DNA from: a virus
Taxonomy: Duplodnaviria > Caudoviricetes
Length of the DNA: 64,000 bases
Direction: 5' to 3' (one strand)
Virus record (IMG/VR): IMGVR_UViG_640753059_000001
The notes beneath the pieces were generated by a model. It had not been told where the DNA came from, ran no database searches, and saw only the letters and a program-made list of their open reading frames with translations. Below are positions 1 through 64,000 of this stretch, piece by piece. Position 1 is the stretch's first letter, and every line of letters begins with the position of its first letter. A program made the translations under genes and the position numbers.

Positions 1-350
1 GCTGCCCCCACCGGCTCGCAGACCGGGCCGTTGGCGATTTCCAGCAGAACGGCGGCATGGCAGGTATCGGGTTCGCCGGGGCCGGGCAGCGGGCACCAGC
101 ATGCGAGGTTTTTGCCTCGCAGTTCTACCCGAGCCGCCGCCACCAGCTTTTCATTGTTGGGGGCATGACCTTGGAAGAGGCGCCAAGCGTGGCGACGATC
201 TTCCACCTTGCGGCCGGGTAAGAACGGATTGTCTCGGCCCGGGACGAACGGGTTCCCGAACTTGGTGGATCGATCGACTTTCACCGAGTTCGGAGGCAGA
301 CGCCAACCCTTGGCGCGCGAGAGCTGGACGCGGCGAGGTGCGTCACCCAT
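1..350 (-). CDS. DUF4326-family protein (3' end runs off window)
   Basis: Hand translation, not in ORF track: MGDAPRRVQLSRAKGWRLPPNSVKVDRSTKFGNPF...ELRGKNLACWCPLP...CHAAVLLEIAN; ATG overlaps end of upstream gene. Confidence 0.85.
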   Translation of the reverse strand, partial: MGDAPRRVQLSRAKGWRLPPNSVKVDRSTKFGNPFVPGRDNPFLPGRKVEDRRHAWRLFQGHAPNNEKLVAAARVELRGKNLACWCPLPGPGEPDTCHAAVLLEIANGPVCEPVGA

Positions 351-630
351 GGGCCGCCTCCCGCCTTTCCTTCTCGTCCTCGCCCTCGGCGGTAAGGCTC
401 CAAACCACCTCTCGCTTGATCCGTCGGAAGGAGATCCAGCCGCGCCGACGCCATTTCTGGATCGTGCGATCGGCGACGCGGTCTCGCGCCTCATCACCGC
501 CGGCGGCCTCGGACACGGCGGCAAGGCCGGAATAGGTGAACGGGGTCCCGTCCATCATCCGATTCTCCACGGCCGTCGCCATAGGGGCCTCGATCTCGGT
601 CCGTTTTTCCTTGAGCATCAGGTGGTGCAC
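343..630 (-). CDS. Hypothetical protein, possible winged helix
   Basis: Closely packed in leftward operon; C-terminal WSLTAEG. Confidence 0.6.
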   Translation of the reverse strand: MHHLMLKEKRTEIEAPMATAVENRMMDGTPFTYSGLAAVSEAAGGDEARDRVADRTIQKWRRRGWISFRRIKREVVWSLTAEGEDEKERREAAHG

Positions 631-632
631 AG

Positions 633-1127
633 TCAGCCTCCCGGCCGGGCTTCGGCCCGGGCTTTGATCACGATGTTGGTGAGGGCCCGCACGATGTCCT
701 CGCGCGGCGCGCGGCCGAGGCGCAGGGCGGTTGAGACTGCATAAAGCTGGTCGGCGACCCTGAGCGGGTTAATGCCGATCGCCTCCCACCACCATTCCTC
801 GCCATTGGAGTGTTGGGCGTCCTTGCTGCCCTGATGCTTCTCGGGTGAGAGCGGCACGGTCCAGCGATCATCTGGCTTCGCGCCGCCGCCAGGGTTCACC
901 TTCCCGAAGGCCGAGCTGGAATAGCGGATGTGGGCGGCCTCGTTCCGCCGGCGCACGGTCGGGAGCGTGCCAGAGGCGAGGCACGGCAGGTCGCGCACCA
1001 GGTCGAGATGCTCGGCATCCTCCTGGCGCCCGCGCTCGCGGGGCGTCTTGCGGGACGGAACGGGCCTGGCGGTCTTCAGGCCGAGGGGCCGATATCCGTC
1101 TTCGGGGACAATGCGAAGGGCCATCAC
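633..1127 (-). CDS. DUF968-like putative nuclease (paralog of 62355..62846)
   Basis: HLDLVRDLPCL..AAHIR..KPDDRWTVPL..QH.NGE..WW motif. Confidence 0.7.
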   Translation of the reverse strand: MMALRIVPEDGYRPLGLKTARPVPSRKTPRERGRQEDAEHLDLVRDLPCLASGTLPTVRRRNEAAHIRYSSSAFGKVNPGGGAKPDDRWTVPLSPEKHQGSKDAQHSNGEEWWWEAIGINPLRVADQLYAVSTALRLGRAPREDIVRALTNIVIKARAEARPGG

Positions 1128-2023
1128 GCGGCCCTCGCACTCAGGCGCTCAGCGAGGCCGCCGAGGTCCCATTCCTCGAGGAACGCCGCAAATGCCGCCA
1201 TGTCCGGCTCTTGCGCGCCGAGGTGTGCGAGTGCCAGGGGCACAGGCACGGCGGTGTCGAGGGTGGCTAGCGAGCGGCTGATGCGGGCGCTTGCGGCGTG
1301 ATCGGCCACCTTGGCCGCCTGCTTCTCCTTCCGGGCCGTGCCCGCGGCGATTATGTCTTCAAGGCTGCCGTGCCGGCTGACGAGTTCGGCGGCACGTTTG
1401 GCGCCGATGCCGGGAACGCCGGGGATGTTGTCGGTGGTGTCGCCGGCGAGTGCGAGCAGGTCGAGGACACCAGCCGGCGGCACGCCAAAGCGCTCCAGCA
1501 CCTCGGCCTCACGCATCGTCCTTCCCTTGCTGGCGTCGTAGAGGCAAACGCCCGTCCGATCGTCCACCAGCTGAGCGAGGTCCTTGTCGCCGGTGGCTAT
1601 GGTGACGCCAGCGCCCGACGCGACAGCCTTGCGGGTGTAGGTGGCGATCAGGTCGTCGGCCTCGTAGCCGGCAAGCTCTACGGAAGGTATCGGCAGGGCG
1701 GCACAGGCGGCGCGGACCGGCTTGAACTGCCGCTTGATGTCGTCAGGCGGCTCGTTTCGGTTCGCCTTGTAGGAGGCGAGGATGTCGTGACGCCAGTTCC
1801 GCCGCCCGGCATCGAAAATCACGGCGCGGTGCGATGCCGGCGGTACGGCGGACGTTTCGTGAAGGAGCGTCCACATCATCCAGCAGAAGCCGGAGATGGC
1901 GCCCACAGGGTGCCCGTCGCTGCGCCGTATCACGGCGGGAGCACCATAGAAAGCCCTCCAGAGGAAGGATGAGCCGTCGATCAACAGCACATGGTCGTCG
2001 GCCTGGATTGGGCGAAATGTCAC
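1124..2023 (-). CDS. Stand-alone 5'-3' exonuclease/flap endonuclease (PolI N-terminal domain type)
   Basis: LLIDGSS, YKANR, EADDLIAT, TGDKDLAQL, GDTTDNIPGVPGIG motifs; GTG start overlapping upstream TGA; no polymerase domain. Confidence 0.92.
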   Translation of the reverse strand: MTFRPIQADDHVLLIDGSSFLWRAFYGAPAVIRRSDGHPVGAISGFCWMMWTLLHETSAVPPASHRAVIFDAGRRNWRHDILASYKANRNEPPDDIKRQFKPVRAACAALPIPSVELAGYEADDLIATYTRKAVASGAGVTIATGDKDLAQLVDDRTGVCLYDASKGRTMREAEVLERFGVPPAGVLDLLALAGDTTDNIPGVPGIGAKRAAELVSRHGSLEDIIAAGTARKEKQAAKVADHAASARISRSLATLDTAVPVPLALAHLGAQEPDMAAFAAFLEEWDLGGLAERLSARAA

Positions 2024-2463
2024 CGGCGGCCTCCCATGATGTCGGCATAGCTCACCCCGCACATGCGCAGGACCTCGGCGAGAAGCCGGTCGCGGGACAT
2101 GTCGGGCAGGTGGTGGGTGATGAGGAGCAGGATCGCCTCGTCGAGGAAGGACCGGAACTCGTCCACCTTCATCGCCGCGATCGACCGCGGCACGACCTGC
2201 ATCCTGCCGTCGGTAAACTGGAAGGCCTCGACGCGATTAAGCTTCACCAGCAGTTCGGTGGCCAGTGAGCGCTTGTCGATGCCCAGCGCATTGCCGACAT
2301 GGGTCATCAGTGCCCAGAAGAAGCGGTTCGCCTTGCCCGATTTGTTCGGCATGGAAACGCAGAGCTGCGTCCCCATGGGTATGGCCGATGCGTCATCGGC
2401 GTCCTGGGGGAATGCTGGGATGAAGCCGCGCGGGGTCTTCTCCAGAAGGAAGGTGTCAGCCAT
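2020..2463 (-). CDS. DUF1367/NinB-like recombination-associated protein (distant paralog of 63336..63779)
   Basis: NRFFWALM...PRSIAAMKVDEFRSFLDEAI pattern; position after recombinase. Confidence 0.55.
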   Translation of the reverse strand: MADTFLLEKTPRGFIPAFPQDADDASAIPMGTQLCVSMPNKSGKANRFFWALMTHVGNALGIDKRSLATELLVKLNRVEAFQFTDGRMQVVPRSIAAMKVDEFRSFLDEAILLLITHHLPDMSRDRLLAEVLRMCGVSYADIMGGRR

Positions 2464-2466
2464 GGC

Positions 2467-3576
2467 TCACCCCTTCCGGCAAAGTTCGGCGAGGCGACGC
2501 TCGTAGAGCGCGGCCGCGCTCTCCCGATCCGCCATCGACCAGGTGTTGATGTCGTCTTCCTCGAAGGCCCACGTGTTTTCGAGCGCCGTCGGGTTCTGGC
2601 ACTTGCCGAGTTCGGCCCAGAGGCTGACGAGGTGGGGTGCCATGTTGGGGAAGGGCGCCGGGGAGGGAGCGCGGTCAGGGCGGGGCGCTCCCTCCCCGGG
2701 GCTTGGCGCGCGTTCTTCACGCGCGGGGACGCTCGCCACCGAGGGGGGAGGCGGGGCGGGCGCTTTCTGGGCGAGGCCAGCCGGAGCGCTGGGGCTGTTC
2801 AGCACCATATCGCGGACCTCGGGAGTGGTGACCCTGTCGAGGGGGGAAGGCAGGTCAACGTGCGGATCGGGCGGGGCGAGAGCCGCCGGCGCCGGCGCCG
2901 GTGGGGCAGGGGCCTTCTTCTCCTCGGTGATGGTCGGCGGCGGAGCGGTCGGAGGCGTCACGTCGCGGATGTCGACCTGCTCTTCCTCCAGTTCCTCGCG
3001 AAGGTAGAGGCCGCCGAGCACGTCGGCGAAGCCGTCGCGCAGCGCGAAAGCGCGGGCGCGCATCTTCATCATGCGCTCCGGGAAGCGGTGCCAGGGCGCA
3101 TCATTCAGGGCTTCATAGGTGCCGTTGCCATCCTGGCGACGGCGCTGCACCTTTTCCCGAGGGTCCCAAAGGCGAGCGCGCTTCGCATCGGCGACGCTGA
3201 AAGAACCGACGACCTGCTGGGGGTCGCCCTTGCGCTTCACGGTGCAAATGGCAACGCGATCATCACCCTCGCCGAGGATCTCCTCCTTGATGGTTTCGGC
3301 GAGCCCGGATGCGCGCACCAGGGCGATGGCAAGGTCCCCCCAGATCGTGGGGCGGCCGTTGATGACGGCGATTCGCTGCAAGGCCGTCATCGGGGGCACA
3401 CCGAGTTCGAGACCCGTCATGATGGCGATGGCGACAGCCTGGACATTCTTGAGGCCCGTCGGCGCCAGCCCCGAGCGGTGAACCGCGTCCGCGAGGTGGA
3501 AGACCTCGTCCATGGTCTGCGGGACCATGGCGCGGATCGCAGAGGACTGGACGTTGATCGGTGCAAGCGCGTTCAT
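2467..3576 (-). CDS. recT: RecT-like single-strand annealing protein
   Basis: GLELGVPPMTALQRIAVINGRP...PWHRFPERMMKMRARAFALRDGFADVLGGLY; Pro-rich linker. Confidence 0.75.
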   Translation of the reverse strand: MNALAPINVQSSAIRAMVPQTMDEVFHLADAVHRSGLAPTGLKNVQAVAIAIMTGLELGVPPMTALQRIAVINGRPTIWGDLAIALVRASGLAETIKEEILGEGDDRVAICTVKRKGDPQQVVGSFSVADAKRARLWDPREKVQRRRQDGNGTYEALNDAPWHRFPERMMKMRARAFALRDGFADVLGGLYLREELEEEQVDIRDVTPPTAPPPTITEEKKAPAPPAPAPAALAPPDPHVDLPSPLDRVTTPEVRDMVLNSPSAPAGLAQKAPAPPPPSVASVPAREERAPSPGEGAPRPDRAPSPAPFPNMAPHLVSLWAELGKCQNPTALENTWAFEEDDINTWSMADRESAAALYERRLAELCRKG

Positions 3577-3586
3577 GGGAGCCTCC

Positions 3587-4615
3587 TCAGGCCGCGACCT
3601 GCTTGGTGGTGACGGTCACGCCGGGCGGGGTGACCCCGGCCGAGATGTTGCGGCGGGCGAGCTTCAGCAGGACCTCCTTGAGATCGGCGGGCGCGTCGTT
3701 CATGCCGGCATAGAAGGCGGCGAGGGCGGGAAGGTCGGTGATGACGACGTCGGTCACGGTCCGCAGGGAGACCTTGGCACCCGTCCGGCCGGCGCCGGTG
3801 CGCTGGACCTCGGCAGCTTTGGCCGTCTCGATCGCGCGGGCCTGCACCTCTTCCGCCTGGGCGGCGGCGGCTTCGTCGCCGGCCTGCGCCGCGGCGGCGA
3901 GCCGGGTGGCTTCTTCCTGCTGGCGTCGGGCTTCCTCCGCAGCCTTCCGGGCGCGCTCCTGCTCCTCGGCCCGCAGCTTCTCCAGCCACGGCGTGATGTG
4001 GCTTTTCAGGCGCCGCACGAGTGTCTCGGCGTCCTGACGCCAGCGCCATTTCTCATCCACGAGCCGGCCGGCTTCGAGGTGGGGCGCTTTCTCGGCCTGG
4101 AAGGCCTTGTCGGCGCGGTTCTTGAGATCGCCGATACGCTTCGACCAGACTGCGACCTGGTCGGCGGCCTCCTGAGCTTCGATAGGCTTGGACAGGAACT
4201 TGTCGGCCAGCTCCTTCTCGCCCAGCAACTCAAGGCGCATGGCCTCGGCGGCATCGAGGTCGCCGCTGTTGTCGCCAGCGACGGCGCGCGGGTTCTCGAC
4301 CACATCGGGCGGAGAAGCGGTTACGGGCGCAACCGGCGCGTCGTCAGGCCAGCCCTTGCCGTCCATGAAGTCCTGGTAGGCTTCATAGGTGACCGGCTTC
4401 TTCGCCGCCCACGGCCACACAGAGGTCACTTCTACCGACGTACCGTTGAGCAGGGCCTGGACCGCGCCGGTCTCCTGGTCGCGCCAGATCGCGACGGGGT
4501 GCAGTTCGCCGCTCTTCCGCTTGACCCGGTAGAAGCCGGAATTGGGCTCGGCATCGTGGATTGCGACGGGTTCACCCGCGAGTGCGGCGCGCCAGGCGGA
4601 ATATTGGTCAGACAT
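3587..4615 (-). CDS. Coiled-coil phage protein, possibly Gp157/Gam-like
   Basis: AEKAPHLEAGRLVD, long Ala/Glu helix, C-terminal PPGVTV; adjacent to recT. Confidence 0.5.
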   Translation of the reverse strand: MSDQYSAWRAALAGEPVAIHDAEPNSGFYRVKRKSGELHPVAIWRDQETGAVQALLNGTSVEVTSVWPWAAKKPVTYEAYQDFMDGKGWPDDAPVAPVTASPPDVVENPRAVAGDNSGDLDAAEAMRLELLGEKELADKFLSKPIEAQEAADQVAVWSKRIGDLKNRADKAFQAEKAPHLEAGRLVDEKWRWRQDAETLVRRLKSHITPWLEKLRAEEQERARKAAEEARRQQEEATRLAAAAQAGDEAAAAQAEEVQARAIETAKAAEVQRTGAGRTGAKVSLRTVTDVVITDLPALAAFYAGMNDAPADLKEVLLKLARRNISAGVTPPGVTVTTKQVAA

Positions 4616-4793
4616 CGCGGTCTCCGATCATGTGCACTGGGATGCGCGGGACATCGCCGTGGGGATTGGTGTGGGGGGCGAGGGCGTCGGCCCGCCGGCG
4701 GCTCGCGCTCACGCGGCCGGCCGCATGGTGGGCGAGCACGCCGAGCGCGATCAGGACGGTGCCGAAGCAGGCGATGGCGATGAGCGCGCGCAT
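4608..4793 (-). CDS. Small membrane protein
   Basis: MRALIAIACFGTVLIALGVL hydrophobic N-terminus. Confidence 0.5.
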   Translation of the reverse strand: MRALIAIACFGTVLIALGVLAHHAAGRVSASRRRADALAPHTNPHGDVPRIPVHMIGDRDV

Positions 4794-4794
4794 G

Positions 4795-5037
4795 TCAGGC
4801 GGCACCCGGCCATTCGCCGCCGGCAAGGCCGGCAAGGATCGCGTCATTGATGCGATCGAAGCGCGCGCGTTCTAGGGCTTCCTCAAGGCCCATATCCATC
4901 TCCTGCTCGGTGAAACCGGCGGAACGCAGGAGGCGGATGACCTCGCGGCCATCGCCGAGGTCGCAGGTGGATCGGGCGAGCTCGCCCACCATGAGGTCCA
5001 CGCGATCGGAGAATGTGACCATGTCGTCCTCACTCAT
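4795..5037 (-). CDS. Hypothetical protein
   Basis: ORF in tightly packed operon. Confidence 0.55.
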   Translation of the reverse strand: MSEDDMVTFSDRVDLMVGELARSTCDLGDGREVIRLLRSAGFTEQEMDMGLEEALERARFDRINDAILAGLAGGEWPGAA

Positions 5038-5191
5038 CGCCGGACGCGCGCCGCAGCGCCGCGTCGTGGGGGAAGCCGAGCGTCCGGAACAGGTCGTACC
5101 GGGCGCGGTGCGCGGAGAAGGCCGCTTCGTTCTGGCTGGACACCGCCATGGCGGCCCATGGCCTTCGCAGCCTGCGGAGGAACCGGAGCAT
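5030..5191 (-). CDS. Hypothetical 53-aa protein
   Basis: Hand translation MLRFLRRLRRPWAA...ASGDE; TGATG coupling to XRE gene. Confidence 0.45.
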   Translation of the reverse strand: MLRFLRRLRRPWAAMAVSSQNEAAFSAHRARYDLFRTLGFPHDAALRRASGDE

Positions 5192-5583
5192 CAGGCGGCC
5201 TCGGCGTTCGGTGCGCCGGCCGTTGCTTCGTGAAGCGCACGGATCGTGTTGATTGCCGCAGCTTTGGAATGCGGGGGGAGCTGCGAGAGGAGGTCAACGG
5301 CCTCGACAGAGGCGGTGTCGCGGGCTTGGGGCAAGGCCCCGGCGTCTTTTTCCGTGCCGCGGAGGAGAAAAAGTGCCGAGACCTTGAGAAAATCGGCGAT
5401 CATCACCAGCGTGCTGCAGGCGATCCGGTTTTTGCCGTTCTCGTATTTCTGGATCTGCTGAAACGTGATCCCGAGGTGTTCGCCGAGCGCTTCCTGGCTA
5501 ACGCCGCTGCGCAGACGGGATTGCTTCACACGAAAGCCAATCACCACATCGAGTTCTTTGGTCTTATCTTTCAATGTGGGCAT
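5191..5583 (-). CDS. XRE-family HTH regulator
   Basis: GVSQEALGEHLGITFQQIQKYENGKNRI; start taken at ATG 5583 (TGATG coupling). Confidence 0.9.
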   Translation of the reverse strand: MPTLKDKTKELDVVIGFRVKQSRLRSGVSQEALGEHLGITFQQIQKYENGKNRIACSTLVMIADFLKVSALFLLRGTEKDAGALPQARDTASVEAVDLLSQLPPHSKAAAINTIRALHEATAGAPNAEAA

Positions 5584-5894
5584 CAGGCGCTCCAAGGGGC
5601 GAAAGCCGCAGCGGCGAACCGGCTGGGCATGGTGAAGAGGTCGACGGCGACATTGGCCGTCGCGGCGGATGCGAGCGCTGCCCCGAGGATGACGGCGCCG
5701 ACGTAGGGCGAGACCGGGCACCACGGCAGCGGGATCTTCGGGATGCGCCGGTCTTCGAGGTTCACGACCTCGGCAGGGGAGGGGACAGCCGCCGGCTCCG
5801 GCGAGGGAACACCTTGGGCCGGCGGCTGTGGCGCCGCCTGGGGGCGTGCGGCGCGTCTGGAATTGAAGAGGCGGGGGAAGCGCAGGATGGTCAT
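5583..5894 (-). CDS. Hypothetical Pro-rich protein with C-terminal hydrophobic segment
   Basis: MTILRFPRLF... start overlapping upstream stop (ATGA). Confidence 0.5.
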   Translation of the reverse strand: MTILRFPRLFNSRRAARPQAAPQPPAQGVPSPEPAAVPSPAEVVNLEDRRIPKIPLPWCPVSPYVGAVILGAALASAATANVAVDLFTMPSRFAAAAFAPWSA

Positions 5895-6094
5895 TCGGCG
5901 GCCTCGCGCAGCATCTCGCACTGGGAGCCGGCTTCCTGATCGAAATGAGGGACGATGCGCGGGCCGTGCGCCCGGTAGATCCGGACGGCAGTGTCCTCCG
6001 CCGAGCGGTTCGCGTTGATCAGGCCATTGAGCAGCTTTTCGAGCCACAGCCGGGTTTTGTAGAGTTCCTGCTCGGTGTGCTGTTCGATCCTCAT
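5891..6094 (-). CDS. Hypothetical protein
   Basis: ATGA coupling at both ends. Confidence 0.6.
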   Translation of the reverse strand: MRIEQHTEQELYKTRLWLEKLLNGLINANRSAEDTAVRIYRAHGPRIVPHFDQEAGSQCEMLREAAE

Positions 6095-6444
6095 GCGGCG
6101 CTCCTGTCGGCGCAGGTGACGATGCCCAGCCGGGCACGCGCGGCCGTAAGCTCGGTGCGGGCGTCGGCGGTGATGGGATTGAGCCGGGCGAGCAGCCTCG
6201 TGGGGCCCGCCTCGGGATGGGTGGGGTGCCGCCGACGCATCTCAGCAAGCGCCGCGTCCAGCCCGACGGAATGGACGAGGTCGAGGAAGATCGTCGTGAA
6301 GGCGTCGCTGTAGGAGCGGCTGTGCCAGTAGACCGGAAGGCCGGTTTCGCCCGCTCGCACTGCCGCATCGAGAGAGATGCTGTCCACGGCGCCTCGGTCG
6401 GCGACTGCGGCGTAGATCGCGGCTTTAGTTGCTGAGGCGTCCAT
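6091..6444 (-). CDS. First gene of PL operon, hypothetical
   Basis: ATG 6444 preceded by GGGGA SD, just downstream of PL. Confidence 0.6.
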   Translation of the reverse strand: MDASATKAAIYAAVADRGAVDSISLDAAVRAGETGLPVYWHSRSYSDAFTTIFLDLVHSVGLDAALAEMRRRHPTHPEAGPTRLLARLNPITADARTELTAARARLGIVTCADRSAA

Positions 6445-6469
6445 GACGTGTCCCCGTCGTTCGATGGGG

Positions 6470-6535
6470 AAATATTCCCCTATCTGGGGAAGTGCGTCAA
6501 CCCCTGAAAGGGGAAAAATTGGACTTAGAGGGGAA
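6470..6535 (-). promoter_or_regulatory. PL promoter with OL operators (17-bp TTCCCC-N5-GGGGAA)
   Basis: Sites 6475-6491, 6499-6515, weaker 6519-6535; minus strand TTGACG-17nt-GAATAT, same layout as PR. Confidence 0.85.
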
Positions 6536-6571
6536 TATCGAAGAATCAACGCGGGGGCCGACCTTGGCCGC

Positions 6572-6606
6572 TTGACTCTTATCGGTCACGAGAACGAAAT
6601 GAGAAC
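6572..6606 (+). promoter_or_regulatory. Promoter (-35 TTGACT) overlapped by alphaproteobacterial LexA box
   Basis: GAAC-gaaatga-GAAC at 6592-6606 over the expected -10; GGAGG SD before 6628. Confidence 0.75.
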
Positions 6607-6627
6607 AAGTTTGCCGAGGAGGGGGAC

Positions 6628-6870
6628 ATGGATCACACAGAGGTCGTCGCTGCTAGGCCGGTGCGGGCGCGCTTCAGGTTGAACGTCGTCTGCCAGAACT
6701 GCCGCCGATCCTATGCGCGCAACTTAGCTGTGCCGGACATCGATGACGCGCCAGACACGATCGACGACTTGGTCGAAAGCGCCTTCCTGGCTCGGCAACA
6801 GTTCGTGTGCCCGAAGTGCGAGAGTGCGATCGGGCTGGTCACGGCAATTAGGCAGATCGGGGAGGAGTGA
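6628..6870 (+). CDS. Small zinc-finger protein (CxxC...CxxC)
   Basis: CQNC and CPKC; good SD. Confidence 0.75.
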   Translation: MDHTEVVAARPVRARFRLNVVCQNCRRSYARNLAVPDIDDAPDTIDDLVESAFLARQQFVCPKCESAIGLVTAIRQIGEE

Positions 6871-6872
6871 CT

Positions 6873-7121
6873 ATGGCGAAGAAGACACTCTACGTCGTGC
6901 AGCCCTACGAGCTGGGGAAGCGCGGCGCGCTCAAGGCTGGCGTGCCGCTGGAGGTTCGGACCGCAGATGACGCGATGCGGGTCGCCGAGCGTATGGCGCT
7001 GGTCAAGGCTGGGGCAGTGGCTTTCTCGCGAGCGGTTGATGCGGAATCTGAGGATGCCGATGAGCCTGAGCTCATCGGGCGTTTTGGCACGACTCCGGAT
7101 GAAGCCCTCAATGCTGTATGA
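6873..7121 (+). CDS. Conserved alphaproteobacterial-type hypothetical protein
   Basis: GGAGG SD; YVVQPY...AERMA..KAGAVAFSR..D..EP.LIG.FG. Confidence 0.7.
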   Translation: MAKKTLYVVQPYELGKRGALKAGVPLEVRTADDAMRVAERMALVKAGAVAFSRAVDAESEDADEPELIGRFGTTPDEALNAV

Positions 7122-7393
7122 GAGAGCCGTGGCGTTGGGTTGAGGATCGCGAGGCGGGGATGTCTCTCAAAAAGGGCCCAGAGGTCTCCCGACGGGCATG
7201 GCTTTCAGGGCTCGCCGTAACCCTGACGACGATCGTTTGCTATCTCGCCTTTTGGCACCTTGCGCCCATCGCAACCTTTGCAATTGGGTGCATTTCCCTA
7301 GTTGTATTAATTTTGGTGGGATGGATTTATGGACGAGAAAGCCGCACTAATCGACTCTCGGAGACAAAACCTCCACCACGGACCGACCTCTAG
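7118..7393 (+). CDS. Small two-TM membrane protein
   Basis: Two hydrophobic segments; ATGA coupling. Confidence 0.55.
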   Translation: MREPWRWVEDREAGMSLKKGPEVSRRAWLSGLAVTLTTIVCYLAFWHLAPIATFAIGCISLVVLILVGWIYGRESRTNRLSETKPPPRTDL

Positions 7394-8234
7394 AAATAAC
7401 TTTCCATTCTCCATCTATGTATTTTTGTTTGATTTGTAATCGAACTCTCATTGGGATGTTTGCACGCAAAGTTTCATGAATTTCGCTACGCTCCAAAGCG
7501 GCGAGAAACTTCTTGTCTTTCATCACCGCGTTAAACGTGCCGGGAATGCCTTCTTGTCTAAATGTCCATGCCTTAGGGGCGTTCTCAAGTCGAGGCGTTA
7601 CTAAAACGACATCAAGTATTTGGGGTATTGTGCGCGCCATAGGTTTATCATCTCTGACATCAAAAAGGCCGTCGGCTTCTGCAAACTGATCAGAAGGTAT
7701 CGTCACTGCCGGCCTCCAATCGTCACTTGTTGGAACGCCGGTGCCGATGCCAGTGATTTTTCTGTCTCTCGGAGCCTCCTTATACATTTGTTGGCGGTGC
7801 ATTTTAACCGCATCAGTCTTCGATGTTTTTTCAAATATTTCGATCAGCTCGCGCTTTTGCGTCTCAGAAAAGCCATCGTTCCCCATATAGTAATTAAGTG
7901 TTGGTATTGCTGATGTTGGTACAACAACTGCTAATCCTATAGCGAGGCGGAAAATTACAGGTACTTTTTTCCACCCGTCGACGACTTGCTGGGCAAGGTC
8001 GTTTGCCTTGGAGCGTTCAATTTTGGCGATCCAATTTGACGACCCGGGTTTGGCGGCAACCAGCGAGACGCGGTACTCCCAAGTGGGATCGGCTATCGAT
8101 GCCGCGGCTTTCAGGCCCTGGGCCCATTGAATGGCCGCCGCTGCCACGACCTCAAGATCGGCCAATTGGCCCGGCTTGGTATCAAAATACAGGCTTAGTT
8201 CACCGGCATCGGCAAATTCTGCAATGTCCACCAT
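7347..8234 (-). CDS. AT-rich accessory protein downstream of cI (rex position)
   Basis: 295 aa ORF 25 nt after cI stop, visibly lower GC. Confidence 0.75.
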   Translation of the reverse strand: MVDIAEFADAGELSLYFDTKPGQLADLEVVAAAAIQWAQGLKAAASIADPTWEYRVSLVAAKPGSSNWIAKIERSKANDLAQQVVDGWKKVPVIFRLAIGLAVVVPTSAIPTLNYYMGNDGFSETQKRELIEIFEKTSKTDAVKMHRQQMYKEAPRDRKITGIGTGVPTSDDWRPAVTIPSDQFAEADGLFDVRDDKPMARTIPQILDVVLVTPRLENAPKAWTFRQEGIPGTFNAVMKDKKFLAALERSEIHETLRANIPMRVRLQIKQKYIDGEWKVISRGRSVVEVLSPRVD

Positions 8235-8259
8235 AAGCCGCCCCCCTGATGGCGGTGTG

Positions 8260-8976
8260 TCATTCGGTTATCCGATTGAGGATCCCCCGAACAATTGCCA
8301 GCACGCTCACGACCATGCCGTCGTCCGCCTCAAAGTCCGTTGTCACGACGATCGGCTTGTGCTTCTGGCTGGTCGACCGAGGATGGAACACGAACCGATC
8401 GTCCAGCACCTCGAGCTGCTTGACCGACCATTCTCGCATCTGGCCGCCAAGTGCCGCCCGCTCGACGACCACGATCATTCCGTTCCGTAGCGGGTGACGG
8501 TCGGCAATGTCCTCGTAGTCGACACAGATCAGGGTCGCGCCTTCTAGGATCGGCACTGGCTTCAGTGCATTCATGCTATCGCCGGCAACTCGGAATGCGA
8601 CCTGTCTTGCGTCAGGCCAGCGCTTGTCCGGCTCGGCGGGCACGAACTCAGGTTCGTCCTGGTTGCTGTCGTCGGCTTCGCGGAAGGTGCCTGCCTCGAC
8701 CGTGCCGGCAACCGGGATCGTCGATCCCTGCGTGACCCGAACCAGCTCGGCCGAGGGAGAGTCTGCCGTTCCTTCGTTCCCGCCCTGGGATTGCCCGAGC
8801 ACTTCAGCCTTCGTCACCTCGAACGCTTTGGCCGCCAAATCGATCGTTCGCTCGGTTAGTCCACGCTCGCCGCGTTCCAACTTGATGAATTGCCCACGAG
8901 ACACGCCCATGCGCTCGGCCGCCTCGTCGTGCGTCCACCCCTTTGCCAGTCGAAGGTCGCGAAGAGCGTTTCCCAT
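8260..8976 (-). CDS. cI: CI-like repressor (HTH + S24 autopeptidase)
   Basis: HTH WTHDEAAERMGVSRGQFIKLERG; Ala-Gly site VEAG; GDSM Ser and SVK Lys; divergent from cro; start taken at ATG 8976. Confidence 0.92.
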   Translation of the reverse strand: MGNALRDLRLAKGWTHDEAAERMGVSRGQFIKLERGERGLTERTIDLAAKAFEVTKAEVLGQSQGGNEGTADSPSAELVRVTQGSTIPVAGTVEAGTFREADDSNQDEPEFVPAEPDKRWPDARQVAFRVAGDSMNALKPVPILEGATLICVDYEDIADRHPLRNGMIVVVERAALGGQMREWSVKQLEVLDDRFVFHPRSTSQKHKPIVVTTDFEADDGMVVSVLAIVRGILNRITE

Positions 8977-8987
8977 TGGAATGAGTT

Positions 8988-9056
8988 TTACCCTACCGGG
9001 GGATTTCGAAAGTTCCCCTTTCTGGGGTTGACTTAGTTCCCCCGAAAGGGGAATAT
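8988..9056 (+). promoter_or_regulatory. OR1-3 operators and PR/PRM
   Basis: 17-bp sites at 8988-9004, 9013-9029, 9037-9053; TTGACT(9028)-17nt-GAATAT. Confidence 0.85.
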
Positions 9057-9063
9057 TGGACCC

Positions 9064-9297
9064 ATGAAGCTCATCGACTACATGCGGGCGTACGGGCTCG
9101 ATGACGACGCGATGGCCTCGAAAATCGGAGGCATCACTTCGCATGGCATTCGGAAAATCAAATACGGCGAGCGAAATCCGTCCGCCGGGGTAGCGGCCCG
9201 CATCCAAGTCGTCACGGCCGGCAAGGTCACGCTGGCTGATCTGGTGAAGCACCAGCCGGCGCCCGCTGTGGAGCGGAAGCAGGGGAGCGCAGCGTGA
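9064..9297 (+). CDS. cro: Cro-like repressor
   Basis: Short HTH, KIKYGERNPS...TAGKVTLADL; divergent from cI. Confidence 0.85.
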   Translation: MKLIDYMRAYGLDDDAMASKIGGITSHGIRKIKYGERNPSAGVAARIQVVTAGKVTLADLVKHQPAPAVERKQGSAA

Positions 9298-9310
9298 GCA
9301 TCGTCGTCCC

Positions 9311-9916
9311 TTACTGGCTCGCTGCGGTGATGATCTGGATATGGATCGTGTGCTTGCTCGGCCATGCCTTCCTCTTCCTCGCCTGGGTCTGGGAAATCAG
9401 GAAGGCGGTCAACCGGACGCTCGACGCGATCCGGCTGGTGGATGTCGAGGTCTGCCGGCTCTCGGGAAGCATCACGAGGAAATCCTCATGATGGAAATCG
9501 CCCGACCCCATCCTGATAAATCCGCCGCCGAAGAATTCAACGATGGATCCTTCGTGAGCTACTTCGAGCTTTGGGCCGACGACGTTACCCGGGGATCGCG
9601 GCAGCTTGGCTACTGGCGCGTGCCATTCGCCTTCGGGGTTCAGCTCCATCGCATCCCAATAAGGGATGATGCCCGCGCCCTTTGGCCTGTCGATGCGCAG
9701 TTCCGTCATGGTGACACCCTCGTTGGAGCGCGACCGCAGGGTGACCCGGATCAAATGCCATGGGTGGGCGAAGCGCTCATCCTTGACGGTTTCGACCCCG
9801 ACGATCGGCGAATGGATCGCCTGTTCACGTCTCCACGCCAGCCAGTGGAGAGCCAAGCTCCCGAAGCTGACCAGAAGGGCAAGCGACGCAACAATCTCCG
9901 CATAGCCAATAGCCAT
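9311..9916 (-). CDS. Membrane-anchored accessory protein, antisense to PR operon
   Basis: N-terminal TM MAIGYAEIVASLALLVSFGSLALHWLAWRR. Confidence 0.6.
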   Translation of the reverse strand: MAIGYAEIVASLALLVSFGSLALHWLAWRREQAIHSPIVGVETVKDERFAHPWHLIRVTLRSRSNEGVTMTELRIDRPKGAGIIPYWDAMELNPEGEWHAPVAKLPRSPGNVVGPKLEVAHEGSIVEFFGGGFIRMGSGDFHHEDFLVMLPESRQTSTSTSRIASSVRLTAFLISQTQARKRKAWPSKHTIHIQIITAASQ

Positions 9917-10044
9917 GTCTTCACCATCGAATCGGTGTTGCAACCTTCGATGGTGGAGCATCCGCTGCCGGCCGGGCAATCCTGCCCTGACCTGTCCGTG
10001 CCGGCAGCGGGACGCGCCACATACGTCGGGCGGAGGGCTGCCTG

Positions 10045-10281
10045 ATGTCCGAATTCACCCCCGTCACCACCATCGAAGACCTCATGTCACTCGACACCGT
10101 CGAGATGGTCGACGGCTATTGGGATGGCTGGCACGGCGCTCCCGAGCCCGGCAACAACCGGTCCCGCGCCTACTGGCACGGCTGGAGGAACGGCGCTGCC
10201 GATGCTGGGCACCGGGAGAAGGACGCCCACCAGATGGAACTGGCGCGGGCGTTCGTCGCCTTTCGGCGGAGGGCTGCCTAA
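10045..10281 (+). CDS. Hypothetical protein
   Basis: GYWDG...NRSRAYWHGWRNG; coupled. Confidence 0.7.
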   Translation: MSEFTPVTTIEDLMSLDTVEMVDGYWDGWHGAPEPGNNRSRAYWHGWRNGAADAGHREKDAHQMELARAFVAFRRRAA

Positions 10282-10658
10282 TGAAGCGCACGCCCGAAGC
10301 CGTCGCCCGGATGAAGCGCCTCGCCGAGGCGGGAGCGTTGACCAGCACGATTGCTCGCGACATCGGCGTCTCGCCCGCCTCCATCATCAAATGGGCCAAG
10401 CGCGAAGGCGTCCGGCTGATGACGCGATCGGAGGCTGGCAAGCGCCGGGCGGAGGACCCTGGCGAGCGCTCGCGGCTGGTGGAACTTTCCCGCCGGGGAG
10501 GGGAGGCGCTGAAGCGCAAGTTGGGGCTGTCTTCCATCGTTCCGCACTGGGTGCCGAGCGATCTGAGCGACGACTATGCCGATTTCGCCGTGCTCTATGG
10601 CGAGGAGTGCGCCGCCTCGCGCATCCGCCAGATGAAGGCGGAGGCGCTGACGTGCTGA
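10281..10658 (+). CDS. HTH protein
   Basis: TSTIARDIGVSPASIIKWAKREG; TAATG coupling. Confidence 0.65.
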   Translation: MKRTPEAVARMKRLAEAGALTSTIARDIGVSPASIIKWAKREGVRLMTRSEAGKRRAEDPGERSRLVELSRRGGEALKRKLGLSSIVPHWVPSDLSDDYADFAVLYGEECAASRIRQMKAEALTC

Positions 10659-11202
10659 CCTCACCCGCCCGGCACCTCGTGGCTGACCCTCATCCGGCGC
10701 GCATCGGCGCATGCGCTCGTCATAGCGTCTGCGGTGATAGGCATGGACGGCCGCAGGTATCCGGCCTCCGCCTCGATGTAGCGGAGGAGGCTTTCCCCGC
10801 GGTCGCTGCGTTCGCGCGCGATCCCGGCGAGCAGCGTTGCGAACATCCGCGTCGTCCCAATCGACGGCATCCTCTTCTCCATGATGGGGCGCCGGCCGGC
10901 ACTGAGCGCGACTTCTCCGCCGGCCGGCGCACGGGCGGCGGCGCGAGGGGCGATGCGCGCGGCCCGATCCGATTTGAGCTTGTCCACGATGGCGCCCGCC
11001 AGGGCACCGATCGGGATGAAACCGTCGTTCCCCAGGTCGGCTTCCTCCCGACCCACTTCGGCGTGCCCGGTTCCCGCCGGGCCGCCGCTTCTATCCGCGC
11101 TCGCCGCAGCACGTCCTGCAAGATCATCTGCGGTGAGCAACATCGTTCCGTCTCCAAAGCAACGTCTCCGATGTCCTCAAGATGGCACATCGGAGATAGG
11201 CC

Positions 11203-11571
11203 GTGGCGGGTAAGTCACCCACGCGCGCGGGTAAATCACCCGCGCCAAATCCCGGAGCAAAGGTGATGTCTTCGGTTGCGGAAGCGAGAAGCCTGATCAT
11301 CCAGATCGCTGGACCCATCTCGCTCGGAGAGCGGGTCAAGACTGTTCTCGCTTTCGTTGCTGAACGCGCCGGACTTCCGGAACGCCGCATTCGAGGCATT
11401 TGGCATCGCGAGGCAAAAGCGGTGCTCGCCGACGAGCTCGAAGCCCTGAAACGCGCTGCCGAACTGCGCCATCGAGAAGAGGCCATCCATGCCCGCAATC
11501 TGGAAACCAGGGCTCGTCTGGCGTGTCGCGGCGCCGCTGCTGCCGGGCGGGTGGAAGGTCCGGATTTCTGA
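11203..11571 (+). CDS. CII-like/HTH regulator (start may be 11266)
   Basis: VAERAGLPERRIRGIWHREA helix-turn-helix-like segment. Confidence 0.55.
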   Translation: MAGKSPTRAGKSPAPNPGAKVMSSVAEARSLIIQIAGPISLGERVKTVLAFVAERAGLPERRIRGIWHREAKAVLADELEALKRAAELRHREEAIHARNLETRARLACRGAAAAGRVEGPDF

Positions 11572-11761
11572 ATTCTACGCGGCATCTGCGGAATACCGCT
11601 CGCGGCTGTCCGACTGGCTGATCGGGAGGCGCGTGGAATGAAGAAACCGGACGCCGCGCATCACAGCCCGCACTGATTTTGCGGCTTCGGCCGCTCTTCA
11701 TCACCGACCCACGCCAACCGGCATTTCGCCGGGCGCCTTCGTGCGCCCTGAAGGAGGACCC

Positions 11762-12382
11762 ATGTCCGAGATCCCGACGATGGCTTCGCCCGAAACGGCG
11801 GAGCTGATCAAGACGCTCACGAGGCGGCTCACACCGACCGACGCGAGGCTGAACTACCTCACGGACCTCCTCAAGCCGATGCTGGGCGTGGGCGAGCCGG
11901 AAGACCGGAATGCCTTCTATGCAGCCTCCCGCATGCTGGGCTGCACTCCCGCCTTCGCGAAGAACGTGGTCGGCGCCGTCGCCCGGCGGGGTTCCGCGAA
12001 GGCGTGGCGCAGATGGAGAGCGCGGAAGCCGGCCCTGCCGGTGTTCGAGGTGCCGCCGCTGGCGCCGAACATCGTGGGATTTGTCTATTTCGCCAGCCCC
12101 CTCTCGGCGCCGAACGTCGTGAAAATCGGAATTTCCACCAACCTCGAACGGCGCTTGCGCGACCTGGAGGTGGAGACCGGCGAAGAGCACCGGATCGCGC
12201 GCTGGTTCGTTGGCACGACGGTGGACGAGGCCGTGGCGCAGTTCGCGGTCGCGGGCAGGCGCATCACCGGCAAATGGTTCAAGACCGAAGAACCGGGACA
12301 GATCCCCGGCTTCCTCCCGATGGGCCTGGATGGCATGCGGCAGGTCCTCGGCGCGGACCTCCTGACGGGGAGGGCGGTGTGA
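11762..12382 (+). CDS. GIY-YIG (T5orf172-like) domain protein
   Basis: GFVYF..VKIGIS.NLERRLRDL..GKWF; AGGAGG SD. Confidence 0.75.
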   Translation: MSEIPTMASPETAELIKTLTRRLTPTDARLNYLTDLLKPMLGVGEPEDRNAFYAASRMLGCTPAFAKNVVGAVARRGSAKAWRRWRARKPALPVFEVPPLAPNIVGFVYFASPLSAPNVVKIGISTNLERRLRDLEVETGEEHRIARWFVGTTVDEAVAQFAVAGRRITGKWFKTEEPGQIPGFLPMGLDGMRQVLGADLLTGRAV

Positions 12383-12570
12383 TGCCTCGACGCGTCATCT
12401 CGAACATCACACGCTCCGTCGCGCCGATCCATCGCTGCAGCTGGCGCATTCGCACGTTTCACGGTCCTCGCCTCTACTCAGTCGACGGGGTGCGCGAGCC
12501 ATTCACCTTGGACCGAGTGGTGGCCATCAGCCTCCCCCTGATCCACTGGCTCGGCCGAGGCGCGACATGA
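12382..12570 (+). CDS. Hypothetical protein
   Basis: TGATG and ATGA coupling. Confidence 0.45.
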   Translation: MPRRVISNITRSVAPIHRCSWRIRTFHGPRLYSVDGVREPFTLDRVVAISLPLIHWLGRGAT

Positions 12571-12803
12571 CGGTCTCGCTTCTCCATCAGGCCGAAGAGG
12601 TCGAACTCGACTTCGTGGAATACCGCGACTGGATCGAGATCCTTGAGAGCACCAAGGACGAGAAGTCCCGGCGGACCCCGGAACAAATCTCCAACATGAA
12701 GATCCGGCTCACCCGAAAGGAGGCTGCGGCCGAGACGCTGCGCCGCCTCGCGGACCGCGCGGAAGCGCGTCGCGTGGCCGATCAGGGGAGCGCCGCAGAA
12801 TGA
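12567..12803 (+). CDS. Hypothetical protein
   Basis: Coupled ORF. Confidence 0.6.
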   Translation: MTVSLLHQAEEVELDFVEYRDWIEILESTKDEKSRRTPEQISNMKIRLTRKEAAAETLRRLADRAEARRVADQGSAAE

Positions 12804-13384
12804 ACGGGCTATGGCAGTTCGGCGACCTCAAGATGTTCGGCTACGACCTGATCGTCGCCGATCCGCCATGGGATTTCGAGCTCTACTCGGAGGCCGGCGA
12901 AGGCAAATCCGCCAAAGCCCACTATGGAACGATGAAGCTCGACGAGATCGCGGCGCTGCGCGTGGGAGACCTCGCGCGGGGCGATTGCTTGCTGTTGCTC
13001 TGGTGCTGTGAGTGGATGCCACCCGCCGCCCGTCAACGTGTGCTGGATGCCTGGGGTTTCACCTACAAGACCACGATCATTTGGCGGAAGGTGACACGCG
13101 CCGGGAAGGTGCGGATGGGGCCCGGCTATCGCGCCAGGACCATGCACGAACCGGTGATTGTCGCGACCGTCGGCAATCCCAAGCACACCCCATTCTCATC
13201 CGTCTTCGACGGCGTGGCCCGCGAGCACAGTCGCAAGCCCGAGGCATTCTATCGGATGGTGGAGGCCGCAGCGCCAAAGGCCGCTCGTGCTGACCTGTTC
13301 TCACGCCAGCGTCGCGACGGCTGGGATGCCTTCGGCAACGAGGTGGAGAAGTTCGACCAGCCTCCAGCGGAGGCGGCCGAATGA
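12800..13384 (+). CDS. MT-A70-family N6-adenine methyltransferase
   Basis: IVADPPW, AWGFTYKT, HSRKPE, LFSR..RDGWDAFGNE. Confidence 0.92.
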   Translation: MNGLWQFGDLKMFGYDLIVADPPWDFELYSEAGEGKSAKAHYGTMKLDEIAALRVGDLARGDCLLLLWCCEWMPPAARQRVLDAWGFTYKTTIIWRKVTRAGKVRMGPGYRARTMHEPVIVATVGNPKHTPFSSVFDGVAREHSRKPEAFYRMVEAAAPKAARADLFSRQRRDGWDAFGNEVEKFDQPPAEAAE

Positions 13385-14733
13385 ACGCGCACATCCTCAC
13401 CGGCGGCGAGGTCACCACCGGCCGGCGGAAGCCGTCGGACCTGGTGGCCGAATACGAGATGAAGGTAGAGGCTGTTCCGGCGGCCCTTGCCGAGTTCGAG
13501 GCGGCGCAGAACGCCGTGAAGATGGCCGCTTCCATCGGCGGGACGTGGGGCAACCGCACACTGGAGACCGGCCGGCTTGGCGAGCGCGACATGCTAGCGG
13601 CACTGCTCGGCTCAGCATGGCGCCACACCTACCAGCTCTATGCGCTGGAGAATTTTGCGTCTGCGGCCGACAAGAAGCGCATTGAGCAGATGTTTGCGGA
13701 CCCGCCGCCCTTCACGGTGGAGAACATCCGCGAGCGTTTCGGCGCCTACATCATGGACCCGTGGGGCTCGATCCTGCGCGGGCTGGCAGAACAGTTTGCG
13801 GGCCTTGACCCGGCGTTCAAGAGCCACGAGAAGATGAAGATCGGTGTCAGCGGGTTGCCCAAGCGGGTGATCCTGTCCGGCTTCAGCGAATACAGCTCGT
13901 GCTATGGCGCAGAGCGGGTGCGGGACATTGTGAATGCGCTTGCCGCCTATCAGGGCAAGCCGCTCCTGACGCACCGCGAGCTTGCAGCCCTGATCCGGGA
14001 CGGCAACGCGCTGATCGAAGATGGCGTCGTCCCAGCAGACAAATACAACGAAGCGGTCAAGGTTATCGGACGCGGCGTCTGGCTCAAGCGTTTCCAGAAT
14101 GGGAACGGGCATCTGTTCTTCGGCCCCCAGGCTCTAGCGGATGTGAACCGCGCCCTTTCGGAATTCTATGGCGACGTGCTGCCGGACACTGCGGAAGAAA
14201 AGCCGGCCAAACCGCGCGCGAGCACCGCAGTCGCGAAAGACCTTCAGTATTACCCGACGCCCGAGATGGTGGTGGAGCGGGTGCTGTGCGACCTTTACGT
14301 CAAGCCCGGAGAGCGCGTGCTGGAGCCGTCCTGCGGCTGCGGCCGGTTCATGGACGCGCTGCGCACTCGTGGCGCCCGTGTATTCGGGATCGAAGTGGAC
14401 CCAGGCCGGGCGGCGCAGTGCCGATCCAAGGGTCATAGCGTGCTCACGGCCAATTTCCTTGAGGCAGAGCCGACAGGCGAATTCGATCGCGTGGTGATGA
14501 ACCCACCATTTTGGTCGAAGCACTATGCCAAGCATGTCAACCACGCCCTTCGGTTCCTGAAGCCCGGCGGCGTGTTGACGGCCATCCTTCCCGCCACGGC
14601 CCGTTATGACCACGGCCTTCTCGACGGGAAGTGGAATGACCTCCCTGTCGGCTCCTTCAGTGAGAGCGGGACGAATATCTGCACCACAGTCCTGACCATC
14701 CACAAGACCAACGAATACCAAGGGGGCAGGTGA
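13381..14733 (+). CDS. DUF4942-like domain fused to N6-adenine DNA methyltransferase
   Basis: KRFQNGNGHL; YYPTP; VLEPSCGCG SAM motif; VMNPPF catalytic motif. Confidence 0.85.
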   Translation: MNAHILTGGEVTTGRRKPSDLVAEYEMKVEAVPAALAEFEAAQNAVKMAASIGGTWGNRTLETGRLGERDMLAALLGSAWRHTYQLYALENFASAADKKRIEQMFADPPPFTVENIRERFGAYIMDPWGSILRGLAEQFAGLDPAFKSHEKMKIGVSGLPKRVILSGFSEYSSCYGAERVRDIVNALAAYQGKPLLTHRELAALIRDGNALIEDGVVPADKYNEAVKVIGRGVWLKRFQNGNGHLFFGPQALADVNRALSEFYGDVLPDTAEEKPAKPRASTAVAKDLQYYPTPEMVVERVLCDLYVKPGERVLEPSCGCGRFMDALRTRGARVFGIEVDPGRAAQCRSKGHSVLTANFLEAEPTGEFDRVVMNPPFWSKHYAKHVNHALRFLKPGGVLTAILPATARYDHGLLDGKWNDLPVGSFSESGTNICTTVLTIHKTNEYQGGR

Positions 14734-14981
14734 TGACTGCGCACAAGATTGATCCCCTCCTCGCCGCACTCCGCTGTGCCCACACAGATATGGAGCCTGT
14801 AGAGGTGACCAAGAATGGCGCCGTAAGCCTGAAGGACAGAGCAATCGACCTCTGGCATGACGGAGCGGACACGCTGGATATCGCACATGCGCTCAGCGTG
14901 GCCGAATGCTGGGTTCTTCGCATCATCAACCGCCATAGGTCTGAGCAGATCGCGGCGGGGACAAGAGGGGCGGCAGAATGA
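14730..14981 (+). CDS. Small HTH protein
   Basis: DTLDIAHALSVAECWV. Confidence 0.6.
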   Translation: MMTAHKIDPLLAALRCAHTDMEPVEVTKNGAVSLKDRAIDLWHDGADTLDIAHALSVAECWVLRIINRHRSEQIAAGTRGAAE

Positions 14982-15829
14982 CGGACTGGTTCCGTTCGTG
15001 GCATGGCGCGCCAACTGATCCAAAATGGCTTGGCATCGCACGGAAGGCAGGCGTTGCCCCCGGCATCGCTGTAGCTGTGGCATGGGCACTCATGGACCGT
15101 GCATCGCAGGCCGATGACCGTGGGAGCATCGCCGGGTATGACGCCGATGGCCTCGCATGTTTCTTCGGCTGCGATCCAGAGCAGGTAGATGCCATCGTTT
15201 CTGCCATGGAGGAGAAGGGCGTCGTTGACGGCGGGAGGCTTTCCAACTGGGAGAAGCGCCAGCCGAAACGCGAAGATACGAGCACGCAACGCGTCAAAGA
15301 ATACAGGGAACGCAACAAGGTTGGCGTGAAACGCGATGTAACGCAGTGTAACGCCCCAGAAGCAGATACAGAGGCAGATACAGAGGTAGAAGAATTATCC
15401 CCCTCACTTCCTTCGGAAGTTCGCCCCCTTGCGCCAACGGAGCGGGGCTCGTTCCTGAACCCGGACTGGGCGCCCTCCGACGCCGCGATGGCATTGGCGA
15501 TCACTGAGCTTGGTGGTCAGGCCGAGGCGAGCCGAACGCTGGAGAAGTTTCGGAACTACTGGCTTTCGAAATCCGGGAAGGACGGCCGAAAGCGCGACTG
15601 GGAGCGGACGTGGCGCAATTGGGTGATGACCGAGATGGACCGTGGAGGAAGGCATGGCAAACGAACTGGCAGTGGGGTCGGTAACCCGCCGCGAGGCCCT
15701 ACTAAATCCGAGCTTAACCGCGCCGCCATGGTTGAAGTCCTCACTGGACGCGCTGACAGCCGACTATCCGCCTCGGCTTCCCCATCACGCTGGGCTGACG
15801 GAGGGCCAGAGGGTGCGGGTGGAAGCTAG
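14978..15829 (+). CDS. Replication initiator (lambda O-like, DnaT-like C-terminus)
   Basis: WFRSWHG..DPKW, NWEKRQ, KFRNYW...DWERTWRNW; internal iterons. Confidence 0.8.
   Translation: MTDWFRSWHGAPTDPKWLGIARKAGVAPGIAVAVAWALMDRASQADDRGSIAGYDADGLACFFGCDPEQVDAIVSAMEEKGVVDGGRLSNWEKRQPKREDTSTQRVKEYRERNKVGVKRDVTQCNAPEADTEADTEVEELSPSLPSEVRPLAPTERGSFLNPDWAPSDAAMALAITELGGQAEASRTLEKFRNYWLSKSGKDGRKRDWERTWRNWVMTEMDRGGRHGKRTGSGVGNPPRGPTKSELNRAAMVEVLTGRADSRLSASASPSRWADGGPEGAGGS
15327..15395. repeat. Putative origin iterons within initiator gene
   Basis: TG(A/T)AACGC x3 at 10-nt period (15327, 15337, 15347), then GCAGATACAGAG x2. Confidence 0.6.
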
Positions 15830-16310
15830 GCTGGCCCGTTTGGTGGATTGCCTGAAGCCGGCCAGCTCCGATGAGGCTGCGGCGTTCATCGTCTCGGTGC
15901 AAGACCAGTTCGCGCCGCCGGACATGGACCCTGATGCACTGCGCCGGCGGCAGGAGGGGTTCCTGATCGCACTGGAGGGCGTCCCTGCTTTCGCGTTGGA
16001 TGAGGCCTATCGGCTGATCCTTCAGAAGAAGGCCGGCTTTGATCCCCGGTACATGCCTAGGGCGCCAGAGCTGCGGGGCTTGCTGGACAGGATCGCGGAG
16101 AATGCCATCGCGCATCGCGTTCAGCTCCACAGGCTTTTGCAGGCGAAAGTGGAGACGCCCCGGATGCCGGCAGGACCGCGCGTGCTGCCGCCCGAAGTGG
16201 TCGCGCTCCTGGCCCGCCCGGAAGGCGAGAAGGTCCGGCGCCGTCATCCCCCGAACCCTTCCGGCGTCGATCACTCGGAGCCGTACCACTTCTCGGTCAA
16301 AGGTGAATGA
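15654..16310 (+). CDS. Replication-associated protein (helicase-loader position)
   Basis: GGAGG SD; ALEGVPAFAL..YMPRAPEL; follows initiator. Confidence 0.6.
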   Translation: MANELAVGSVTRREALLNPSLTAPPWLKSSLDALTADYPPRLPHHAGLTEGQRVRVEARLARLVDCLKPASSDEAAAFIVSVQDQFAPPDMDPDALRRRQEGFLIALEGVPAFALDEAYRLILQKKAGFDPRYMPRAPELRGLLDRIAENAIAHRVQLHRLLQAKVETPRMPAGPRVLPPEVVALLARPEGEKVRRRHPPNPSGVDHSEPYHFSVKGE

Positions 16311-16311
16311 C

Positions 16312-16788
16312 ATGGCTGGATCTGTGAATAAGTGCATTATTGTCGGCCACTTGGGCCGTGATCCAGAGCTGAAAAGCTTTCAATCTGGTGGTCGGGCCTG
16401 TAATCTGAGTGTCGCGACTTCCGAACACTGGCGTGACAAGGCGTCGGGGGACCGGAAAGAGCGGACTGAGTGGCATTCTGTTGTGATCTACAACGAAAAC
16501 TTGATTGGAGTAGCCGAGCGCTACCTCAAGAAGGGATCGAAAGTCTACCTCGAAGGCCAGATCGAAACCCGGAAGTACGAGAAGGACGGCCGCGAGGTGT
16601 ACACGACCGAAATAGTCCTCCGGCCCTATCGCGGCGAGCTTGTATTGCTCGATAGCGCGCCAGATGAGCTGGGATCATCACAGGCGGTCGAATTTGGCTC
16701 CGGGGCTATCGGAGGGCGGCGCGGCGCTGAACGGGCGCCAGCGGCTTCTGGAAGCGATTTTGACGATAGCTCCGATATCCCATTTTGA
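16312..16788 (+). CDS. ssb: Single-stranded DNA-binding protein
   Basis: MAGSVNKCIIVGHLGRDPE, TEWH, KGSKVYLEG, acidic DIPF tail. Confidence 0.97.
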   Translation: MAGSVNKCIIVGHLGRDPELKSFQSGGRACNLSVATSEHWRDKASGDRKERTEWHSVVIYNENLIGVAERYLKKGSKVYLEGQIETRKYEKDGREVYTTEIVLRPYRGELVLLDSAPDELGSSQAVEFGSGAIGGRRGAERAPAASGSDFDDSSDIPF

Positions 16789-16798
16789 GGAGGCGGGA

Positions 16799-16972
16799 AT
16801 GCAGCGGTTTATCGAGGCAGCTACGCCCTACCTCATGGGCGCGCTAATCGCGCTGACAGTGTGGGCAATGGCAGGGCGCGAAAAGTTGCGCGGTGAGGCA
16901 ACAGAGGCCCGCGTCAAGTGCGAGGTCCTGACTAAGTTGTTGGAGCGTTACGAGGCCAACGGGGGAAAGTGA
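16799..16972 (+). CDS. Small membrane protein
   Basis: GAGGAGG SD; one TM. Confidence 0.55.
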   Translation: MQRFIEAATPYLMGALIALTVWAMAGREKLRGEATEARVKCEVLTKLLERYEANGGK

Positions 16973-17691
16973 TCATGCGCGACCCGACCAAAACCGACGG
17001 CCGTTGCCGCACCTGTGGCCGCCCTCTAGGGGGTGATGAACATGAGGTAGATGGGGTGCCGGGGGTGTTCCATCTGGAGTGCTCGCCGGGAAAGGACTCG
17101 GTCCTTTGGTGCGCCCATATTCGCGGCCCTGACGATGTGGTCGCATGCGTTGATTACGGCGCCGCAGTCAAGCTTTGCGATGAAATCAATGCCGTTGCCA
17201 AGACGGTGGCGCATCTTGATGTGCTTTGCATCGCTTACCCGGCGGTGTGGCCGTGGGGCGCATCAGAACATGCCGCGGATCTTGCGCGGGGCAATGAATA
17301 CCGAGACGCCGTTCCTCCCGCCCCCGTTGCCTCTCACGAACCGGCATCGGTGAGCGAGGAGGTGCGCCTCGGCTGGCTCTATTTCAATGAGGACACGGGC
17401 CCGGAATGGTCCGAGCAGCATCCCGTCGAGAGTGGAGAGGTTCCGGACGCAACCGACGTTCGGCCGGCGACGCTGGAAGCGCTGAAGGCGGCACTTGTGG
17501 ACGCATGGGCCGCCACCACCCCCGGCCCGCCCCCGGAGCCCGCGAAGGCCGAGGTGGTGAGGCATCTTGTTGTGGATGCCCTCGCGCAGGAAATCCGGCG
17601 CGTGGATGGGGAACATAAGCTTGGAGCGGGCGCCCTTGCTGAAGCACCGATGCCGTTCTTCTCCGCTCTCACCACAAAGCAGGAGGCGTGA
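16969..17691 (+). CDS. Mosaic multidomain hypothetical protein
   Basis: CRTCG, WCAHIRGPDD, ALAQEIRRVDGEHKLGAGALAE modules joined by Pro-rich linkers. Confidence 0.65.
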   Translation: MIMRDPTKTDGRCRTCGRPLGGDEHEVDGVPGVFHLECSPGKDSVLWCAHIRGPDDVVACVDYGAAVKLCDEINAVAKTVAHLDVLCIAYPAVWPWGASEHAADLARGNEYRDAVPPAPVASHEPASVSEEVRLGWLYFNEDTGPEWSEQHPVESGEVPDATDVRPATLEALKAALVDAWAATTPGPPPEPAKAEVVRHLVVDALAQEIRRVDGEHKLGAGALAEAPMPFFSALTTKQEA

Positions 17692-17960
17692 CGATGGCAG
17701 ATGTTCCATATCACCAGATGACAGCCGCGCAGAAGCTCCGTGCCTACTGGCACCCGAGGTGTGATGCCGATCCGGTCCCCTGCGAGTTCGACGAAGATAT
17801 GGAGGCCGCAGGGCTCATCACTATTCGCGAGGTGACCAAGTACGACCTGGACGACGATTGTTTCGCCGCAGAGCGGGGGATCGAACTCGGCGGGTGGCTG
17901 TGGGAGCTTACCGAATCCGGCCGCGCGACCCTCGTCGAAGCCAAGAAGCAGGAGGGCTGA
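17688..17960 (+). CDS. Hypothetical protein, wHTH-like
   Basis: AAGLIT...WELTESGR; coupled. Confidence 0.6.
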   Translation: MTMADVPYHQMTAAQKLRAYWHPRCDADPVPCEFDEDMEAAGLITIREVTKYDLDDDCFAAERGIELGGWLWELTESGRATLVEAKKQEG

Positions 17961-18037
17961 GCCATGGCTGAGGATACCACGGAAGGCTCAGGGCCTGAAC
18001 TTCTCCGGCCTCACCCCGTGTCGCTGACGATGCTTCG

Positions 18038-18289
18038 GTGTCGTACCGGGCCAAGCATATTCGCGCTCTGTTTGCTGAGATTGAGCGGCTTAAGGCGAAA
18101 GCTGAAGAACAAGAGCGCGCTCTCGTACTCGCCGGAAAGACGCTTTCGGCGCTGGGCAGAACCAACGCCCGCCTGAGTGATTGGCTTATCAGGGTGATCG
18201 ATTGCGACCGTCACAATTTCTATGACGGGCCGCCGCCTCGCTATGTCGAGGTTGCCCGCGCCGCCCTCAACCCAAAGGACCCCACATGA
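18038..18289 (+). CDS. Hypothetical coiled-coil protein
   Basis: LFAEIERLK...VARAAL; start uncertain. Confidence 0.5.
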   Translation: MSYRAKHIRALFAEIERLKAKAEEQERALVLAGKTLSALGRTNARLSDWLIRVIDCDRHNFYDGPPPRYVEVARAALNPKDPT

Positions 18290-18474
18290 CCGAACCCGAC
18301 AAGATCACCATCCTCTCTGCCGAGAACGCCGAGTTGAAGAAGCAGCTTCAGCAATCCAAGATCGCCATGTCATGCCTAGCCGCCTCTCGCGATAGGTGGC
18401 GCATGGAAGCGCGGGGCAAGATCACGCCCGCTTGGCGCGCCATTGTCGAGGGCGAGAGGCCCATCGAAGGCTGA
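18286..18474 (+). CDS. Hypothetical protein
   Basis: ATGA coupled. Confidence 0.55.
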   Translation: MTEPDKITILSAENAELKKQLQQSKIAMSCLAASRDRWRMEARGKITPAWRAIVEGERPIEG

Positions 18475-18504
18475 ACCGCGGATCAATCAACACAGGGGCC
18501 GTGC

Positions 18505-19044
18505 ATGGCAAAGAGGCGTGGACGCATCTCGGAACAGAACCAGGTCGGCCGCATGGTCCTGCCAGAGGACCGCATCCGCAACGGGATGATGGACGGCCCC
18601 TCATATCGCAGGACCAGGATGCGGGAGAAGGCGCCCCGCGCCTCTGCCATCCCCCGCGCGCCAGTGTCCACCGAAGATGTGGAGAGGCGCGTCATGCGAG
18701 CGATGAAGACGCTCCGGGCTCTTCCCGATAAGGAAGCCAGATTCCACCGTGTCCAGTCACAGTGGCCATCCCATGTCCAAGAGGCAATGGACGCCTACGG
18801 CAGCGTAGAGGCCGTGATCCCGCGCTTCAACCCGACGCCGTTCGATGTCACGGATTGCCTCCATGCCCTAACGTGGGTGAGGCATCTCGAAAAGAACGAC
18901 TGGAAGATACTGTGGTGGCGGTCGTTCGAGTTGTCCTTCGGGACCATCGCGATGTATATCGGGCGCTCAGATGAGACCGCGAGACGGCGCTATAGGGACA
19001 TCATGATCGATGTATGGACCGCTGCAAATGGTCTGGCGACGTGA
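18505..19044 (+). CDS. Late transcription regulator (Q position; DUF6362-like, C-terminal HTH)
   Basis: AMKTLRALPD..SQWP..ALTWV..ILWWRS..SFGTIAMYIGRSDETARRRY; last gene before ncRNA/terminase. Confidence 0.65.
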   Translation: MAKRRGRISEQNQVGRMVLPEDRIRNGMMDGPSYRRTRMREKAPRASAIPRAPVSTEDVERRVMRAMKTLRALPDKEARFHRVQSQWPSHVQEAMDAYGSVEAVIPRFNPTPFDVTDCLHALTWVRHLEKNDWKILWWRSFELSFGTIAMYIGRSDETARRRYRDIMIDVWTAANGLAT

Positions 19045-19270
19045 TGTTCAGATGAGGCCGGCGCTTCGTCTTTGAGTTATCCACAGGAAAGCGAAAATTC
19101 AGTCTTGTTTTTTCGTGGCAAATGTGGCTTAAGGGATATCGAAGCAATTCAAAATGGGCCGCAGTGCGGCGAGGCGTTGCGCGCGCGGCAATATGAAGGT
19201 TTTGAGCCGAGGCTCATCCAGAAGGTACAGTGCCGCGACCGAGGCCTCTTGTGATTCTCGCGGCCGGACT

Positions 19271-19369
19271 GGCAGACGAAACCGAGTAGTACGCCCGGAC
19301 GCCGGTTCGAATCCGGCCAGTCGAAAGGCTGTAGCTCAGTGGATAGAGCGGTGGCGGAAACCCGGGCCA
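19271..19369 (+). ncRNA. Arm-permuted tRNA-mimic RNA (YrlA/Y-RNA-like topology)
   Basis: T-arm 19301-19317, GAAA-capped stem 19318-19331, D-arm 19334-19349, closing stem 19293-19298/19362-19367, ends GCCA. Confidence 0.7.
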
Positions 19370-19371
19370 AT

Positions 19372-19573
19372 AGTTTCGCGCTACGGCGCAGTGTAATCCC
19401 TGAGCGAAAGCTCGTGTTGAAGCAAGGCGCGCGATAGTGCCGAGTGGAGCGGGTGAGTAGGTGACGCGGCACGGCCCCGCGATGGACCGCCGGGAAGCTA
19501 CGGCGACAGGGTGAGGACGGCGCAAGCCGGTGGCCAAGGCCTTTGCCTCCCCCGAGTTTCGCGCTACGGCGCA
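19372..19573 (+). repeat. 19-nt direct repeat AGTTTCGCGCTACGGCGCA x2
   Basis: Exact copies at 19372-19390 and 19555-19573; AGTTTCG again at 19669-19675; each full copy has a c(UACG)g hairpin. Confidence 0.9.
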
Positions 19574-19774
19574 CACGAGTTCGACGCGGTTCCGAAAGCC
19601 GCCATTGGAACGCGAAAACGGCGACTGTGGCGTTGGCCGTGCCTCGTGGAAATGGCCCCGCGTCGATCAGTTTCGAGAGAGCGCCAAGCGCCGGCCTCTC
19701 GGGAGAGCGTTCCTCCAGGCTTGGAGGCGAAGCCCGTGGATTTACCCGCGGCCGCAGGGGTGGCTTCCCTGCGC
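19391..19774 (+). ncRNA. Structured RNA domains of unknown class
   Basis: GNRA hairpins (GAGC-GAAA-GCTC, CGGC-GCAA-GCCG), long-range stems (GTGCCG/CGGCAC, TCGACGCGG/CCGCGTCGA); no convincing ORF. Confidence 0.55.
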
Positions 19775-19779
19775 TATGC

Positions 19780-19854
19780 ATCGGTGTGTTGTAGTGGAAG
19801 CATGCGGGTCTCCAAAACCCTGCGGCGGGGGTTCAAATCCTCCCACCTTTGCCA
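19780..19854 (+). tRNA. tRNA-Trp(CCA), degenerate
   Basis: Anticodon loop CTCCAAA, T-arm GGGGG-TTCAAAT-CCTCC, encoded G-CCA; two acceptor-stem mismatches. Confidence 0.75.
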
Positions 19855-19869
19855 ATTTGGACTAAGGCC

Positions 19870-20094
19870 ATGTCCCGTTCTCGCAGACATACTCCGATCT
19901 TCGGAAATACCTGCTCAGAGAGTGAGCGGCAGTTCAAGGCATTCGAGCATCGCCGGGAGCGCAGAGCCATCCGGGCCGCGCTGCCTGACGACGACCTGCC
20001 GGCGCCCAAGGCCTATGGGAACCCATGGGCTGGTCCCAAGGACGGCAGGCACTACTGGGGTTCAAAGGCGCGTGACAAGGACATGAGGAAGTAG
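19870..20094 (+). CDS. Small Arg/Lys-rich protein
   Basis: MSRSRRHTPIFG...HRRERR...NPWAGPKDG; 15 nt after tRNA. Confidence 0.75.
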   Translation: MSRSRRHTPIFGNTCSESERQFKAFEHRRERRAIRAALPDDDLPAPKAYGNPWAGPKDGRHYWGSKARDKDMRK

Positions 20095-20096
20095 CC

Positions 20097-20273
20097 ATGC
20101 CTCTCCTATTCTGGATCGGGGCATGGACGATCATGTTTGGTCTGGCTCATGGCTGTGTCCCTGTGGCCCCGGCAGAGCCGCCCCGCGCAGTGCTCCCGTC
20201 CATTCCGCAGGTAGACCATCCTGAAGGCCGGCGGCAGAAGCGCGACGCTCGCGGGCGGTTTGTGAAGGGGTGA
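20097..20273 (+). CDS. Small membrane/lipoprotein with RDARGRF tail
   Basis: Hand translation MPLLFWIGAWTIMFGLAHGC...QKRDARGRFVKG; overlaps next start. Confidence 0.5.
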   Translation: MPLLFWIGAWTIMFGLAHGCVPVAPAEPPRAVLPSIPQVDHPEGRRQKRDARGRFVKG

Positions 20274-20458
20274 TGGTGCTGACGCTCATACTGACAGTCT
20301 GCCTCGCCTCGAACCCAACAGCATGCCGGGAAGAGCGCTCGCCGACCGAGGCCGTCTTGCCGATGGAATGCGTGCAGGCGGCTAACGAGTGGGCCGTGGC
20401 GCATCCCTGGCTCACGGTACAGCGCTGGACATGCCGGCGAGCGGGTAGGGGCGCGTGA
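20270..20458 (+). CDS. Small Cys-containing secreted protein
   Basis: LILTVCLASNPTACREE..C..W...HP.L.V.RWTC. Confidence 0.65.
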   Translation: MMVLTLILTVCLASNPTACREERSPTEAVLPMECVQAANEWAVAHPWLTVQRWTCRRAGRGA

Positions 20459-20459
20459 A

Positions 20460-20747
20460 TTGACCGAGCTGTACGACGCCTTCTTTGCCCCTGTTCACGA
20501 CGCCATGGTAGAATCCAAGGGCGACCGTGAAACGCTTCGGGCTGAGAAGGTAGTGTCTGCGTTCCTGAAGGCTATTCCTGAAGCCGACTACTTCCTCATT
20601 CACCGAGACGTGATGGTGAAGATGAACGGCGCGATGCTCGCGGCCCAAGCCTACATCCGGCTTCAGAAGGAAGAGCTTCTGCGCCTCGCCATCGATGGGG
20701 CAGAGGTGAATGTTGGCCTGCTGGGTGAGATGGAGCCGCTTCAGTAG
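20460..20747 (+). CDS. Hypothetical protein
   Basis: ORF in operon. Confidence 0.55.
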   Translation: MTELYDAFFAPVHDAMVESKGDRETLRAEKVVSAFLKAIPEADYFLIHRDVMVKMNGAMLAAQAYIRLQKEELLRLAIDGAEVNVGLLGEMEPLQ

Positions 20748-20957
20748 CGCGATGAACATCCGGATCGATTGTTCGACCGACATTGCCATCAAGCTCCTGT
20801 CAGCGCCCGATGTCACCCCATGGGCAAGGTTACATGCATTCAAGGTTGTAGGGACAGAGGCGAACACCTTCGTCGGCTACTGGCCCCATGTATACGATCA
20901 TGCAGCTACCCCAGAAACGGGAAGGCTCAGGTGCAGGAAAAGCGGTAAGGCGAAGAA

Positions 20958-21263
20958 GTGATGGACGCCTCGAAAGGCAAGGCCGCCCCTAAGGTAGGAT
21001 TGGATAGGTCCAAGACCGGCCGGAAGAAGGGCACCCCGAACAAGACGACTGCGCTCCTCAAGGACGCAATCATCAAGGCCGCTGAGGCTGTGGGCGAAAA
21101 CGGCGAAGGACGCGAAGGATTGGTCGGCTACCTGAAGCGGGTGGCGAAAGAGGACGTGAAGGCATTTTCGTCCCTGCTTGGAAAGGTCCTCCCGTTGCAG
21201 GTGACAGGCGACAATGATGGGCCTATCCAGATCCTCGTCTACCCTGAGGACCGCTCCGTTTGA
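20958..21263 (+). CDS. terS: Terminase small subunit
   Basis: GRKKGTPNKTT..LKDAI..LLGKVLPLQV; directly upstream of TerL. Confidence 0.8.
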   Translation: MMDASKGKAAPKVGLDRSKTGRKKGTPNKTTALLKDAIIKAAEAVGENGEGREGLVGYLKRVAKEDVKAFSSLLGKVLPLQVTGDNDGPIQILVYPEDRSV

Positions 21264-23286
21264 ACTAACAGGCCGCCAGAGGGAAGCCCTTCGGCTCCTT
21301 GGAGGCCCGCAGCGGCATACGATGCTTGCGGGTGGCGCGAGGTCGGGCAAGACGTTCCTTCTTACGCGTGGCGTTGTCGTTAGGGCGCTGAAGGCTCCAG
21401 AGAGCCGGCACGCTATCCTGAGGTTCAGGGCAAACGCAGTTCGGTCGTCTGTAGCGCTGGACACACTGCCTAAGGTCACCAGCCTGTGCTTCCCTGGCCT
21501 GAAGCTTGTCGAGCACCGGCAGGATGGGTTCTTTGAGCTTCCGAACGGCTCTCAGATCTGGCTAGGTGGTCTGGACGACAAGGAGCGGGTTGAAAAGATC
21601 CTCGGGCAGGAATATTGCTTGGACCCAGAATCCCTCGTTCTCGCGGCTGACCTGCGTTGGGTCCCGGCGCACACTCTCAATGTCGGCGATCAGATCGTTG
21701 GGTTCCCGGAAGACCTGCGCGGAAACCAGACGCTGGAGCGCTCCAGCGTTGAGCGCACCGAGATTATAGAGGCGCATAAATATCGGGTCGTCACGGATCG
21801 TGGGGAGACGATTGTCTCGGCGCAGCACAAATTCGTCTACGGCAAGCCCCGCACGCACAACCGCTTGCGATGGGTCGACGCGCAAAACTTAAAACCGGGT
21901 GACTGGATCAAGTTTGCCGCGTCGCCTTGGGCTGAGAAAAAGGATTACACCGGCGGGTGGCTAGCGGGCATTTATGACGGTGAAGGGTGCATCTCCCAGA
22001 CGGACACTTACACCCACTGTCAGGTTGCCCAGAAGCCTGGCCTTGTCCTCGACGCCATTCGAGAAGGTCTTGCGGAAATTGGCGTGATCGCCAATGAGTC
22101 GCCGCAATCGGCCAGCGGCGTAGTCAACCTGCATTGTGCTGGCATGTGGCAGGCTATGCGGCTGCTTGGCATGGTCCGCCCACGCCGGCTGATGCCAAAA
22201 TCTGCTAAGGTTTGGGAGGGACGGCGGGCATTCAACACGCGCGGCGACCACCATTATGCGAAGGTCGTGTCGGTGGAGTACATTGGCCGTGGACCGGTCG
22301 TGTCGCTCGGCACCAGCACCAAAACGCTGATTGCTGACGGGTTCTTGGGCCATAATTGCACCCTCTATTTTAACGAGTGCTCGCAGATCCCTTATAGCTC
22401 TATCCTAGTCGCCCGCACCCGTTTGGCGCAGGTTGTGCCGGGCCTGATGCAGCGTGCACTTTATGACCTGAACCCAGCCGGGACGGGGCATTGGACCTAC
22501 CGCGAGTTTATCGAGGGGCGCGACCCGATCAGCGGTGCGCCGCTTAGTGCCCCGGACAATTTTCAGCATATGTTCCTCAACCCTGGGGACAATGCCAAGA
22601 ACCTGTCACCTGAGTTCCTGAGGAGCCTTGAGGCGCTGCCAGAAAAGCAGCGGCGTCGGTTTTTCGATGGCATGTACGTCGCGGAGATCGACGGCGCGCT
22701 TTGGACGCTTGATCTAATTGAGCGGTGCCGGTCAGAGCCAATCGCTCCTGGCGATCACCGGCTGAGGCGCATCGTCATCGGGGTTGACCCATCGGGGGCT
22801 GCGAACAAGGAAGACGCGAGGTCCGATGAAATCGGCATTGTCGTCGCAGGCATGATGGACGACGGGACGGCGGTCATCCTTGAGGATGGTACTGTCCGGG
22901 ACGGGCCGTCAGGCTGGGGCAAGGTCGTCGCTGGCCTCTACCATAAGTGGGGTGCTGACCGGGTGATCGCAGAGCGAAACTATGGCGGTGCCATGGTTGA
23001 GTTCGTGATCCTCACGGCGGACAAAAGCATTCCGGTTTCGGTGATTACAGCGTCGCGTGGGAAGCACATCCGAGCTGAGCCGGTGTCCGCGCTCTACGAG
23101 CAGGGCAAGGTGAGGCACGCGGGCCGGTTTCCTGAGATGGAAGACCAGTTCACCAACTTTTCGACATCCGGATACATGGGCGACCGGTCCCCGGATCGCG
23201 CCGACGCGGCTGTGTGGGCGCTCACCGAACTGATGCTCGACCCCGACCAGTTCGACCCCAATAAGTGGATCAAGGCCTTTTCATGA
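21214..23286 (+). CDS. terL: Terminase large subunit containing an intein
   Basis: Walker A GGARSGKT, LYFNE, LNP, IGVDPS, DRADA nuclease motifs. Confidence 0.95.
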   Translation: MMGLSRSSSTLRTAPFELTGRQREALRLLGGPQRHTMLAGGARSGKTFLLTRGVVVRALKAPESRHAILRFRANAVRSSVALDTLPKVTSLCFPGLKLVEHRQDGFFELPNGSQIWLGGLDDKERVEKILGQEYCLDPESLVLAADLRWVPAHTLNVGDQIVGFPEDLRGNQTLERSSVERTEIIEAHKYRVVTDRGETIVSAQHKFVYGKPRTHNRLRWVDAQNLKPGDWIKFAASPWAEKKDYTGGWLAGIYDGEGCISQTDTYTHCQVAQKPGLVLDAIREGLAEIGVIANESPQSASGVVNLHCAGMWQAMRLLGMVRPRRLMPKSAKVWEGRRAFNTRGDHHYAKVVSVEYIGRGPVVSLGTSTKTLIADGFLGHNCTLYFNECSQIPYSSILVARTRLAQVVPGLMQRALYDLNPAGTGHWTYREFIEGRDPISGAPLSAPDNFQHMFLNPGDNAKNLSPEFLRSLEALPEKQRRRFFDGMYVAEIDGALWTLDLIERCRSEPIAPGDHRLRRIVIGVDPSGAANKEDARSDEIGIVVAGMMDDGTAVILEDGTVRDGPSGWGKVVAGLYHKWGADRVIAERNYGGAMVEFVILTADKSIPVSVITASRGKHIRAEPVSALYEQGKVRHAGRFPEMEDQFTNFSTSGYMGDRSPDRADAAVWALTELMLDPDQFDPNKWIKAFS
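21616..22356 (+). mobile_element. Intein (247 aa) with LAGLIDADG motif
   Basis: N-terminal CLDPESLVL, block B SAQH, WLAGIYDGEG, C-terminal LIADGFLGHN followed by Cys+1. Confidence 0.93.
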
Positions 23287-24737
23287 ACCGAGCCGCACGC
23301 AAGGCAGCAATCCGGGCGCAGGGGGCAGAGAAGCCCAGCGCCCCGCTGCATGATGCGGCGCCGAAGGCGGACAGCTACCAGAATTTTGAGGCACGGCTTG
23401 GGCTCGGGACCGACAACCAGTCTGGATCTGCGACCTATGGCTTCAACCCCATCACGCGGTCGCGCCAGCAGCTCGAATACATGTATCGGGGGTCATGGAT
23501 TGTCGGGCAGGCTGTCGATTGCGTCGCTGAGGACATGACCCGCGCCGGCATCGACATCACATCGGACATTGCCCCTGACGACATCGACGCTGTGCAGACT
23601 GGGTTCGAGCGCCATGGGGTATGGCAGGCGCTGAACGACACGATCAAGTGGTCTCGCCTCTATGGTGGCGGCCTCGCTGTCATTCTGATTGAGGGGCAAA
23701 AACTCAACACCCCGCTCCGCCTCGAATCCATCGGGAAGGGGCAGTTCAAGGGGCTCTATTCTCTCGACCGCTGGTGCGTCCAGCCAGCCTATGGCAAGCC
23801 GGTCTCCGAGTTCGGCCCGGATATGGGAAAGCCGAGCGAATACCGCATCACTGTAGACGCCCCCGCGCTTGGCGGGCAGAACGTCCATCATAGCCGGATC
23901 ATCCGGATGGACGGCATCCCCTTGCCGTACTGGCAGCGCCAGTCTGAGCAGGGGTGGGGCATGTCCGTGATCGAGCGGCTTTACGACCGCCTCGTGGCTT
24001 TCGATAGCACGACGCAGGGCGCGGCGCAGTTGGTGTTCAAGGCCCACCTTCGGACCATGAAGGTGGAGAAGCTGCGGGAAATCCTCGCAAGCGGCGGGGC
24101 CGTAGAAGCCGCTCTGATCAAGCAGATGGAGATGATCCGCCGGTTCCAGTCGATTGAGGGGCTGACCCTTATTGACGGAGCGGACGATTTCGAGACGCAC
24201 AGCTATACGTTCTCCGGGCTTTCGGACGTGCTGTTGCAGTTCGCGCAGCAGCTTTCCGGGGCCTTGCAGATCCCACTGGTGAGGCTCTTCGGGCAATCCC
24301 CAGCGGGGCTCAATGCCACGGGTGAAAGCGACATCAGGACCTATTACGACCTGATCAGCCAGCAGCAGGAATCCAAGCTTCGCGCGGGCGTCGAGCTTTT
24401 GGTGAACATCATCTACCGGTCGGATGTGGGTGGCGACACCCCAGACGATTTGTCCTTCACCTTCAACCCGCTCTGGCAGATGAGCGAGATGGACAAGGCG
24501 ACCATCGCCGCGAACATCACCGCTGCCGTTGTCGCGGCCGAGGGCAGCGGCCTGGTGTCCCGTCCTGCCGCCCTGAAGGAGCTGCGCCAGTCGGCCGATG
24601 TGACCGGCGTCTGGTCCAATGTGACGGATGAGGAAATCACCGAGGCGGAGAACGAGCCGCCGCCGCTCCCTGAGATGCCCCTCGCTCCTTTGGGGGCAGA
24701 GAGCAATAAGGAGGGCGCGGGCGAGGTTCTGCCATGA
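23283..24737 (+). CDS. Portal protein (DUF1073 type)
   Basis: MYRGSWI..AEDMTR, WSRLYGG, IPLVRLFGQSPAGLNATGESD, FNPLWQ. Confidence 0.9.
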   Translation: MNRAARKAAIRAQGAEKPSAPLHDAAPKADSYQNFEARLGLGTDNQSGSATYGFNPITRSRQQLEYMYRGSWIVGQAVDCVAEDMTRAGIDITSDIAPDDIDAVQTGFERHGVWQALNDTIKWSRLYGGGLAVILIEGQKLNTPLRLESIGKGQFKGLYSLDRWCVQPAYGKPVSEFGPDMGKPSEYRITVDAPALGGQNVHHSRIIRMDGIPLPYWQRQSEQGWGMSVIERLYDRLVAFDSTTQGAAQLVFKAHLRTMKVEKLREILASGGAVEAALIKQMEMIRRFQSIEGLTLIDGADDFETHSYTFSGLSDVLLQFAQQLSGALQIPLVRLFGQSPAGLNATGESDIRTYYDLISQQQESKLRAGVELLVNIIYRSDVGGDTPDDLSFTFNPLWQMSEMDKATIAANITAAVVAAEGSGLVSRPAALKELRQSADVTGVWSNVTDEEITEAENEPPPLPEMPLAPLGAESNKEGAGEVLP

Positions 24738-25510
24738 GCGCGGTCCTTAAGCTCTTCGACAAGGACCCATCTCCTCGGCGGGCCTACAAATCGGCTCGGA
24801 AGGTTGAGCGCCAATATACTGCTTCCCTGCGTAGGGTGGCGCGGCACATCGGCGAGATTGTCTCGGGCCTGAGCCCAGACGGGGAAACCACCCCGGAGGT
24901 TGCCAGCGCCATCGACATGGCATTGGAGCGCTATGCCCAGGTGCTTCAGCCATGGGCCGGGGCCGTTGCGAACCGGATGATTACGGAAGTCGCGGCGCGT
25001 GATGAGGCGACGTGGTTCGATGTGTCCCGGAAGATGGGGCGAGCGCTCCGCAAGGAGATTGAGACGGCCCCCACGGGCAAGATCATGCGCGAGCGGCTAC
25101 TTGATCAGGTGCAGCTTATCACGTCTCTACCGCGGGAGGCAGCGGAGCGGGTTCGGACGCTCGCGAATGAAGCCATCGTACAGGGCACCCGTCCTGCCGA
25201 GCTGGCGAAGGAAATCCTGCGGACTGGAGAGGTGACGGAATCCCGCGCCATCCTGATCGCGAGAACAGAGACAAGCCGGACGGCAACCGAGCTGACGCGG
25301 GCCAGGGCCGAGCATGTGGGGTCGCCGGGATATTGGTGGCGGACCTCAGAAGACACCGATGTGCGGGACGACCATAAGATCCTGAACGGCACGTTTGTTG
25401 AATGGTCGAAGCCCCCGATAGCGGATCGGAGAACAGGCGCCCGCGCGCACGCGGGGTGCATATATCGGTGCCGGTGCTGGCCCGAAGTGGTTATCGCTGA
25501 AGGCGCCTGA
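24734..25510 (+). CDS. Minor head protein (MuF/SPP1 gp7-like)
   Basis: RAILIARTE..YWWRTSED.DVR..H..CRC. Confidence 0.9.
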   Translation: MSAVLKLFDKDPSPRRAYKSARKVERQYTASLRRVARHIGEIVSGLSPDGETTPEVASAIDMALERYAQVLQPWAGAVANRMITEVAARDEATWFDVSRKMGRALRKEIETAPTGKIMRERLLDQVQLITSLPREAAERVRTLANEAIVQGTRPAELAKEILRTGEVTESRAILIARTETSRTATELTRARAEHVGSPGYWWRTSEDTDVRDDHKILNGTFVEWSKPPIADRRTGARAHAGCIYRCRCWPEVVIAEGA

Positions 25511-25703
25511 TCTGCATTAAAAGATCTTCGATGCAGTCGGCAGCTTCCCATTCGAGCATGTCTTCTGGTGACCATATCCTAGCCACGCCGATCTTAACAG
25601 CGGATGGCGATATCTCAAGGTTCAGGTCTTCTGCCTCTTCGCGGGCCTTGTCCCGTAGCTCTTCAACAATCTCTTCAGGTGTCGAACGGGGCAGCTCTTT
25701 CAT
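25491..25703 (-). CDS. Antisense moron, hypothetical
   Basis: 70 aa acidic ORF, EWEAADCIE; opposite to head operon. Confidence 0.55.
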   Translation of the reverse strand: MKELPRSTPEEIVEELRDKAREEAEDLNLEISPSAVKIGVARIWSPEDMLEWEAADCIEDLLMQIRRLQR

Positions 25704-25727
25704 GCGCGTCCAAAGGCAGGGCAGGGG

Positions 25728-27065
25728 ATGACACGGTACACGCTAGACCGCGCCTCTGTCACGCTGGTTGCGGACCAGATCGGGCGCACGCAGGCCATCA
25801 CCCCTGAAGGGTTCCTCCTGTGCGAGGGGGTTCGGATCGCCCGCACGGGGCCGATGCTCTATCTCGCAGATGAGGTGCCTGAAGTTGAGCCCAACCCGAA
25901 CGGCGCCATGACGACGCTCCTTCGGGGGGCTGAAGTACTGTTCGCTCCTGAAACGCTGGCCTCCTTTACCGGGAAGCCGGTGACGAATGACCATCCCGAC
26001 GAACTGGTCAATCCTGAGACGTGGAAAACCGTTTCGGGTGGTGTGGTGCTCAACGTCCGCAGGGGCGAGGGCGCCGACAGTGAGCATCTAGTGGCGGATC
26101 TGCTTATCACCGATGCCAGGTGCATCGCGGATGTGCAGGCCGGCAAGCGCGAGGTTTCGTGCGGCTATGACACGGAAGCCGAGACGGTCGCGCCCGGCCT
26201 AGGCCGGATCACCAAGATCGTGGGCAATCACGTCGCCCTCGTAGACCGGGGCCGGTGTGGCCCCTCCTGTGCAATCCAAGATGAGGTACCCGCCATGGCA
26301 TCGAAAGCCAAGCGCACGGTATGGGATCGGCTCGCGACGGCTTTCAAGGCCAAGGACGAGGCCGCATTCCAGGAAGAGCTTGAAGCGGCGAAGGAAGAGG
26401 TTTGCGGCGATGGGCAGCACATCCACGTGCACCTGAATGGCGCCGAACCTGTCGCTGAGGAGCCGGTGAAGGACGAAACCGATCCCGGTGACGACCGCAT
26501 CGCCCGGATCGAAGCCGCGGTGTCCGTTCTGGCTGAGGCCGTCGCCAAGATGCAGAAGGCCGAACAGGCCGAAGCCGAGGTGACGACCGCGAAGGATGAG
26601 GACCCGGAGCCCGAGGAAAAGGAAAAGTCCGAGGTCAAGGATGAAGACCCGGAAGAGGAAAAGGGCGAGAAGAAGCCCGTCATGGATGCGGCGGTTCTCG
26701 GCGAATCGTTCCGCGACACCCTCTCCCGCGCTGAAATCCTGGCCCCCGGCATTACCCTTCCGAAGTTCGATGCGAAGGCCCCGAAGCTCATGGTTGACGC
26801 CATGTGCGCGCTCCGCATCAAGGCCCTCCAGTCGGCCTATGACAACGCGGGCATGCGCCCCCATATCGAAGCGGTTGCGGGAACCAAGCCCGACTTCGCG
26901 AAGATGAAGTGCGACCATGCGGCCGTCGTGTTCCGTGGCGCGTCCGAGCTGGCGAAGGCGGCGAATACCCGCGTTTCCGCCCCGGACCTGAAGTCCCTTC
27001 CGCCGGCAGGCAAGATGAGCGCCGCCGGCTATTCCGAACTCATCAAGGCGCGCCGCGCCAAGTGA
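25728..27065 (+). CDS. Prohead protease/scaffold (DUF2213)
   Basis: TPEGFL..RIARTG, GKPVTNDHP, EVSCGY, GNHVALVDRGRCG; acidic scaffold region. Confidence 0.9.
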   Translation: MTRYTLDRASVTLVADQIGRTQAITPEGFLLCEGVRIARTGPMLYLADEVPEVEPNPNGAMTTLLRGAEVLFAPETLASFTGKPVTNDHPDELVNPETWKTVSGGVVLNVRRGEGADSEHLVADLLITDARCIADVQAGKREVSCGYDTEAETVAPGLGRITKIVGNHVALVDRGRCGPSCAIQDEVPAMASKAKRTVWDRLATAFKAKDEAAFQEELEAAKEEVCGDGQHIHVHLNGAEPVAEEPVKDETDPGDDRIARIEAAVSVLAEAVAKMQKAEQAEAEVTTAKDEDPEPEEKEKSEVKDEDPEEEKGEKKPVMDAAVLGESFRDTLSRAEILAPGITLPKFDAKAPKLMVDAMCALRIKALQSAYDNAGMRPHIEAVAGTKPDFAKMKCDHAAVVFRGASELAKAANTRVSAPDLKSLPPAGKMSAAGYSELIKARRAK

Positions 27066-27093
27066 GCCCACCAGCACCAAAAAGGAAATACCC

Positions 27094-27588
27094 ATGGTTG
27101 CTTATGTGACGCGGGTGCCGGCGGGTTTCGTCGGCCTTGTGACCCGCTTCGACTCGATCACCGTCCAGCCTGAGGTGGTGGACAGCGCCACCCCCCCGAC
27201 CGCTTTCGGCAGCTTCGTGAAGCTGGTGTCTGGCAAGGTCCAGCCGCTCGCGTCGAGTGACGCTGGTAGCGTCGTCTACGGCGTCCTGGTCAATCCCTAT
27301 CCGCACCAGTCCACGACCAATGCGATCCTGACTGCGGCGACCCCGCCCACCTCTGGCCTGCTGTCCATCCTGAAGCGCGGCTACATCGCGGTGAAGCTGG
27401 TGGTCGGAACCGCAGCCAAGAATGGCGCCGTCTATGTCGTGACCACGGCCGGCGGCTCCGTCGTCGTGGGCGACATCGTGACTTCGACTTCCCCGGCTGG
27501 TGGCGGCACCGCCGTGGCTGTGACCGGCGCGGTCTTCATGGGGCCGGCTGATGCGAATGGCATCGTGGAAATCGCCTACAACATCTGA
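27094..27588 (+). CDS. Capsid decoration/cement protein
   Basis: Position between protease and MCP; ILKRGYIAV..ADANGIVEIAY. Confidence 0.75.
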   Translation: MVAYVTRVPAGFVGLVTRFDSITVQPEVVDSATPPTAFGSFVKLVSGKVQPLASSDAGSVVYGVLVNPYPHQSTTNAILTAATPPTSGLLSILKRGYIAVKLVVGTAAKNGAVYVVTTAGGSVVVGDIVTSTSPAGGGTAVAVTGAVFMGPADANGIVEIAYNI

Positions 27589-27642
27589 ATCCATGGCGGG
27601 GGATAATCTCCCGCCTCTCCCACAAGGCGCCTGAGCACCGCC

Positions 27643-27717
27643 CCTGGCCCGTCGAGATGACGCGCCCGGCCTTTTAAATGGACTGCTCGCCACTCCTGGC
27701 CCGTCGAGAGACGCGCC
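27643..27717 (+). repeat. Twin hairpin repeats in MCP leader
   Basis: CCTGGCCCGTCGAGA(T)GACGCGCC at 27643-27666 and 27695-27717. Confidence 0.85.
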
Positions 27718-27740
27718 TAGCCCTTTGAAGGACCCTTTTC

Positions 27741-28802
27741 ATGTCTTTCCTCTCGCGTGACATCGCGGGGCCTGTGACGCGTGTCCCGGCTCCCTACACT
27801 TCCGGTAACATCCGTCGCTATCTGCGCGACGGCTTCATGAGCTACGACCGCGCTACCTACGACAGCGCTGGCGCCTTCCTCATCGGCGAGCTTGAGCGGC
27901 TTGACCCGATGATCCACGAGCCGCTGATCGCGACCACGTGGACCCGCGACATCGACCTCCGCACCGATGTGACCATGGGCGACACCTCCACGTCGTATAC
28001 CGTGAGCACCTTCGGCGCGATGGGCGGTGCGGCCCCATCTGGCCTGTCGTGGGCGTCCCTTGAGGCGACCGCGCGCCCCCGTGCCGTGCTCGACATCGGC
28101 AAGGTGGTCTCGCCCCTGCACCTGTGGTCCATGGACGTGGCCTACACCCTCCCCGAGCTGGAGAGCGCCCGCCTGACTGGCCGCCCCATCGACACGCAGA
28201 TGCTGTCGGCGCTCAACCGCAAGAACCAGATGGACACCGATCAGGTGGTGTACATCGGCGACAGCTCCATCGGCACCACAGGCCTGCTCAATTCGGCCAG
28301 CGTCACCAACGTGTCGAACGTCGCGGCCGGCGCCTCTTCGTCCATGGCTTGGACCTCCAAGACCGCCGACGAAATCCGCAAGGACGTGAACGAACTGCTC
28401 ATCTCCGTGTGGGCGGCTTCGGGCTACGTGGCCCCGCCCACCAAGCTGGCGCTGTCTCCGACCGCCTTCGGCTACATCTCGACCACCATTGCGTCGAGCG
28501 CGGCCAATGCCACCATTCTCACCTTCCTGAAGGAAAACAACATCCTGACGGCTGAGAAGGGCATCCCGCTCGACATCGTGTCGGTGAAGTGGCTCGACAA
28601 GGCCAACCGCTCCGGCGCCTCCTATGACCGCATGGTCGCATACTCGCAGCAGCCCGAGTATGTGCGCTTCCCCTTCGTCCCCCTGATCCCGGCGACCACT
28701 CAGTACGAGGGCATCTGGGTCAAGGTGCCGTATTACGGCAAGCTGGGACAGGTCGAAGTGGTCTACCCGGAAGTCATCGGCTACCGCGACGGCATCGCCT
28801 GA
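27741..28802 (+). CDS. Major capsid protein (DUF2184/encapsulin-like HK97 fold)
   Basis: GAFLIGELERLDP..EPL..TW.RDI, YTLPEL, GLLN, DRMVAY, YRDGI. Confidence 0.9.
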   Translation: MSFLSRDIAGPVTRVPAPYTSGNIRRYLRDGFMSYDRATYDSAGAFLIGELERLDPMIHEPLIATTWTRDIDLRTDVTMGDTSTSYTVSTFGAMGGAAPSGLSWASLEATARPRAVLDIGKVVSPLHLWSMDVAYTLPELESARLTGRPIDTQMLSALNRKNQMDTDQVVYIGDSSIGTTGLLNSASVTNVSNVAAGASSSMAWTSKTADEIRKDVNELLISVWAASGYVAPPTKLALSPTAFGYISTTIASSAANATILTFLKENNILTAEKGIPLDIVSVKWLDKANRSGASYDRMVAYSQQPEYVRFPFVPLIPATTQYEGIWVKVPYYGKLGQVEVVYPEVIGYRDGIA

Positions 28803-28851
28803 CGGATCTATCGCGAATTAAGCGGGCGCGGCGAGTGCTGCGCTCGCATCA

Positions 28852-29283
28852 ATGCCGGAGATCCAGATGGCAACTTTCAATTTCAGCAGCGGGTTCTACC
28901 TGCTGCTCGACGATGGCTCGCGCCTGCGCTTTGAAGCGGGCGAACAGGTCGTCCCTGACGATATCGCAGGGCACCCATATCTTGCTGCCAATGGGGAGCG
29001 ACTGCCTGCCAGCCTGAACGTTGACGCGGCCCCCGCGGGGGAGCCTGATGCGGCTTTGGAAACACCCGCTGCCGCAGAGCCTGCCGCCGAGGATGCCGCG
29101 CCCGTTTCCGCGCCGAGCGTGACTGTCGAAGATGACGGCACCGTCCATGTGGACACCCCGGAAGAGGTGTCGGAGAAGGACGCGCTCAAGGCCCAGGCTG
29201 AAGCCCTCGGCATCGAAGTCGATGGCCGGTGGGGCATTGCGCGCCTGACCTCTGAGATTGCCACCAAGCAGGCCGCAGCCTGA
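28852..29283 (+). CDS. Head-associated protein with C-terminal HeH-like motif
   Basis: AEALGIEVDGRWGIARL; start may be 28867. Confidence 0.65.
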   Translation: MPEIQMATFNFSSGFYLLLDDGSRLRFEAGEQVVPDDIAGHPYLAANGERLPASLNVDAAPAGEPDAALETPAAAEPAAEDAAPVSAPSVTVEDDGTVHVDTPEEVSEKDALKAQAEALGIEVDGRWGIARLTSEIATKQAAA

Positions 29284-29672
29284 TGTCTGTTACCGCATCC
29301 TCCTTCCGGGCTGACTTCCCGGAGTTCACCAGCATCGTGGTGTTCCCTGATGCGACGGTGACCTTCTGGCTTGGTCTGGCGGGGAAGATGCTATCGGCTG
29401 ACCGGTGGGGCGACCTTCTGGATTACGGGACCGAGCTTTTCGTTGCTCATAACCTGGTGCTTGCCGCTCGGGACCAGAAGGCGGCATCGAACGGCGGGCT
29501 CGGGGGCTCTGGCTCCGGCATCACGTCGTCCAAGACGGTGGACAAGGTGTCGGTGTCCTACGATACGGCGAATGCCGCTATCGAGGGCGCTGGGAACTGG
29601 AACTTGACGAGCTATGGCACGCGCTACATCCAGCTCGCGCGCATGGTCGGAGCGGGTGGCGTCCAGCTCTGA
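29283..29672 (+). CDS. Head-tail adaptor (DUF4054)
   Basis: FRADFPEF, LFVAHNL, SKTVDKVSVSYD, WNLTSYG. Confidence 0.88.
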   Translation: MSVTASSFRADFPEFTSIVVFPDATVTFWLGLAGKMLSADRWGDLLDYGTELFVAHNLVLAARDQKAASNGGLGGSGSGITSSKTVDKVSVSYDTANAAIEGAGNWNLTSYGTRYIQLARMVGAGGVQL

Positions 29673-30193
29673 TGCCCATCGAAATCCGCAAGAAGCCAAA
29701 CCCGGCCATCTTCGACGGCATCCGGGCCTTGACGAAGAACGAGACCTTGGTTGGGGTGCCTGCTGAGAACGCAGGGCGCCAGCCGGAAGATGGAGAGAAG
29801 CGTCCCCTGAACAATGCCGAGATTGGCTACGTTCAGGAGTTCGGATCGACCATCGAAGGTCCCAATGGGCAGGCATTCTCGATCCCGCCGCGTCCCCATC
29901 TCAGGCCCGGCATTGAAGATGCCAGAGACAAGCTTGCGAAGGCCCTCGAAAAGGGCGTCATGGGCGCGCTCCGGGGCGATGTAGGGGCGGCTGACAAGGC
30001 CCTCCATACCGCTGGCCTTATTGGGCAGAACTCAGTTAGGAACAAAATCACAGAGGGGCCATTCGTCCCGCTCGCTCCCATGACGCTTTCAAAGCGGCGG
30101 GCGCGGGGGCGGGCTGGCGACAAGCCCCTCATAGACTCAGGCGCATATCGAAATGCGCAGACCTACGTCGTGCGGCCGAAGGGGGATGACTGA
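29672..30193 (+). CDS. Neck/tail completion protein
   Basis: LVGVP, NAEIGYVQEFG, IPPRP, KPLIDSG. Confidence 0.8.
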   Translation: MPIEIRKKPNPAIFDGIRALTKNETLVGVPAENAGRQPEDGEKRPLNNAEIGYVQEFGSTIEGPNGQAFSIPPRPHLRPGIEDARDKLAKALEKGVMGALRGDVGAADKALHTAGLIGQNSVRNKITEGPFVPLAPMTLSKRRARGRAGDKPLIDSGAYRNAQTYVVRPKGDD

Positions 30194-30564
30194 TGCCTCT
30201 TCTGGATGTTTCAGACGTTTTGCTTGACCCTGACTTCGCCGACACCATCACGGTCTATCGGCAGGCTGTGACGGTTGGGGATGACGGCAGGGCCGTTCGC
30301 ACCGAGACGACTATCGCCACGGGTGCAGTAATCACCCCGGACAAGTTCTCAACGCTCCAGAGGCTGGCTGAGGGGTCCAACGTCTCCGAGACCATCACGG
30401 TCACCACGCAGTTCCGCTTGACCTCTTCGACGGATGGCTACGACGCCGACGAAATCCTCTGGAACGGCAAGCGTTACGTGGTCATCGCCGTTGGCGATTG
30501 CACCAGATACGGGGCTGGTTTCATTGAGGCGTCGGCAAGCCTGAAGGGCATGTCGCCACCATGA
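30193..30564 (+). CDS. Head closure protein
   Basis: MPLLDVSDVLLDPDF; position. Confidence 0.75.
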   Translation: MPLLDVSDVLLDPDFADTITVYRQAVTVGDDGRAVRTETTIATGAVITPDKFSTLQRLAEGSNVSETITVTTQFRLTSSTDGYDADEILWNGKRYVVIAVGDCTRYGAGFIEASASLKGMSPP

Positions 30565-31142
30565 ATGATTCATCGACTGGGGGATACCTCGCCCCATCCG
30601 GCCCCGTCGCTCAGGACGCAGCCCTAGAAGACCAGATCCAAGCGGCCATTGTTGGGATCACCGGCCTTTCAGGCCCCCGCGTCAAGCCGGCATGGCAACC
30701 GAACCCGCCAGCCAAGGAAGATCTCACGGTTGACTGGTGCGCCTACCGCATCACGAGCATTGATCCGAATTGGACGGGCGCCATCGTCCACCACCCGGAA
30801 GGGGAGGGGACAGACGAACTGCGCCGGCACGAGACGGTGGAAGTGCTCTGCAACTTCTACGGCCCGAACGCCTCGGCTTTCGCTTGCGTCTTCAGGGATG
30901 GCTTGCTCATCCCGCAGAACATGGAAACCCTCCAGGCTCAGGGTATCGCCTTTCTAGAGGCTGGCGCCATCCGCGCCGCCCCTGACTTCGTCAACAACCA
31001 GTGGGTTCAGCGGCAAGACCTTCTGGTCCGGTTCCGCCGCATGACTTCCCGCACCTACCAGATCCGCAACGTCCTGTCGGCTGAAGGCGTCTTCGTCGTC
31101 GAGAACGGCAACACCAATTCTTGGAATACGGAGAACACCTGA
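30561..31142 (+). CDS. Tail terminator/neck protein
   Basis: [30 protein letters not shown]. Confidence 0.75.
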
Positions 31143-32617
31143 TGGCTCAGGGACTAGCGGTATCTGACGTTGTCAACGTCACCGTCACGCTCTCGCCGAC
31201 CGCCGCCCCCACCCGCAACTTCGGCGCCGGCATGCTCATCGGCTCCACGGACGTGATCGATGTGAACGAGCGCATCCGCTCCTATTCGAGCATGACCGAT
31301 GTGGGCGGGGACTTCGGCACGACTGATCCCGAATTCATCGCGGCCACGCGGCACTTCTCGCAGAGCCCGACGCCTGCAATCCTCTACATCGGCCGATGGG
31401 CGCAGACTGCATCCCATGGCACGCTCCGCGGTGGTGTCCTCAATGCCACCGAACAGCTCATGTCGGCATGGACCAGTGTAACCGCTGGTGCATTCCGGAT
31501 CGACATTGACGGCTCCACCAAGTCGGTGTCCGGCCTCAACTTCTCGACGGCGCTCAACCTCCCCGGTGTGGCCGCGATCATCGATGCCGGCCTAACCGGC
31601 GGGTCCGTGACGTGGGATGCCAACTCGGGCCGGTTCGTCGTCAAGTCGGATACCACTGGTACCACTTCGACTGTCGGCTATGCTGTAGCCCCGGTCTCTG
31701 GCACGGACATCTCCACCCAGCTCAAGCTCACCACTGGCCTTGCCGGCACTTCGGTCCCCGGCATTGCGGCTGAGAGCCTTGTCGCGGCCTGTCAGGCGTT
31801 CGTGGACAAGTCCGGCGACTGGTACGCTGCCGAGGTTCTACCGACCGTCTCCAATGACGTGTTCCTCGCTGCCGCGCTCTATATCGAGGCGCTGGGCAAG
31901 AAGCGGATCATCGGCACTACGATCAACTCGACCACAGTGCTCGATAACACGCTGACCACGGATCTTGCGTCCGTGTGCAAGGCCGCGAACCTGAAGCGGA
32001 CCTTCCTTCAGTATTCCGCCTCCTCCTATGCCATCGCCTCCTTCTTTGGCCGCGCCGCGACGGTGGACTTTACCGGCAGCAAGACCACGCTGACCATGAA
32101 GTTCAAGACCGAGCCGGGCGTGGCGGCCGAGACCCTGACGGAGACGCAGGCGGCTACGCTGAAGTCGAAGAATTGTAATGTTTTTGTTAACTACGACAAT
32201 TCCACGGCCATCATCCAAGAAGGGGTGATGTCCAACGGCTACTTCTTCGACGAAGTGCAGGGACTTGATTGGCTGGAAAATTTCATTCAGACGGAAGTTT
32301 GGAACCTGCTCTACACGAGCAAGACCAAGATTCCCCAGACCAACGCCGGCATGTCGCTGATCGCGACCAAGATTGAAAACTGCCTCCAGCAGGGCGTGGT
32401 CAATGGCCTGATCGCTCCGGGCGTCTGGAATGCGGATGGATTCGGTGCTCTGGAGAACGGCGACTATCTGGAGACCGGATACTACGTCTACCACGCCGAT
32501 ATCTCCACGCAGTCGCAGGCCGACCGCGAGGCGCGCAAGTCCGTGACCTTCCAGGTTGCCGTCAAACTTGCTGGCGCCGTGCACTTCGTCCTCACGCTCA
32601 TCTGGGTCAATCGCTGA
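31142..32617 (+). CDS. Contractile tail sheath (DUF3383)
   Basis: VSDVVNV, FSQSPTP..LYIGRW, TLTMKFK.EPGV, GLDWL, KIPQT, KLAGAVH. Confidence 0.92.
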
Positions 32618-32643
32618 CCCGCGCTCCGCAATAGGAGGCTCCA

Positions 32644-33078
32644 ATCTCGACATACAGCTTCATGAACGTCACCGCGTCTATCGTCGGGACTGGTGGCTCC
32701 TTCTCCCTTGGGTATGGGTCGGACAATGCCGAAGAGGGCATCTCCGTGTCGATGCTTGAGGACAAGAACACGATGATGGTGGGCGCGGACGGCGGCGTCA
32801 TGCACTCTCTGCATGCAGGCCGCGCGGGGTCCATCACCGTCCGGCTGCTGAAGACCTCCCCGGTCAACAAGCAGCTCATGGACCTCTACCGCTTCCAGAC
32901 ATCCACCCCTGCCAACCACGGCGCGAATACCCTCACGGTGCGCGACACCATGCGGGGCGATGTGGTCGTGGCGCAGAAGGTGGCCTTCCGGAAGATCCCG
33001 GACAACTCCTATGCCAAGGCCGGCAATATCCTCGAATGGGTGTTCGACTGCGGCATCATCGACGAGAAGCTCGGGTGA
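32644..33078 (+). CDS. Tail tube protein (DUF3277-like); apparent ATC start at 32644, first ATG at 32662
   Basis: AGGAGG SD 5 nt before ATC TCG ACA TAC AGC TTC; GADGGVMHSLHA, LLKTSPVN motifs. Confidence 0.85.
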   Translation: MSTYSFMNVTASIVGTGGSFSLGYGSDNAEEGISVSMLEDKNTMMVGADGGVMHSLHAGRAGSITVRLLKTSPVNKQLMDLYRFQTSTPANHGANTLTVRDTMRGDVVVAQKVAFRKIPDNSYAKAGNILEWVFDCGIIDEKLG

Positions 33079-33083
33079 GCCCA

Positions 33084-33563
33084 ATGGATGACGAATTTGA
33101 ACTCAGCGGGATCAGGTACCGGGCGCGCAAGATGAGCGCCAAGGACCAGCTCTTCGTCGCCCGGAAGCTCACCCCCCTCATCGGCTCTTTCGTCCCGCTC
33201 TTGCAGATGGCGGCCAAGCAGGCGTCAGTCGGCGGCAACATTTCCGGCGCGATCATGTCGCTTGATGTGGAGCAGGTCATGCCACTTGCTCAGGGCATCG
33301 CCAGCCTGCCGGAGAGCGACACGGACGACCTTATCGCCCGGTGCCTGTCCCACGTCCAGAGGGGATCTGTGTCGCCTGCTGGCACCACATGGTCAAACGT
33401 CTGGTCCACCTCCGCCGGTAAGCCCATGTTTGAGGACATCGACCTCATGTCGATGCTGACCCTTGTCGCGCATGTCGTGCGAAAGGACCTCGGAAATTTT
33501 ATTCCCGCCCTGTTCTCCGGTTCGATCGGCGGGGCGGGGCTAATCCAGACGTCGAACTCGTAA
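33084..33563 (+). CDS. Tail assembly chaperone (G-like)
   Basis: Between tube and tape measure; QLFVARKL; ends after LGNF slippery site. Confidence 0.8.
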   Translation: MDDEFELSGIRYRARKMSAKDQLFVARKLTPLIGSFVPLLQMAAKQASVGGNISGAIMSLDVEQVMPLAQGIASLPESDTDDLIARCLSHVQRGSVSPAGTTWSNVWSTSAGKPMFEDIDLMSMLTLVAHVVRKDLGNFIPALFSGSIGGAGLIQTSNS

Positions 33564-33739
33564 CTCTACCTGACGGCATGGACTGGCTGCTTCATCCGGT
33601 GCAGCAGGGTTGGTGCAAATACGAGAGCCTTCTGGATGGAACTCTCGACCTCTGCGACATCGCCATCATGAACGAGGCAATCGCGGTGCATGGGGAAAAT
33701 TCCAGGCGCATGCAGGATGCCCTAAGGCCGAAGGTGTGA
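33494..33739 (+). CDS. -1 frameshift extension of tail chaperone (GT-like)
   Basis: A AAT TTT at 33494-33500; -1 frame open through LPDGMDWLLHPV..YESLLDGTLDL to TGA 33739. Confidence 0.8.
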   Translation, partial: KFYSRPVLRFDRRGGANPDVELVTLPDGMDWLLHPVQQGWCKYESLLDGTLDLCDIAIMNEAIAVHGENSRRMQDALRPKV

Positions 33740-33740
33740 T

Positions 33741-35534
33741 GTGGCAGAAACCATCGGCGACTACCTCGTTAAGCTTGGCCTTCAGGTCGATAAGGCGCAA
33801 GAGCAGCGCTTTAACGCCGCTCTCGGAAACCTCTCCAAGACCCTGACGACGATGGCGGCCGGCCTCGCCGCTGCTGCCACGGCGATCCAGGTGACAGTCG
33901 TCGCGGTTTCCAAGTCGTTCGATAACCTCTATTTCGCGGCCCAGCGGACGGGCTCCACGGTGCAGGGCATCAAGGCCCTGTCCTATGCCTTCGGGCAGAT
34001 CGGAAGCTCTGGAAACGAAGCCCAGTCGGCCCTTGAGGGGCTGGCGAAGGCCATGCGCACAAACCCCGGCATCGGGAAGTGGCTCAATGCACAGGGCATC
34101 GCGACTGAGGGCCGGAAGACCGAGGAAGTCCTCGGCGACATCTTCGAGCAGTTCAAGAAGAAGCCATACTATATCGGGGCGCAGTTTGCCCAGCTCGCGG
34201 GCATCAGCGAAGACACCTTCAACAAGGCATCGTCGCAGTGGGCCGAAGTCAAGAAGTTCGTCAAGGAATATGAGGAGACGCAGCGCAAGTTCGGGGTAGA
34301 CCCTGACAAGGCGGCAAAAAGCTCCAACGAGTTGATGACAGCGTTCCGTGGGCTCATGGGCCACGTTGACGCGCTGTTGACCAAGATCACCGTCGCTCTA
34401 CAGCCGCAGCTTACTCAGATCCTCAAGGATGTTGGGGCGTGGTTTGAGCAGCATCAGGAGCAGATCGTCAGGATCTTGAACCAGATCCTTGAGGCGGTGA
34501 AGGGGCTGATCTCCGACTTTATCGCGCTCGGGAAGGCGCTCGAGCCTGTCGTCGAGAAGTTCGTGGCGATGGCTGAGGCTCTGACCGGGAAGCACGGCCT
34601 CGAAGCCGCACTCCTCTTGGTCACAGGCGGCGCATTGGCTGCATTCGTCGCCAAATGGGCCATCTTCTTCGGGATGCTAGCGAAGTACGCCCCGCTCATC
34701 GCGGTCCTCACCGCCATGGGCTGGGATATGTTCTATGCGACGGACCAGGAGAAGCTGGATATCGGAGGCGGCGTCAATGATGCCATCAACGGCCCTGCCG
34801 GCGGCGCTGACAACTGGTGGACGCGGACGCAGAACCGTGTTCGTGGAATGCTGGGCATGGGGCCAGTGGACAATAAGGGCAAGCCGGTAGATCAGGGGGG
34901 GCAGTCCCAGTCTCCCGCCGGCGCTCCGAATGCTCCGGGCATGGCCCAGATCACGACCAAATCGGGCAAGACTGCATGGGTCGGCAAGGAATATCAGGCG
35001 CAGTTCCAAGGATTTATCAACGACCTTGAGGCTCAGGGGTACAACATCAACGATATCGGGGGCTATGCGAACCGCCGGAACGTGAATGACCCCAGTAAAA
35101 TGTCGGCCCATGCTTACGGTATGGCAATCGACGTGAACCCATCGGCGAATCCGAACGGGACGACGCAGTCCGACCTTCCCATCGGGACTGGTGAGCTTGC
35201 CAAGAAGTGGGGGCTCGGGTGGGGGATGAACTGGTCTAAGACCAAAGACCCCATGCATTTCTCGACTGACCCATATGAAGGTGGGAAGGCACTTACGCCG
35301 GATCAGTTGAAGCAGCTTCAGGACGAACAGGCATCCCGGCTGAAGGACAAGCAGAGCGAGTTGATGGGGGCACCTCTTGGGGGCTCCACCACCCGCTCAG
35401 CGTCCCTCTCCAACCGGACCAACATCACGATCTACGGCTCGACCGATCCCGCCGGCACCGCCGCCAACCTCGGCGGGGCGCAGAGCCGGATTGCCTCGGA
35501 CCTGATCCGCAACGCACAGAGCGCATTCGTCTGA
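33741..35534 (+). CDS. Tape-measure-like protein 1 with M15 peptidase domain
   Basis: ETIGDYLVKLG N-terminus, TM-like segment, SAHAYGMAIDV and DPMHF Zn motifs. Confidence 0.85.
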   Translation: MAETIGDYLVKLGLQVDKAQEQRFNAALGNLSKTLTTMAAGLAAAATAIQVTVVAVSKSFDNLYFAAQRTGSTVQGIKALSYAFGQIGSSGNEAQSALEGLAKAMRTNPGIGKWLNAQGIATEGRKTEEVLGDIFEQFKKKPYYIGAQFAQLAGISEDTFNKASSQWAEVKKFVKEYEETQRKFGVDPDKAAKSSNELMTAFRGLMGHVDALLTKITVALQPQLTQILKDVGAWFEQHQEQIVRILNQILEAVKGLISDFIALGKALEPVVEKFVAMAEALTGKHGLEAALLLVTGGALAAFVAKWAIFFGMLAKYAPLIAVLTAMGWDMFYATDQEKLDIGGGVNDAINGPAGGADNWWTRTQNRVRGMLGMGPVDNKGKPVDQGGQSQSPAGAPNAPGMAQITTKSGKTAWVGKEYQAQFQGFINDLEAQGYNINDIGGYANRRNVNDPSKMSAHAYGMAIDVNPSANPNGTTQSDLPIGTGELAKKWGLGWGMNWSKTKDPMHFSTDPYEGGKALTPDQLKQLQDEQASRLKDKQSELMGAPLGGSTTRSASLSNRTNITIYGSTDPAGTAANLGGAQSRIASDLIRNAQSAFV

Positions 35535-37462
35535 TGGCCACCATAGAGGAGTTCCTTGTCTCGCTCGGCTATGCCGTCCGCGAGAGCGAGGTCAACGCCT
35601 TTGAGGGGACGATCAAGAAGGCTGAATCGCTTGTCCTGAAACTCGGCGCGGCGCTTAATTCCTTTGAACGGAAGGCGGCGGCACTCTTCGTTGGGGCTAC
35701 GGACGAACTCGACCGGCTGAACTTCGCAGCCCAGCGCACCGGCTCATCCGTCGATGAGCTTCGTGCCCTCACCTACGCCATGCAGCAGTTGGGCATGAGC
35801 GGGCGTGGGGCTGAGGCGCTGGTGGGTGGGTTCGCCCAACGCCTGCGGCAGTTTCCCGCCATGGCGAGCCTCCTTCAGGGGCTCGGGGTTCAAGCCTCGG
35901 TCAATGGACGGGCCCGCGACCAGGCCGTCGTGATGCGGGATGCCGTAAAGGCGCTGAACAAGATCGAGTATTACCCCTTGGCAGCGCGCTATGCCGAGGT
36001 GCTTGGAATTCCGGAGGAGGATTACAACGTCCTCCGGCAGAACGGCGACAAGATCGACCGCCTCGCAGATGAACAGAAGGCCCTCTTTGATCGCTACGGC
36101 GTCAACGGCAATCAGGCGGGGGAAAGCTCCACCCTCCTGAGGATCGGCTGGCGCCAGACGCTCATGACGTTGGACGCCCTGTTCTCCAAGATCGCCTTGG
36201 AGGTCGGCCCGGCTATCACCCCAGTCATTGAGCGGCTGAAAGAGTGGATCGACAGGAACCAGGACCGCATTGTCGCCGTGTGCCTCGCGCTCGTGGCTGT
36301 TGCCGGCGACCTTGCCAATGGCTTGCAGGCATTCGCTGAGAAGCTTTTTGGATCGGGGGATGGCTTCCTCAACTTCCTTGAGTGGGCCACGGGATCAAAC
36401 GGCATCATCCGCGTGGCGGAGGTGTTCGCGGGAACGTGGGTTGCGACAACCGTCGCTGCCTTCCTCGGTCCTATCGGCATCATCATTGCCGGCCTACTTG
36501 GTATCGCGGCCCTGCTCATGCCGGGCAAGGCGAATGCATCTGAGGCGCGGCATCAGGGCGGCGGTGGAAATGCTGCCTCTGGCGGGGCGGCCGCTGGCGG
36601 TGCTCGTGGGGCCTCCCACGGCGGGTCTGGATCGCGGGCCCCCTCGGACAAGGGTAAGGGCGCAAGTGGGTCGTGGTGGGGTTCCTTGGGAAAGTCTCGG
36701 TCACGCGCAGCCGGAGGCGCTGGTGCGGCGGGGGCATCTGAGCCTTTCACCCCGACGACAAGCACGGATTCCGTCCCGGCTCTGGCCGATGTCCGAAAGC
36801 AGTTCGCGGAGGAGCTAAACGACCCTGCCGTCGCGGCGCGCCTCGCTGCCTATGCCGAGGCGGAAGTGGGGAGCCAAGGCGCGGAAGCCCAGCAAGCGTT
36901 TATCGAGAGCATTATGAACCGGGCTGCGGCGCGGGGGCAGAGTATCGCTCAGGTGCTATCTAGTAGCAGCAGCTATTTTCCAAGGAGCACGCATAATCGC
37001 GCCGCCCAGCTTATGAACAACCCCCGGATCGCCGCAAAGTACCAGGGGATCGTCGCGGCAGTTCTGGGGGGCTCTAACATCTCACTGTTTGCCACCGGAA
37101 ACGCCTCTGACGGCGTTGGTTTCGGGGGCGGGCCGCGCACGAAAAGCTATGGCGGGGAAGACTTCGGCATTGAAAAGCCCGACATGCCGTGGGTCAAGAG
37201 AATGCAGGCGATCACACGGAAGTCGGAGCCGCCGGGGCCAATGCCGGCGATTCCTCCTGATTTTCAGAATATCGACCCAAACACCATGTTCGAGGCGCCC
37301 CCCTTGGGAGCCACGGAAACCACATCCTCTCTCAACGCAGATCAGGTCTCAGAGATTGTGGTGCATGGCGACCCGGACCCGTCCCGGACGGCTGCGGAAG
37401 TCGGGGCCGCACAGAGCCGGATCAATGGCGACTTCGTCGAACAAGCTTCAAAGGCTGCGTGA
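35534..37462 (+). CDS. Tape-measure-like protein 2 with SleB/Hydrolase_2-like domain
   Basis: Paralogous N- and C-termini; YAEAEVG..AFIESIMNR. Confidence 0.75.
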   Translation: MATIEEFLVSLGYAVRESEVNAFEGTIKKAESLVLKLGAALNSFERKAAALFVGATDELDRLNFAAQRTGSSVDELRALTYAMQQLGMSGRGAEALVGGFAQRLRQFPAMASLLQGLGVQASVNGRARDQAVVMRDAVKALNKIEYYPLAARYAEVLGIPEEDYNVLRQNGDKIDRLADEQKALFDRYGVNGNQAGESSTLLRIGWRQTLMTLDALFSKIALEVGPAITPVIERLKEWIDRNQDRIVAVCLALVAVAGDLANGLQAFAEKLFGSGDGFLNFLEWATGSNGIIRVAEVFAGTWVATTVAAFLGPIGIIIAGLLGIAALLMPGKANASEARHQGGGGNAASGGAAAGGARGASHGGSGSRAPSDKGKGASGSWWGSLGKSRSRAAGGAGAAGASEPFTPTTSTDSVPALADVRKQFAEELNDPAVAARLAAYAEAEVGSQGAEAQQAFIESIMNRAAARGQSIAQVLSSSSSYFPRSTHNRAAQLMNNPRIAAKYQGIVAAVLGGSNISLFATGNASDGVGFGGGPRTKSYGGEDFGIEKPDMPWVKRMQAITRKSEPPGPMPAIPPDFQNIDPNTMFEAPPLGATETTSSLNADQVSEIVVHGDPDPSRTAAEVGAAQSRINGDFVEQASKAA

Positions 37463-38001
37463 TGGTCGATATTGTTGAGGCTGTGGTGGGAACCGTCAGC
37501 CAGATCCTCATCGGCTCCGGCCGGTCCATCGGTGGGATCAAGCCAGATATCGTGGTCGAAGAGACTTCGCGCGATAGCCTCTTCATCACCAACCACCCGG
37601 TGGAAAAGGGCGCGGCCATTTCGGACCACGCCTTCAAAATGCCGGTGGAATGCGAGATGCGCTGTGGGTGGTCTGATTCCGGCCACTTCCAAGGGTATAG
37701 CCGGGCGATTAACGCCGCCCTCATCGCCCTCCAGGCGCAGCGCCAGCCGTTCACGGTGGTGACGGGGAAGCGGACCTATCGGAACATGCTTCTTGCCGGG
37801 ATCGAGGTCTCTACCTCTGCCGGCTCGGAATATGCCCTGCTTGTCCGCTGCCTCCTGAGAGAGGTGATCATCGTCGGGACTTCTACCGTGTCGTCCGGCA
37901 GCGCAGGAACGCAGGCGGATGCCGCGCGGACGGGTGGGACTACGAGTGGGGGGCAGAGGCAGGCCATTCCGTCAAGTGCAGGCGGTATCGGTCACGCGTG
38001 A
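37459..38001 (+). CDS. Baseplate/tube initiator protein
   Basis: ITNHPVEKGAAISDHAF, PFTVVTGKRTYRNML. Confidence 0.85.
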   Translation: MMVDIVEAVVGTVSQILIGSGRSIGGIKPDIVVEETSRDSLFITNHPVEKGAAISDHAFKMPVECEMRCGWSDSGHFQGYSRAINAALIALQAQRQPFTVVTGKRTYRNMLLAGIEVSTSAGSEYALLVRCLLREVIIVGTSTVSSGSAGTQADAARTGGTTSGGQRQAIPSSAGGIGHA

Positions 38002-38022
38002 GAGTTTGGCGATAACGCCAAT

Positions 38023-38427
38023 TCACTCCCCTTCGAATGTGATGATAGCGGACAGAATGAATGGTCCCGGCAAGTATGGTGCCCGGCTCACGATCCCTGT
38101 AATTTCCATCGCTCGGCACCATCTTGATGCCGGCCATGATCGGCAGTTATTGATTATATATCGTAAGGTTTCCCTATCTGCCGATCTCGTGTCAATATTT
38201 ATGACTTCGCCGCCCTTCATGCATGGTATAAACTCTCCCTGCGATCCGATAATGTTGCATCCATCAGTTATGGTGATGCGATGACCGATCAGTTTGTCAG
38301 CATCAACGATTGCATCAGCAAAAGATATTCGCGATCTATCGGCGGGGATCTGCTCCTCGCCCATAGCTAACGATGGGAAAAGAGCGATAGCTACGCAGGA
38401 GGGTATCACGCGTAAAAGTGACCACAT
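38023..38427 (-). CDS. AT-rich secreted moron protein
   Basis: Signal peptide MWSLLRVIPSCVAIALFPSLAMG; AAGGA SD. Confidence 0.65.
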   Translation of the reverse strand: MWSLLRVIPSCVAIALFPSLAMGEEQIPADRSRISFADAIVDADKLIGHRITITDGCNIIGSQGEFIPCMKGGEVINIDTRSADRETLRYIINNCRSWPASRWCRAMEITGIVSRAPYLPGPFILSAIITFEGE

Positions 38428-38443
38428 CGGACTATCCTTCTTA

Positions 38444-38899
38444 TTAAAGTTGAGCCTCTGCGTAGCACCTACAATAGCCTTCCGGGCATAAAGAGTGTGT
38501 TCCTGGGGGGCCACAAGGGGGTGGCGCGCCCCAGGAAAATAGTTTCCCGTCATGCTTGGCGCAGATGGGGCAAACGTCGGTGTCGCCAGCGGATCTCCAA
38601 CGGTACTTTTTGCTCCCGACGTGCATCGCTTGCTGTCGAGTGCGGTCGAAGGAGACGGCGCCGCGCAAGCGCATTTCGTATGCGAATCGAGCCGCATCGG
38701 CCGCGCGCTCGTCTTCAGAAAGGCCGCGCCTCCTCGGGGGTCGTGGCCTCACATTGCCGAGGCGCAGTTCGTAGTCGGAAGGGTCTATATCTAGCCTTTG
38801 GGGCGCGGGCTTCTGGGTAACCCACCGCTTTATCCGAGAAGCCGCAGAAAATACTGCGGCCAGCAAAATGACCGCTATGCCGAGCACCGCCCACGTCAT
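38444..38899 (-). CDS. Membrane-anchored protein with MuF-like C-terminal domain
   Basis: TM MTWAVLGIAVILLAAVF; YRWRSAGDTDVC..DGKLFSW..PP..CRC. Confidence 0.7.
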   Translation of the reverse strand: MTWAVLGIAVILLAAVFSAASRIKRWVTQKPAPQRLDIDPSDYELRLGNVRPRPPRRRGLSEDERAADAARFAYEMRLRGAVSFDRTRQQAMHVGSKKYRWRSAGDTDVCPICAKHDGKLFSWGAPPPCGPPGTHSLCPEGYCRCYAEAQL

Positions 38900-38933
38900 C
38901 GCCAACCTACCAAAGAGTCGTTCCTGCTCCCGA

Positions 38934-39161
38934 CTAGGCGTCGGGGGAGTTATCTCGTTCAAGAGGCATAAGCCCCTGGGCTGTGAACCAATCTTTGAGG
39001 ATGTACCGGACGATATCCGCGCGCGATATCTCCTCGCCCCAGTCGGAGACTAGCTTATCTAGTGGGGCCAACAGGTCGTCATGCATTCGCACCGCGACTT
39101 GCACCCCCTTCCCTGTAGGGAGGGGCCCCCGGCTTCCTGGTCTGCGTTTTGTTTCTTGCAT
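38934..39161 (-). CDS. Ribbon-helix-helix (Arc/Mnt/CopG-like) repressor
   Basis: TGKGVQVAVRM..LD....ISRADIVR. Confidence 0.8.
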   Translation of the reverse strand: MQETKRRPGSRGPLPTGKGVQVAVRMHDDLLAPLDKLVSDWGEEISRADIVRYILKDWFTAQGLMPLERDNSPDA

Positions 39162-39255
39162 AGCGGCACAAACTGTGGGAGCATGGTTTCTGTCGAGCCG
39201 AGGGGAGGGATAGGAGCCTCCCCACCGGCTCTAACCCCAGGCAAGGACAGACCCC

Positions 39256-39441
39256 ATGCCCAAGGCTACCCATACCGTTATCACAGTTTCGCGCCGCTCC
39301 GAAGACGCAGCGACGCTTACCCTCATGCTTCTGAAGGCGGCCATTCTCGGCTCTGGGGATGAGCCGGCGCTGGTGAAGGCCGCACCGAAGCGCCCGGTTC
39401 TCACCGATGGTGCCGCCAAGAAGATGAAGGAGATCGCGTGA
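39256..39441 (+). CDS. Small hypothetical protein
   Basis: AAGGA SD; divergent from RHH gene. Confidence 0.5.
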   Translation: MPKATHTVITVSRRSEDAATLTLMLLKAAILGSGDEPALVKAAPKRPVLTDGAAKKMKEIA

Positions 39442-40091
39442 TGGGCGACCTGATCACGGTTTCCGATCTGGAAGTGCGCGATGGCGTGGCGCGGGTTGAG
39501 GATGCCCGCCTTGCTGAGGCTCTGGGCTTCGTCCAAAAGCAGATGATCCGGCCGCTTATCAAGAGGCATATTGAGGCGCTGCAACGGTTCGGAGAGGTTT
39601 ATTTCATACGAAATAAACCCGGTCCCAAGGGCGGGCGCCCCTCACAGGTGTTCTACCTCAACGAAGAGCAGGCCATTTTCATCACCGCCAAGTCGGACAC
39701 CCCGAGGGCGGCGGAAATCACGGTGGAGATGGTCCGGGTTTTCCGAGCCTACCTCAAGGGAGAAGAGAAGCCGGTGAGGGTGCGCCAGCATCGGCGGACG
39801 CTCCCCGGCGGACAACTGGCGCTTCCTGCTCCCGAGATGCCGCAGGAGCCCTTCGCGGCGCACCTTGATCTCTTGCAGGACCTGAAGGCGGCAGTCTCCT
39901 CCGCCCGCGTCCGGGTCATGCTTCAGGAGACGGAAGACTTCGGCCTCGCTCTGGAAGAGGTGCTGGTGGACCGGATCAAGATCCTGAACGGCAAGGTCGC
40001 GAGCGGGAAGACGCTATTAGACTGGGACCTTCGCAGGACTGGAGGTGTCAGGAACAGCTATCGCAGCTTAGTGGAAAAGGTGAGGGCCTGA
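39438..40091 (+). CDS. Antirepressor-like protein
   Basis: DARLAEALGF..IR.LIKR..GGRPS..FYLNEEQAIFITAKSDT. Confidence 0.7.
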   Translation: MMGDLITVSDLEVRDGVARVEDARLAEALGFVQKQMIRPLIKRHIEALQRFGEVYFIRNKPGPKGGRPSQVFYLNEEQAIFITAKSDTPRAAEITVEMVRVFRAYLKGEEKPVRVRQHRRTLPGGQLALPAPEMPQEPFAAHLDLLQDLKAAVSSARVRVMLQETEDFGLALEEVLVDRIKILNGKVASGKTLLDWDLRRTGGVRNSYRSLVEKVRA

Positions 40092-40128
40092 GCATTGGCG
40101 TCGCGCCGCTGGACTAGGCGCGTCTGGA

Positions 40129-41058
40129 GTGGCAGACCATAATAGCGTTCTCCCCCTGTTCTCAGGGGAGGCGACGGCGGGGTTCGGTTCTCTAGGCAGG
40201 ACCCCGCCGTCTAGTCCCACGCCGGATTTCACGATCCGGGCAGTTCCACCCGCAGCATTCGAGGTGCCGAAAGTGACGACCCATCATATCGCAGTCCCCG
40301 CCCTCATTTTCAACGGCGTTGAGATCCACGACCGCAACGAGATGCTCTGCCTCACCGACATGTGGCGAGCCGCTGGCGCGGTGGAGGCCAAGCGCCCCTC
40401 CAATTGGACCCGCAAAGAAGGGGCTGAGTTCATTGAGCATGTGTCGCTGATCCTGAATGTGCCCCACGGGCATATTCAGACCCAGCGCGGCGGAAGCGGA
40501 GCAGGGCGCGGTGCGACGTTCGCCCACTGGCAGATCGGCCTCGCCTACGCTAAGTACCTCAGCCCCGAGTTCCACATGTGGTGCAACACGGTGGTCCGCG
40601 AACGGATGGAGGGCAAGCCGGTGGCGCCCGCGTTCGTGCTTGACGAGACCCAGAAGAACGCCATCGGCGGTATCGTGAAGGGGGTGCTTGCCAAGCAACT
40701 CGAATCGGTCGTTCCCGCGCTGGTGTCTCATCTTCTCCCGACCGCCGTCGCCGGCTACATCGCCGACCACAATCTCGCGCTCGCCGATGGCCTGACCGCT
40801 GGTGAGGTCTGCGACCTCGCGAAGGTGGCGACCACTTACCCGCGTGGCGTGTCCGGCCGTGTGAGTGCCCGCCTCACCAAGTTCTGCCAGCGGAACGGGG
40901 AGCGCCCACGCATCTCCCGCCTTGGCCGGGTCCGTGCCCAGCTCTTCCCCACCCACCTTGTCCGCGACTGGCTGGATGTTGAGGGCCGCGCCCTCATCCG
41001 TCGCTGGATCGACGAGAAAAAGGGGCAGGGCGCCTTGAAGCTCGTGCCGAAGTCCTAG
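40129..41058 (+). CDS. KilA-N domain antirepressor-like protein (true start probably ~40270)
   Basis: LCLTDMWRAAG..RPSNW..TFAHWQIGLAYAKYLSPEFHMWCN. Confidence 0.88.
   Translation: MADHNSVLPLFSGEATAGFGSLGRTPPSSPTPDFTIRAVPPAAFEVPKVTTHHIAVPALIFNGVEIHDRNEMLCLTDMWRAAGAVEAKRPSNWTRKEGAEFIEHVSLILNVPHGHIQTQRGGSGAGRGATFAHWQIGLAYAKYLSPEFHMWCNTVVRERMEGKPVAPAFVLDETQKNAIGGIVKGVLAKQLESVVPALVSHLLPTAVAGYIADHNLALADGLTAGEVCDLAKVATTYPRGVSGRVSARLTKFCQRNGERPRISRLGRVRAQLFPTHLVRDWLDVEGRALIRRWIDEKKGQGALKLVPKS
40138..40161 (+). promoter_or_regulatory. -10 (CATAAT) plus LexA box GTTC-N7-GTTC
   Basis: GTTC-tccccct-GTTC at 40147-40161, upstream of KilA-N gene. Confidence 0.7.
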
Positions 41059-41073
41059 CCCATAGGCCAGCAT

Positions 41074-41232
41074 ATGACGCGAGTGGATACGATTGAGCGG
41101 CTTGTGGCCGAGTTCATTCTGGCCCTCCAGAAGGAGGGGTATGGACCGGTAGACATCGCCGCTGCGCTTTCTGCTGCGGCTGGCGCCGTCATGGACCAAG
41201 CCGACGAGGAAGAGACGGCGGAGGCCTCTTAG
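41074..41232 (+). CDS. Small hypothetical protein
   Basis: Hand translation MTRVDTIERLVAEF...AEAS. Confidence 0.45.
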   Translation: MTRVDTIERLVAEFILALQKEGYGPVDIAAALSAAAGAVMDQADEEETAEAS

Positions 41233-41262
41233 GCTCCCCCGATCGCACAACCAAACGACACC

Positions 41263-41292
41263 AAAGCCGCCCCTCACCGGGCGGCTTTTTTA
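41263..41292 (+). terminator. Rho-independent terminator
   Basis: AAAGCCGCCC-ctcacc-GGGCGGCTTT followed by more T. Confidence 0.88.
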
Positions 41293-41303
41293 TTGGGGGC
41301 ATC

Positions 41304-41633
41304 ATGGCCACCGTCTATGAAATTCCTGTCACGACTGGGGGTGGGAACCAGTCATTCGAGGTGGAGTTGGGCGGCACCGCTTACCTGCTTGCCCTCAACT
41401 GGCGCGCGGCTCGTGATGCAGGTTGGGTGCTTGATATAGCTACCAGCGATGGGGCGGCCTTAGTCAACGGCATCCCCCTCCTGCCTGGCATCGATCTGCT
41501 CGGCTCCTACAAGCATCTCGGCATCGGTGGTGGGGGCACGATCTACGTCACTACGGATGGCGACCCTCAGGCGCCGCCCATGTTCGCCAATCTCGGGCAG
41601 ACGGCTCACCTCTATTGGGTCCCGGTGGAATGA
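41304..41633 (+). CDS. Baseplate protein
   Basis: YEIP..Q.F.V.L..GWVLDI..GIPL..G.DLL. Confidence 0.8.
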   Translation: MATVYEIPVTTGGGNQSFEVELGGTAYLLALNWRAARDAGWVLDIATSDGAALVNGIPLLPGIDLLGSYKHLGIGGGGTIYVTTDGDPQAPPMFANLGQTAHLYWVPVE

Positions 41634-42610
41634 CGCAGCAGTGGCTTCGCAAGGTCCGTCTCGTGGTCGGAAACGGCTCAGATGGGATCGACTGTTCCGA
41701 CATGCGCATCCGTTTCATGGTGCGGACGCAGGATTCTCAGACACCGTGGCACGCAGACATCACGATAACCAACCTATCGAACGCCACAGCGAACAAGATC
41801 CGCAAAGAATATCACGAAGTTTATCTTGAGGCCGGATACCAGGGGAACTCAGCCGAGATTTTCCGGGGAGAAATCCTCCAGGTGCGAGGCCCCGGCCGGG
41901 AAAGCCCGACTGATACCTATTTGAATATCTTGGCATCGGCTTCTCAGCAGGCTCATTCCTACGCGGTGGTGAACAAGACCCTCGCGGCAGGGCATACCTT
42001 CAGGGATCAGGTAGACGCCTGCCTTGAGGCCCTTAAGCCCTATGGCGTGACGGCCGGCTATATTACCGATCTCGGCAGCACCAAGATGCCGCGCGGGCGA
42101 GCTATGTTCGGGATGGCGCGGAACCAATTGCGGTCTATTTGCATGTCGGTGGGCGCTGCATGCTTTATTGACGGGAAAAAGCTTAACATCGTCAAGTACG
42201 GCGAGAGCTTGCCGGGTAACACCACTGTCATCAACTCGGAAACCGGGATGATTGGCATGCCGATCCAGACGATTGAGGGTGTGGAGGCCAGGTGTCTTCT
42301 AAACCCGCGTCTGAAAGTTACATCACTTGTGAAGATCGATGAGGCTAGCATTCAAAAGGCTAAGCTGGCGGTGGACCAAGTGACAGGAACGGCGATAGCC
42401 TCAAATGGGGCATATGGGAATAGCTTGCAGCAGAATATGCTTGACTTCAATATTGATCCTGACGGCACATACAAAATATTGCAAGTAACCCATATCGGCG
42501 ACACCAGAGGTACGGAGTTCTACACAGACGTTCTGTGCCGTTCCTATGCCCATGGGACTTCTCCTGCTGCTGGCGCGCGCGGGCTCGGCGACCCCTCCGG
42601 GAGCAACTGA
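41630..42610 (+). CDS. Baseplate hub (gp27-like)
   Basis: ITITNLS, LEAGYQ, TGMIGMP, CLLNP, GDTRG. Confidence 0.85.
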   Translation: MTQQWLRKVRLVVGNGSDGIDCSDMRIRFMVRTQDSQTPWHADITITNLSNATANKIRKEYHEVYLEAGYQGNSAEIFRGEILQVRGPGRESPTDTYLNILASASQQAHSYAVVNKTLAAGHTFRDQVDACLEALKPYGVTAGYITDLGSTKMPRGRAMFGMARNQLRSICMSVGAACFIDGKKLNIVKYGESLPGNTTVINSETGMIGMPIQTIEGVEARCLLNPRLKVTSLVKIDEASIQKAKLAVDQVTGTAIASNGAYGNSLQQNMLDFNIDPDGTYKILQVTHIGDTRGTEFYTDVLCRSYAHGTSPAAGARGLGDPSGSN

Positions 42611-42612
42611 AC

Positions 42613-43275
42613 ATGGATACCAGATCACGGTACGAGGACCTTCGCGAGGCTATTGAGACAACAGTTGAAAACCGCCTTGTTGAGCTGCGTACAGCAGAAC
42701 ATGCGACGGTCGTCTCGTGGGACCCCGTAAAACAGACGATGGTCGCCCAGCCCACCAATAAGGCGCTCATTCGGAAGCCAGATGGGACCAAGGAATGGGT
42801 GCAGATGCCCCAGATTCCGGACGTGAAGATACATTATCCATCGGGCAACGGCATTACCGTCACGCACCCTCTCAAGGAGGGAGACGAGGTTCTTCTTATT
42901 ATGGCGTCCCGCTCTCCGGATGTCTGGCAGCAGAGCGGCGGCGACCAGCAGATCATCGATACCCGGCTTCATGACCTATCCAACGCCTTCTGCATCCCGG
43001 GGTTCAAGTCGGACGCCAAGGCTCTGGAAAATGTCTCGCCGGACTCCACCCAGATCCGTTCCGACGACGGGCAGACGGTAATCGACATTAAGGGTGGGTC
43101 GGTCGCTCTAAAGGCGCAGAATACTGAAGTTCAGGTTACGAACGACGCCGCGACCATGAAGAAGGGCGATATGAAGATCATCGTCTCCTCCTCCCGCGTC
43201 GATCTTGGGGGCACTGGAGGTCAGGCCGTCATGACTGAGGGCGGCCCGTCCACCAAAGTGTTCGCGGTGATCTGA
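42613..43275 (+). CDS. Baseplate spike (Gp138-like)
   Basis: PLKEGDEVL, RLHDLSNAF.IPG. Confidence 0.85.
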   Translation: MDTRSRYEDLREAIETTVENRLVELRTAEHATVVSWDPVKQTMVAQPTNKALIRKPDGTKEWVQMPQIPDVKIHYPSGNGITVTHPLKEGDEVLLIMASRSPDVWQQSGGDQQIIDTRLHDLSNAFCIPGFKSDAKALENVSPDSTQIRSDDGQTVIDIKGGSVALKAQNTEVQVTNDAATMKKGDMKIIVSSSRVDLGGTGGQAVMTEGGPSTKVFAVI

Positions 43276-43742
43276 TGCGTTACCGGAAACTTGACGTAAA
43301 CGGCGACATGATGTTTGGCCGGGGGCAGGCTGATTTCTATCGAGATGTCCCCGAAGCCCCTGCGCAGGCCGTGAAGACCCGCCTTTTCCTCCGCCTAGGG
43401 GAGTGGTTTCTGGACACGTCAGACGGCACCCCGTGGAATACTGAAATCCTCGGGGCGCACACGCAGAACACCCGTGACGCGGCGCTGAGGGAGCGGATCG
43501 AGGGCACCACTGGCGTCTCTTCGCTTGATGCCTACTCGTCGTCCTACAATTCCGACACGCGATCCCTATCCGTGTCAGCGACGATTACCACGTCCTACGG
43601 CGTGTCCACGCTCTATTACACCAATGGCCAGACCAAGACCTCTGACCAGTTGGCTCAGGAAGCCGAAACCGCGACCGACGTGATTGACGCGGTCTATGGG
43701 CAACTCGACTTCTCCAACCCCTTCCAGTCCGGGTGGCTCTGA
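43275..43742 (+). CDS. Baseplate wedge (gp25-like) with C-terminal extension
   Basis: MRYRKLD..AQAVKTRL.L..GEWFLD..GTPW. Confidence 0.85.
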   Translation: MRYRKLDVNGDMMFGRGQADFYRDVPEAPAQAVKTRLFLRLGEWFLDTSDGTPWNTEILGAHTQNTRDAALRERIEGTTGVSSLDAYSSSYNSDTRSLSVSATITTSYGVSTLYYTNGQTKTSDQLAQEAETATDVIDAVYGQLDFSNPFQSGWL

Positions 43743-44911
43743 TGGCGATTACATGCACCATCGACGCGACTGGCATTACGGCTCCCTCTCTGGACGATGT
43801 CCGGACGTGGCTCGTTGGGCAGTACCAGTCGATCTATGGGTCAGATGTTTATCTTGAGCCCGACAGCCAAGACGGTCAGTGGATCGGCATTCTAGCAACG
43901 GCACTTCATGACGCCAACTCCATGTGCGTCTCGACCTACAACGCGTTCTCCCCTGCTACGGCACAGGGGGAGGGCCTGTCCCGAATGGTGAAGATCAACG
44001 GGCTTTCCCGGCATGTCGCATCTAAGTCCCAGGTTGACCTCCTTCTCGGCGGCACGGCGGGGACGACCATCGCCGGGGGCTACGCCACGGATGATACCGG
44101 CAACAAGTGGATGCTGCCGGATAGCGTCGTCATTGGAATGGCAGGGCAGATCACAGTAACCGCAACCGCAGCCGATGCCGGCGCGGTCACTGCAACTGCT
44201 GGCTCGGTTACGACCATAGGAACCCCGACGCGGGGCTGGCAGACGGTCACGAACCTTCTTGCTGCGGTTGAGGGCGACCCAATCGAGACGGATCTGGAAC
44301 TGCGCCAGCGGCAGGCGGTCTCGACTGAGATCCCGTCGCAGACGATCTTTGAAGGACTTGTCGGCGCCGTGGCGGCTGTGGCTGGGGTGACCCGCTATGG
44401 CGGTGTGGACAACGACACGGACGCCACGGACGAAAACGGCATTCCGGGGCATTCGTTCTCTCTTGTGATCGAGGGCGGGGATGCGGCGACCATCGCTCAG
44501 ACGATCTACACCAAGAAGGGGCCGGGGGCTGGGACGTGGGGCACGACTTCTGAAGTTGTAGTGGACAGCTATGGCGTACCGCACACCATCAAGTTCATGC
44601 GCCCGACAAACATCCCGGTTGTCGTCGCACTTACGCTCAAGGCTCTCACTGGATACACATCGAACATTGGGGCCAAGATCAAGACGGCCGTGGCCGAATA
44701 TATCAATGATCTGGCGATTGGTGATGAGGTTTACCTCACCCGCCTCTTCGTTCCGGCAAACCTGTCTGGAAGTGCCGATAGTGTGACCTTCGATATCACC
44801 GGCCTCCTCATCGCACGGGGCACGGACAGTCCCGGCTCGGCTAATCTGACGTTCGCCTATCATGAGGCCCCGGCCTGTTCCGTCGATGACATCACAATCA
44901 CGGTGATCTGA
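43742..44911 (+). CDS. Baseplate J-like protein
   Basis: IYGSDVYL.PDSQDGQ, ETDLELRQRQ, GIPGHS..VIEGG. Confidence 0.9.
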   Translation: MAITCTIDATGITAPSLDDVRTWLVGQYQSIYGSDVYLEPDSQDGQWIGILATALHDANSMCVSTYNAFSPATAQGEGLSRMVKINGLSRHVASKSQVDLLLGGTAGTTIAGGYATDDTGNKWMLPDSVVIGMAGQITVTATAADAGAVTATAGSVTTIGTPTRGWQTVTNLLAAVEGDPIETDLELRQRQAVSTEIPSQTIFEGLVGAVAAVAGVTRYGGVDNDTDATDENGIPGHSFSLVIEGGDAATIAQTIYTKKGPGAGTWGTTSEVVVDSYGVPHTIKFMRPTNIPVVVALTLKALTGYTSNIGAKIKTAVAEYINDLAIGDEVYLTRLFVPANLSGSADSVTFDITGLLIARGTDSPGSANLTFAYHEAPACSVDDITITVI

Positions 44912-45615
44912 TGGCCGATGCTCCCTTCACCGTAGACGACTATGTCGGCCTTATCACCTCGGAGCACCGAGGGAAGGCGCGGTTCACAGCTACGGTTCGT
45001 GCGACCGTGCAGCCGGCGGCGGACACGCAGGCGTTTCTTGATGACCTGCCCGGCGCCTTCGATCTGGATAGCGCGATTGGCGTCCAGCTTGATGCGGTGG
45101 GAGCATGGGTCGGCATCTCCCGGCTCATCTCCATTCCCCTCATCACGGTCTGGTTCTCATGGGGTATCGTCGGGCGGGGATGGGGTGAAGGCATCTGGAA
45201 AGGACCTTACGACCCCGAGACCGGCATCTATGCCCTTGATGACGACACGTACCGCAAGCTCATCCGCCTCAAGATCCTGGTGAACAACTGGGATGGATTG
45301 ACGGGCTCTGCGGCCAGCGCGTTTGAAGACTTCTATGCCTCGGACGGCAGCTATCCGTTCATCCTCGATAATGAGGACATGAGCATGACGGCCTGCATCT
45401 CTGGTGCCCGCCCTCCTGCGATCATGTTCGCCATTTTTGCCGGGCGTTACGTTGAGTTCAAGCCGGCGTCTGTCCGCATCCTGAATGTCGTCCCGTCTGT
45501 CCCAAATACGCCAGCATTCGGGTTCGGCGTTGACAACGAATACATCGCGGGATGGGGAACGGGCTCTTGGGTCCGCGACGCTGAAGAAGCGATGATCGAA
45601 GAGCTTTCAGTCTAA
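44911..45615 (+). CDS. Baseplate wedge (DUF2612)
   Basis: FDLDSAIGVQLD.VG.WVG, LDDDTYR, NNWDG. Confidence 0.88.
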   Translation: MADAPFTVDDYVGLITSEHRGKARFTATVRATVQPAADTQAFLDDLPGAFDLDSAIGVQLDAVGAWVGISRLISIPLITVWFSWGIVGRGWGEGIWKGPYDPETGIYALDDDTYRKLIRLKILVNNWDGLTGSAASAFEDFYASDGSYPFILDNEDMSMTACISGARPPAIMFAIFAGRYVEFKPASVRILNVVPSVPNTPAFGFGVDNEYIAGWGTGSWVRDAEEAMIEELSV

Positions 45616-45692
45616 GCCCAACAACACCGACACGCAACGAACCGTCACGCACGCGAAAGCGGGCGCTGGCGGCGCTTTGTCTTGGAGCCCTC

Positions 45693-46970
45693 ATGGCAAC
45701 GAATGATTTTCTTCCCTTCGGCACGGGCGCCGGGGCAAATGTGGTGTCTCAAGCCGTGTGGGCCGCACTCGCAACACGTGCGAACGGGTTCCAGAACGGG
45801 GTGGCCGATCCCCAGCCGGTCAACAAGGCGATCCGTCAGGCGGCATTCGTCGCGGCGATGATCGGCCAGTTCACGGCCGACTACGGCGGTGATGCTCTCG
45901 ACAATGGCGACCTCCCCACATTTGAGGCCCATTTCAAGGCGGCCCTTGCCGCATGGATCGCCAGCGGCTCCTCACCCATCGACCTGAGCAGCTACGTCCT
46001 GCGTGCGGGCGATACCATGACGGGGCTCTTCTCTGCCCCGGCTGGGTTCAAGACTGCATCCCGCACGCTGACGACTGCGACGACCCTCACGACTGCGGAC
46101 TTCGGGAAATTCGTCTCCCTTTCTTCGGGCAGCACCTTTACGACCACTTTCCCGACGCCTGTCAGCAATGGCAGCGGGGCCTTCACGGTCTTCAACAATT
46201 CAGTCGTGGCGCAGACCGTAAGCACTCCGGCAGGTGCCTTCCTTGGTCCGGGCGCTTCCAGCGGGACCACTGAATCCATCCCGGCGGGCTCTGTCTACCG
46301 TTATGTCAGCGACGGCTCCAACTGGATCAGATCGGTTGCCACCAACGCCCCGAATGCCCTGCCGAAGCTCTCTTTTATCCAGACCACGCAGACTTGGACC
46401 AGAGCGGCAGGCGCAACGAAAGCCTTCGTCATCGCCCATGGGCCGGGGGGCGCCGGTGGTGGCGAACCAGCCGGCGCGCCGACCACGGCCGGTGGCTCTG
46501 GCGGGGGCGGGGGGGGATGGGCGATGTCTCTTCTCGATATCTCGTCCACTGCATCGTCGCTCGTGACTATCCCATCCGGCGGGGTCGGGGTTTCTGGCTC
46601 GACGGGGGGGGATGGCGCCGGGAACACGTCATTTGGGACCCTTGTCGTGGCCGGCCCTGGGTCTGGTGGGCGCACTGGGTCTGGTGGCAACAGCATCCCC
46701 GGTGGGCTCCCTGGCACCGGCATCACAGGGCAGATCCTTGGGAAGGGGAGCCCCGGCGGCACCAACTTCTGGGAATCCCCTGATATTGGGGCCAACGGCG
46801 GCGATGGCCTCTTCGGCGGCGGTGGGCGTGGCGGGTGTGATGATGGGGGGAGCTTCCCCGCCGTAGCGGGCGTCATGGGCGGCGGCGGCGGCGGGTCCGA
46901 TTCTGCCGACGCGACTGCTGGCGCTGGTGCCAATGGTGGCGATGGCTGGTGTCTTGTGTGGGAGTTCTGA
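45693..46970 (+). CDS. Tail fibre protein with Gly-rich C-terminus
   Basis: MATNDFLPF...VNKAIRQ baseplate anchor; GGGGG repeats. Confidence 0.85.
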   Translation: MATNDFLPFGTGAGANVVSQAVWAALATRANGFQNGVADPQPVNKAIRQAAFVAAMIGQFTADYGGDALDNGDLPTFEAHFKAALAAWIASGSSPIDLSSYVLRAGDTMTGLFSAPAGFKTASRTLTTATTLTTADFGKFVSLSSGSTFTTTFPTPVSNGSGAFTVFNNSVVAQTVSTPAGAFLGPGASSGTTESIPAGSVYRYVSDGSNWIRSVATNAPNALPKLSFIQTTQTWTRAAGATKAFVIAHGPGGAGGGEPAGAPTTAGGSGGGGGGWAMSLLDISSTASSLVTIPSGGVGVSGSTGGDGAGNTSFGTLVVAGPGSGGRTGSGGNSIPGGLPGTGITGQILGKGSPGGTNFWESPDIGANGGDGLFGGGGRGGCDDGGSFPAVAGVMGGGGGGSDSADATAGAGANGGDGWCLVWEF

Positions 46971-46972
46971 GC

Positions 46973-47482
46973 ATGCGGGTTGCATTTTATAAGGACGGCG
47001 TCTGCACGCATGTTCTCAACTGTTCCGAGGGGTGGGAAGATCTTTTCCCAGACGAGACCGGCATTGCCAGCGAGACGGCGAATGCCGGGGATACATGGGA
47101 TGGGGCGTCTTTCATCTCCCCCCCTCCTCCTCCTCCCGGAATCGGTGATGTTCTTGCCGAGCGGGACAGGCGGCTCTCCCTAGGCTTCTCCTACGACTTT
47201 GGGGATGCCCGTGGCGTCCACCAGATCGGGACCACTTCCGCCGACATGACCGGATGGGATGAAGTCACGAAGGTGGCACAGGCCATGATCGCGACGGGGG
47301 CTGCTACGGCCACCATTGAGATCATCACCAATACCGGGCCTGCGACGGTCACGGCATCGGAGTGGATGGCGATCCTCCTTGCCGCTGGCGCCCATCGCCA
47401 GCCCATCTGGCAGGCATCGTTTGTCCTTCAGGCAATGAACCCCATCCCGGCTGATTACGCCGCCGACAGCCATTGGGCCTGA
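46973..47482 (+). CDS. Tail fibre assembly protein (DUF4376-like)
   Basis: AERDRRL, IPADYAADSHW. Confidence 0.7.
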   Translation: MRVAFYKDGVCTHVLNCSEGWEDLFPDETGIASETANAGDTWDGASFISPPPPPPGIGDVLAERDRRLSLGFSYDFGDARGVHQIGTTSADMTGWDEVTKVAQAMIATGAATATIEIITNTGPATVTASEWMAILLAAGAHRQPIWQASFVLQAMNPIPADYAADSHWA

Positions 47483-47507
47483 CGGGCGAACTCCTGAGGC
47501 ATAACTT

Positions 47508-48077
47508 ATGGCAACGCAGAATAACACGCAGGTGCGTGATGGCCTCGGCGCGCTTGTAACGCGGCGCTCCTATGACAAGGACGGGGCGCGGGCTGATGCG
47601 CCTTTCATCCCGGAAATCGGAGAGACCTCTGATAGCGCATGGGACGGCACCAGCTCGGCGGGGCTGATTGGCATTCTCAAGGCCATCTGGACAAAGCTGG
47701 GGGGGATCGGGCTCAAGGTGGGCGCCTCGGCGCTCTCCGTCACTAACCCCATGTTCGTCAGCCTTTCCAACGGGGCGAGCGGCGTTACTCCGGTCACGGG
47801 GTCACTCTCGGCCACGGGATATAGCGCTCCGTTCACCCCTATCCCCGGCCGGCCCTTCAACTTCACCGCGACCGGGACCTTCGTCGGGACCCTGGTTCTT
47901 GAGCGGTCTTTCGACGGCGGGGTGACGATGGTCGCCCTGACCGCACTCGGCTCCCCACTCTACACGTTCACCGGCCCCTTCAGCGAATCATACACTGAAG
48001 ATGAAAGCGGCGTGCAGTACTTCATTCACTGCACGTCTTACACCTCCGGAACCATCAACTACAGGATGAGCGCATGA
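47508..48077 (+). CDS. Putative tailspike adaptor/structural protein
   Basis: GTFVGTLVLERSFDGG beta-sandwich-like; coupled to tailspike. Confidence 0.55.
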   Translation: MATQNNTQVRDGLGALVTRRSYDKDGARADAPFIPEIGETSDSAWDGTSSAGLIGILKAIWTKLGGIGLKVGASALSVTNPMFVSLSNGASGVTPVTGSLSATGYSAPFTPIPGRPFNFTATGTFVGTLVLERSFDGGVTMVALTALGSPLYTFTGPFSESYTEDESGVQYFIHCTSYTSGTINYRMSA

Positions 48078-50200
48078 GCGTGCATGATACTGCGCTCCGC
48101 GTAGGGGCGTCCGCTGCCATTAACCTTGGCATCACGCGAGCCGATATCCCCAGCCGGGTCATCCCGTTTCGCTCCATCACCTTGTCTGGCTTTTATGCGG
48201 CCGGGGACCTCGGCGCAGGCGCAGTCTACGTGCGCGGCACCAGCTCCGGCCCGATGGCGGTTCGTGATGCGGCCGGGACATGGTGGAACCTCTATGTCAG
48301 TCAGGGCGTGGGAGCGGGATGGTTCGGCGACCTGACCGGTGCCGATGCTGGCCCTGTGATTAATGCGGCGATTACGGCCATGGGGGCAGTCGGCGGCGGA
48401 CAGGTGCGCATCCCGGCGGGAACGTTCAACGTCGCAACGGACCTTGTCCCGAAGTCAAACGTCACTGTATCCGGGCTCTACGGTGCGAGCACTCTGAAGG
48501 TTCCGGACGGGAACTCGACGCGAAACAGAATTTTCTATTCCGTTTCTAGCGGTAACGCATGCAATAATTTCGTTCTAGACGGCCTTTCGTTCGAGGGGCA
48601 GTGGGCCAACATCCAATCTGAAACTCCGGATAATGGTCTCGTCACTCTAAAATATGTGACCGGGCTTTTGGTCTTGAAGTGCAGGTTTAGGAATTCAAGA
48701 TACTTCTGCTTAAATGTCAATGAGTGTGACTACGTTATCGTAGATAAGTGCTCACTGAAATACTCGTGCCGCGATATGATCGCGGTCTGGGGCACCCCAA
48801 ACGTACAAGTGACGGATAATAACCTCGAACACAATGACGATGACGGAATTTCGATCAACCTTGAGACCGACCAGCTTAACCCTGTCCGGTCGCGCATCAT
48901 AGTTTCCAGAAATACGCTAGTTGATACTGGTCCGATCAGGACTGAGGCCCCGAAGAACGTAACTGTCGTAGATAACAACGTTCACCGCCCGCGTGGGTCT
49001 GGAATTCATGTTGGGATCACGAACACGTCCGGGGTTGGGACTTCGTCCGGCCTCAATGTGCTGGTGGAAGGAAACACGATCACCGACGTGATCGACCGCG
49101 CTTGGTTCACCTCTGGCGAACAGGTCGGGTCGGTGAATAGCCGCATCTACATCCTCGTGAACTCTCTCAAGCCACAAGCGGGATCGCTTTCGGCCATTCC
49201 CGGAGAGATCAACGCATCTGGCGTGGTGCAGGACCCTTACGGATACTTCTACACAGATGCTACTGTAGGCGGAACCGACCCTATCCGCGCGTCGAAAAAC
49301 ATCATCGTGCGTGGCAACATCTGCCAGAGGACACTCCCGGCCGCGACGAACTACACAGACTGGGGCTTCGGGCAGGCATTCACCAAAAACGGGTGGGTGA
49401 ACTATCAGGTTCCTGATGCTGTACTGCGTGGCTGCGGCATCCTGGCTCGCCTCCCGCAGAGTGGGTTGCGGATCGAGGAAAATGTCATCGAGGCCGGGCG
49501 CTACGGCATCGCATTTGAGGTGCTGTCCGGCGTAACGCTGGCGTCGCGCTTGGCGCAGGACTGCTCGGTGATGCGGAATAAGGTGCGTGACGCCGATCTT
49601 TACGGCATCGCATGGCTCTCCTCTGGATCCCTGACGCACCAAGACATCACCTTTGATGGCAACGACATCGACTGCGACCCCTACTTCACGAACTCGAACC
49701 GAGGCGCGAACGGGACATGGGCCACAAGCGCGACCCCGGTGGCGCTACAGGTCCCCAATCTGGGGTCGGCAGTCATCCTGCGGCAGCGCATTCGCAACTG
49801 CTCTCAGGTCATTGTGCAGACCGGCGTGTCAGTCCTCCAATATTTGGACGGCAACCTGTTGTTCGCAGACCCCGCCGCTGTTGGGTTCTCTACGTCCAAC
49901 AAGGGCATCGGAAACTTGCCCCCGATCGGTGGAGGGGAGCACTGGTGGCTTCAGGCAGTAGACAGCGACCCTCTGTCCGCAACCTACGGGGCTTCGCTTG
50001 GCACAAATATGCGAACGAATAGCGGGGCGCCATCTTCCGGGAAGTGGCTCGCTGGCATGCGGGTAGCGAACCGGGCCTCCGCTGAGAGCGGGACGGCTGG
50101 AAGCAAGTACATCCCGGCATTTTACTCTCGCGTTACGACGGGGACAGGGTCGGTCCTGAATACGGACTGGTTCGAGATGCGTTGCCCGACTGGCAACTGA
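48074..50200 (+). CDS. Tailspike/depolymerase, parallel beta-helix
   Basis: INAAI..GGGQVRIPAGTF; repeated V..N motifs; DDGIS. Confidence 0.85.
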   Translation: MSVHDTALRVGASAAINLGITRADIPSRVIPFRSITLSGFYAAGDLGAGAVYVRGTSSGPMAVRDAAGTWWNLYVSQGVGAGWFGDLTGADAGPVINAAITAMGAVGGGQVRIPAGTFNVATDLVPKSNVTVSGLYGASTLKVPDGNSTRNRIFYSVSSGNACNNFVLDGLSFEGQWANIQSETPDNGLVTLKYVTGLLVLKCRFRNSRYFCLNVNECDYVIVDKCSLKYSCRDMIAVWGTPNVQVTDNNLEHNDDDGISINLETDQLNPVRSRIIVSRNTLVDTGPIRTEAPKNVTVVDNNVHRPRGSGIHVGITNTSGVGTSSGLNVLVEGNTITDVIDRAWFTSGEQVGSVNSRIYILVNSLKPQAGSLSAIPGEINASGVVQDPYGYFYTDATVGGTDPIRASKNIIVRGNICQRTLPAATNYTDWGFGQAFTKNGWVNYQVPDAVLRGCGILARLPQSGLRIEENVIEAGRYGIAFEVLSGVTLASRLAQDCSVMRNKVRDADLYGIAWLSSGSLTHQDITFDGNDIDCDPYFTNSNRGANGTWATSATPVALQVPNLGSAVILRQRIRNCSQVIVQTGVSVLQYLDGNLLFADPAAVGFSTSNKGIGNLPPIGGGEHWWLQAVDSDPLSATYGASLGTNMRTNSGAPSSGKWLAGMRVANRASAESGTAGSKYIPAFYSRVTTGTGSVLNTDWFEMRCPTGN

Positions 50201-50319
50201 TAGTCCACGTCTCCGGCACCGGCTGGTCTCCGGTCTACGGCACCGCGTCCTAACCTAACCCTCATCCAAGAACACCCATTCGCGCACCTCGCCAATAGCG
50301 GGGGCGAAGGAGCACGCTT

Positions 50320-51858
50320 ATGCCCGGTCCTTTCCCGACGAAGTCCGTTGTCCTCCAGCCATCCGATGGAACGGATGGGCTTGTCCCTCAGACGGAAGCG
50401 CTCCGGGTTTCGGTTTCGCCCGGAGTGGTGAGCCGAATTTGGGGCACCGATAGCACTGGGGCGCATGTCCAGCAGACCTATAGTCATGGGGGGTTACTCG
50501 TTGCTCCTCCGGCTGGTTTCGGCTGGGATTTCACCACATACCCGGTCAACATCTACAAGGATGGCCCGCGCCATTTCACGACTGACTTTGACCATCGCTC
50601 CATCGTCCCGTCAGATGTCTGGAATGGCCCGGTCTATTACGTCTCTCCCACTGGGAACAACGCCAACGCTGGAACATCTCCGGCAACCGCCGTCAGATCG
50701 CTATGGAAGGCCAGAGTGCTCCTTGAGGCGTCCGCCTCTCCGGGGGGCATCATCATGGCTCTCGTTGATCCCACTCTTGGATATACATGGTGGGACCGGA
50801 CAAATGACTTCAACGATACGGCGAATGCGGGTGGGACTGGAGGGAACACCGTCCCAACTAAGCCATTTGCTTTGATGTCCTATGGCGGAAAGAGCTATCT
50901 GGGCGCAATTCATAACACCTCGTGGACCTATGACGCGACGAGCAAGACCTACTCGATGACGCGTTCTGCCGTCGCAACTGTGGTGGATATCAGTTCCTTG
51001 AGCAACTGGGGAGTGTTCAAGCGCCTGACCAAGATCACGGCTGGTGCCGACCTCGCGGCCACGCGTACGCTGGTGGGCGCGGCCCCTGGCTCCTATGCGG
51101 TTACGGCGGCGAACGATGTTGTTGTCCGCCTTGAGACTGATGCCGTGGTTTCAGATGCCACGGTGCGTGTGGTACTGTCCAATGATGCCTTCAAGCCTGG
51201 GGCGGTCTCCGCTTACGTATCGGACTTCAACTTCGTTGGTGGGGTGAACGGGGTTGTCAATGCGACCGCTACGGCCACGCGGAACCTTGCCTTCGACGGG
51301 TGCAGCGCTGGATTCGGAGGGATTGACCTCGGGGCGAAAGCCAACAGTTGGGGGTTCAACAATTCGACCGGCCTCATCGTTCTCCGGAAGTGCTCGGCGG
51401 CTTCCGGTCAGAACGATCTGTTCAACTTCCACCAGACTGCTGGTTCTGTGAATGCTCTGATGATTGACTGCTCCGGCATCGATGCCGGCCGAGCCGGCTC
51501 CTCCCCAGTCTCTCTCTCAAACCAGATCGTAACCGCGCATGAAAACGTCAGGCTTCTGACAATCAATACGGATGGATCTTATTCATCCGGCGGGTGTGTG
51601 CGGAGTATCGGAACATCTCAGCACTGGGACCTTGGGTCAACCTACTCTTATGACCGCGGTGATGTCAGGTACGCCGGGGGATCGGTGAACTCGATAGGCG
51701 TAGGCATGAATGAAAGCACCAAATACTGGGGTGACAGTATTACGGTTCAGGGGTGCATGAACACGTTCTATGCCGAGAGCGGTGCGCAGATTTACCTTCG
51801 TGCCCCAATCGAAATTGGCGGCGTCCGCGCGGGAGCGGGTCTGATCACGTCCTACTGA
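50320..51858 (+). CDS. Second beta-helix tailspike-like protein
   Basis: YYVSPTGNNANAGTSPATA; NDLFNFH; TAHE. Confidence 0.7.
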   Translation: MPGPFPTKSVVLQPSDGTDGLVPQTEALRVSVSPGVVSRIWGTDSTGAHVQQTYSHGGLLVAPPAGFGWDFTTYPVNIYKDGPRHFTTDFDHRSIVPSDVWNGPVYYVSPTGNNANAGTSPATAVRSLWKARVLLEASASPGGIIMALVDPTLGYTWWDRTNDFNDTANAGGTGGNTVPTKPFALMSYGGKSYLGAIHNTSWTYDATSKTYSMTRSAVATVVDISSLSNWGVFKRLTKITAGADLAATRTLVGAAPGSYAVTAANDVVVRLETDAVVSDATVRVVLSNDAFKPGAVSAYVSDFNFVGGVNGVVNATATATRNLAFDGCSAGFGGIDLGAKANSWGFNNSTGLIVLRKCSAASGQNDLFNFHQTAGSVNALMIDCSGIDAGRAGSSPVSLSNQIVTAHENVRLLTINTDGSYSSGGCVRSIGTSQHWDLGSTYSYDRGDVRYAGGSVNSIGVGMNESTKYWGDSITVQGCMNTFYAESGAQIYLRAPIEIGGVRAGAGLITSY

Positions 51859-51899
51859 TCGCCCGCGTCCGTTCTTCCCCTACAATCTGAGGTGACCCC

Positions 51900-52562
51900 A
51901 TGGTCCGCTCAATCGATATCGTGCGCCGCATCGCGACGCGCGCTGTGCCCCCTTATGTCGAAGCGCTGGACAAGTACGCTGACGACCTGTTCGTTCAGTT
52001 CGATGTGACGACCGATCTTCGGCTTGCTCACTTCATGGCCCGGAGCCTATCGGAGACGGGCGGCTTCCGCGTGCTGGTGGAAAGCGCCGGTTACACGGCC
52101 AAGAACCTTGCGACCCAGTGGGACCGGGGCAACTGGCACCGCTATTTCAGCAGCAAGGCCGACCTTGTGGCTCTGGCAGGGCAGGGCGAAAAGCTCTTCA
52201 ACATCGTCTATGGCAATCGCATGGGCAATGGCGGCCCTGAGACTGGCGATGGCTTCCGGTATCGAGGGCGTGGCCCGCTCCAGACGACAGGGAAGGAGGC
52301 CTATGCCAAGTATGGCGAACGCATGGGCGTGGACCTCGTGAGTAACCCTGATGCGCTTCTGGATCCGCAGAACATTCTACTGCCATCCCTCTATGAGTGG
52401 TCCGATGGTAACCTCAACCGCTATGCCGACAGGGACAATGCCCTCGCCATCGGCCAGATCATCAATTTCGGGTCGCTCAAGGGCGACAAGGAGCCCAACG
52501 GCTACGACGATCAGATGGAGTGGCTGGGCTACGTCAAGCGCGCCATCAAGGCCCTGAGCTGA
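51900..52562 (+). CDS. Endolysin, glycoside hydrolase family 19
   Basis: LAHF..ETGGF..E, YGNRMGN, DGFRYRGRGPLQTTG. Confidence 0.92.
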   Translation: MVRSIDIVRRIATRAVPPYVEALDKYADDLFVQFDVTTDLRLAHFMARSLSETGGFRVLVESAGYTAKNLATQWDRGNWHRYFSSKADLVALAGQGEKLFNIVYGNRMGNGGPETGDGFRYRGRGPLQTTGKEAYAKYGERMGVDLVSNPDALLDPQNILLPSLYEWSDGNLNRYADRDNALAIGQIINFGSLKGDKEPNGYDDQMEWLGYVKRAIKALS

Positions 52563-52565
52563 TCG

Positions 52566-52910
52566 GTGGCCCGGAAAGTCCCGGAAGGGCCATCCTGGAA
52601 GGTCCGGCGCCGGATCATCGTCGCAACTCTGGTCTTCTGCGCTGGTGAAATCATCTACCTCACCGGGTGGGGGAAAGATCACGAGCTTTCCAGAACCATA
52701 GCGACTGGCGTTCTCTTGCTCGCCGGCTCGACCATCGGATCATACATCTTCGGCGCTGTGTGGGACAGCCGGAACGTGATGGTGAACCTCCCCCCGGAGG
52801 GTGCTGAAGAGCCCACGTCCTACGGGCCTTCTTATCGCAGGCGTGGCCCTCGCGGCTTCTCTCCCGGCGATGATGGGGACGACGGCCCGCCTCCACCTCG
52901 CGGCTCCTGA
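52566..52910 (+). CDS. Putative holin (2 TM)
   Basis: WKVRRRII, two TM, GSYIFGAVWD; adjacent to endolysin. Confidence 0.7.
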   Translation: MARKVPEGPSWKVRRRIIVATLVFCAGEIIYLTGWGKDHELSRTIATGVLLLAGSTIGSYIFGAVWDSRNVMVNLPPEGAEEPTSYGPSYRRRGPRGFSPGDDGDDGPPPPRGS

Positions 52911-52921
52911 AAGATCTGAAC

Positions 52922-53074
52922 ATGAAACAGACGCTCATCGTGGGCGCACTGGCGCTCGTCCTCTCAGGCTGCGCCACCAACGGCAACGGCCTCATTGGCT
53001 CCGGAGGCCATGTCTCCGGCTCCTACACCGTCTACGAGCCCGGCAAGGCGCCTATCGTCGTCCTCCTCAAGTGA
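52922..53074 (+). CDS. Small lipoprotein (50 aa)
   Basis: Hand translation MKQTLIVGALALVLSGC; lipobox LSGC. Confidence 0.65.
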   Translation: MKQTLIVGALALVLSGCATNGNGLIGSGGHVSGSYTVYEPGKAPIVVLLK

Positions 53075-53077
53075 GGA

Positions 53078-53329
53078 TTACGCAAGGATCCCCGCCGCAC
53101 GGATGGTGAGCGCCATCTGGGTGCGCCTTGCCTTGAAATGTTCGCGGGTCATTTGAGTATCCGGCTGCCCGTCGAATTCCATCCTCAATTGATTCTCCAC
53201 TCCGGTGAGAATTATTGTCATTTTATTGAAAAGGTCTGGCTCGTCCTTCGCAATTTTCATGGCGAAATCGAAATAGATTTCTTCTCTTGGTTCAATGCGG
53301 GTAGTCGCCGTTGTTGGCATGTGAACCAT
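53078..53329 (-). CDS. AT-rich antisense moron
   Basis: 83 aa ORF with GGAAG/GAG upstream, converging on lipoprotein. Confidence 0.55.
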   Translation of the reverse strand: MVHMPTTATTRIEPREEIYFDFAMKIAKDEPDLFNKMTIILTGVENQLRMEFDGQPDTQMTREHFKARRTQMALTIRAAGILA

Positions 53330-53464
53330 GACGCCGTCTCCTTCCGCTATTCGGGTCCCATCCTAGCGGCTGCCGAGGCCGATGTTAATCGCACTACCCG
53401 GTCCTCAGCATCTGATTGTCCCGGATATACCTCTCACTCCATCACCGTCAAATAGGAGGCCTCT

Positions 53465-53899
53465 GTGGGCTCTCTCATCGCGTCCTATGCCTCAGGGGCG
53501 GTCAACTGGCTGCTTGTGTTCCTGACGGGCTCTGCCTTGATCGTTGGCGTTGGAGGGATGATCTATTCACGCCTCCCAGTGCTGCCCTACCGGACTATTG
53601 TCGCGGCTGTCTCTGGCGTCCTCCTGTTCGTTGCGGGATGGACCGGGCATGCCGTGGATCAGCGGGGCAAGATGGAGCGCCAGGCCCTCCTTGAGGCTAA
53701 CCGCAAGCTGGTGGTGGAAATCACAGCCGAACGGCACAAGGCGGAATCGCTAGAGGCGGATCGAGCCACAGCCCAGCGGCAGGCGACCGAGGCCGAGGAC
53801 CGCGCACGCAAGGCCGAGGAAGTTGCCGTTTCCATCCCCGATTCCGGCGGGGTGTCGCAGCCCACATCCGACAAAATCCGCGATCTGTGGGGGAAGTGA
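53465..53899 (+). CDS. i-spanin-like protein
   Basis: AGGAGG SD; N-terminal TMs plus coiled coil. Confidence 0.7.
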   Translation: MGSLIASYASGAVNWLLVFLTGSALIVGVGGMIYSRLPVLPYRTIVAAVSGVLLFVAGWTGHAVDQRGKMERQALLEANRKLVVEITAERHKAESLEADRATAQRQATEAEDRARKAEEVAVSIPDSGGVSQPTSDKIRDLWGK

Positions 53900-53901
53900 C
53901 C

Positions 53902-54177
53902 ATGCGAGCGACCTACTTCGACGATATCACAGGGCCAGATGCCCCGGCGGGCGCGTTCAAATTCTATCAAGAGGGCGATAGGAAGGCCGCCGGGATGCTT
54001 TATGTGTGCCCTTGTGGGTGTGGAGCAACTGGCCGTCTACGCTTCCGCCCGGATACCTCAGGGAAACCGTCGTGGGAGTGGGATGGGAACCGCGACGCCC
54101 CGACCCTTAACCCAAGCGTCAATCATGTCGGGCACTGGCACGGCTGGCTCCGCAGCGGGGAGTGGGTGTCATGCTGA
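53902..54177 (+). CDS. DUF6527-like Cys/His protein
   Basis: CPCGCG..WEWDGNRDAPTLNPSV..HWHGWLR.GEW. Confidence 0.75.
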   Translation: MRATYFDDITGPDAPAGAFKFYQEGDRKAAGMLYVCPCGCGATGRLRFRPDTSGKPSWEWDGNRDAPTLNPSVNHVGHWHGWLRSGEWVSC

Positions 54178-54461
54178 TGCGCCTCGCCACCCCCATTCTC
54201 TTCGCACTGGCCCTCGCCGGCTGCGCCACGGGGCAGGCCCCACGAGTGCAGGTGTCCCTTCCTCCCGTCCCGGAGGATATCCGGGCCTGTGCCCAGCGCC
54301 ACGTTCCAAAGCCCTCAGGCGATAAGCCCCTTACCGAACGGGAAGTGTACGTGCTCATCTCCAAGCTCAAGGCCAGTGAGACGGCAAAATCAGGGTGCCT
54401 TGCCCGGTTGATCAGTCTCTATGAGGCTCAGGCCGCTATCGTTGTGGAGGCGCTTAAATGA
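54171..54461 (+). CDS. o-spanin-like lipoprotein
   Basis: Lipobox LAGC, Pro-rich, two further Cys. Confidence 0.7.
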   Translation: MLMRLATPILFALALAGCATGQAPRVQVSLPPVPEDIRACAQRHVPKPSGDKPLTEREVYVLISKLKASETAKSGCLARLISLYEAQAAIVVEALK

Positions 54462-54712
54462 GCCCGCCGGCCGGATACGCGGTCGAGCGCATCGACGACA
54501 CGAGAGACAAAGTCATCGCCCTTGAGGTGGAAGTGAAGCACCTCAACGACAAAATGGACAGCATGGTCTCCAAGTTGGACGAAATCCATGCCGCCTTCCA
54601 GCAGGCCAAGGGCGTTAAGCTGGCGATGCTCGTTGGCTTCACAATCTTCGGCGGCGCAATCGGGGCATTCATCACAAAGATGCTCGCCTATTTTGGCATT
54701 GTGATGAAGTAG
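54458..54712 (+). CDS. Coiled-coil protein with C-terminal TM (holin/XhlA-like)
   Basis: Heptad repeat then hydrophobic C-terminus. Confidence 0.55.
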   Translation: MSPPAGYAVERIDDTRDKVIALEVEVKHLNDKMDSMVSKLDEIHAAFQQAKGVKLAMLVGFTIFGGAIGAFITKMLAYFGIVMK

Positions 54713-54762
54713 CTGCGGGCCGGATTCTACACACCATCCCTCCCATAATCTAGGGGCACCAT

Positions 54763-56022
54763 ATGGCGATGCCGCAGCCGTCAGACGACGAGCTTGCGCG
54801 CCTTGTCGCTGCGCTCGATGCAGCTCAGGGCGTTCTATCCCACGCAGCAAAAGCATTGGAGCTTCCGGACACCACGGCACGCAGATGGCGGGATATGGCG
54901 GCCCGTAGGGGGATGCTCGGCACCAAGCCCATCCTCCCCGGCTTTGAAATCTCCCGCGCCTCTGCCGAGCTTGACGAAGCCGGGAACGTGCATCGCCAGT
55001 GGGTGACGCAGAAGCCGGAAAGGGGCGGGCCTTTTACCCTTCCCGAAGGCCATGTGGTCAAGGGCGTGTCGGCGCTCATAGATGCTGATGGCAGGGTATC
55101 GGCACAGTGGGTGAAAACGCGAGAGGGCATCGAACCACTTGATGTTGTCGAAGCGCTCAAGGCCGGACTGGAAAGCTACTCTGGCCCCAAGAAGCCATCG
55201 GCAGCGCCTCGCGGCTGTAACGACGACCTCCTCACGCTCCTGCCCCTAGCCGACTGGCACCTGGGGCTCTACACATGGAGGCGAGAGGTCGGAGAAAACT
55301 GGGATCTGAATATAGCGGAACAGCTATATACCGAGACCATCGAAGACCTCATGTCGCGCACCCCTCGCGCGGGAACCGCCATTGTGCTTGGGGGTGGTGA
55401 TCTTGTCCACTCGGACAACTTCGACAACCGCACCGCGCGCTCTGGCAATTCGCTGGACGTGGACGGGCGATACCCCAAGGTTGTCGAGACGGCCGGCCGG
55501 ATGGTCGTGCGCACCGTAGACACCTGCCTCCGCACCCACGCCCATGTAGTGGTGCGCATCCTCCCCGGAAATCACGACGAACACACCTCTGTCGCCATCG
55601 CCTACTTCCTGAGCGCATGGTTTCGGCATGAGCCTCGCGTGACGGTGGACACAGACCCCTCCCTCTTTTTCTGGCACCGCTTCGGCAAGGTGTTCCTTGG
55701 GGCTACCCACGGCCACACCGTCAAGGCCCGGCAGATGCCGGCTATCATGGCGGCACGTCGTCCTGAAGATTGGGGCGCCTCCCGCTTCCGCCATATCCAT
55801 TGCTTCCACGTTCATCATACCGAGAAGCTGACAGACGAAGCCGGCGGGGCCACAGTCCATGTGCACCGCTCGCCAGCCCCTCAGGACGCATGGCACTTCG
55901 GTGCGGGGTTCGTCTCTGGCCGGTCCATGGAAACGACCACCTATCACCAGTCCAAGGGCGAGCATGGCAGCTCGTTTTCCCCGGTTCGCTCGCATGACGC
56001 GGGCGTGGATGTCCCCGCATAG
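54763..56022 (+). CDS. HTH + calcineurin-like metallophosphoesterase
   Basis: LADWHLG, GGDLVH, PGNHD, THGH, FHVHH. Confidence 0.85.
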   Translation: MAMPQPSDDELARLVAALDAAQGVLSHAAKALELPDTTARRWRDMAARRGMLGTKPILPGFEISRASAELDEAGNVHRQWVTQKPERGGPFTLPEGHVVKGVSALIDADGRVSAQWVKTREGIEPLDVVEALKAGLESYSGPKKPSAAPRGCNDDLLTLLPLADWHLGLYTWRREVGENWDLNIAEQLYTETIEDLMSRTPRAGTAIVLGGGDLVHSDNFDNRTARSGNSLDVDGRYPKVVETAGRMVVRTVDTCLRTHAHVVVRILPGNHDEHTSVAIAYFLSAWFRHEPRVTVDTDPSLFFWHRFGKVFLGATHGHTVKARQMPAIMAARRPEDWGASRFRHIHCFHVHHTEKLTDEAGGATVHVHRSPAPQDAWHFGAGFVSGRSMETTTYHQSKGEHGSSFSPVRSHDAGVDVPA

Positions 56023-56031
56023 GAGCGCGCC

Positions 56032-56259
56032 ATGGAAGACGACGATGATTTCGGGGCGGTACCGTGCGATGTCGTTTACGAGCGTGTGCAGGCGATTAGA
56101 AATATCGCCATGGATCTAGAGACGATCACAGACCGTAAGGCGCGCGATCTACTCTTGAGGGCGGGTGAATTGGCCCTCCAACACCTCACCCTTAAATCTG
56201 CCGTCCCTGTTGAACTCGTGGCGGAGGATGGTAGAATTGTGAGCAGGAGGCCGCTGTGA
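56032..56259 (+). CDS. Hypothetical protein
   Basis: AGGAG SD; coupled to next gene. Confidence 0.55.
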   Translation: MEDDDDFGAVPCDVVYERVQAIRNIAMDLETITDRKARDLLLRAGELALQHLTLKSAVPVELVAEDGRIVSRRPL

Positions 56260-56618
56260 ACCTTGAAGAGCTTCGCGATATCGGTGGCATCACCTACGTC
56301 TCCGTGCCTTATACGGCTCATCTATACGGCCTGTCCGCCGCGGCCTACGATGCCGACCGGCACGCCGCCCACCTGATCAAGATGGGCTTCATCCCGTTCT
56401 CCCCCATCTCGCACTCCCACCCCATCGCCCGCGTCGGGGGCATCGACCCTCGCTCCCACGAAATCTGGATGGCGCAGAACGACGCTTTCATGGAAGCCTG
56501 CTCAGCCATGGTCGCAGTCCATATCCCAGGTTGGGAAGACAGCATTGGCATGAAAATGGAGCGGGAGGCGTTCGCCCGGATGGGGAAGCCTGTTGTGGAA
56601 ATGGAGATGCTGCCTTGA
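56256..56618 (+). CDS. DUF1937/nucleoside 2-deoxyribosyltransferase-like protein
   Basis: YVSVPYT, FSPISHSHPI, PGWEDSIG..E. Confidence 0.8.
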   Translation: MNLEELRDIGGITYVSVPYTAHLYGLSAAAYDADRHAAHLIKMGFIPFSPISHSHPIARVGGIDPRSHEIWMAQNDAFMEACSAMVAVHIPGWEDSIGMKMEREAFARMGKPVVEMEMLP

Positions 56619-56905
56619 GCGACGGGTACGAAACCCTGAAGGACATTCTTGACGCGGCCTATGCTCAGGCGTCCAAGGGAAAAGGCAAGGAACGCCACGC
56701 GAACGACAAGCCTTTCCACGATCAACCCATCATGCACATCGCCCGCAAGCGCGGCATCGGCTTCCCGCTAGGCCAAGCCGACAAGAAGTCGGAAGAGGCC
56801 CAAGGCATGCTGGAGCGCGGCCAGAAAGACGCCGCGATCCGGGAATTGCTCGGGAGCATCGTCTACCTCTCAGCGGCGATTTTGCTCATTCGGGAGAGGG
56901 AGTGA
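56615..56905 (+). CDS. Conserved all-alpha phage protein
   Basis: AYAQASKGKGKERHA..PFHDQP..GQA.KK..E..ELLG.IVY; TTG start overlapping stop. Confidence 0.7.
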   Translation: MSDGYETLKDILDAAYAQASKGKGKERHANDKPFHDQPIMHIARKRGIGFPLGQADKKSEEAQGMLERGQKDAAIRELLGSIVYLSAAILLIRERE

Positions 56906-56919
56906 CGGCTACATACTGC

Positions 56920-57261
56920 TCAGACTAGATTGTCTGTATAGAAGCGCTCGTGCAGCGCACCGCCCAATTCCATTCCTGGCTCAAACCAGTTTTCCCCCTC
57001 GGAGCGGCGGAACCCCTTGTCATCCGGGTGGGGGGCCAGCTTGAGCGTGATGGCAGGCATACCCGAGCCGCCGTCTAATAGGATCAAGATAGAATAGGCC
57101 ACGCCCTCGCACCTGTCCTTGATCGTAAGGACATCCCCTGTGGCGGGGTCAACATCCGGTAGCTTAGCCCAATAATTGGCGGCCCTCCGCACATGCGCCA
57201 GGATCATGTCCAGCACCTCTTCCTCGGTGTAGGCTCGCGGCCCGCTCATTCGGATCTCCAT
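56920..57261 (-). CDS. Conserved hypothetical protein
   Basis: PRAYTEEEV..YWA..RCEGVAYSIL..LDG..PHPDDK..GENW. Confidence 0.7.
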   Translation of the reverse strand: MEIRMSGPRAYTEEEVLDMILAHVRRAANYWAKLPDVDPATGDVLTIKDRCEGVAYSILILLDGGSGMPAITLKLAPHPDDKGFRRSEGENWFEPGMELGGALHERFYTDNLV

Positions 57262-57284
57262 AAGCTAGATTGTCTGTAGCGGGA

Positions 57285-57428
57285 TTAGCCTTCTGGCGAC
57301 AGAGCTGCCGCAAGCGCCCTGTCCGCCTTATCGGCCAAGTCCGGACGATCCTCATAGTGGTAGCGCCAAATCCAGTCCCGGCACTCTCTTAGCGCCTCAG
57401 CCAGACGCCTTTCGCTATCGGTTGTCAT
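57285..57428 (-). CDS. Small hypothetical protein
   Basis: MTTDSERRLAEALREC; AGGA SD. Confidence 0.45.
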   Translation of the reverse strand: MTTDSERRLAEALRECRDWIWRYHYEDRPDLADKADRALAAALSPEG

Positions 57429-57441
57429 CGGGGCCGTCCTC

Positions 57442-57797
57442 TCAGGATGAGTGCTGCTTGCGGGCCATATCCCGCGCGTAGCGGATGTAGCGGTCTGAAA
57501 GCTCGGTCTGAGCGGCGACCTCTCGACTGCTGCCTGGCATCGCAATGATCTGGGCGACGCGGCCGGGGTCATAGCGCTGGCTCGCACGCCGCGCCTCATC
57601 AATGCGAGAGCTGCGGCCCTTCTCATCCATGTCGTTGACGTTCGCCTTCTGATCCCCAAGCCTAAGGTGGCGGGGGTTGCGTACGACAGTATGCTAGCGT
57701 ACACCACAAGGTCTCCCGACCCACAGAAGGGGCACCCCACCGGGTGTAGCCCGAGCATATTCGGCGATACATGACGTGATGTCAGAAAATATCTCAT
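57442..57797 (-). pseudogene. Degenerate HNH homing endonuclease
   Basis: Frame upstream of 57630 reads stop-HTVVRNPRHLRLGDQKANVNDMDEKGR; TAG at 57694-57696. Confidence 0.6.
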
Positions 57798-57799
57798 TT

Positions 57800-58165
57800 T
57801 TACTTATCCAGTTCCATAATGCGGGCGCGGATGGCGGCCTCTATAAAGACCGTCGCGTCCGTGAATCCGGCCTCCCATCCGTCCTTGCATGTCGCGCTGG
57901 GGCCGCCGAAGTCAGGGGCTACGTGATAACGCTCCAAGTTGCTGCCCAAAATCGACTGCGCCTCCTTCAGCCCGGCGAGCATGCCGGCGCGGTGGGCCTC
58001 TGCACGGGCGATTTCAACAAGATCAGATCGGATATATTCGGTAGGCTCCCCATCCTCTTTATCGGCCGGCCAAACTTTATCCGAGCACCACATCCGCCCT
58101 TCCATGGCGTGGAATGCATCCTCTGCGTTTTGGAGCCAAATGCTCTTGTGATCTTCTGTGCTCAC
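57800..58165 (-). CDS. Hypothetical protein
   Basis: IWLQ..WCSDKVW..TEYIRSDL. Confidence 0.65.
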   Translation of the reverse strand: MSTEDHKSIWLQNAEDAFHAMEGRMWCSDKVWPADKEDGEPTEYIRSDLVEIARAEAHRAGMLAGLKEAQSILGSNLERYHVAPDFGGPSATCKDGWEAGFTDATVFIEAAIRARIMELDK

Positions 58166-58416
58166 GGCTTCGGCCCCCCGATCCTCGCCATGATGGCGTT
58201 GGCCGCGTCAACACGGGAGCGGCAGTAGATTGAGACAAATGCTTCGCTCTTGCCGGCAAGAATTTCCGGGTCGATGCCGTTTGCGGCATCCGCCGCTTCT
58301 TCCAGCGCCTCGCGGCGAGCTTCTGCGTGAGCGCTGGCGATAGCTTTTTGCAACGCCTTGTTGTAGCTGCGAACTATGTCATCAACAGCCACATCTATCG
58401 GGTCCTTCTGGGTCAC
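58162..58416 (-). CDS. Hypothetical protein
   Basis: ARREALEEAA; start approximate. Confidence 0.5.
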   Translation of the reverse strand: MTQKDPIDVAVDDIVRSYNKALQKAIASAHAEARREALEEAADAANGIDPEILAGKSEAFVSIYCRSRVDAANAIMARIGGPKP

Positions 58417-59072
58417 GGCTTCGGCTCCTGGTTCTTGAGGGCGGTGCGGGCAATCCCCTGCACGTTGAAAAACGCCCAGCCGACTGCGTATGAACCAGTT
58501 CTGCAACTGCTCTTCTCCGGGTGCTCTGCGATATCGTGCAGCGCCTCCCGCAGCCTCCCCACCTCTTCCCTGAGCGAGGCGTTCTCTCTCGCGATATGCA
58601 AGATATCGTCTTCGCGGCGCCCGATAAACTCTTCCAGTTGCCTGATTTCTCGCCGCGCTGCGTCCCGCTCACACATCATTTCTCCAATGCGCTCGGCGTA
58701 CTTCGTGATGCGCACCTCATGCTTATTCGTCAGATCTCTGACGTAGCTTGCGTGACCCTCTCCGTCCAAGCGGAACAGTTCGCGCTGCCGCTCGATCTCA
58801 GCGGCCCCGGTCTCCACCTGCCCAGTCAGGGCCGCGCATCGCTCTTCAAGGCGGGCGATGTGGACGGCATAGTGCGCGTGGATGGCGTCGAGCGTGGCGG
58901 TGCACATGCTGACGGCGCTGGATCCCCAACCCATTTCGTCGTCCACCTCTTCGTCCGGATCGTCGAATGCGGCGCAGAGCGTGATCGCGAGATTGTCGCC
59001 ATGCATCGCGTCGATCTGCACGCCAGCAAGGTTTGCCCGCAGCCGCGCCTTGATATCGTCAGTCTCGGTCAT
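58413..59072 (-). CDS. Ead/Ea22-like coiled-coil protein
   Basis: ERDAARREI..LREEVGRLREAL..IARTAL. Confidence 0.6.
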   Translation of the reverse strand: MTETDDIKARLRANLAGVQIDAMHGDNLAITLCAAFDDPDEEVDDEMGWGSSAVSMCTATLDAIHAHYAVHIARLEERCAALTGQVETGAAEIERQRELFRLDGEGHASYVRDLTNKHEVRITKYAERIGEMMCERDAARREIRQLEEFIGRREDDILHIARENASLREEVGRLREALHDIAEHPEKSSCRTGSYAVGWAFFNVQGIARTALKNQEPKP

Positions 59073-59355
59073 GGCTGGGGTCCTCCGTGGTCGTAAGGGG
59101 AATGTGCTCGAAACGACATGCACGTCCCCACGCTTCATCCGTCGAGAGCCCTCGCCACGCTTCGAACCGGCTCTCGCTACTGCAATTGCCGATGTTCGCG
59201 AGCAGGATGAAGGTGAGCGGTCCGAGATCAAGCCGCCACTCGCCGCCGTAAACGTCCGCATCGCGGCCGGCGCGCAGCTTCCACATGAGCGGCCAGAACT
59301 GGACGCCGATCCCGATTTCTCGGCAGTTCCGCCAATGCCAACGCGGTTCTCTCAT
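59059..59355 (-). CDS. Trp-rich hypothetical protein
   Basis: MREPRWHW; overlaps next start. Confidence 0.5.
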   Translation of the reverse strand: MREPRWHWRNCREIGIGVQFWPLMWKLRAGRDADVYGGEWRLDLGPLTFILLANIGNCSSESRFEAWRGLSTDEAWGRACRFEHIPLTTTEDPSHDRD

Positions 59356-59359
59356 CGCC

Positions 59360-59611
59360 TCAGCCCTCCCGCCCTTCGCGCTCGGCGAGGGCCGCGTACT
59401 TGGCTTGCCAGTCTGCTTCGGCCGTAGCCTTGGCGTGGTCGATGTTGTCGCACTGCACCCAGACGAACGGGTCATGTGCCCACCAGAGCAGCCCATCAGG
59501 CGCGATCGCGTAGATCCCGCCGATGCCATCAGCGAGCCATTCGGCATCATCGTGCCCGTAGTCCTGGCCGTCATCCTTCGGGCGGCGCCACGTGAGCGGT
59601 TTTGCTACCAT
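59360..59611 (-). CDS. Hypothetical protein
   Basis: VAKPLTW...AKATAEADW; GAGGAGG SD. Confidence 0.6.
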   Translation of the reverse strand: MVAKPLTWRRPKDDGQDYGHDDAEWLADGIGGIYAIAPDGLLWWAHDPFVWVQCDNIDHAKATAEADWQAKYAALAEREGREG

Positions 59612-59613
59612 CG

Positions 59614-61017
59614 TCACGCCTCCTCGCCGGGGAGAGGAAGGGCGCGCGCCCCATGATCTGCTCGGATTTGGGCAAGCAGAGCGGCATCTTCGTCCTGAAG
59701 GGACTCGCCCGTGCACTCGGCCAGCCAGTCGATTTGCGCAATGAGGATGCCGATATCGCGATCTAGCTCCGCCGCGCTCCGGGCCGCCGCAGGGGCGGTG
59801 GGTGGGGTGGCGAGGGTGGAGAGGATGCCGATCTCTTCCGCTTTCAGCAGCACCAGCCGGCGATGATCTGCCTCGGCCGCGTCTTTCGCGGTCATCGCAT
59901 CCGCATGGTCTGCGCCGCGTCCCGCAGCCTGATGATAGGCGACCCCGTTGCGATCGACGCCATAGGTGAAGAAGCCGACAGCAGAGCTTGCGGTGAAGAG
60001 GACATAATCGTCCGCGCTCTCGTCCATCCACTCCAGCGGCTTGACCACCACCTCGGCCTTCGCGGGCTCCGGGGGCGGGGCGGGGATCTTGAAGTCAGCT
60101 TCGATTTCCCGGAGCGCCTGCTTCGCGGCCACTGCCCCCGCATCACTGCCAACGCGGAATGCCATGGCGCGCTCGATACGGGCGACCATTTCATCGAGCG
60201 ACGGAGCACCGTTCGTGAAGCCGATGTGATGGTTTACGGCCTCGCCCTGGATGACCTCGACTTCGAGGCAGAAGTCGATTGCCGGATCGGGATGATGGCC
60301 GAAGCGGCCAAGCACTTCCCCGCTCTCGGCGGGAGGGGCGGCACGATAGAGCGGCGTTTGGAAATTTCCTTCCGGCGCCAGCCGGAAGGGGAGATAGGCG
60401 CTGGGCAACCCGGCGGCATTGTCGAGCTGGCTTGCACTGACGTAGATCGCCGGCGCCGCCACCGGCCACTCCTGCGGCATGGCGGAGCCGGTGGGCTTGG
60501 CGGCCTGCTTGGCGCGGATCTTCTCAACCTTCGTCCAGATACGCGCCAGCTCGGTCTCGCCCGCCTCGTGCATATCAACCCCATGGGCAAGGCAGTAGGC
60601 GGCGAGGGTCACCATGACGCCGCCAACTTCTTGCGACGGCTCTCCGGCCGGGCGGCTCCAGACGTAGCCGGTGAGGGCGCTGACGCGCTCGGCGGGGTAG
60701 CCACCAGATTGCAGAAGCTCCAGAACCTCTTCAAGCAGGCGGTCGCCACGCTCCAGCCTGTCGGCCGAAATCGCAGGGCCGAAGCACGCCTTCATCCAAG
60801 GATCAACGCGGGATTGAAAGCTTTCACCCGGCACCGCCGCCGGATCGCTATGCGCGCGGGCGCGCTCGTGGGCGAGGGCGGCTTGCCAGCCCTGCCACAT
60901 CCACTGCGTGTCGCTGTCGTCGTACATGCTGGTCTCGTCGTCCCACGTTCCTGGGGCGAGTCCGTCTTCGCGAGCTTCGGCCTCGAAGTCCTCGCGGTCC
61001 TGGTCACGCTGGGTCAT
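59614..61017 (-). CDS. Mosaic protein with MazG-like NTP pyrophosphohydrolase domain
   Basis: FQSRV..W...CFG..RLLEEVLEL..QEVGGVMVTL..ELARIW. Confidence 0.7.
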   Translation of the reverse strand: MTQRDQDREDFEAEAREDGLAPGTWDDETSMYDDSDTQWMWQGWQAALAHERARAHSDPAAVPGESFQSRVDPWMKACFGPAISADRLERGDRLLEEVLELLQSGGYPAERVSALTGYVWSRPAGEPSQEVGGVMVTLAAYCLAHGVDMHEAGETELARIWTKVEKIRAKQAAKPTGSAMPQEWPVAAPAIYVSASQLDNAAGLPSAYLPFRLAPEGNFQTPLYRAAPPAESGEVLGRFGHHPDPAIDFCLEVEVIQGEAVNHHIGFTNGAPSLDEMVARIERAMAFRVGSDAGAVAAKQALREIEADFKIPAPPPEPAKAEVVVKPLEWMDESADDYVLFTASSAVGFFTYGVDRNGVAYHQAAGRGADHADAMTAKDAAEADHRRLVLLKAEEIGILSTLATPPTAPAAARSAAELDRDIGILIAQIDWLAECTGESLQDEDAALLAQIRADHGARALPLPGEEA

Positions 61018-61336
61018 TGTGCGGCTCCTCTGCGGCTGCGATTTCGTGGGAGAGCATGGCGCGGAATAGCTCGCGCGCGCCGGTCTCGCGGCCTTTGATA
61101 TTCCACGGCGGTCCACGGTCTTCGGTGTGCATGCAGTCAATGCCGCCGACTTCCAACACATATTCCCCGCCTGCCGTGGTCATGACGGATGTCGGCTCCA
61201 GCATCTCCTTCATCGCGGCGAGGGCTCTCTCTCTGAGGATGTCCTTCTGGAACCGAGAAAGTATCTTCCACGGTCTATTCCGTGGCGTCGCCTCATAGAT
61301 CGCCCGCGCGATCCGCTCCTGCATTTCGCTGGCCAT
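61004..61336 (-). CDS. Hypothetical protein
   Basis: ERIARAIY..A.AAM..M.EPT..M. Confidence 0.65.
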   Translation of the reverse strand: MASEMQERIARAIYEATPRNRPWKILSRFQKDILRERALAAMKEMLEPTSVMTTAGGEYVLEVGGIDCMHTEDRGPPWNIKGRETGARELFRAMLSHEIAAAEEPHNDPA

Positions 61337-61339
61337 CCC

Positions 61340-61936
61340 TCAGCCCTCCTTCGTGGTGGAGAGAGGTGGGGCGGGGAGAAGCATCCAGTGGGTGGGCGAC
61401 AGCTCTGTGAACTCCTCGTAGCCCCAAGACGCGACCGTGAAATCCGACCACGCCCCGCGGTACAGAGGCCCGTCGTCCGGGTAGGAAGCGATTTCGAACT
61501 CCGGAACCCACTGCCCCACGGATATGGTCCACTCGGCCGGCTTGCCAGCCTCCGAGACCGCACTGGACGCGAGCAAGATGCGTGTCCCGTCCTTCGGCGC
61601 GGTCTCGATAGGCTGCCACACCACCCCACGCAGGAGCGTGGTGAGCGCGTCCCTTAAGTCGCGCAGCTGGCGCGCTTCAGTGATGACACCGTCTTCGGCT
61701 TGCTCGTCATGCCACTTAGTGGCTGCGGCCAGCAGCATCCCTTGGCCATATTGGTCAGGGGCGGACTGCTGCCACTGCCATTCGACCCCCATCTCGCGGG
61801 GCTCCGTGTACCCATCCCCGCCGCTGTATAAGCAGGCATTGAGCAAGTACTCGCCGACTTCGGCGAGGCGAATAGCCTCTTCCAAGTCGTCCACCCGCTT
61901 CGCCAGCGCGGCGGTGTCGATGGTCTCATTCGTCAT
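61340..61936 (-). CDS. DUF551-domain protein
   Basis: WQPIETAPKDGT.IL...PTHWMLLPAPP. Confidence 0.85.
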   Translation of the reverse strand: MTNETIDTAALAKRVDDLEEAIRLAEVGEYLLNACLYSGGDGYTEPREMGVEWQWQQSAPDQYGQGMLLAAATKWHDEQAEDGVITEARQLRDLRDALTTLLRGVVWQPIETAPKDGTRILLASSAVSEAGKPAEWTISVGQWVPEFEIASYPDDGPLYRGAWSDFTVASWGYEEFTELSPTHWMLLPAPPLSTTKEG

Positions 61937-62150
61937 GGGTCTCTTCCCGCGCCTTGAGTAGAGCATCGGCCACCTGATAGGAGCGTCCGGCAATATCGTC
62001 GGGGCCGAAGCTGACACCTGCCGTTCCAGAATGGGCGGCCATGCCGGCCGCAATCTGACCGGCGAACCAGTCGCGCAGGGTCATCCCTGCCGAACCCCAG
62101 CCCTGCCCTTCATCCGGGACCGGGAAGGCGAAACCGCCGTCATTCGTCAT
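61926..62150 (-). CDS. Conserved small phage protein
   Basis: DGGFAFP...GMTLRDWFAGQ...Y.VADALLKAR. Confidence 0.8.
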   Translation of the reverse strand: MTNDGGFAFPVPDEGQGWGSAGMTLRDWFAGQIAAGMAAHSGTAGVSFGPDDIAGRSYQVADALLKAREETHDE

Positions 62151-62358
62151 CGGGATATTCCCTTTCCATCCGCTGGCGCTCGTGAGCGTCGTCGCGAAGA
62201 AGATCCGGGTCAGGCTCGCTATCTTCCCAAGGGCACGACCCCATTTCTTCCTCAAGCTCACAGGAGCGCGAGGAATAGGCGCCGCAGAACGGGCAGATCG
62301 TGTTTGGCGCTGCGACACGATACGGAGCGGCGGTGTCGATGGTCTCGGTCATGGTCAT
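62140..62358 (-). CDS. Small Cys-rich protein
   Basis: CPFCG..C..CPW; PDPDLLRD. Confidence 0.55.
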   Translation of the reverse strand: MTMTETIDTAAPYRVAAPNTICPFCGAYSSRSCELEEEMGSCPWEDSEPDPDLLRDDAHERQRMEREYPDDE

Positions 62359-62846
62359 TTTCCCGCCTCAGCTCTGGCTTTGTTCACGATGGCGGTGAGC
62401 GCATGCACGATTTCCGCTTCCGGCCGGCCTAGCCCACGAAGGGCCTCAGACAGGTCATAGAGTCGCTCCGCGACCCGAAGGGGGTCGATGCCGATGATTG
62501 ACCACCAAAGCTCCTCCCCGTTGGCGTGCTGGGAATACTTGTCGCCCTGGTGGACATCGGGGGCCAACGGCACGGTCCATCTGTCGTCCGGCTTCGCGCT
62601 TCCAGGGCCTGCCTTCCCCATGGCCGCGCTCGAATAGCGGATATGAGCCGCATCATTCCTCCGGGATGCAGTCGGGAGCGCGCCGGTGGCAAGGCACGGC
62701 AAGTTCCGGATGAGGTCGAGGTGGCCCGCATCCTTCTGCCGGCCGCGCTCGCGCTTAGGCTTCCGCCCCTGCCTCTCTAGAGGATGATCAGGCTTCAGGC
62801 GGTTTGTGTTCCAGCCGCCATCCGGCTCAATGCGGGCGGCCATCAC
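62355..62846 (-). CDS. DUF968-like protein (paralog of 633..1127)
   Basis: Same motifs; about 90/133 identical by hand alignment. Confidence 0.75.
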   Translation of the reverse strand: MMAARIEPDGGWNTNRLKPDHPLERQGRKPKRERGRQKDAGHLDLIRNLPCLATGALPTASRRNDAAHIRYSSAAMGKAGPGSAKPDDRWTVPLAPDVHQGDKYSQHANGEELWWSIIGIDPLRVAERLYDLSEALRGLGRPEAEIVHALTAIVNKARAEAGK

Positions 62847-63010
62847 GCGCGCTCCATCTCTACGACAGGCTCTTCAGGAACCGATCCGTTGTTGATGTAG
62901 ATTGCGACATTCACCCCAGTCTTGTAGACGCATAGGCATCGGCCCATGCGCACGACGCGGTAGCCGGAGCGGATGAGGCGGGCGCGGGCGTCGTGGATTT
63001 CGAGGCGCAT
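62843..63010 (-). CDS. Small hypothetical protein
   Basis: MRLEIHDARARL; coupled. Confidence 0.45.
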   Translation of the reverse strand: MRLEIHDARARLIRSGYRVVRMGRCLCVYKTGVNVAIYINNGSVPEEPVVEMERA

Positions 63011-63012
63011 GG

Positions 63013-63339
63013 TCACTTCCCCTCCTTCAGGAGGCGGCGGCCGGCGTCGGTGATACCCACCGTGTGGTACCGGTACGCAAATGGGCGGGATGACGTGATG
63101 AGCCCAGCATGCCGCAGGCGATCGAGCAGCGCCGTAGTGGTGCAAATCTTCGCCCGGTCCCATGTGCCGCCGGCAAGCACTTCATCAATCGCCTGCAAGA
63201 CACGGTACTGTGCGGGCGTCAGCTTCCCCCTCCCAGCGGGCGGCACAGCCACTTCGACTGCACCGCCCGCGTCCGCCGGGCTGGGGGAGGAGGGGGCTTC
63301 CAGAGGCCCCGGCGGATTGGTGTTCGTGTGATCGGTCAT
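63013..63339 (-). CDS. Winged-helix protein
   Basis: LTPAQYRVL..L.RL..AGLI..ITDAGR. Confidence 0.6.
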   Translation of the reverse strand: MTDHTNTNPPGPLEAPSSPSPADAGGAVEVAVPPAGRGKLTPAQYRVLQAIDEVLAGGTWDRAKICTTTALLDRLRHAGLITSSRPFAYRYHTVGITDAGRRLLKEGK

Positions 63340-63779
63340 GCTGCCCTCTCGGTGAGGCGGGCCTTGCCAAGCGCGAGGATGTCCTCAACGGTCAGGCCCG
63401 GCAGAATTTCAGTGGTGATCGTCAGCATTGCTGCATCGAAATATTCGCGGAACTTGGCGGCATCCATCCGGTCGAACGCCGTCGATTGCGCGCGGGTATC
63501 AACCTCTCCATGGACAGACGCATAGCTCTCGAAATATCCGAGGTGCATCTTCAGGGCGTGGTGCAGGACCTCGCTGGACGACCACTTCCCGGTTGCCGCG
63601 CACACGGCCGACAGGACGGACCAGTAGAGGCGATTGACGCCACCAGATCGCGGCTCGGTAAGTTCGGCGCGGAGCGTCACGCCCTCCCTGTAGCGGGTGA
63701 GCGCTTCGGCATCGAACCGGGCGCGGGGCAAGAGCAGTTCACCCTTGCGCACCAGCCATATGGAGGGCTTGTCGCTCAT
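63336..63779 (-). CDS. DUF1367/NinB-like protein
   Basis: PRS..NRLYW..LK.HLG..STAFDRMD..F.EYFD. Confidence 0.65.
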   Translation of the reverse strand: MSDKPSIWLVRKGELLLPRARFDAEALTRYREGVTLRAELTEPRSGGVNRLYWSVLSAVCAATGKWSSSEVLHHALKMHLGYFESYASVHGEVDTRAQSTAFDRMDAAKFREYFDAAMLTITTEILPGLTVEDILALGKARLTERAA

Positions 63780-64000
63780 GCCGCGGCCTTCCCGCCGCCG
63801 TAGGCGCGGATCTGCTCCACCACCTCCTGCAGCTCGGCGTTGAAGTCGGAGACGGCCTTGGACAGGGCCGCGATGTAGAGTTCATCGCGATGGGTGCGCT
63901 TGATGAAGGGCGGGAGCTTCGGCCAATAGACGCAGATGTCCAGCCATTCGCGCTCGGCCACCCATAGCGCGCCCTGGCATTGGGCGACGTGCTCGCTCGG
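63776..64000 (-). CDS. YqaJ/lambda-exonuclease family, C-terminal part (5' end off window)
   Basis: PSEHVAQCQGALWVAEREWLDICVYWP..RDELYI. Confidence 0.8.
   Translation of the reverse strand, partial: PSEHVAQCQGALWVAEREWLDICVYWPKLPPFIKRTHRDELYIAALSKAVSDFNAELQEVVEQIRAYGGGKAAA

What the first reader, a model, noticed from the sequence alone, without database searches (positions are those of the whole stretch)
19150..19860. Repeat-punctuated polycistronic ncRNA cassette at the head of the late operon
Seen: about 700 nt lacks a credible ORF. It is divided by AGTTTCGCGCTACGGCGCA (19372, 19555) and AGTTTCG (19669) into the tRNA mimic, a ~165-nt multi-stem domain with GNRA loops, a ~95-nt domain closed by TCGACGCGG/CCGCGTCGA, a three-hairpin domain and tRNA-Trp. 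The ~95-nt domain has alternative or pseudoknot pairings (GCCATT/AATGGC, CACGAG/CTCGTG). Each full repeat is a single-stranded AGUUU followed by an extra-stable c(UACG)g hairpin. Inference: the repeats are processing signals (RNase E-like cut plus protective 5' hairpin) that release several distinct small RNAs of unknown class.
Basis: partly seen in the sequence, partly recalled or inferred. Interest (0 to 1): 0.72.

Follow-up and report, generated by a model that had tools for sequence, protein, structure and literature searches.

The report
Modular RNA array before phage terminase
A Xanthobacter prophage carries, just ahead of its DNA-packaging genes, an 0.8-kb gene-free stretch that strings together a tRNA look-alike, two folded RNAs of no catalogued family and a tRNA, separated by a conserved short hairpin that in related phages sits directly behind ordinary tRNA genes.

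Summary
Window 19045-19869 is non-coding, and the 19-nt repeat occurs exactly twice (19372, 19555; 0 of 100 shuffles). The listed stems and tRNA-Trp are all present.

The repeat is (R)UUUC + GCGC-UNCG-GCGC. I found 17 copies in 11 related prophage or phage loci, always at module borders. Three copies lie directly after the CCA of true tRNAs. It is not a host-wide repeat.

Related phages differ by whole modules at these borders, so this is a patchwork array in a tRNA slot, not one giant RNA.

- The "tRNA mimic" is a sub-threshold YrlA (Y RNA-like) match. The genome has no Ro60 gene.
- The 165-nt domain is a conserved structured RNA with compensatory changes and no Rfam match.
- The 95-nt domain is a conserved 9-bp stem around a hypervariable interior. 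Its proposed pseudoknots are not conserved.
- The third AGTTTCG is not the same element.

Processing at the repeat (RNase E-type cut in a tRNA-trailer-like UUUC) is plausible but untested. The second repeat is also built into a covarying junction of the 165-nt RNA, so "single-stranded AGUUU" is doubtful.

The scan had already followed up the sister array 18 kb beyond this window and reached the same patchwork reading.

The parts
18505..19044 (+). Upstream gene, DUF6362 protein (possible late regulator; function unknown)
   Evidence: Pfam PF19889 E 2.6e-24, phrog_6836
19054..19066 (+). 5' arm of a 13-nt perfect long-range inverted repeat (GAGGCCGGCGCTT); partner at 19686-19698
   Evidence: I2; 0 of 300 dinucleotide shuffles reach 13 nt; not seen conserved in relatives
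19276..19382 (+). YrlA-like (Y RNA-like) permuted tRNA mimic. It has a T-arm, a GAAA-capped acceptor-like hairpin and a D-arm, enclosed by GCCCGG (19293-19298) / CCGGGC (19362-19367). The basal stem is CGAAAC (19277-19282) / GUUUCG (19373-19378).
   Evidence: Rfam RF02553, 38.1 bits (gathering 69), E 1.6e-6, model positions 1-114; only hit in the genome; no TROVE/Ro60 gene in the genome
19372..19390 (+). Punctuation copy 1: A-GUUUC + GCGC-UACG-GCGC + A
19394..19554 (+). Module 2: conserved structured RNA of about 165 nt with no catalogued family. It has GAAA- and GCAA-capped hairpins. The P2 5' strand is at 19411-19417 and the P3 5' strand at 19419-19423.
   Evidence: Homologues: L009 97%, L013 91%, L003 88%, L021 at 142.9 bits with model R1, and the 3' half in L005. 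Covariation: 4 pairs with double changes, reached by 3 of 500 shuffles. No Rfam match at E<=10.
19555..19580 (+). Punctuation copy 2 plus ACACGAG-U. GUUUC pairs with GAAGC, and ACAC(GAG) pairs with (CUC)GUGU, closing module 2 into a multi-way junction. This is the most conserved block of the whole array family.
19581..19666 (+). Module 3: conserved 9-bp stem UCGACGCGG/CCGCGUCGA around an interior that differs completely in sequence and length between phages
   Evidence: (C-G to U-A double change in L003)
19667..19779 (+). Module 4: conserved start UCAGUUUCGAGAGAG, then three or four local hairpins unique to this phage. It includes the 3' arm of the 13-nt inverted repeat (19686-19698).
19780..19854 (+). 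tRNA-Trp (CCA anticodon), CCA encoded, two mismatches in the acceptor stem
   Evidence: ARAGORN; Rfam tRNA 36.1 bits and alignment; 91% copy in another Xanthobacter genome
19870..20094 (+). First small ORF after the array (74 aa, no family); a similar C-terminus follows the array in L022
21214..23286 (+). Terminase large subunit, placing the array at the head of the packaging/late genes
   Evidence: Pfam Terminase_6C, phrog_979 E 6.8e-61

Best explanation
This is a phage tRNA-operon-type array of small structured RNAs in the leader of the packaging (late) genes of a Xanthobacter prophage. Its units are exchangeable cassettes. In order they are an orphan YrlA-like tRNA mimic, a 165-nt structured RNA of a new family, a conserved stem carrying a hypervariable insert, a few hairpins and tRNA-Trp.

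The 19-nt repeat is the family's standard inter-unit element. It is a U-rich tRNA-3'-trailer-like stretch (GUUUC) followed by a very stable GCGC-UNCG-GCGC hairpin.

Most likely the array is made as one precursor and cut by host enzymes. RNase E would cut in or next to the UUUC, as it does 0-3 nt after CCA in E. coli tRNA precursors. RNase P would cut at tRNA 5' ends. The hairpin would then protect the new ends.

The same conserved element also gives the homology at which related phages swap modules.

Shown: non-coding status, repeat conservation and placement, module exchange, and conserved structure of module 2. Inferred: co-transcription, cleavage at the repeat, and any function of the released RNAs.
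For: 1. Non-coding.

2. The repeat is specific. The whole genome has 4 copies, all in this array and its sister array 63 kb away. The exact 19-mer occurring twice was matched by 0 of 100 shuffles.

3. There are 17 copies in 11 loci, all on the sense strand at module borders. Of these, 13 have UNCG loops. Two have compensating GCCC/GGGC stems with GAAA or GAAU loops.

4. The repeat lies directly after the CCA of tRNA-Ser (L022), tRNA-Met (L023) and tRNA-Pro (L194), and after a tRNA-like unit (L054). Here it follows the YrlA-like unit, which ends GCCAAUA.

5. Host tRNA trailers are likewise U/C-rich, for example CCA-GTTTCTC. The host encodes RNase E. E. coli RNase E cuts CCA|AAUUCG-type trailers ahead of hairpins (PMC5291269).

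6. Whole modules are gained, lost or swapped exactly at the hairpins:
- L013 versus L006: with or without module 2.
- L009 versus L007: a different module between two hairpins.
- L022 versus L054: with or without three tRNAs.
- L009 versus L194: with or without module 2 plus module 3.

7. Module 2 has a conserved fold. The evidence is 4 double-change pairs, coordinated 1-nt deletions in both P2 strands in L021, and six differences between the two copies in this genome that all fall in loops, linkers or give U-A to U.G.

8. The arrays lie just upstream of small-terminase-like or other late genes in relatives.
Against:
- No sigma-70-like promoter was found between 18400 and 19870, so the transcript start is unknown.
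- GUUUC is predicted to be base-paired in both full copies, which would hinder RNase E.
- The stem sequence GCGC is conserved rather than freely covarying. That would also fit recognition by a protein or recent recombination.
- Only about six distinct module 2 sequences exist, so the covariation statistics are thin.
Confidence: 0.58

Rival explanations
1. One long cis-acting leader RNA rather than released small RNAs. The most conserved block is the UNCG hairpin, ACACGAG and the 9-bp stem. It would act on the transcribing polymerase (processive antitermination, as the two-hairpin put RNAs of phage HK022 do) or otherwise control read-through into the late genes. The other modules would be passengers.
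For: - The hairpin+ACACGAG+stem block is 90-100% identical across 10 loci while everything around it is mosaic.
- The sister array ends in an intrinsic terminator just before the small-terminase-like gene.
- A relative (L004) has a promoter followed at once by a terminator hairpin.
- A 13-nt perfect long-range pairing spans most of the leader.
- P2 pairs across the second repeat.

The put comparison is from memory and was not tested.
Against: - No terminator-like site follows the array on the + strand in this window.
- Up to three hairpin copies occur per leader, and they sit directly behind tRNA CCA ends. An antitermination element does not need this.
- In L005 a terminator precedes the block.
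Confidence: 0.22
2. The repeats work at the DNA level. They would be binding sites for the packaging enzyme (cos/pac-type repeats upstream of terminase) or simply recombination joints, with no RNA role.
For: - The repeats lie upstream of terminase genes.
- The stem is a DNA palindrome, and palindromic protein sites also keep symmetry.
- Module indels end at the repeats.
- HNH homing-type endonuclease genes lie next to two arrays.
Against: - All 17 copies share one orientation, and their loops are UNCG or GNRA only when read on the sense strand.
- They abut tRNA CCA ends.
- In L021 the array lies before a head protease gene, not a terminase gene.
- The ACAC after the hairpin covaries with GUGU 160 nt upstream, which is an RNA-level constraint.
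Confidence: 0.1
3. A functional Ro60/Y RNA system: the YrlA-like unit and its neighbours are Y RNAs that work with a Ro60 (Rsr) protein.
For: - The YrlA model aligns end to end at E 1.6e-6.
- GACGAA at 19275-19280 resembles the GNCGAAN0-1G motif of the Ro60-binding strand (PMC4201824).
- Y RNA loci often hold several RNAs processed from one precursor.
Against: - There is no TROVE-domain gene in a 100%-complete genome, while the control genomes do score.
- The score is far below the gathering threshold (38 versus 69).
- The final G of the motif is missing.
- No relative array carries a YrlA-like unit.
Confidence: 0.05

Closest known systems
Phage tRNA gene clusters that also encode small stable RNAs of unknown function (phage T4 tRNA region with 'species 1 and 2' RNAs; from my own knowledge, not checked here), and tRNA genes in the late-operon leader of lambdoid Stx phages
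   Same: A run of tRNA and tRNA-sized structured RNAs on one strand in a phage, presumably cut from a common precursor by host RNases. The location is between the late regulator region and the late genes.
   Different: Here most units are not tRNAs. The units are separated by one conserved hairpin element, and the content is reshuffled between close relatives. Processing is not demonstrated.
YrlA / bacterial Y RNA-like RNAs (Rfam RF02553; PMC4201824)
   Same: The tRNA-like module is permuted in the same order (T-arm, closed acceptor-like stem, D-arm). The basal stem is formed by the 5' and 3' ends, and the 5' strand carries GACGAA.
   Different: It scores below the family threshold. The genome has no Ro60/Rsr gene. 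It lies in a phage RNA array, and its 3' stem strand is the array's generic GUUUCG trailer.
GOLLD and ROOL large ornate RNAs of phages and prophages (RF01998, RF03087; PMC12286853)
   Same: Structured non-coding RNA next to tRNA genes in a prophage, of unknown function.
   Different: There is no Rfam match even at E<=10. This is not one large conserved RNA but a patchwork of modules of about 40-200 nt that come and go independently.
RNase E-processed tRNA 3' trailers of E. coli (PMC5291269)
   Same: A U/A-rich stretch directly after CCA followed by a G+C-rich hairpin, for example CCA|AAUUCG.
   Different: The hairpin here has no U-tail and so is not a terminator. It is reused behind non-tRNA modules and is sequence-conserved across phages. 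Cleavage is untested.

Membership tests
YrlA (Rfam RF02553) | Score at or above the curated gathering threshold (69 bits) | tested here: not met
   38.1 bits, E 1.6e-6, full-length alignment
YrlA (Rfam RF02553) | tRNA-like module: T-arm, closed acceptor-like stem, D-arm, in that order | tested here: met
   GCCGGUUCGAAUCCGGC / CAGUC-GAAA-GGCUG / UAGCUCAGUGGAUAGAGC aligned to the model
YrlA (Rfam RF02553) | GNCGAAN0-1G motif in the 5' strand of the terminal stem (PMC4201824) | tested here: inconclusive
   GACGAAAC at 19275-19282: GNCGAA is present, the closing G is absent
YrlA (Rfam RF02553) | Encoded next to, and bound by, a Ro60/Rsr (TROVE) protein | tested here: not met
   PF05731 finds nothing in the 100%-complete genome, while the controls are positive. 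Binding is not testable here.
tRNA (tRNA-Trp) | Cloverleaf recognised by ARAGORN and by Rfam RF00005 above threshold | tested here: met
   (36.1 bits versus 29); acceptor pairs 2-71 and 3-70 are mismatched
GOLLD / ROOL | Match to the family covariance model | tested here: not met
   No hit at E<=10 in 18900-20100 or in the related loci
GOLLD / ROOL | One large RNA conserved as a unit | tested here: not met
   Modules are present or absent independently in relatives
Polycistronic tRNA-type operon processed by RNase E / RNase P | Units on one strand, with tRNAs among them, and U-rich trailers after CCA | tested here: met
Polycistronic tRNA-type operon processed by RNase E / RNase P | Single precursor transcript and RNA ends at the inter-unit element | not testable with these tools
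CRISPR-like repeat-spacer array | Many direct repeats with 25-50-nt unique spacers | tested here: not met
   There are two repeats 183 nt apart, and the 'spacers' are conserved structured RNAs

The most novel reading that the evidence does not exclude
The hairpin element defines a cassette system for phage small RNAs. A dedicated, sequence-specific signal would both release each unit from the precursor and serve as the exchange point. Through it these phages would trade tRNAs, tRNA mimics without anticodons and new structured RNAs. One example is the 165-nt module. Another is the conserved stem with a hypervariable insert, which could be a target-specific or decoy RNA. The cargo would act against host tRNA-directed defences or on host RNA metabolism.
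Probability: 0.15. Interest if true: 0.85.

Novelty: new variant of a known kind. Interest (0 to 1): 0.55.

Why it matters
Phage tRNA clusters are usually read as codon-usage helpers. This case differs in three ways.

- The same slot, with the same trailer signal, holds non-tRNA RNAs that are swapped between close relatives. That points to a wider, modular use of the host tRNA-processing machinery to produce phage small RNAs.
- It supplies a Y RNA-like tRNA mimic in a genome with no Ro60. This bears on whether such mimics have Ro60-independent roles.
- It supplies two uncatalogued RNA motifs that can be tested directly. One is the 165-nt junction RNA. The other is the conserved stem with a variable insert.

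The family is narrow: three Xanthobacter genomes of 32 for module 2, plus a few uncultured phage contigs. The immediate reach is therefore modest.

Tried and rejected
- **Rfam:** searches at gathering and at E<=10 gave only tRNA and the weak YrlA match.
- **Metagenome scans:** a module 2 pattern found nothing. The junction pattern found 13 loci, of which 11 were chance matches in coding DNA.
- **Chance match:** pattern GAGGACGGCGNNAGCCGGTGG also hit two contigs (L019, L020) that proved to be a chance match inside a gene.
- **DUF6362 as a guide:** there were no close relatives in viral contigs. The 29 DUF6362 loci from other genomes of the order have no array downstream, so the array is not tied to that gene.
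- **Model R1:** it found nothing in 150 other genomes of the order.
- **Permuted T-arm to D-arm pattern in viral contigs:** it mostly returned tandem tRNAs. A few canonical-looking YrlA RNAs turned up but were not followed.
- **15-nt hairpin pattern in the genus:** it is near background except for loops UACG and UUCG.
- **Single-sequence folding:** energies are no better than shuffles (z +1.1, -0.5, -0.2), which is uninformative at this G+C content.
- **Ideas rejected on sequence inspection:** hammerhead-like reading of CUGA...GAAA...GUUUC (core not met), host REP element, and a coding region.

Full report
**Setting.** The window lies in a Xanthobacter chromosome (record titles of the closest loci), at G000:C1:4024496-4088495. 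The region of the finding sits between a DUF6362 gene (18505-19044) and a run of small ORFs that leads to the terminase large subunit (21214-23286). "Head of the late/packaging genes" is therefore a fair description.

**The observation.**
- The 19-mer AGTTTCGCGCTACGGCGCA is exact at 19372 and 19555. No third copy exists in 64 kb even with three mismatches, and no shuffle gave two copies.
- Third-position G+C periodicity is strong in the flanking genes and disappears between 19000 and 19750.
- The long ORFs that cross the region have no family.
- Homologues differ by indels that would break any frame.

**What the repeat is.** In the whole 5.6-Mb genome the motif TTCGCGCT[A/T]CGGCGC occurs four times. 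Two copies are here and two are in a sister array 63 kb downstream, in what looks like a second prophage. It is therefore not a host repetitive element.

DNA, pattern and covariance-model searches recovered related arrays in several places:
- other Xanthobacter genomes (L003, L005, L006, L007, L189, L194);
- four IMG/VR phage contigs (L013, L021, L022, L023);
- one metagenome contig (L054).

Eleven of these loci hold 17 aligned copies of the element.
- The consensus is (R)UUUC-GCGC-UNCG-GCGC-(R).
- Thirteen loops are UNCG.
- Two copies have GCCC/GGGC stems with GAAA or GAAU loops, a compensating change.
- All copies are on the strand of the tRNAs.

In L022, L023 and L194 the element begins at the nucleotide after the encoded CCA of tRNA-Ser, tRNA-Met and tRNA-Pro. 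In L054 it follows a tRNA-like unit ending CACCA. Host tRNA genes have similar U/C-rich trailers, for example CCA-GTTTCTC. The host encodes RNase E. In E. coli, RNase E cuts 0-3 nt after CCA in trailers such as CCA|AAUUCG ahead of a hairpin (PMC5291269).

**A patchwork, not one RNA.** Pairs of loci with the same flanks differ by whole units whose borders are the hairpins.
- L013 has module 2 where L006 has only the hairpin.
- L009 and L007 share the preceding module and carry different modules between two hairpins.
- L022 has three tRNAs that L054 lacks.
- L194 lacks module 2, its hairpin and module 3 relative to L009.

In this window only 19372-19390, 19394-19589 and 19657-19679 have homologues among these loci. 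The first 230 nt, the YrlA-like unit, the interior of module 3 and the hairpins of module 4 are unique. An earlier follow-up of the sister array reached the same "exchangeable modules in a tRNA slot" reading (e1-5946415). I reached it independently from other loci.

**The modules.**

*(a) 19276-19382, the YrlA-like unit.*
- It aligns end to end with Rfam YrlA (38.1 bits against a threshold of 69; E 1.6e-6).
- It has the family's permuted T-arm, closed acceptor-like stem and D-arm.
- GACGAA lies where the family has GNCGAAN0-1G (PMC4201824).
- The genome has no TROVE/Ro60 gene, while the control genomes do score.
- No relative array carries such a unit.
- It is best called an orphan YrlA-like tRNA mimic. 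Its 3' stem strand is the array's generic GUUUCG.

*(b) Module 2, 19394-19554, plus the second repeat.*
- This is a conserved structured RNA. Identities are 97% (sister copy), 91% and 88%. A more distant copy in L021 scores 142.9 bits with model R1.
- On six sequences, 95% of cells pair. Four pairs show double changes, a level reached by 3 of 500 shuffles, and slid controls fall to 36-52% pairing.
- Informative events include CGCCG/CGGCG becoming UGCCG/CGGCA in L021 and a variable GGCC/GGCC hairpin.
- The most informative event concerns the GUGU/ACAC pairing between 19414-19417 and 19573-19576. It becomes GUGC/GCAC in L013, is U.G in L009, and loses one nucleotide on both strands in L021.
- This pairing puts the second repeat inside a multi-way junction of module 2. 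GUUUC (19556-19560) lies opposite GAAGC (19419-19423).
- The six differences between the two copies in this genome fall in loops or linkers, or give U-A to U.G.
- There is no Rfam match. With model R1, module 2 was found in 3 of 32 Xanthobacter genomes and in none of 150 other genomes of the order.

*(c) Module 3.*
- It keeps its 9-bp stem, with a C-G to U-A double change in L003.
- Its interior is unrelated in sequence and length in every phage, at about 38-110 nt.

*(d) The third AGTTTCG.* It belongs to a different conserved block, CAG[U/C]UUCGAGAG, which is the 5' strand of the module 4 stem in relatives.

**Weighing the mechanism.** Three observations make a tRNA-type processing and stability signal the best-supported reading:
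- the element sits behind tRNA CCA ends;
- it shows strand-specific UNCG/GNRA loops;
- the host has the expected enzyme.

That reading is not proven. Three further points leave room for a cis-acting leader function, for example read-through control, or for recognition by a specific protein:
- GUUUC is predicted to be paired in both copies here.
- The stem is conserved in sequence rather than freely covarying.
- The block hairpin+ACACGAG+9-bp stem is the most conserved part of all arrays.

Other observations also fit a read-through control layout. The sister array ends in a terminator before the small-terminase-like gene. A relative has a promoter followed at once by a terminator.

A purely DNA-level role is unlikely because of the strand-specific loops, the link to CCA ends and the long-range RNA covariation.

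**Verdict.** This is a new variant of a known kind (phage tRNA-operon-type RNA arrays) with two uncatalogued RNA motifs and an orphan Y RNA-like mimic. It is of moderate interest.

Noticed in passing
window 19054-19066 and 19686-19698: A 13-nt perfect inverted repeat (GAGGCCGGCGCTT / AAGCGCCGGCCTC) 619 nt apart brackets most of the array. None of 300 dinucleotide shuffles reaches this length. The 5' arm begins only 10 nt after the DUF6362 stop codon, so it would matter only if the array is co-transcribed with that gene. No equivalent was found in relatives.
   Followed up: partly
window 19780-19854 and 19116-19127: The phage tRNA-Trp has two mismatched acceptor pairs (2-71, 3-70). Its 3' end CCACCUUUGCCA is complementary (11 of 12) to UGGCAAAUGUGG about 700 nt upstream. 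By a rough count, such a match is expected about once by chance in this region.
   Followed up: partly
G000:C1:4106500-4107560 (locus L009 1156-2066), about 18 kb beyond the window's end: A sister array lies in a second, adjacent prophage. It has two UUCG hairpins, a 97% copy of module 2, module 3 with a different interior and a long module 4. An intrinsic terminator then lies just before a small-terminase-like HTH gene.
   Followed up: partly
L004 1700-1790 (minus strand), Xanthobacter genome G015: A TTGACG...TAGACT promoter is followed within about 40 nt by a terminator hairpin (GTGCCGCAG...CTGCGGCATTTTT). It lies upstream of a 91%-identical tRNA-Trp. The layout resembles lambdoid late promoters that need antitermination.
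   Followed up: no
L013 1901-2455 (minus strand); L054 636-1109: Free-standing HNH_3 + AP2 homing-type endonuclease genes lie immediately after two of the arrays. They could drive the module exchange. Pfam confirmed the L013 gene; the L054 gene was judged only from its translated sequence.
   Followed up: partly
L005 1489-1790 (Xanthobacter sp. AM33): Here only the 3' half of module 2 remains, preceded by AT-rich foreign DNA. A tRNA-Met plus a terminator is inserted between GUUUU and the hairpin. This looks like a rearranged or decayed array.
   Followed up: no
L081, L112, L115, L130 (IMG/VR contigs): A pattern for a T-arm followed within 18-19 nt by a D-arm picked up RNAs that look like canonical YrlA (GGTTACTTC upstream, closed acceptor-like hairpin). 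I did not check whether these phages encode Ro60.
   Followed up: no
L021 8856-8928; L054 about 470-560: Degenerate tRNA-like units sit inside related arrays. One has a Met-CAU-like anticodon arm and an aberrant T-loop. Another has a good D-arm and ends CACCA. This suggests tRNA genes in this slot often decay into, or are replaced by, mimics.
   Followed up: no

Follow-up and report, generated by a model that had tools for sequence, protein, structure and literature searches.

It is their partnership with Ro60 that defines Y RNAs. They are modular, one module binding Ro60 and the other an effector (bioRxiv 10.1101/312249), and known Y RNAs contact the KH/S1 domains of PNPase. RNAs of the YrlA type (Rfam RF02553; Chen et al. 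2014, PMC4201824; structure in Wang et al. 2018, bioRxiv 10.1101/312249) have a Ro60/rsr gene within about 4 kb on the same strand and carry the Ro60 site in their terminal stem; the GNCGAA core of the 5' motif is the presumed site of contact with Ro60 (PMC4201824), and the still unknown effector of the tRNA-like module presumably binds the D and T stems (bioRxiv 10.1101/312249). Ro60 is also encoded by phages, namely Thermus phage phiLo with Yrl1/Yrl2 (PMC12135203), mycobacteriophages (PMC4201824) and Bas63, as gp130 (PMC11482910), and phage Y-type RNAs with phage Ro60 have been proposed to serve in capture of host PNPase or in counter-defence (PMC12135203, PMC4201824, PMC11482910). In gel shifts, phage Y-like RNAs bind PNPase without Ro60 (PMC12135203). 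Our literature search found phage Y RNAs solely alongside phage Ro60. The locus described here resembles these systems in having a phage-borne Y-type RNA with the CGAA motif, whereas they encode their own Ro60 beside the RNAs and neither the prophage under study nor its complete relative does.

We analysed a stretch of 64,000 nucleotides (hereafter the window), which is G000:C1:4024496-4088495 of a 5.6-Mb, 100%-complete bacterial genome. According to family annotation, the genes around the tRNA mimic are prophage genes: upstream lie those for SSB, a DnaT-like protein, a methyltransferase and a DUF6362 protein (18505-19041), downstream those for the terminase large subunit, portal and MuF, and the mimic is located between the replication and packaging modules, with a tRNA-Trp 410 nt further downstream. 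No ORF with a family match was found at 19045-19870, and ORFs overlapping the RNA region had no Pfam family. Around the mimic, ARAGORN and Rfam at gathering level gave only the tRNA-Trp (19780-19854). A sigma-70 consensus scan of the mimic region found no promoter, and a terminator scan found none on the + strand and a single terminator-like match on the minus strand, which was within chance. As part of the joint best explanation set out below, the mimic is predicted to be a real, self-contained small-RNA gene of about 110 nt, extending roughly over 19260-19369 (+).

Relatives of the mimic were recovered through its 5' flank. One viral locus (L211), located in a complete 43.5-kb phage, carries the mimic's own 5' flank, and its RNA is 73% identical to that of the window over 92 nt; apart from L211, the matches of the GAGTA-anchored viral scan were tandem tRNAs. 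A pattern built on the flank shared with L211 was used to find the remaining relatives, and in metagenomes it matched L274, L275, L278, L280 and L282, together with a more distant sequence, L281. Since L282 is the same sequence as L211, and L283 is nearly identical to L278, the relatives come down to five distinct sequences besides that of the window, one in a complete phage and four on metagenome contigs. In the genomes of 185,579 species, the same pattern found nothing related besides the window's own element, and the matches on genome contigs (Enterovibrio tRNA-like chains, a Pseudomonas sequence and an actinobacterial sequence) were rejected as unrelated. A covariance model built from the window sequence only recovers all relatives with E-values of 1e-9 to 1e-15 (43-62 bits). 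Covariance model R1 yielded only tandem tRNAs or weak false matches (L299, L300, L301) in 150 host-family genomes. BLAST of the mimic region against a phage collection gave tRNA-Trp matches only, a DNA search of 200 host-family genomes gave a Ro60-linked array in G036 and one T-arm match with no relatives, and no permuted element was present within 1.5 kb at 29 loci with DUF6362 homologues in the host's order. As a separate observation, head-to-tail chains of anticodon-less tRNA-like units, in which a T arm, a short capped stem, a D arm and a short linker are followed by the next T arm, occur in viral sequences (L172, L174, L176, L180, L188, L207, L214, L247 and L256) and in Enterovibrio genomes (L269-L273); these chains are neither single mimics nor ordinary tandem tRNAs.

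The core of the mimic (19275-19369, +) consists of a T arm, a GAAA-capped 5-bp acceptor-like hairpin, UA and a D arm (Table 1). The first-pass annotation had described these parts, a GCCAAU ending and the absence of an anticodon arm, and all of them were found where it had placed them; ARAGORN is silent at the mimic. The same six letters follow the acceptor end of the tRNA-Trp (19851-56), as it had also pointed out. The T and D loops that a tRNA elbow requires are present, as are U8, A14 and the 15-48 pair, and the anticodon stem is replaced by a short irregular helix, the AGUA/GAA internal loop and then an outer helix, P2, which opens into the single-stranded 5' GACGAAAC and the 3' (N)CCA. 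The CCA end recurs in the family, where (N)CCA follows P2 in five of the six members and CCU in the sixth. The loop of the capped stem is GAAA, GCAA or GCAA-like in the relatives, and P0 is replaced in L278, L282 and L280 by CCGC-UAGCCG-GCGG or CGGGC-UAGUCG-GCCCG (by eye). Upstream of the mimic, GATTCTCGG-like and CGAC motifs recur in all relatives, and the block that contains them in the window is possibly the mimic's own promoter. At the other end, GUUUCG (19373-78) is able to form 6 bp with CGAAAC (19277-82) in the window only; neither it nor the following hairpin has a counterpart in L274, L275, L278, L280 or L282.

Table 1. Features of the tRNA mimic and its flanks, with the pairing of each helix over the six aligned family sequences
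Feature	Position	Strand	Sequence and remarks	Cells paired	Pairs changed on both sides
Upstream block	19224-19258	+	GGTACAG...CGACC...GATTCT; similarity to L274 starts at 19224, none further upstream		
P0, small 5' hairpin	19263-19273	+	GCC-GGACU-GGC; identical in L274 (read by eye)		
5' GACGAAAC	19275-19282	+	identical in 6/6 family sequences, partly imposed by a search pattern that required it, and in the Ro60-linked Y RNA of L281		
P2, 5' strand	19282-19287	+	CCGAGU; pairs with 19360-19365, one A-C mismatch in the window	96.7% (five core pairs, 19282-86 with 19361-65)	2
5' half of sarcin-ricin/loop-E-type internal loop (putative)	19288-19291	+	AGUA; opposite GAA in 6/6		
Inner helix, 5' strand	19292-19295	+	CGCC; pairs with GGCG 19353-56		
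Variable-loop equivalent	19296-19300	+	CGGAC; last C is the counterpart of nt 48		
T arm	19301-19317	+	GCCGG 19301-05, UUCGAAU 19306-12, CCGGC 19313-17	100%	2
Sealed acceptor-like stem	19318-19331	+	CAGUC 19318-22, GAAA 19323-26, GGCUG 19327-31	100%	3
U8 A9 and D arm	19332-19349	+	UA 19332-33, GCUC 19334-37, AGUGGAUA 19338-45, GAGC 19346-49	100% (D stem)	0 (invariant)
Inner helix, 3' strand, then GAA of the sarcin-ricin-type loop	19353-19359	+	GGCG 19353-56, GAA 19357-59		
P2, 3' strand	19360-19365	+	ACCCGG; partner of 19282-19287		
G and CCA tail	19366-19369	+	GCCAAU at 19366-71; mature 3' end likely here (predicted)		
GUUUCG and hairpin	19373-19389	+	GCGC-UACG-GCGC; repeated at 19556; particular to the window, not the family		

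The six distinct sequences, which represent about three lineages, were aligned with the window-only covariance model, MAFFT being unable to align the group with an insertion in the D loop. In this alignment, which favours the model's structure because it was fitted to the model, 91.7% of cells were paired compared to 79.6% in shuffles, and pairing fell to 29-53% when partners were slid as a control. Eight pairs changed on both sides overall, a number that is small because there are only six distinct sequences from about three lineages and that, like the paired fraction, was reached by 0 of 500 shuffles; counts for the single helices are given in Table 1. The Levitt pair 15-48 also covaries (G-C in five distinct sequences, A-U in L274). 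Concerning the inner helix, the stem CGCC/GGUG reported by cmscan reached no more than 50% paired cells, and we adopted instead the register CGCC/GGCG, which was paired in 69.6%, and whose first pair, closing the AGUA/GAA loop, is C-G in five sequences and A-U in L275, a compensatory change. The loop itself was found by anchoring on two invariant words. The D-loop insertion is structured and about 45 nt long (L278 1566-1686 (-), L280 1595-1715 (-), L282 2828-2948 (+)), and its inner hairpin covaries between CCGCGG/CCGCGG and CCGCAG/CUGCGG. On these comparisons, the predicted identity of the element as a conserved tRNA mimic is well supported.

Thermodynamic folding was uninformative, the mimic folding no better than shuffles (z of -0.5 and -0.8), and two details of the first-pass fold did not stand up. 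The enclosing helix GCCCGG/CCGGGC does exist in the window but is not conserved in the family (62.9% of cells paired, against 49-51% in slid controls), and we rejected it. Of the two folds that had been envisaged, the alternative one, pairing GACTGGC with GCCAGTC, is indeed the thermodynamic minimum in the window; it appears not to be conserved: the nearest relative, L274, has a 4-bp remnant only (by eye), and in the other relatives the stretch upstream forms a local hairpin. It could also be asked whether the element is functionless debris, in which the 3' half of a decayed tRNA has been joined to the 5' half of its neighbour or a tRNA attachment site has been copied, since tandem tRNA genes yield the same order of T loop and then D arm and dominate loose pattern matches. 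Fusion of two decayed tRNA halves, an outcome that the first-pass annotation had kept in view, is contradicted by the three compensatory pairs in the GNRA-capped stem and by non-tRNA flanks conserved across unrelated phages, and an origin as an attachment-site copy was rejected because neither the T arm nor the D arm of the mimic occurs in any host tRNA. We therefore regard debris as scarcely credible: the mimic is neither chance nor tRNA debris.

Other described RNAs share single traits with the mimic. In permuted tRNA genes and two-piece tmRNA the T arm is likewise encoded ahead of the D arm, but the mimic differs from the former in having no anticodon arm and an acceptor sealed by a 4-nt loop instead of an excised spacer, and from the latter in having no tag reading frame (ARAGORN reported none; cyano_tmRNA scored 8.8 bits, E 7.6). 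It differs from tRNA in that its acceptor stem, sealed by GAAA, is not open and chargeable. The pair of strands AGUA/GAA is the canonical sarcin-ricin sequence (PMC1865062), and in all six sequences AGUA faces GAA with a Watson-Crick pair on one side and a purine-A or U-A on the other, as in the sarcin-ricin or loop E (bulged-G) motif. The mimic thus has a putative sarcin-ricin-type internal loop, matching the rRNA motif by sequence and position alone and standing in a small phage RNA.

The genes that flank the RNA were compared as well. No ORF was in common among the flanking proteins of the relatives (E 1e-5), and the whole L211 phage had no protein in common with the window (E 1e-4). Since the flanking genes are different in every relative, the RNA appears to move alone, as an independent mobile module, and the lack of a common protein in both comparisons suggests that selection acts on the RNA alone. 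A tRNA follows the mimic in two of the six sequences and none is nearby in the other four. One may suppose that the mimic acts only in cis, as tRNA-shaped punctuation that recruits RNase P, RNase Z or 3' exonucleases, by which the transcript with the phage tRNA and the late (packaging) genes would be cut and stabilized, and has no function in trans. Its position between the two modules and upstream of the tRNA-Trp agrees with this, as do a tRNA-Ser that begins 4 nt past the mimic in L275, an apparent start codon directly after P2 in L274 (by eye), the succession of a helix and NCCA, which is the form of a matured tRNA end, and the cutting of Mycobacterium smegmatis YrlA by RNase P (PMC4201824). 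However, most of the six sequences are without a nearby tRNA, what lies downstream changes from relative to relative, RNase P acts poorly on a sealed acceptor stem of 5 bp, and GACGAAAC and the AGUA/GAA loop would be superfluous for punctuation, so that a purely cis-acting role seems unlikely to us.

The closest described RNA is YrlA, the topology of which the first-pass annotation had recognized in the order of the arms. Rfam YrlA matches 19276-19382 over the full model length with 38.1 bits and an E-value of 1.2e-6 under permissive thresholds, and it is the only non-tRNA Rfam family with an E-value below 1 at the mimic; the Infernal comparison thus bore out the topology, although the score lies below the gathering cut-off of 69. 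The order of parts is that of YrlA: the 5' CGAA motif, UAY, variable loop, T arm, sealed acceptor-like stem, UA, D arm and the return strand. The nucleotides of the tRNA tertiary pairs are also the same, the covarying 15-48 pair included, an irregular ('kinked') stem replaces the anticodon stem in both, and such RNAs occur in phages as well. As for two short motifs, the YrlA 5' motif is GNCGAA(N0-1)G, and in the mimic family GACGAA is invariant and the next G is 2 nt away in the relatives or 3 nt in the window; at the start of the V loop, where YrlA has YUAY, the mimic has GUAC (GUAA in L275), with UAY kept and G as the first base. The family has no conserved helix between its 5' and 3' ends, CGAAAC/GUUUCG being possible in the window only, and the mimic also has features outside the YrlA description. 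A YrlA assignment was tested on three points, the Rfam threshold, Ro60 linkage and the terminal stem, and the mimic differs from YrlA on each.

As to Ro60, neither the TROVE and vWA_Ro60 profiles nor tblastn with two Rsr proteins (alphaproteobacterial or metagenomic) found anything in the whole 100%-complete host genome, window included, and TROVE was absent from the complete 43.5-kb L211 phage, in agreement with the earlier claim that the mimic is an orphan. These were sequence searches, which a very divergent Ro60-like protein or another partner could escape; as positive controls, they detected Rsr beside YrlA-like RNAs in G036, Ro60 in L281 and TROVE in 5 of 5 phage records carrying classical YrlA. 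Searches of the complete host genome for RtcB and RtcA were likewise negative. The 380-aa ORF at 10124-11263 (+) was considered as a possible cryptic Ro60; it has no PDB relative, and its single-sequence structure model was unusable at pLDDT 40. This ORF and a second one of 294 aa at 7347-8231 (-) have no Pfam or PHROG family. Two of the control loci are described here in their own right. In the host-family genome G036, three tandem YrlA-like RNAs flanked by GUUACUUCG and CGCYUGUUCC adjoin a TROVE+vWA gene (L003/L005, G036:C1:4703168-4706224), and the metagenome contig L281 bears a cellular operon at 1788-6314 (-) composed of rsr (TROVE and vWA_Ro60), a Y RNA, rtcB and rtcA, in which the Y RNA is minimal and closed by GACGAAAC/GUUUCGUC.

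Sealed-acceptor elements with the T arm before the D arm are common in viral contigs (more than 110 stretches among the matches listed). Most of those among the matches listed are flanked by 5' GUUAC(U/C)U and a 3' CGCUUGUUCC-type sequence, and at least 24 loci of this flanked type, again among the matches listed, have a Ro60-like tblastn match. Sealed-acceptor mimics of another kind, L048, L071 and L164, lie in complete viral genomes (G593, G595 and G596) that are free of TROVE and vWA_Ro60; with these three further phage genomes, mimics without Ro60 appear to be recurrent in phages.

These data bear on whether the mimic could be an ordinary, Ro60-dependent Y RNA, which would sponge or redirect host Ro60-PNPase wherever Rsr/Ro60 exists and be idle cargo in the present lysogen. 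GACGAAAC includes GNCGAA, the core of the YrlA Ro60-contact motif (as defined in PMC4201824), and recurs identically in the rsr-Y RNA-rtcB-rtcA operon of L281, and CGAAAC/GUUUCG would give a Y-RNA-like closing stem in the window. However, none of the five phage relatives shows such a closing stem, the flanks GUUACUUC... and ...CGCUUGUUCC of the classical, Ro60-linked phage copies of YrlA are missing, the Rfam score is far below the cut-off, and vWA_Ro60 is found in 2 of 200 sampled host-family genomes and in none of four from the genus, with no Ro60 in the host or the complete related phage. We consider Ro60 dependence improbable, and titration of host Ro60-PNPase, one of the functions suggested by the first-pass annotation, cannot apply in this host because no Ro60 was detected there.

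The mimic has small non-coding and coding neighbours, with which it had been proposed to form one system. Immediately downstream is RNA2 (19392-19589), a non-coding element of about 200 nt with no Rfam family and a fold z-score of +1.0, of which a 96%-identical copy is present at G000:C1:4106884-4107081 (L293 485-682), in a second prophage of the same genome about 63 kb downstream, upstream of an apparent terminase small-subunit gene (by eye) and without any mimic. Both copies occupy a non-coding region between early and packaging genes and end with GUUUCG and a GCGC-UNCG-GCGC hairpin (UACG in the window, UUCG in the second prophage). A 74-aa basic protein nearby has no Pfam or PHROG family. 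Since the five relatives are without these neighbours, neither the adjacent RNAs nor the basic protein belongs to the mimic element, and the proposal of one system did not hold. Still further downstream, a third short unit (19617-19680) is bracketed by CGAAAAC and CAGUUUCG (by eye), which resemble the CGAAA.../...UUUCG brackets of RNA1 and RNA2. A variant of the one-system proposal would make the mimic the RNA half of a two-part module, its partner being encoded elsewhere in the phage as a divergent Ro60-like ring, a HEPN-type nuclease or the basic protein itself. Several window ORFs without a family assignment leave room for such a partner, but the protein comparisons described above, among the flanks of the relatives and between the related phage and the window, found none in common, and the basic protein has neither an assigned family nor a counterpart beside the five relatives; we accordingly rate a two-part module as very unlikely.

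The reading that we favour, with moderate confidence, is that the mimic is a small-RNA gene belonging to a rare family of horizontally mobile phage RNAs, a Ro60-independent variant of the YrlA-type Y RNAs. As Ro60 was found in neither phage nor host, the RNA probably works via another host factor. It would be transcribed from its own upstream signals and trimmed at the 3' side back to the CCA beside P2, as occurs with tRNA ends, and P2 together with the CCA end would define and protect the 3' terminus. The mature RNA would act in trans as a stable protein-binding RNA, a decoy or an adaptor: a host protein recognizing tRNA shape would be bound through the elbow together with the conserved D and T stems, and a second contact, one that depends on sequence, would be made by the GACGAAAC tail and the sarcin-ricin-type loop. 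The preferred target would be host RNA-decay or tRNA-processing machinery, for instance the KH/S1 domains of PNPase, an enzyme that is present in the host, and this machinery would be redirected or blunted during phage growth. Both the partner and the effect named here are guesses. A decoy for anticodon nucleases, another function that had been suggested, is unlikely since the mimic has no anticodon arm to bind or cut. More tentatively, and with the odds rather against it, the family may belong to a broader class of tRNA-shaped phage RNAs, free-standing, horizontally mobile, descended from or converged on Y RNAs and working without Ro60, which would dock onto a host tRNA- or RNA-processing protein via the elbow and onto a second factor via the GACGAAAC tail and the sarcin-ricin-type loop.

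The conservation of a YrlA-like tRNA half in phages whose hosts are without Ro60 points to an independent function of this half, and the mimic offers a clean, Ro60-free system in which its partner could be sought by pull-down. It also strengthens the case that small structured RNAs are exchanged among phages as independent modules, which may serve to manipulate host RNA decay or tRNA handling.
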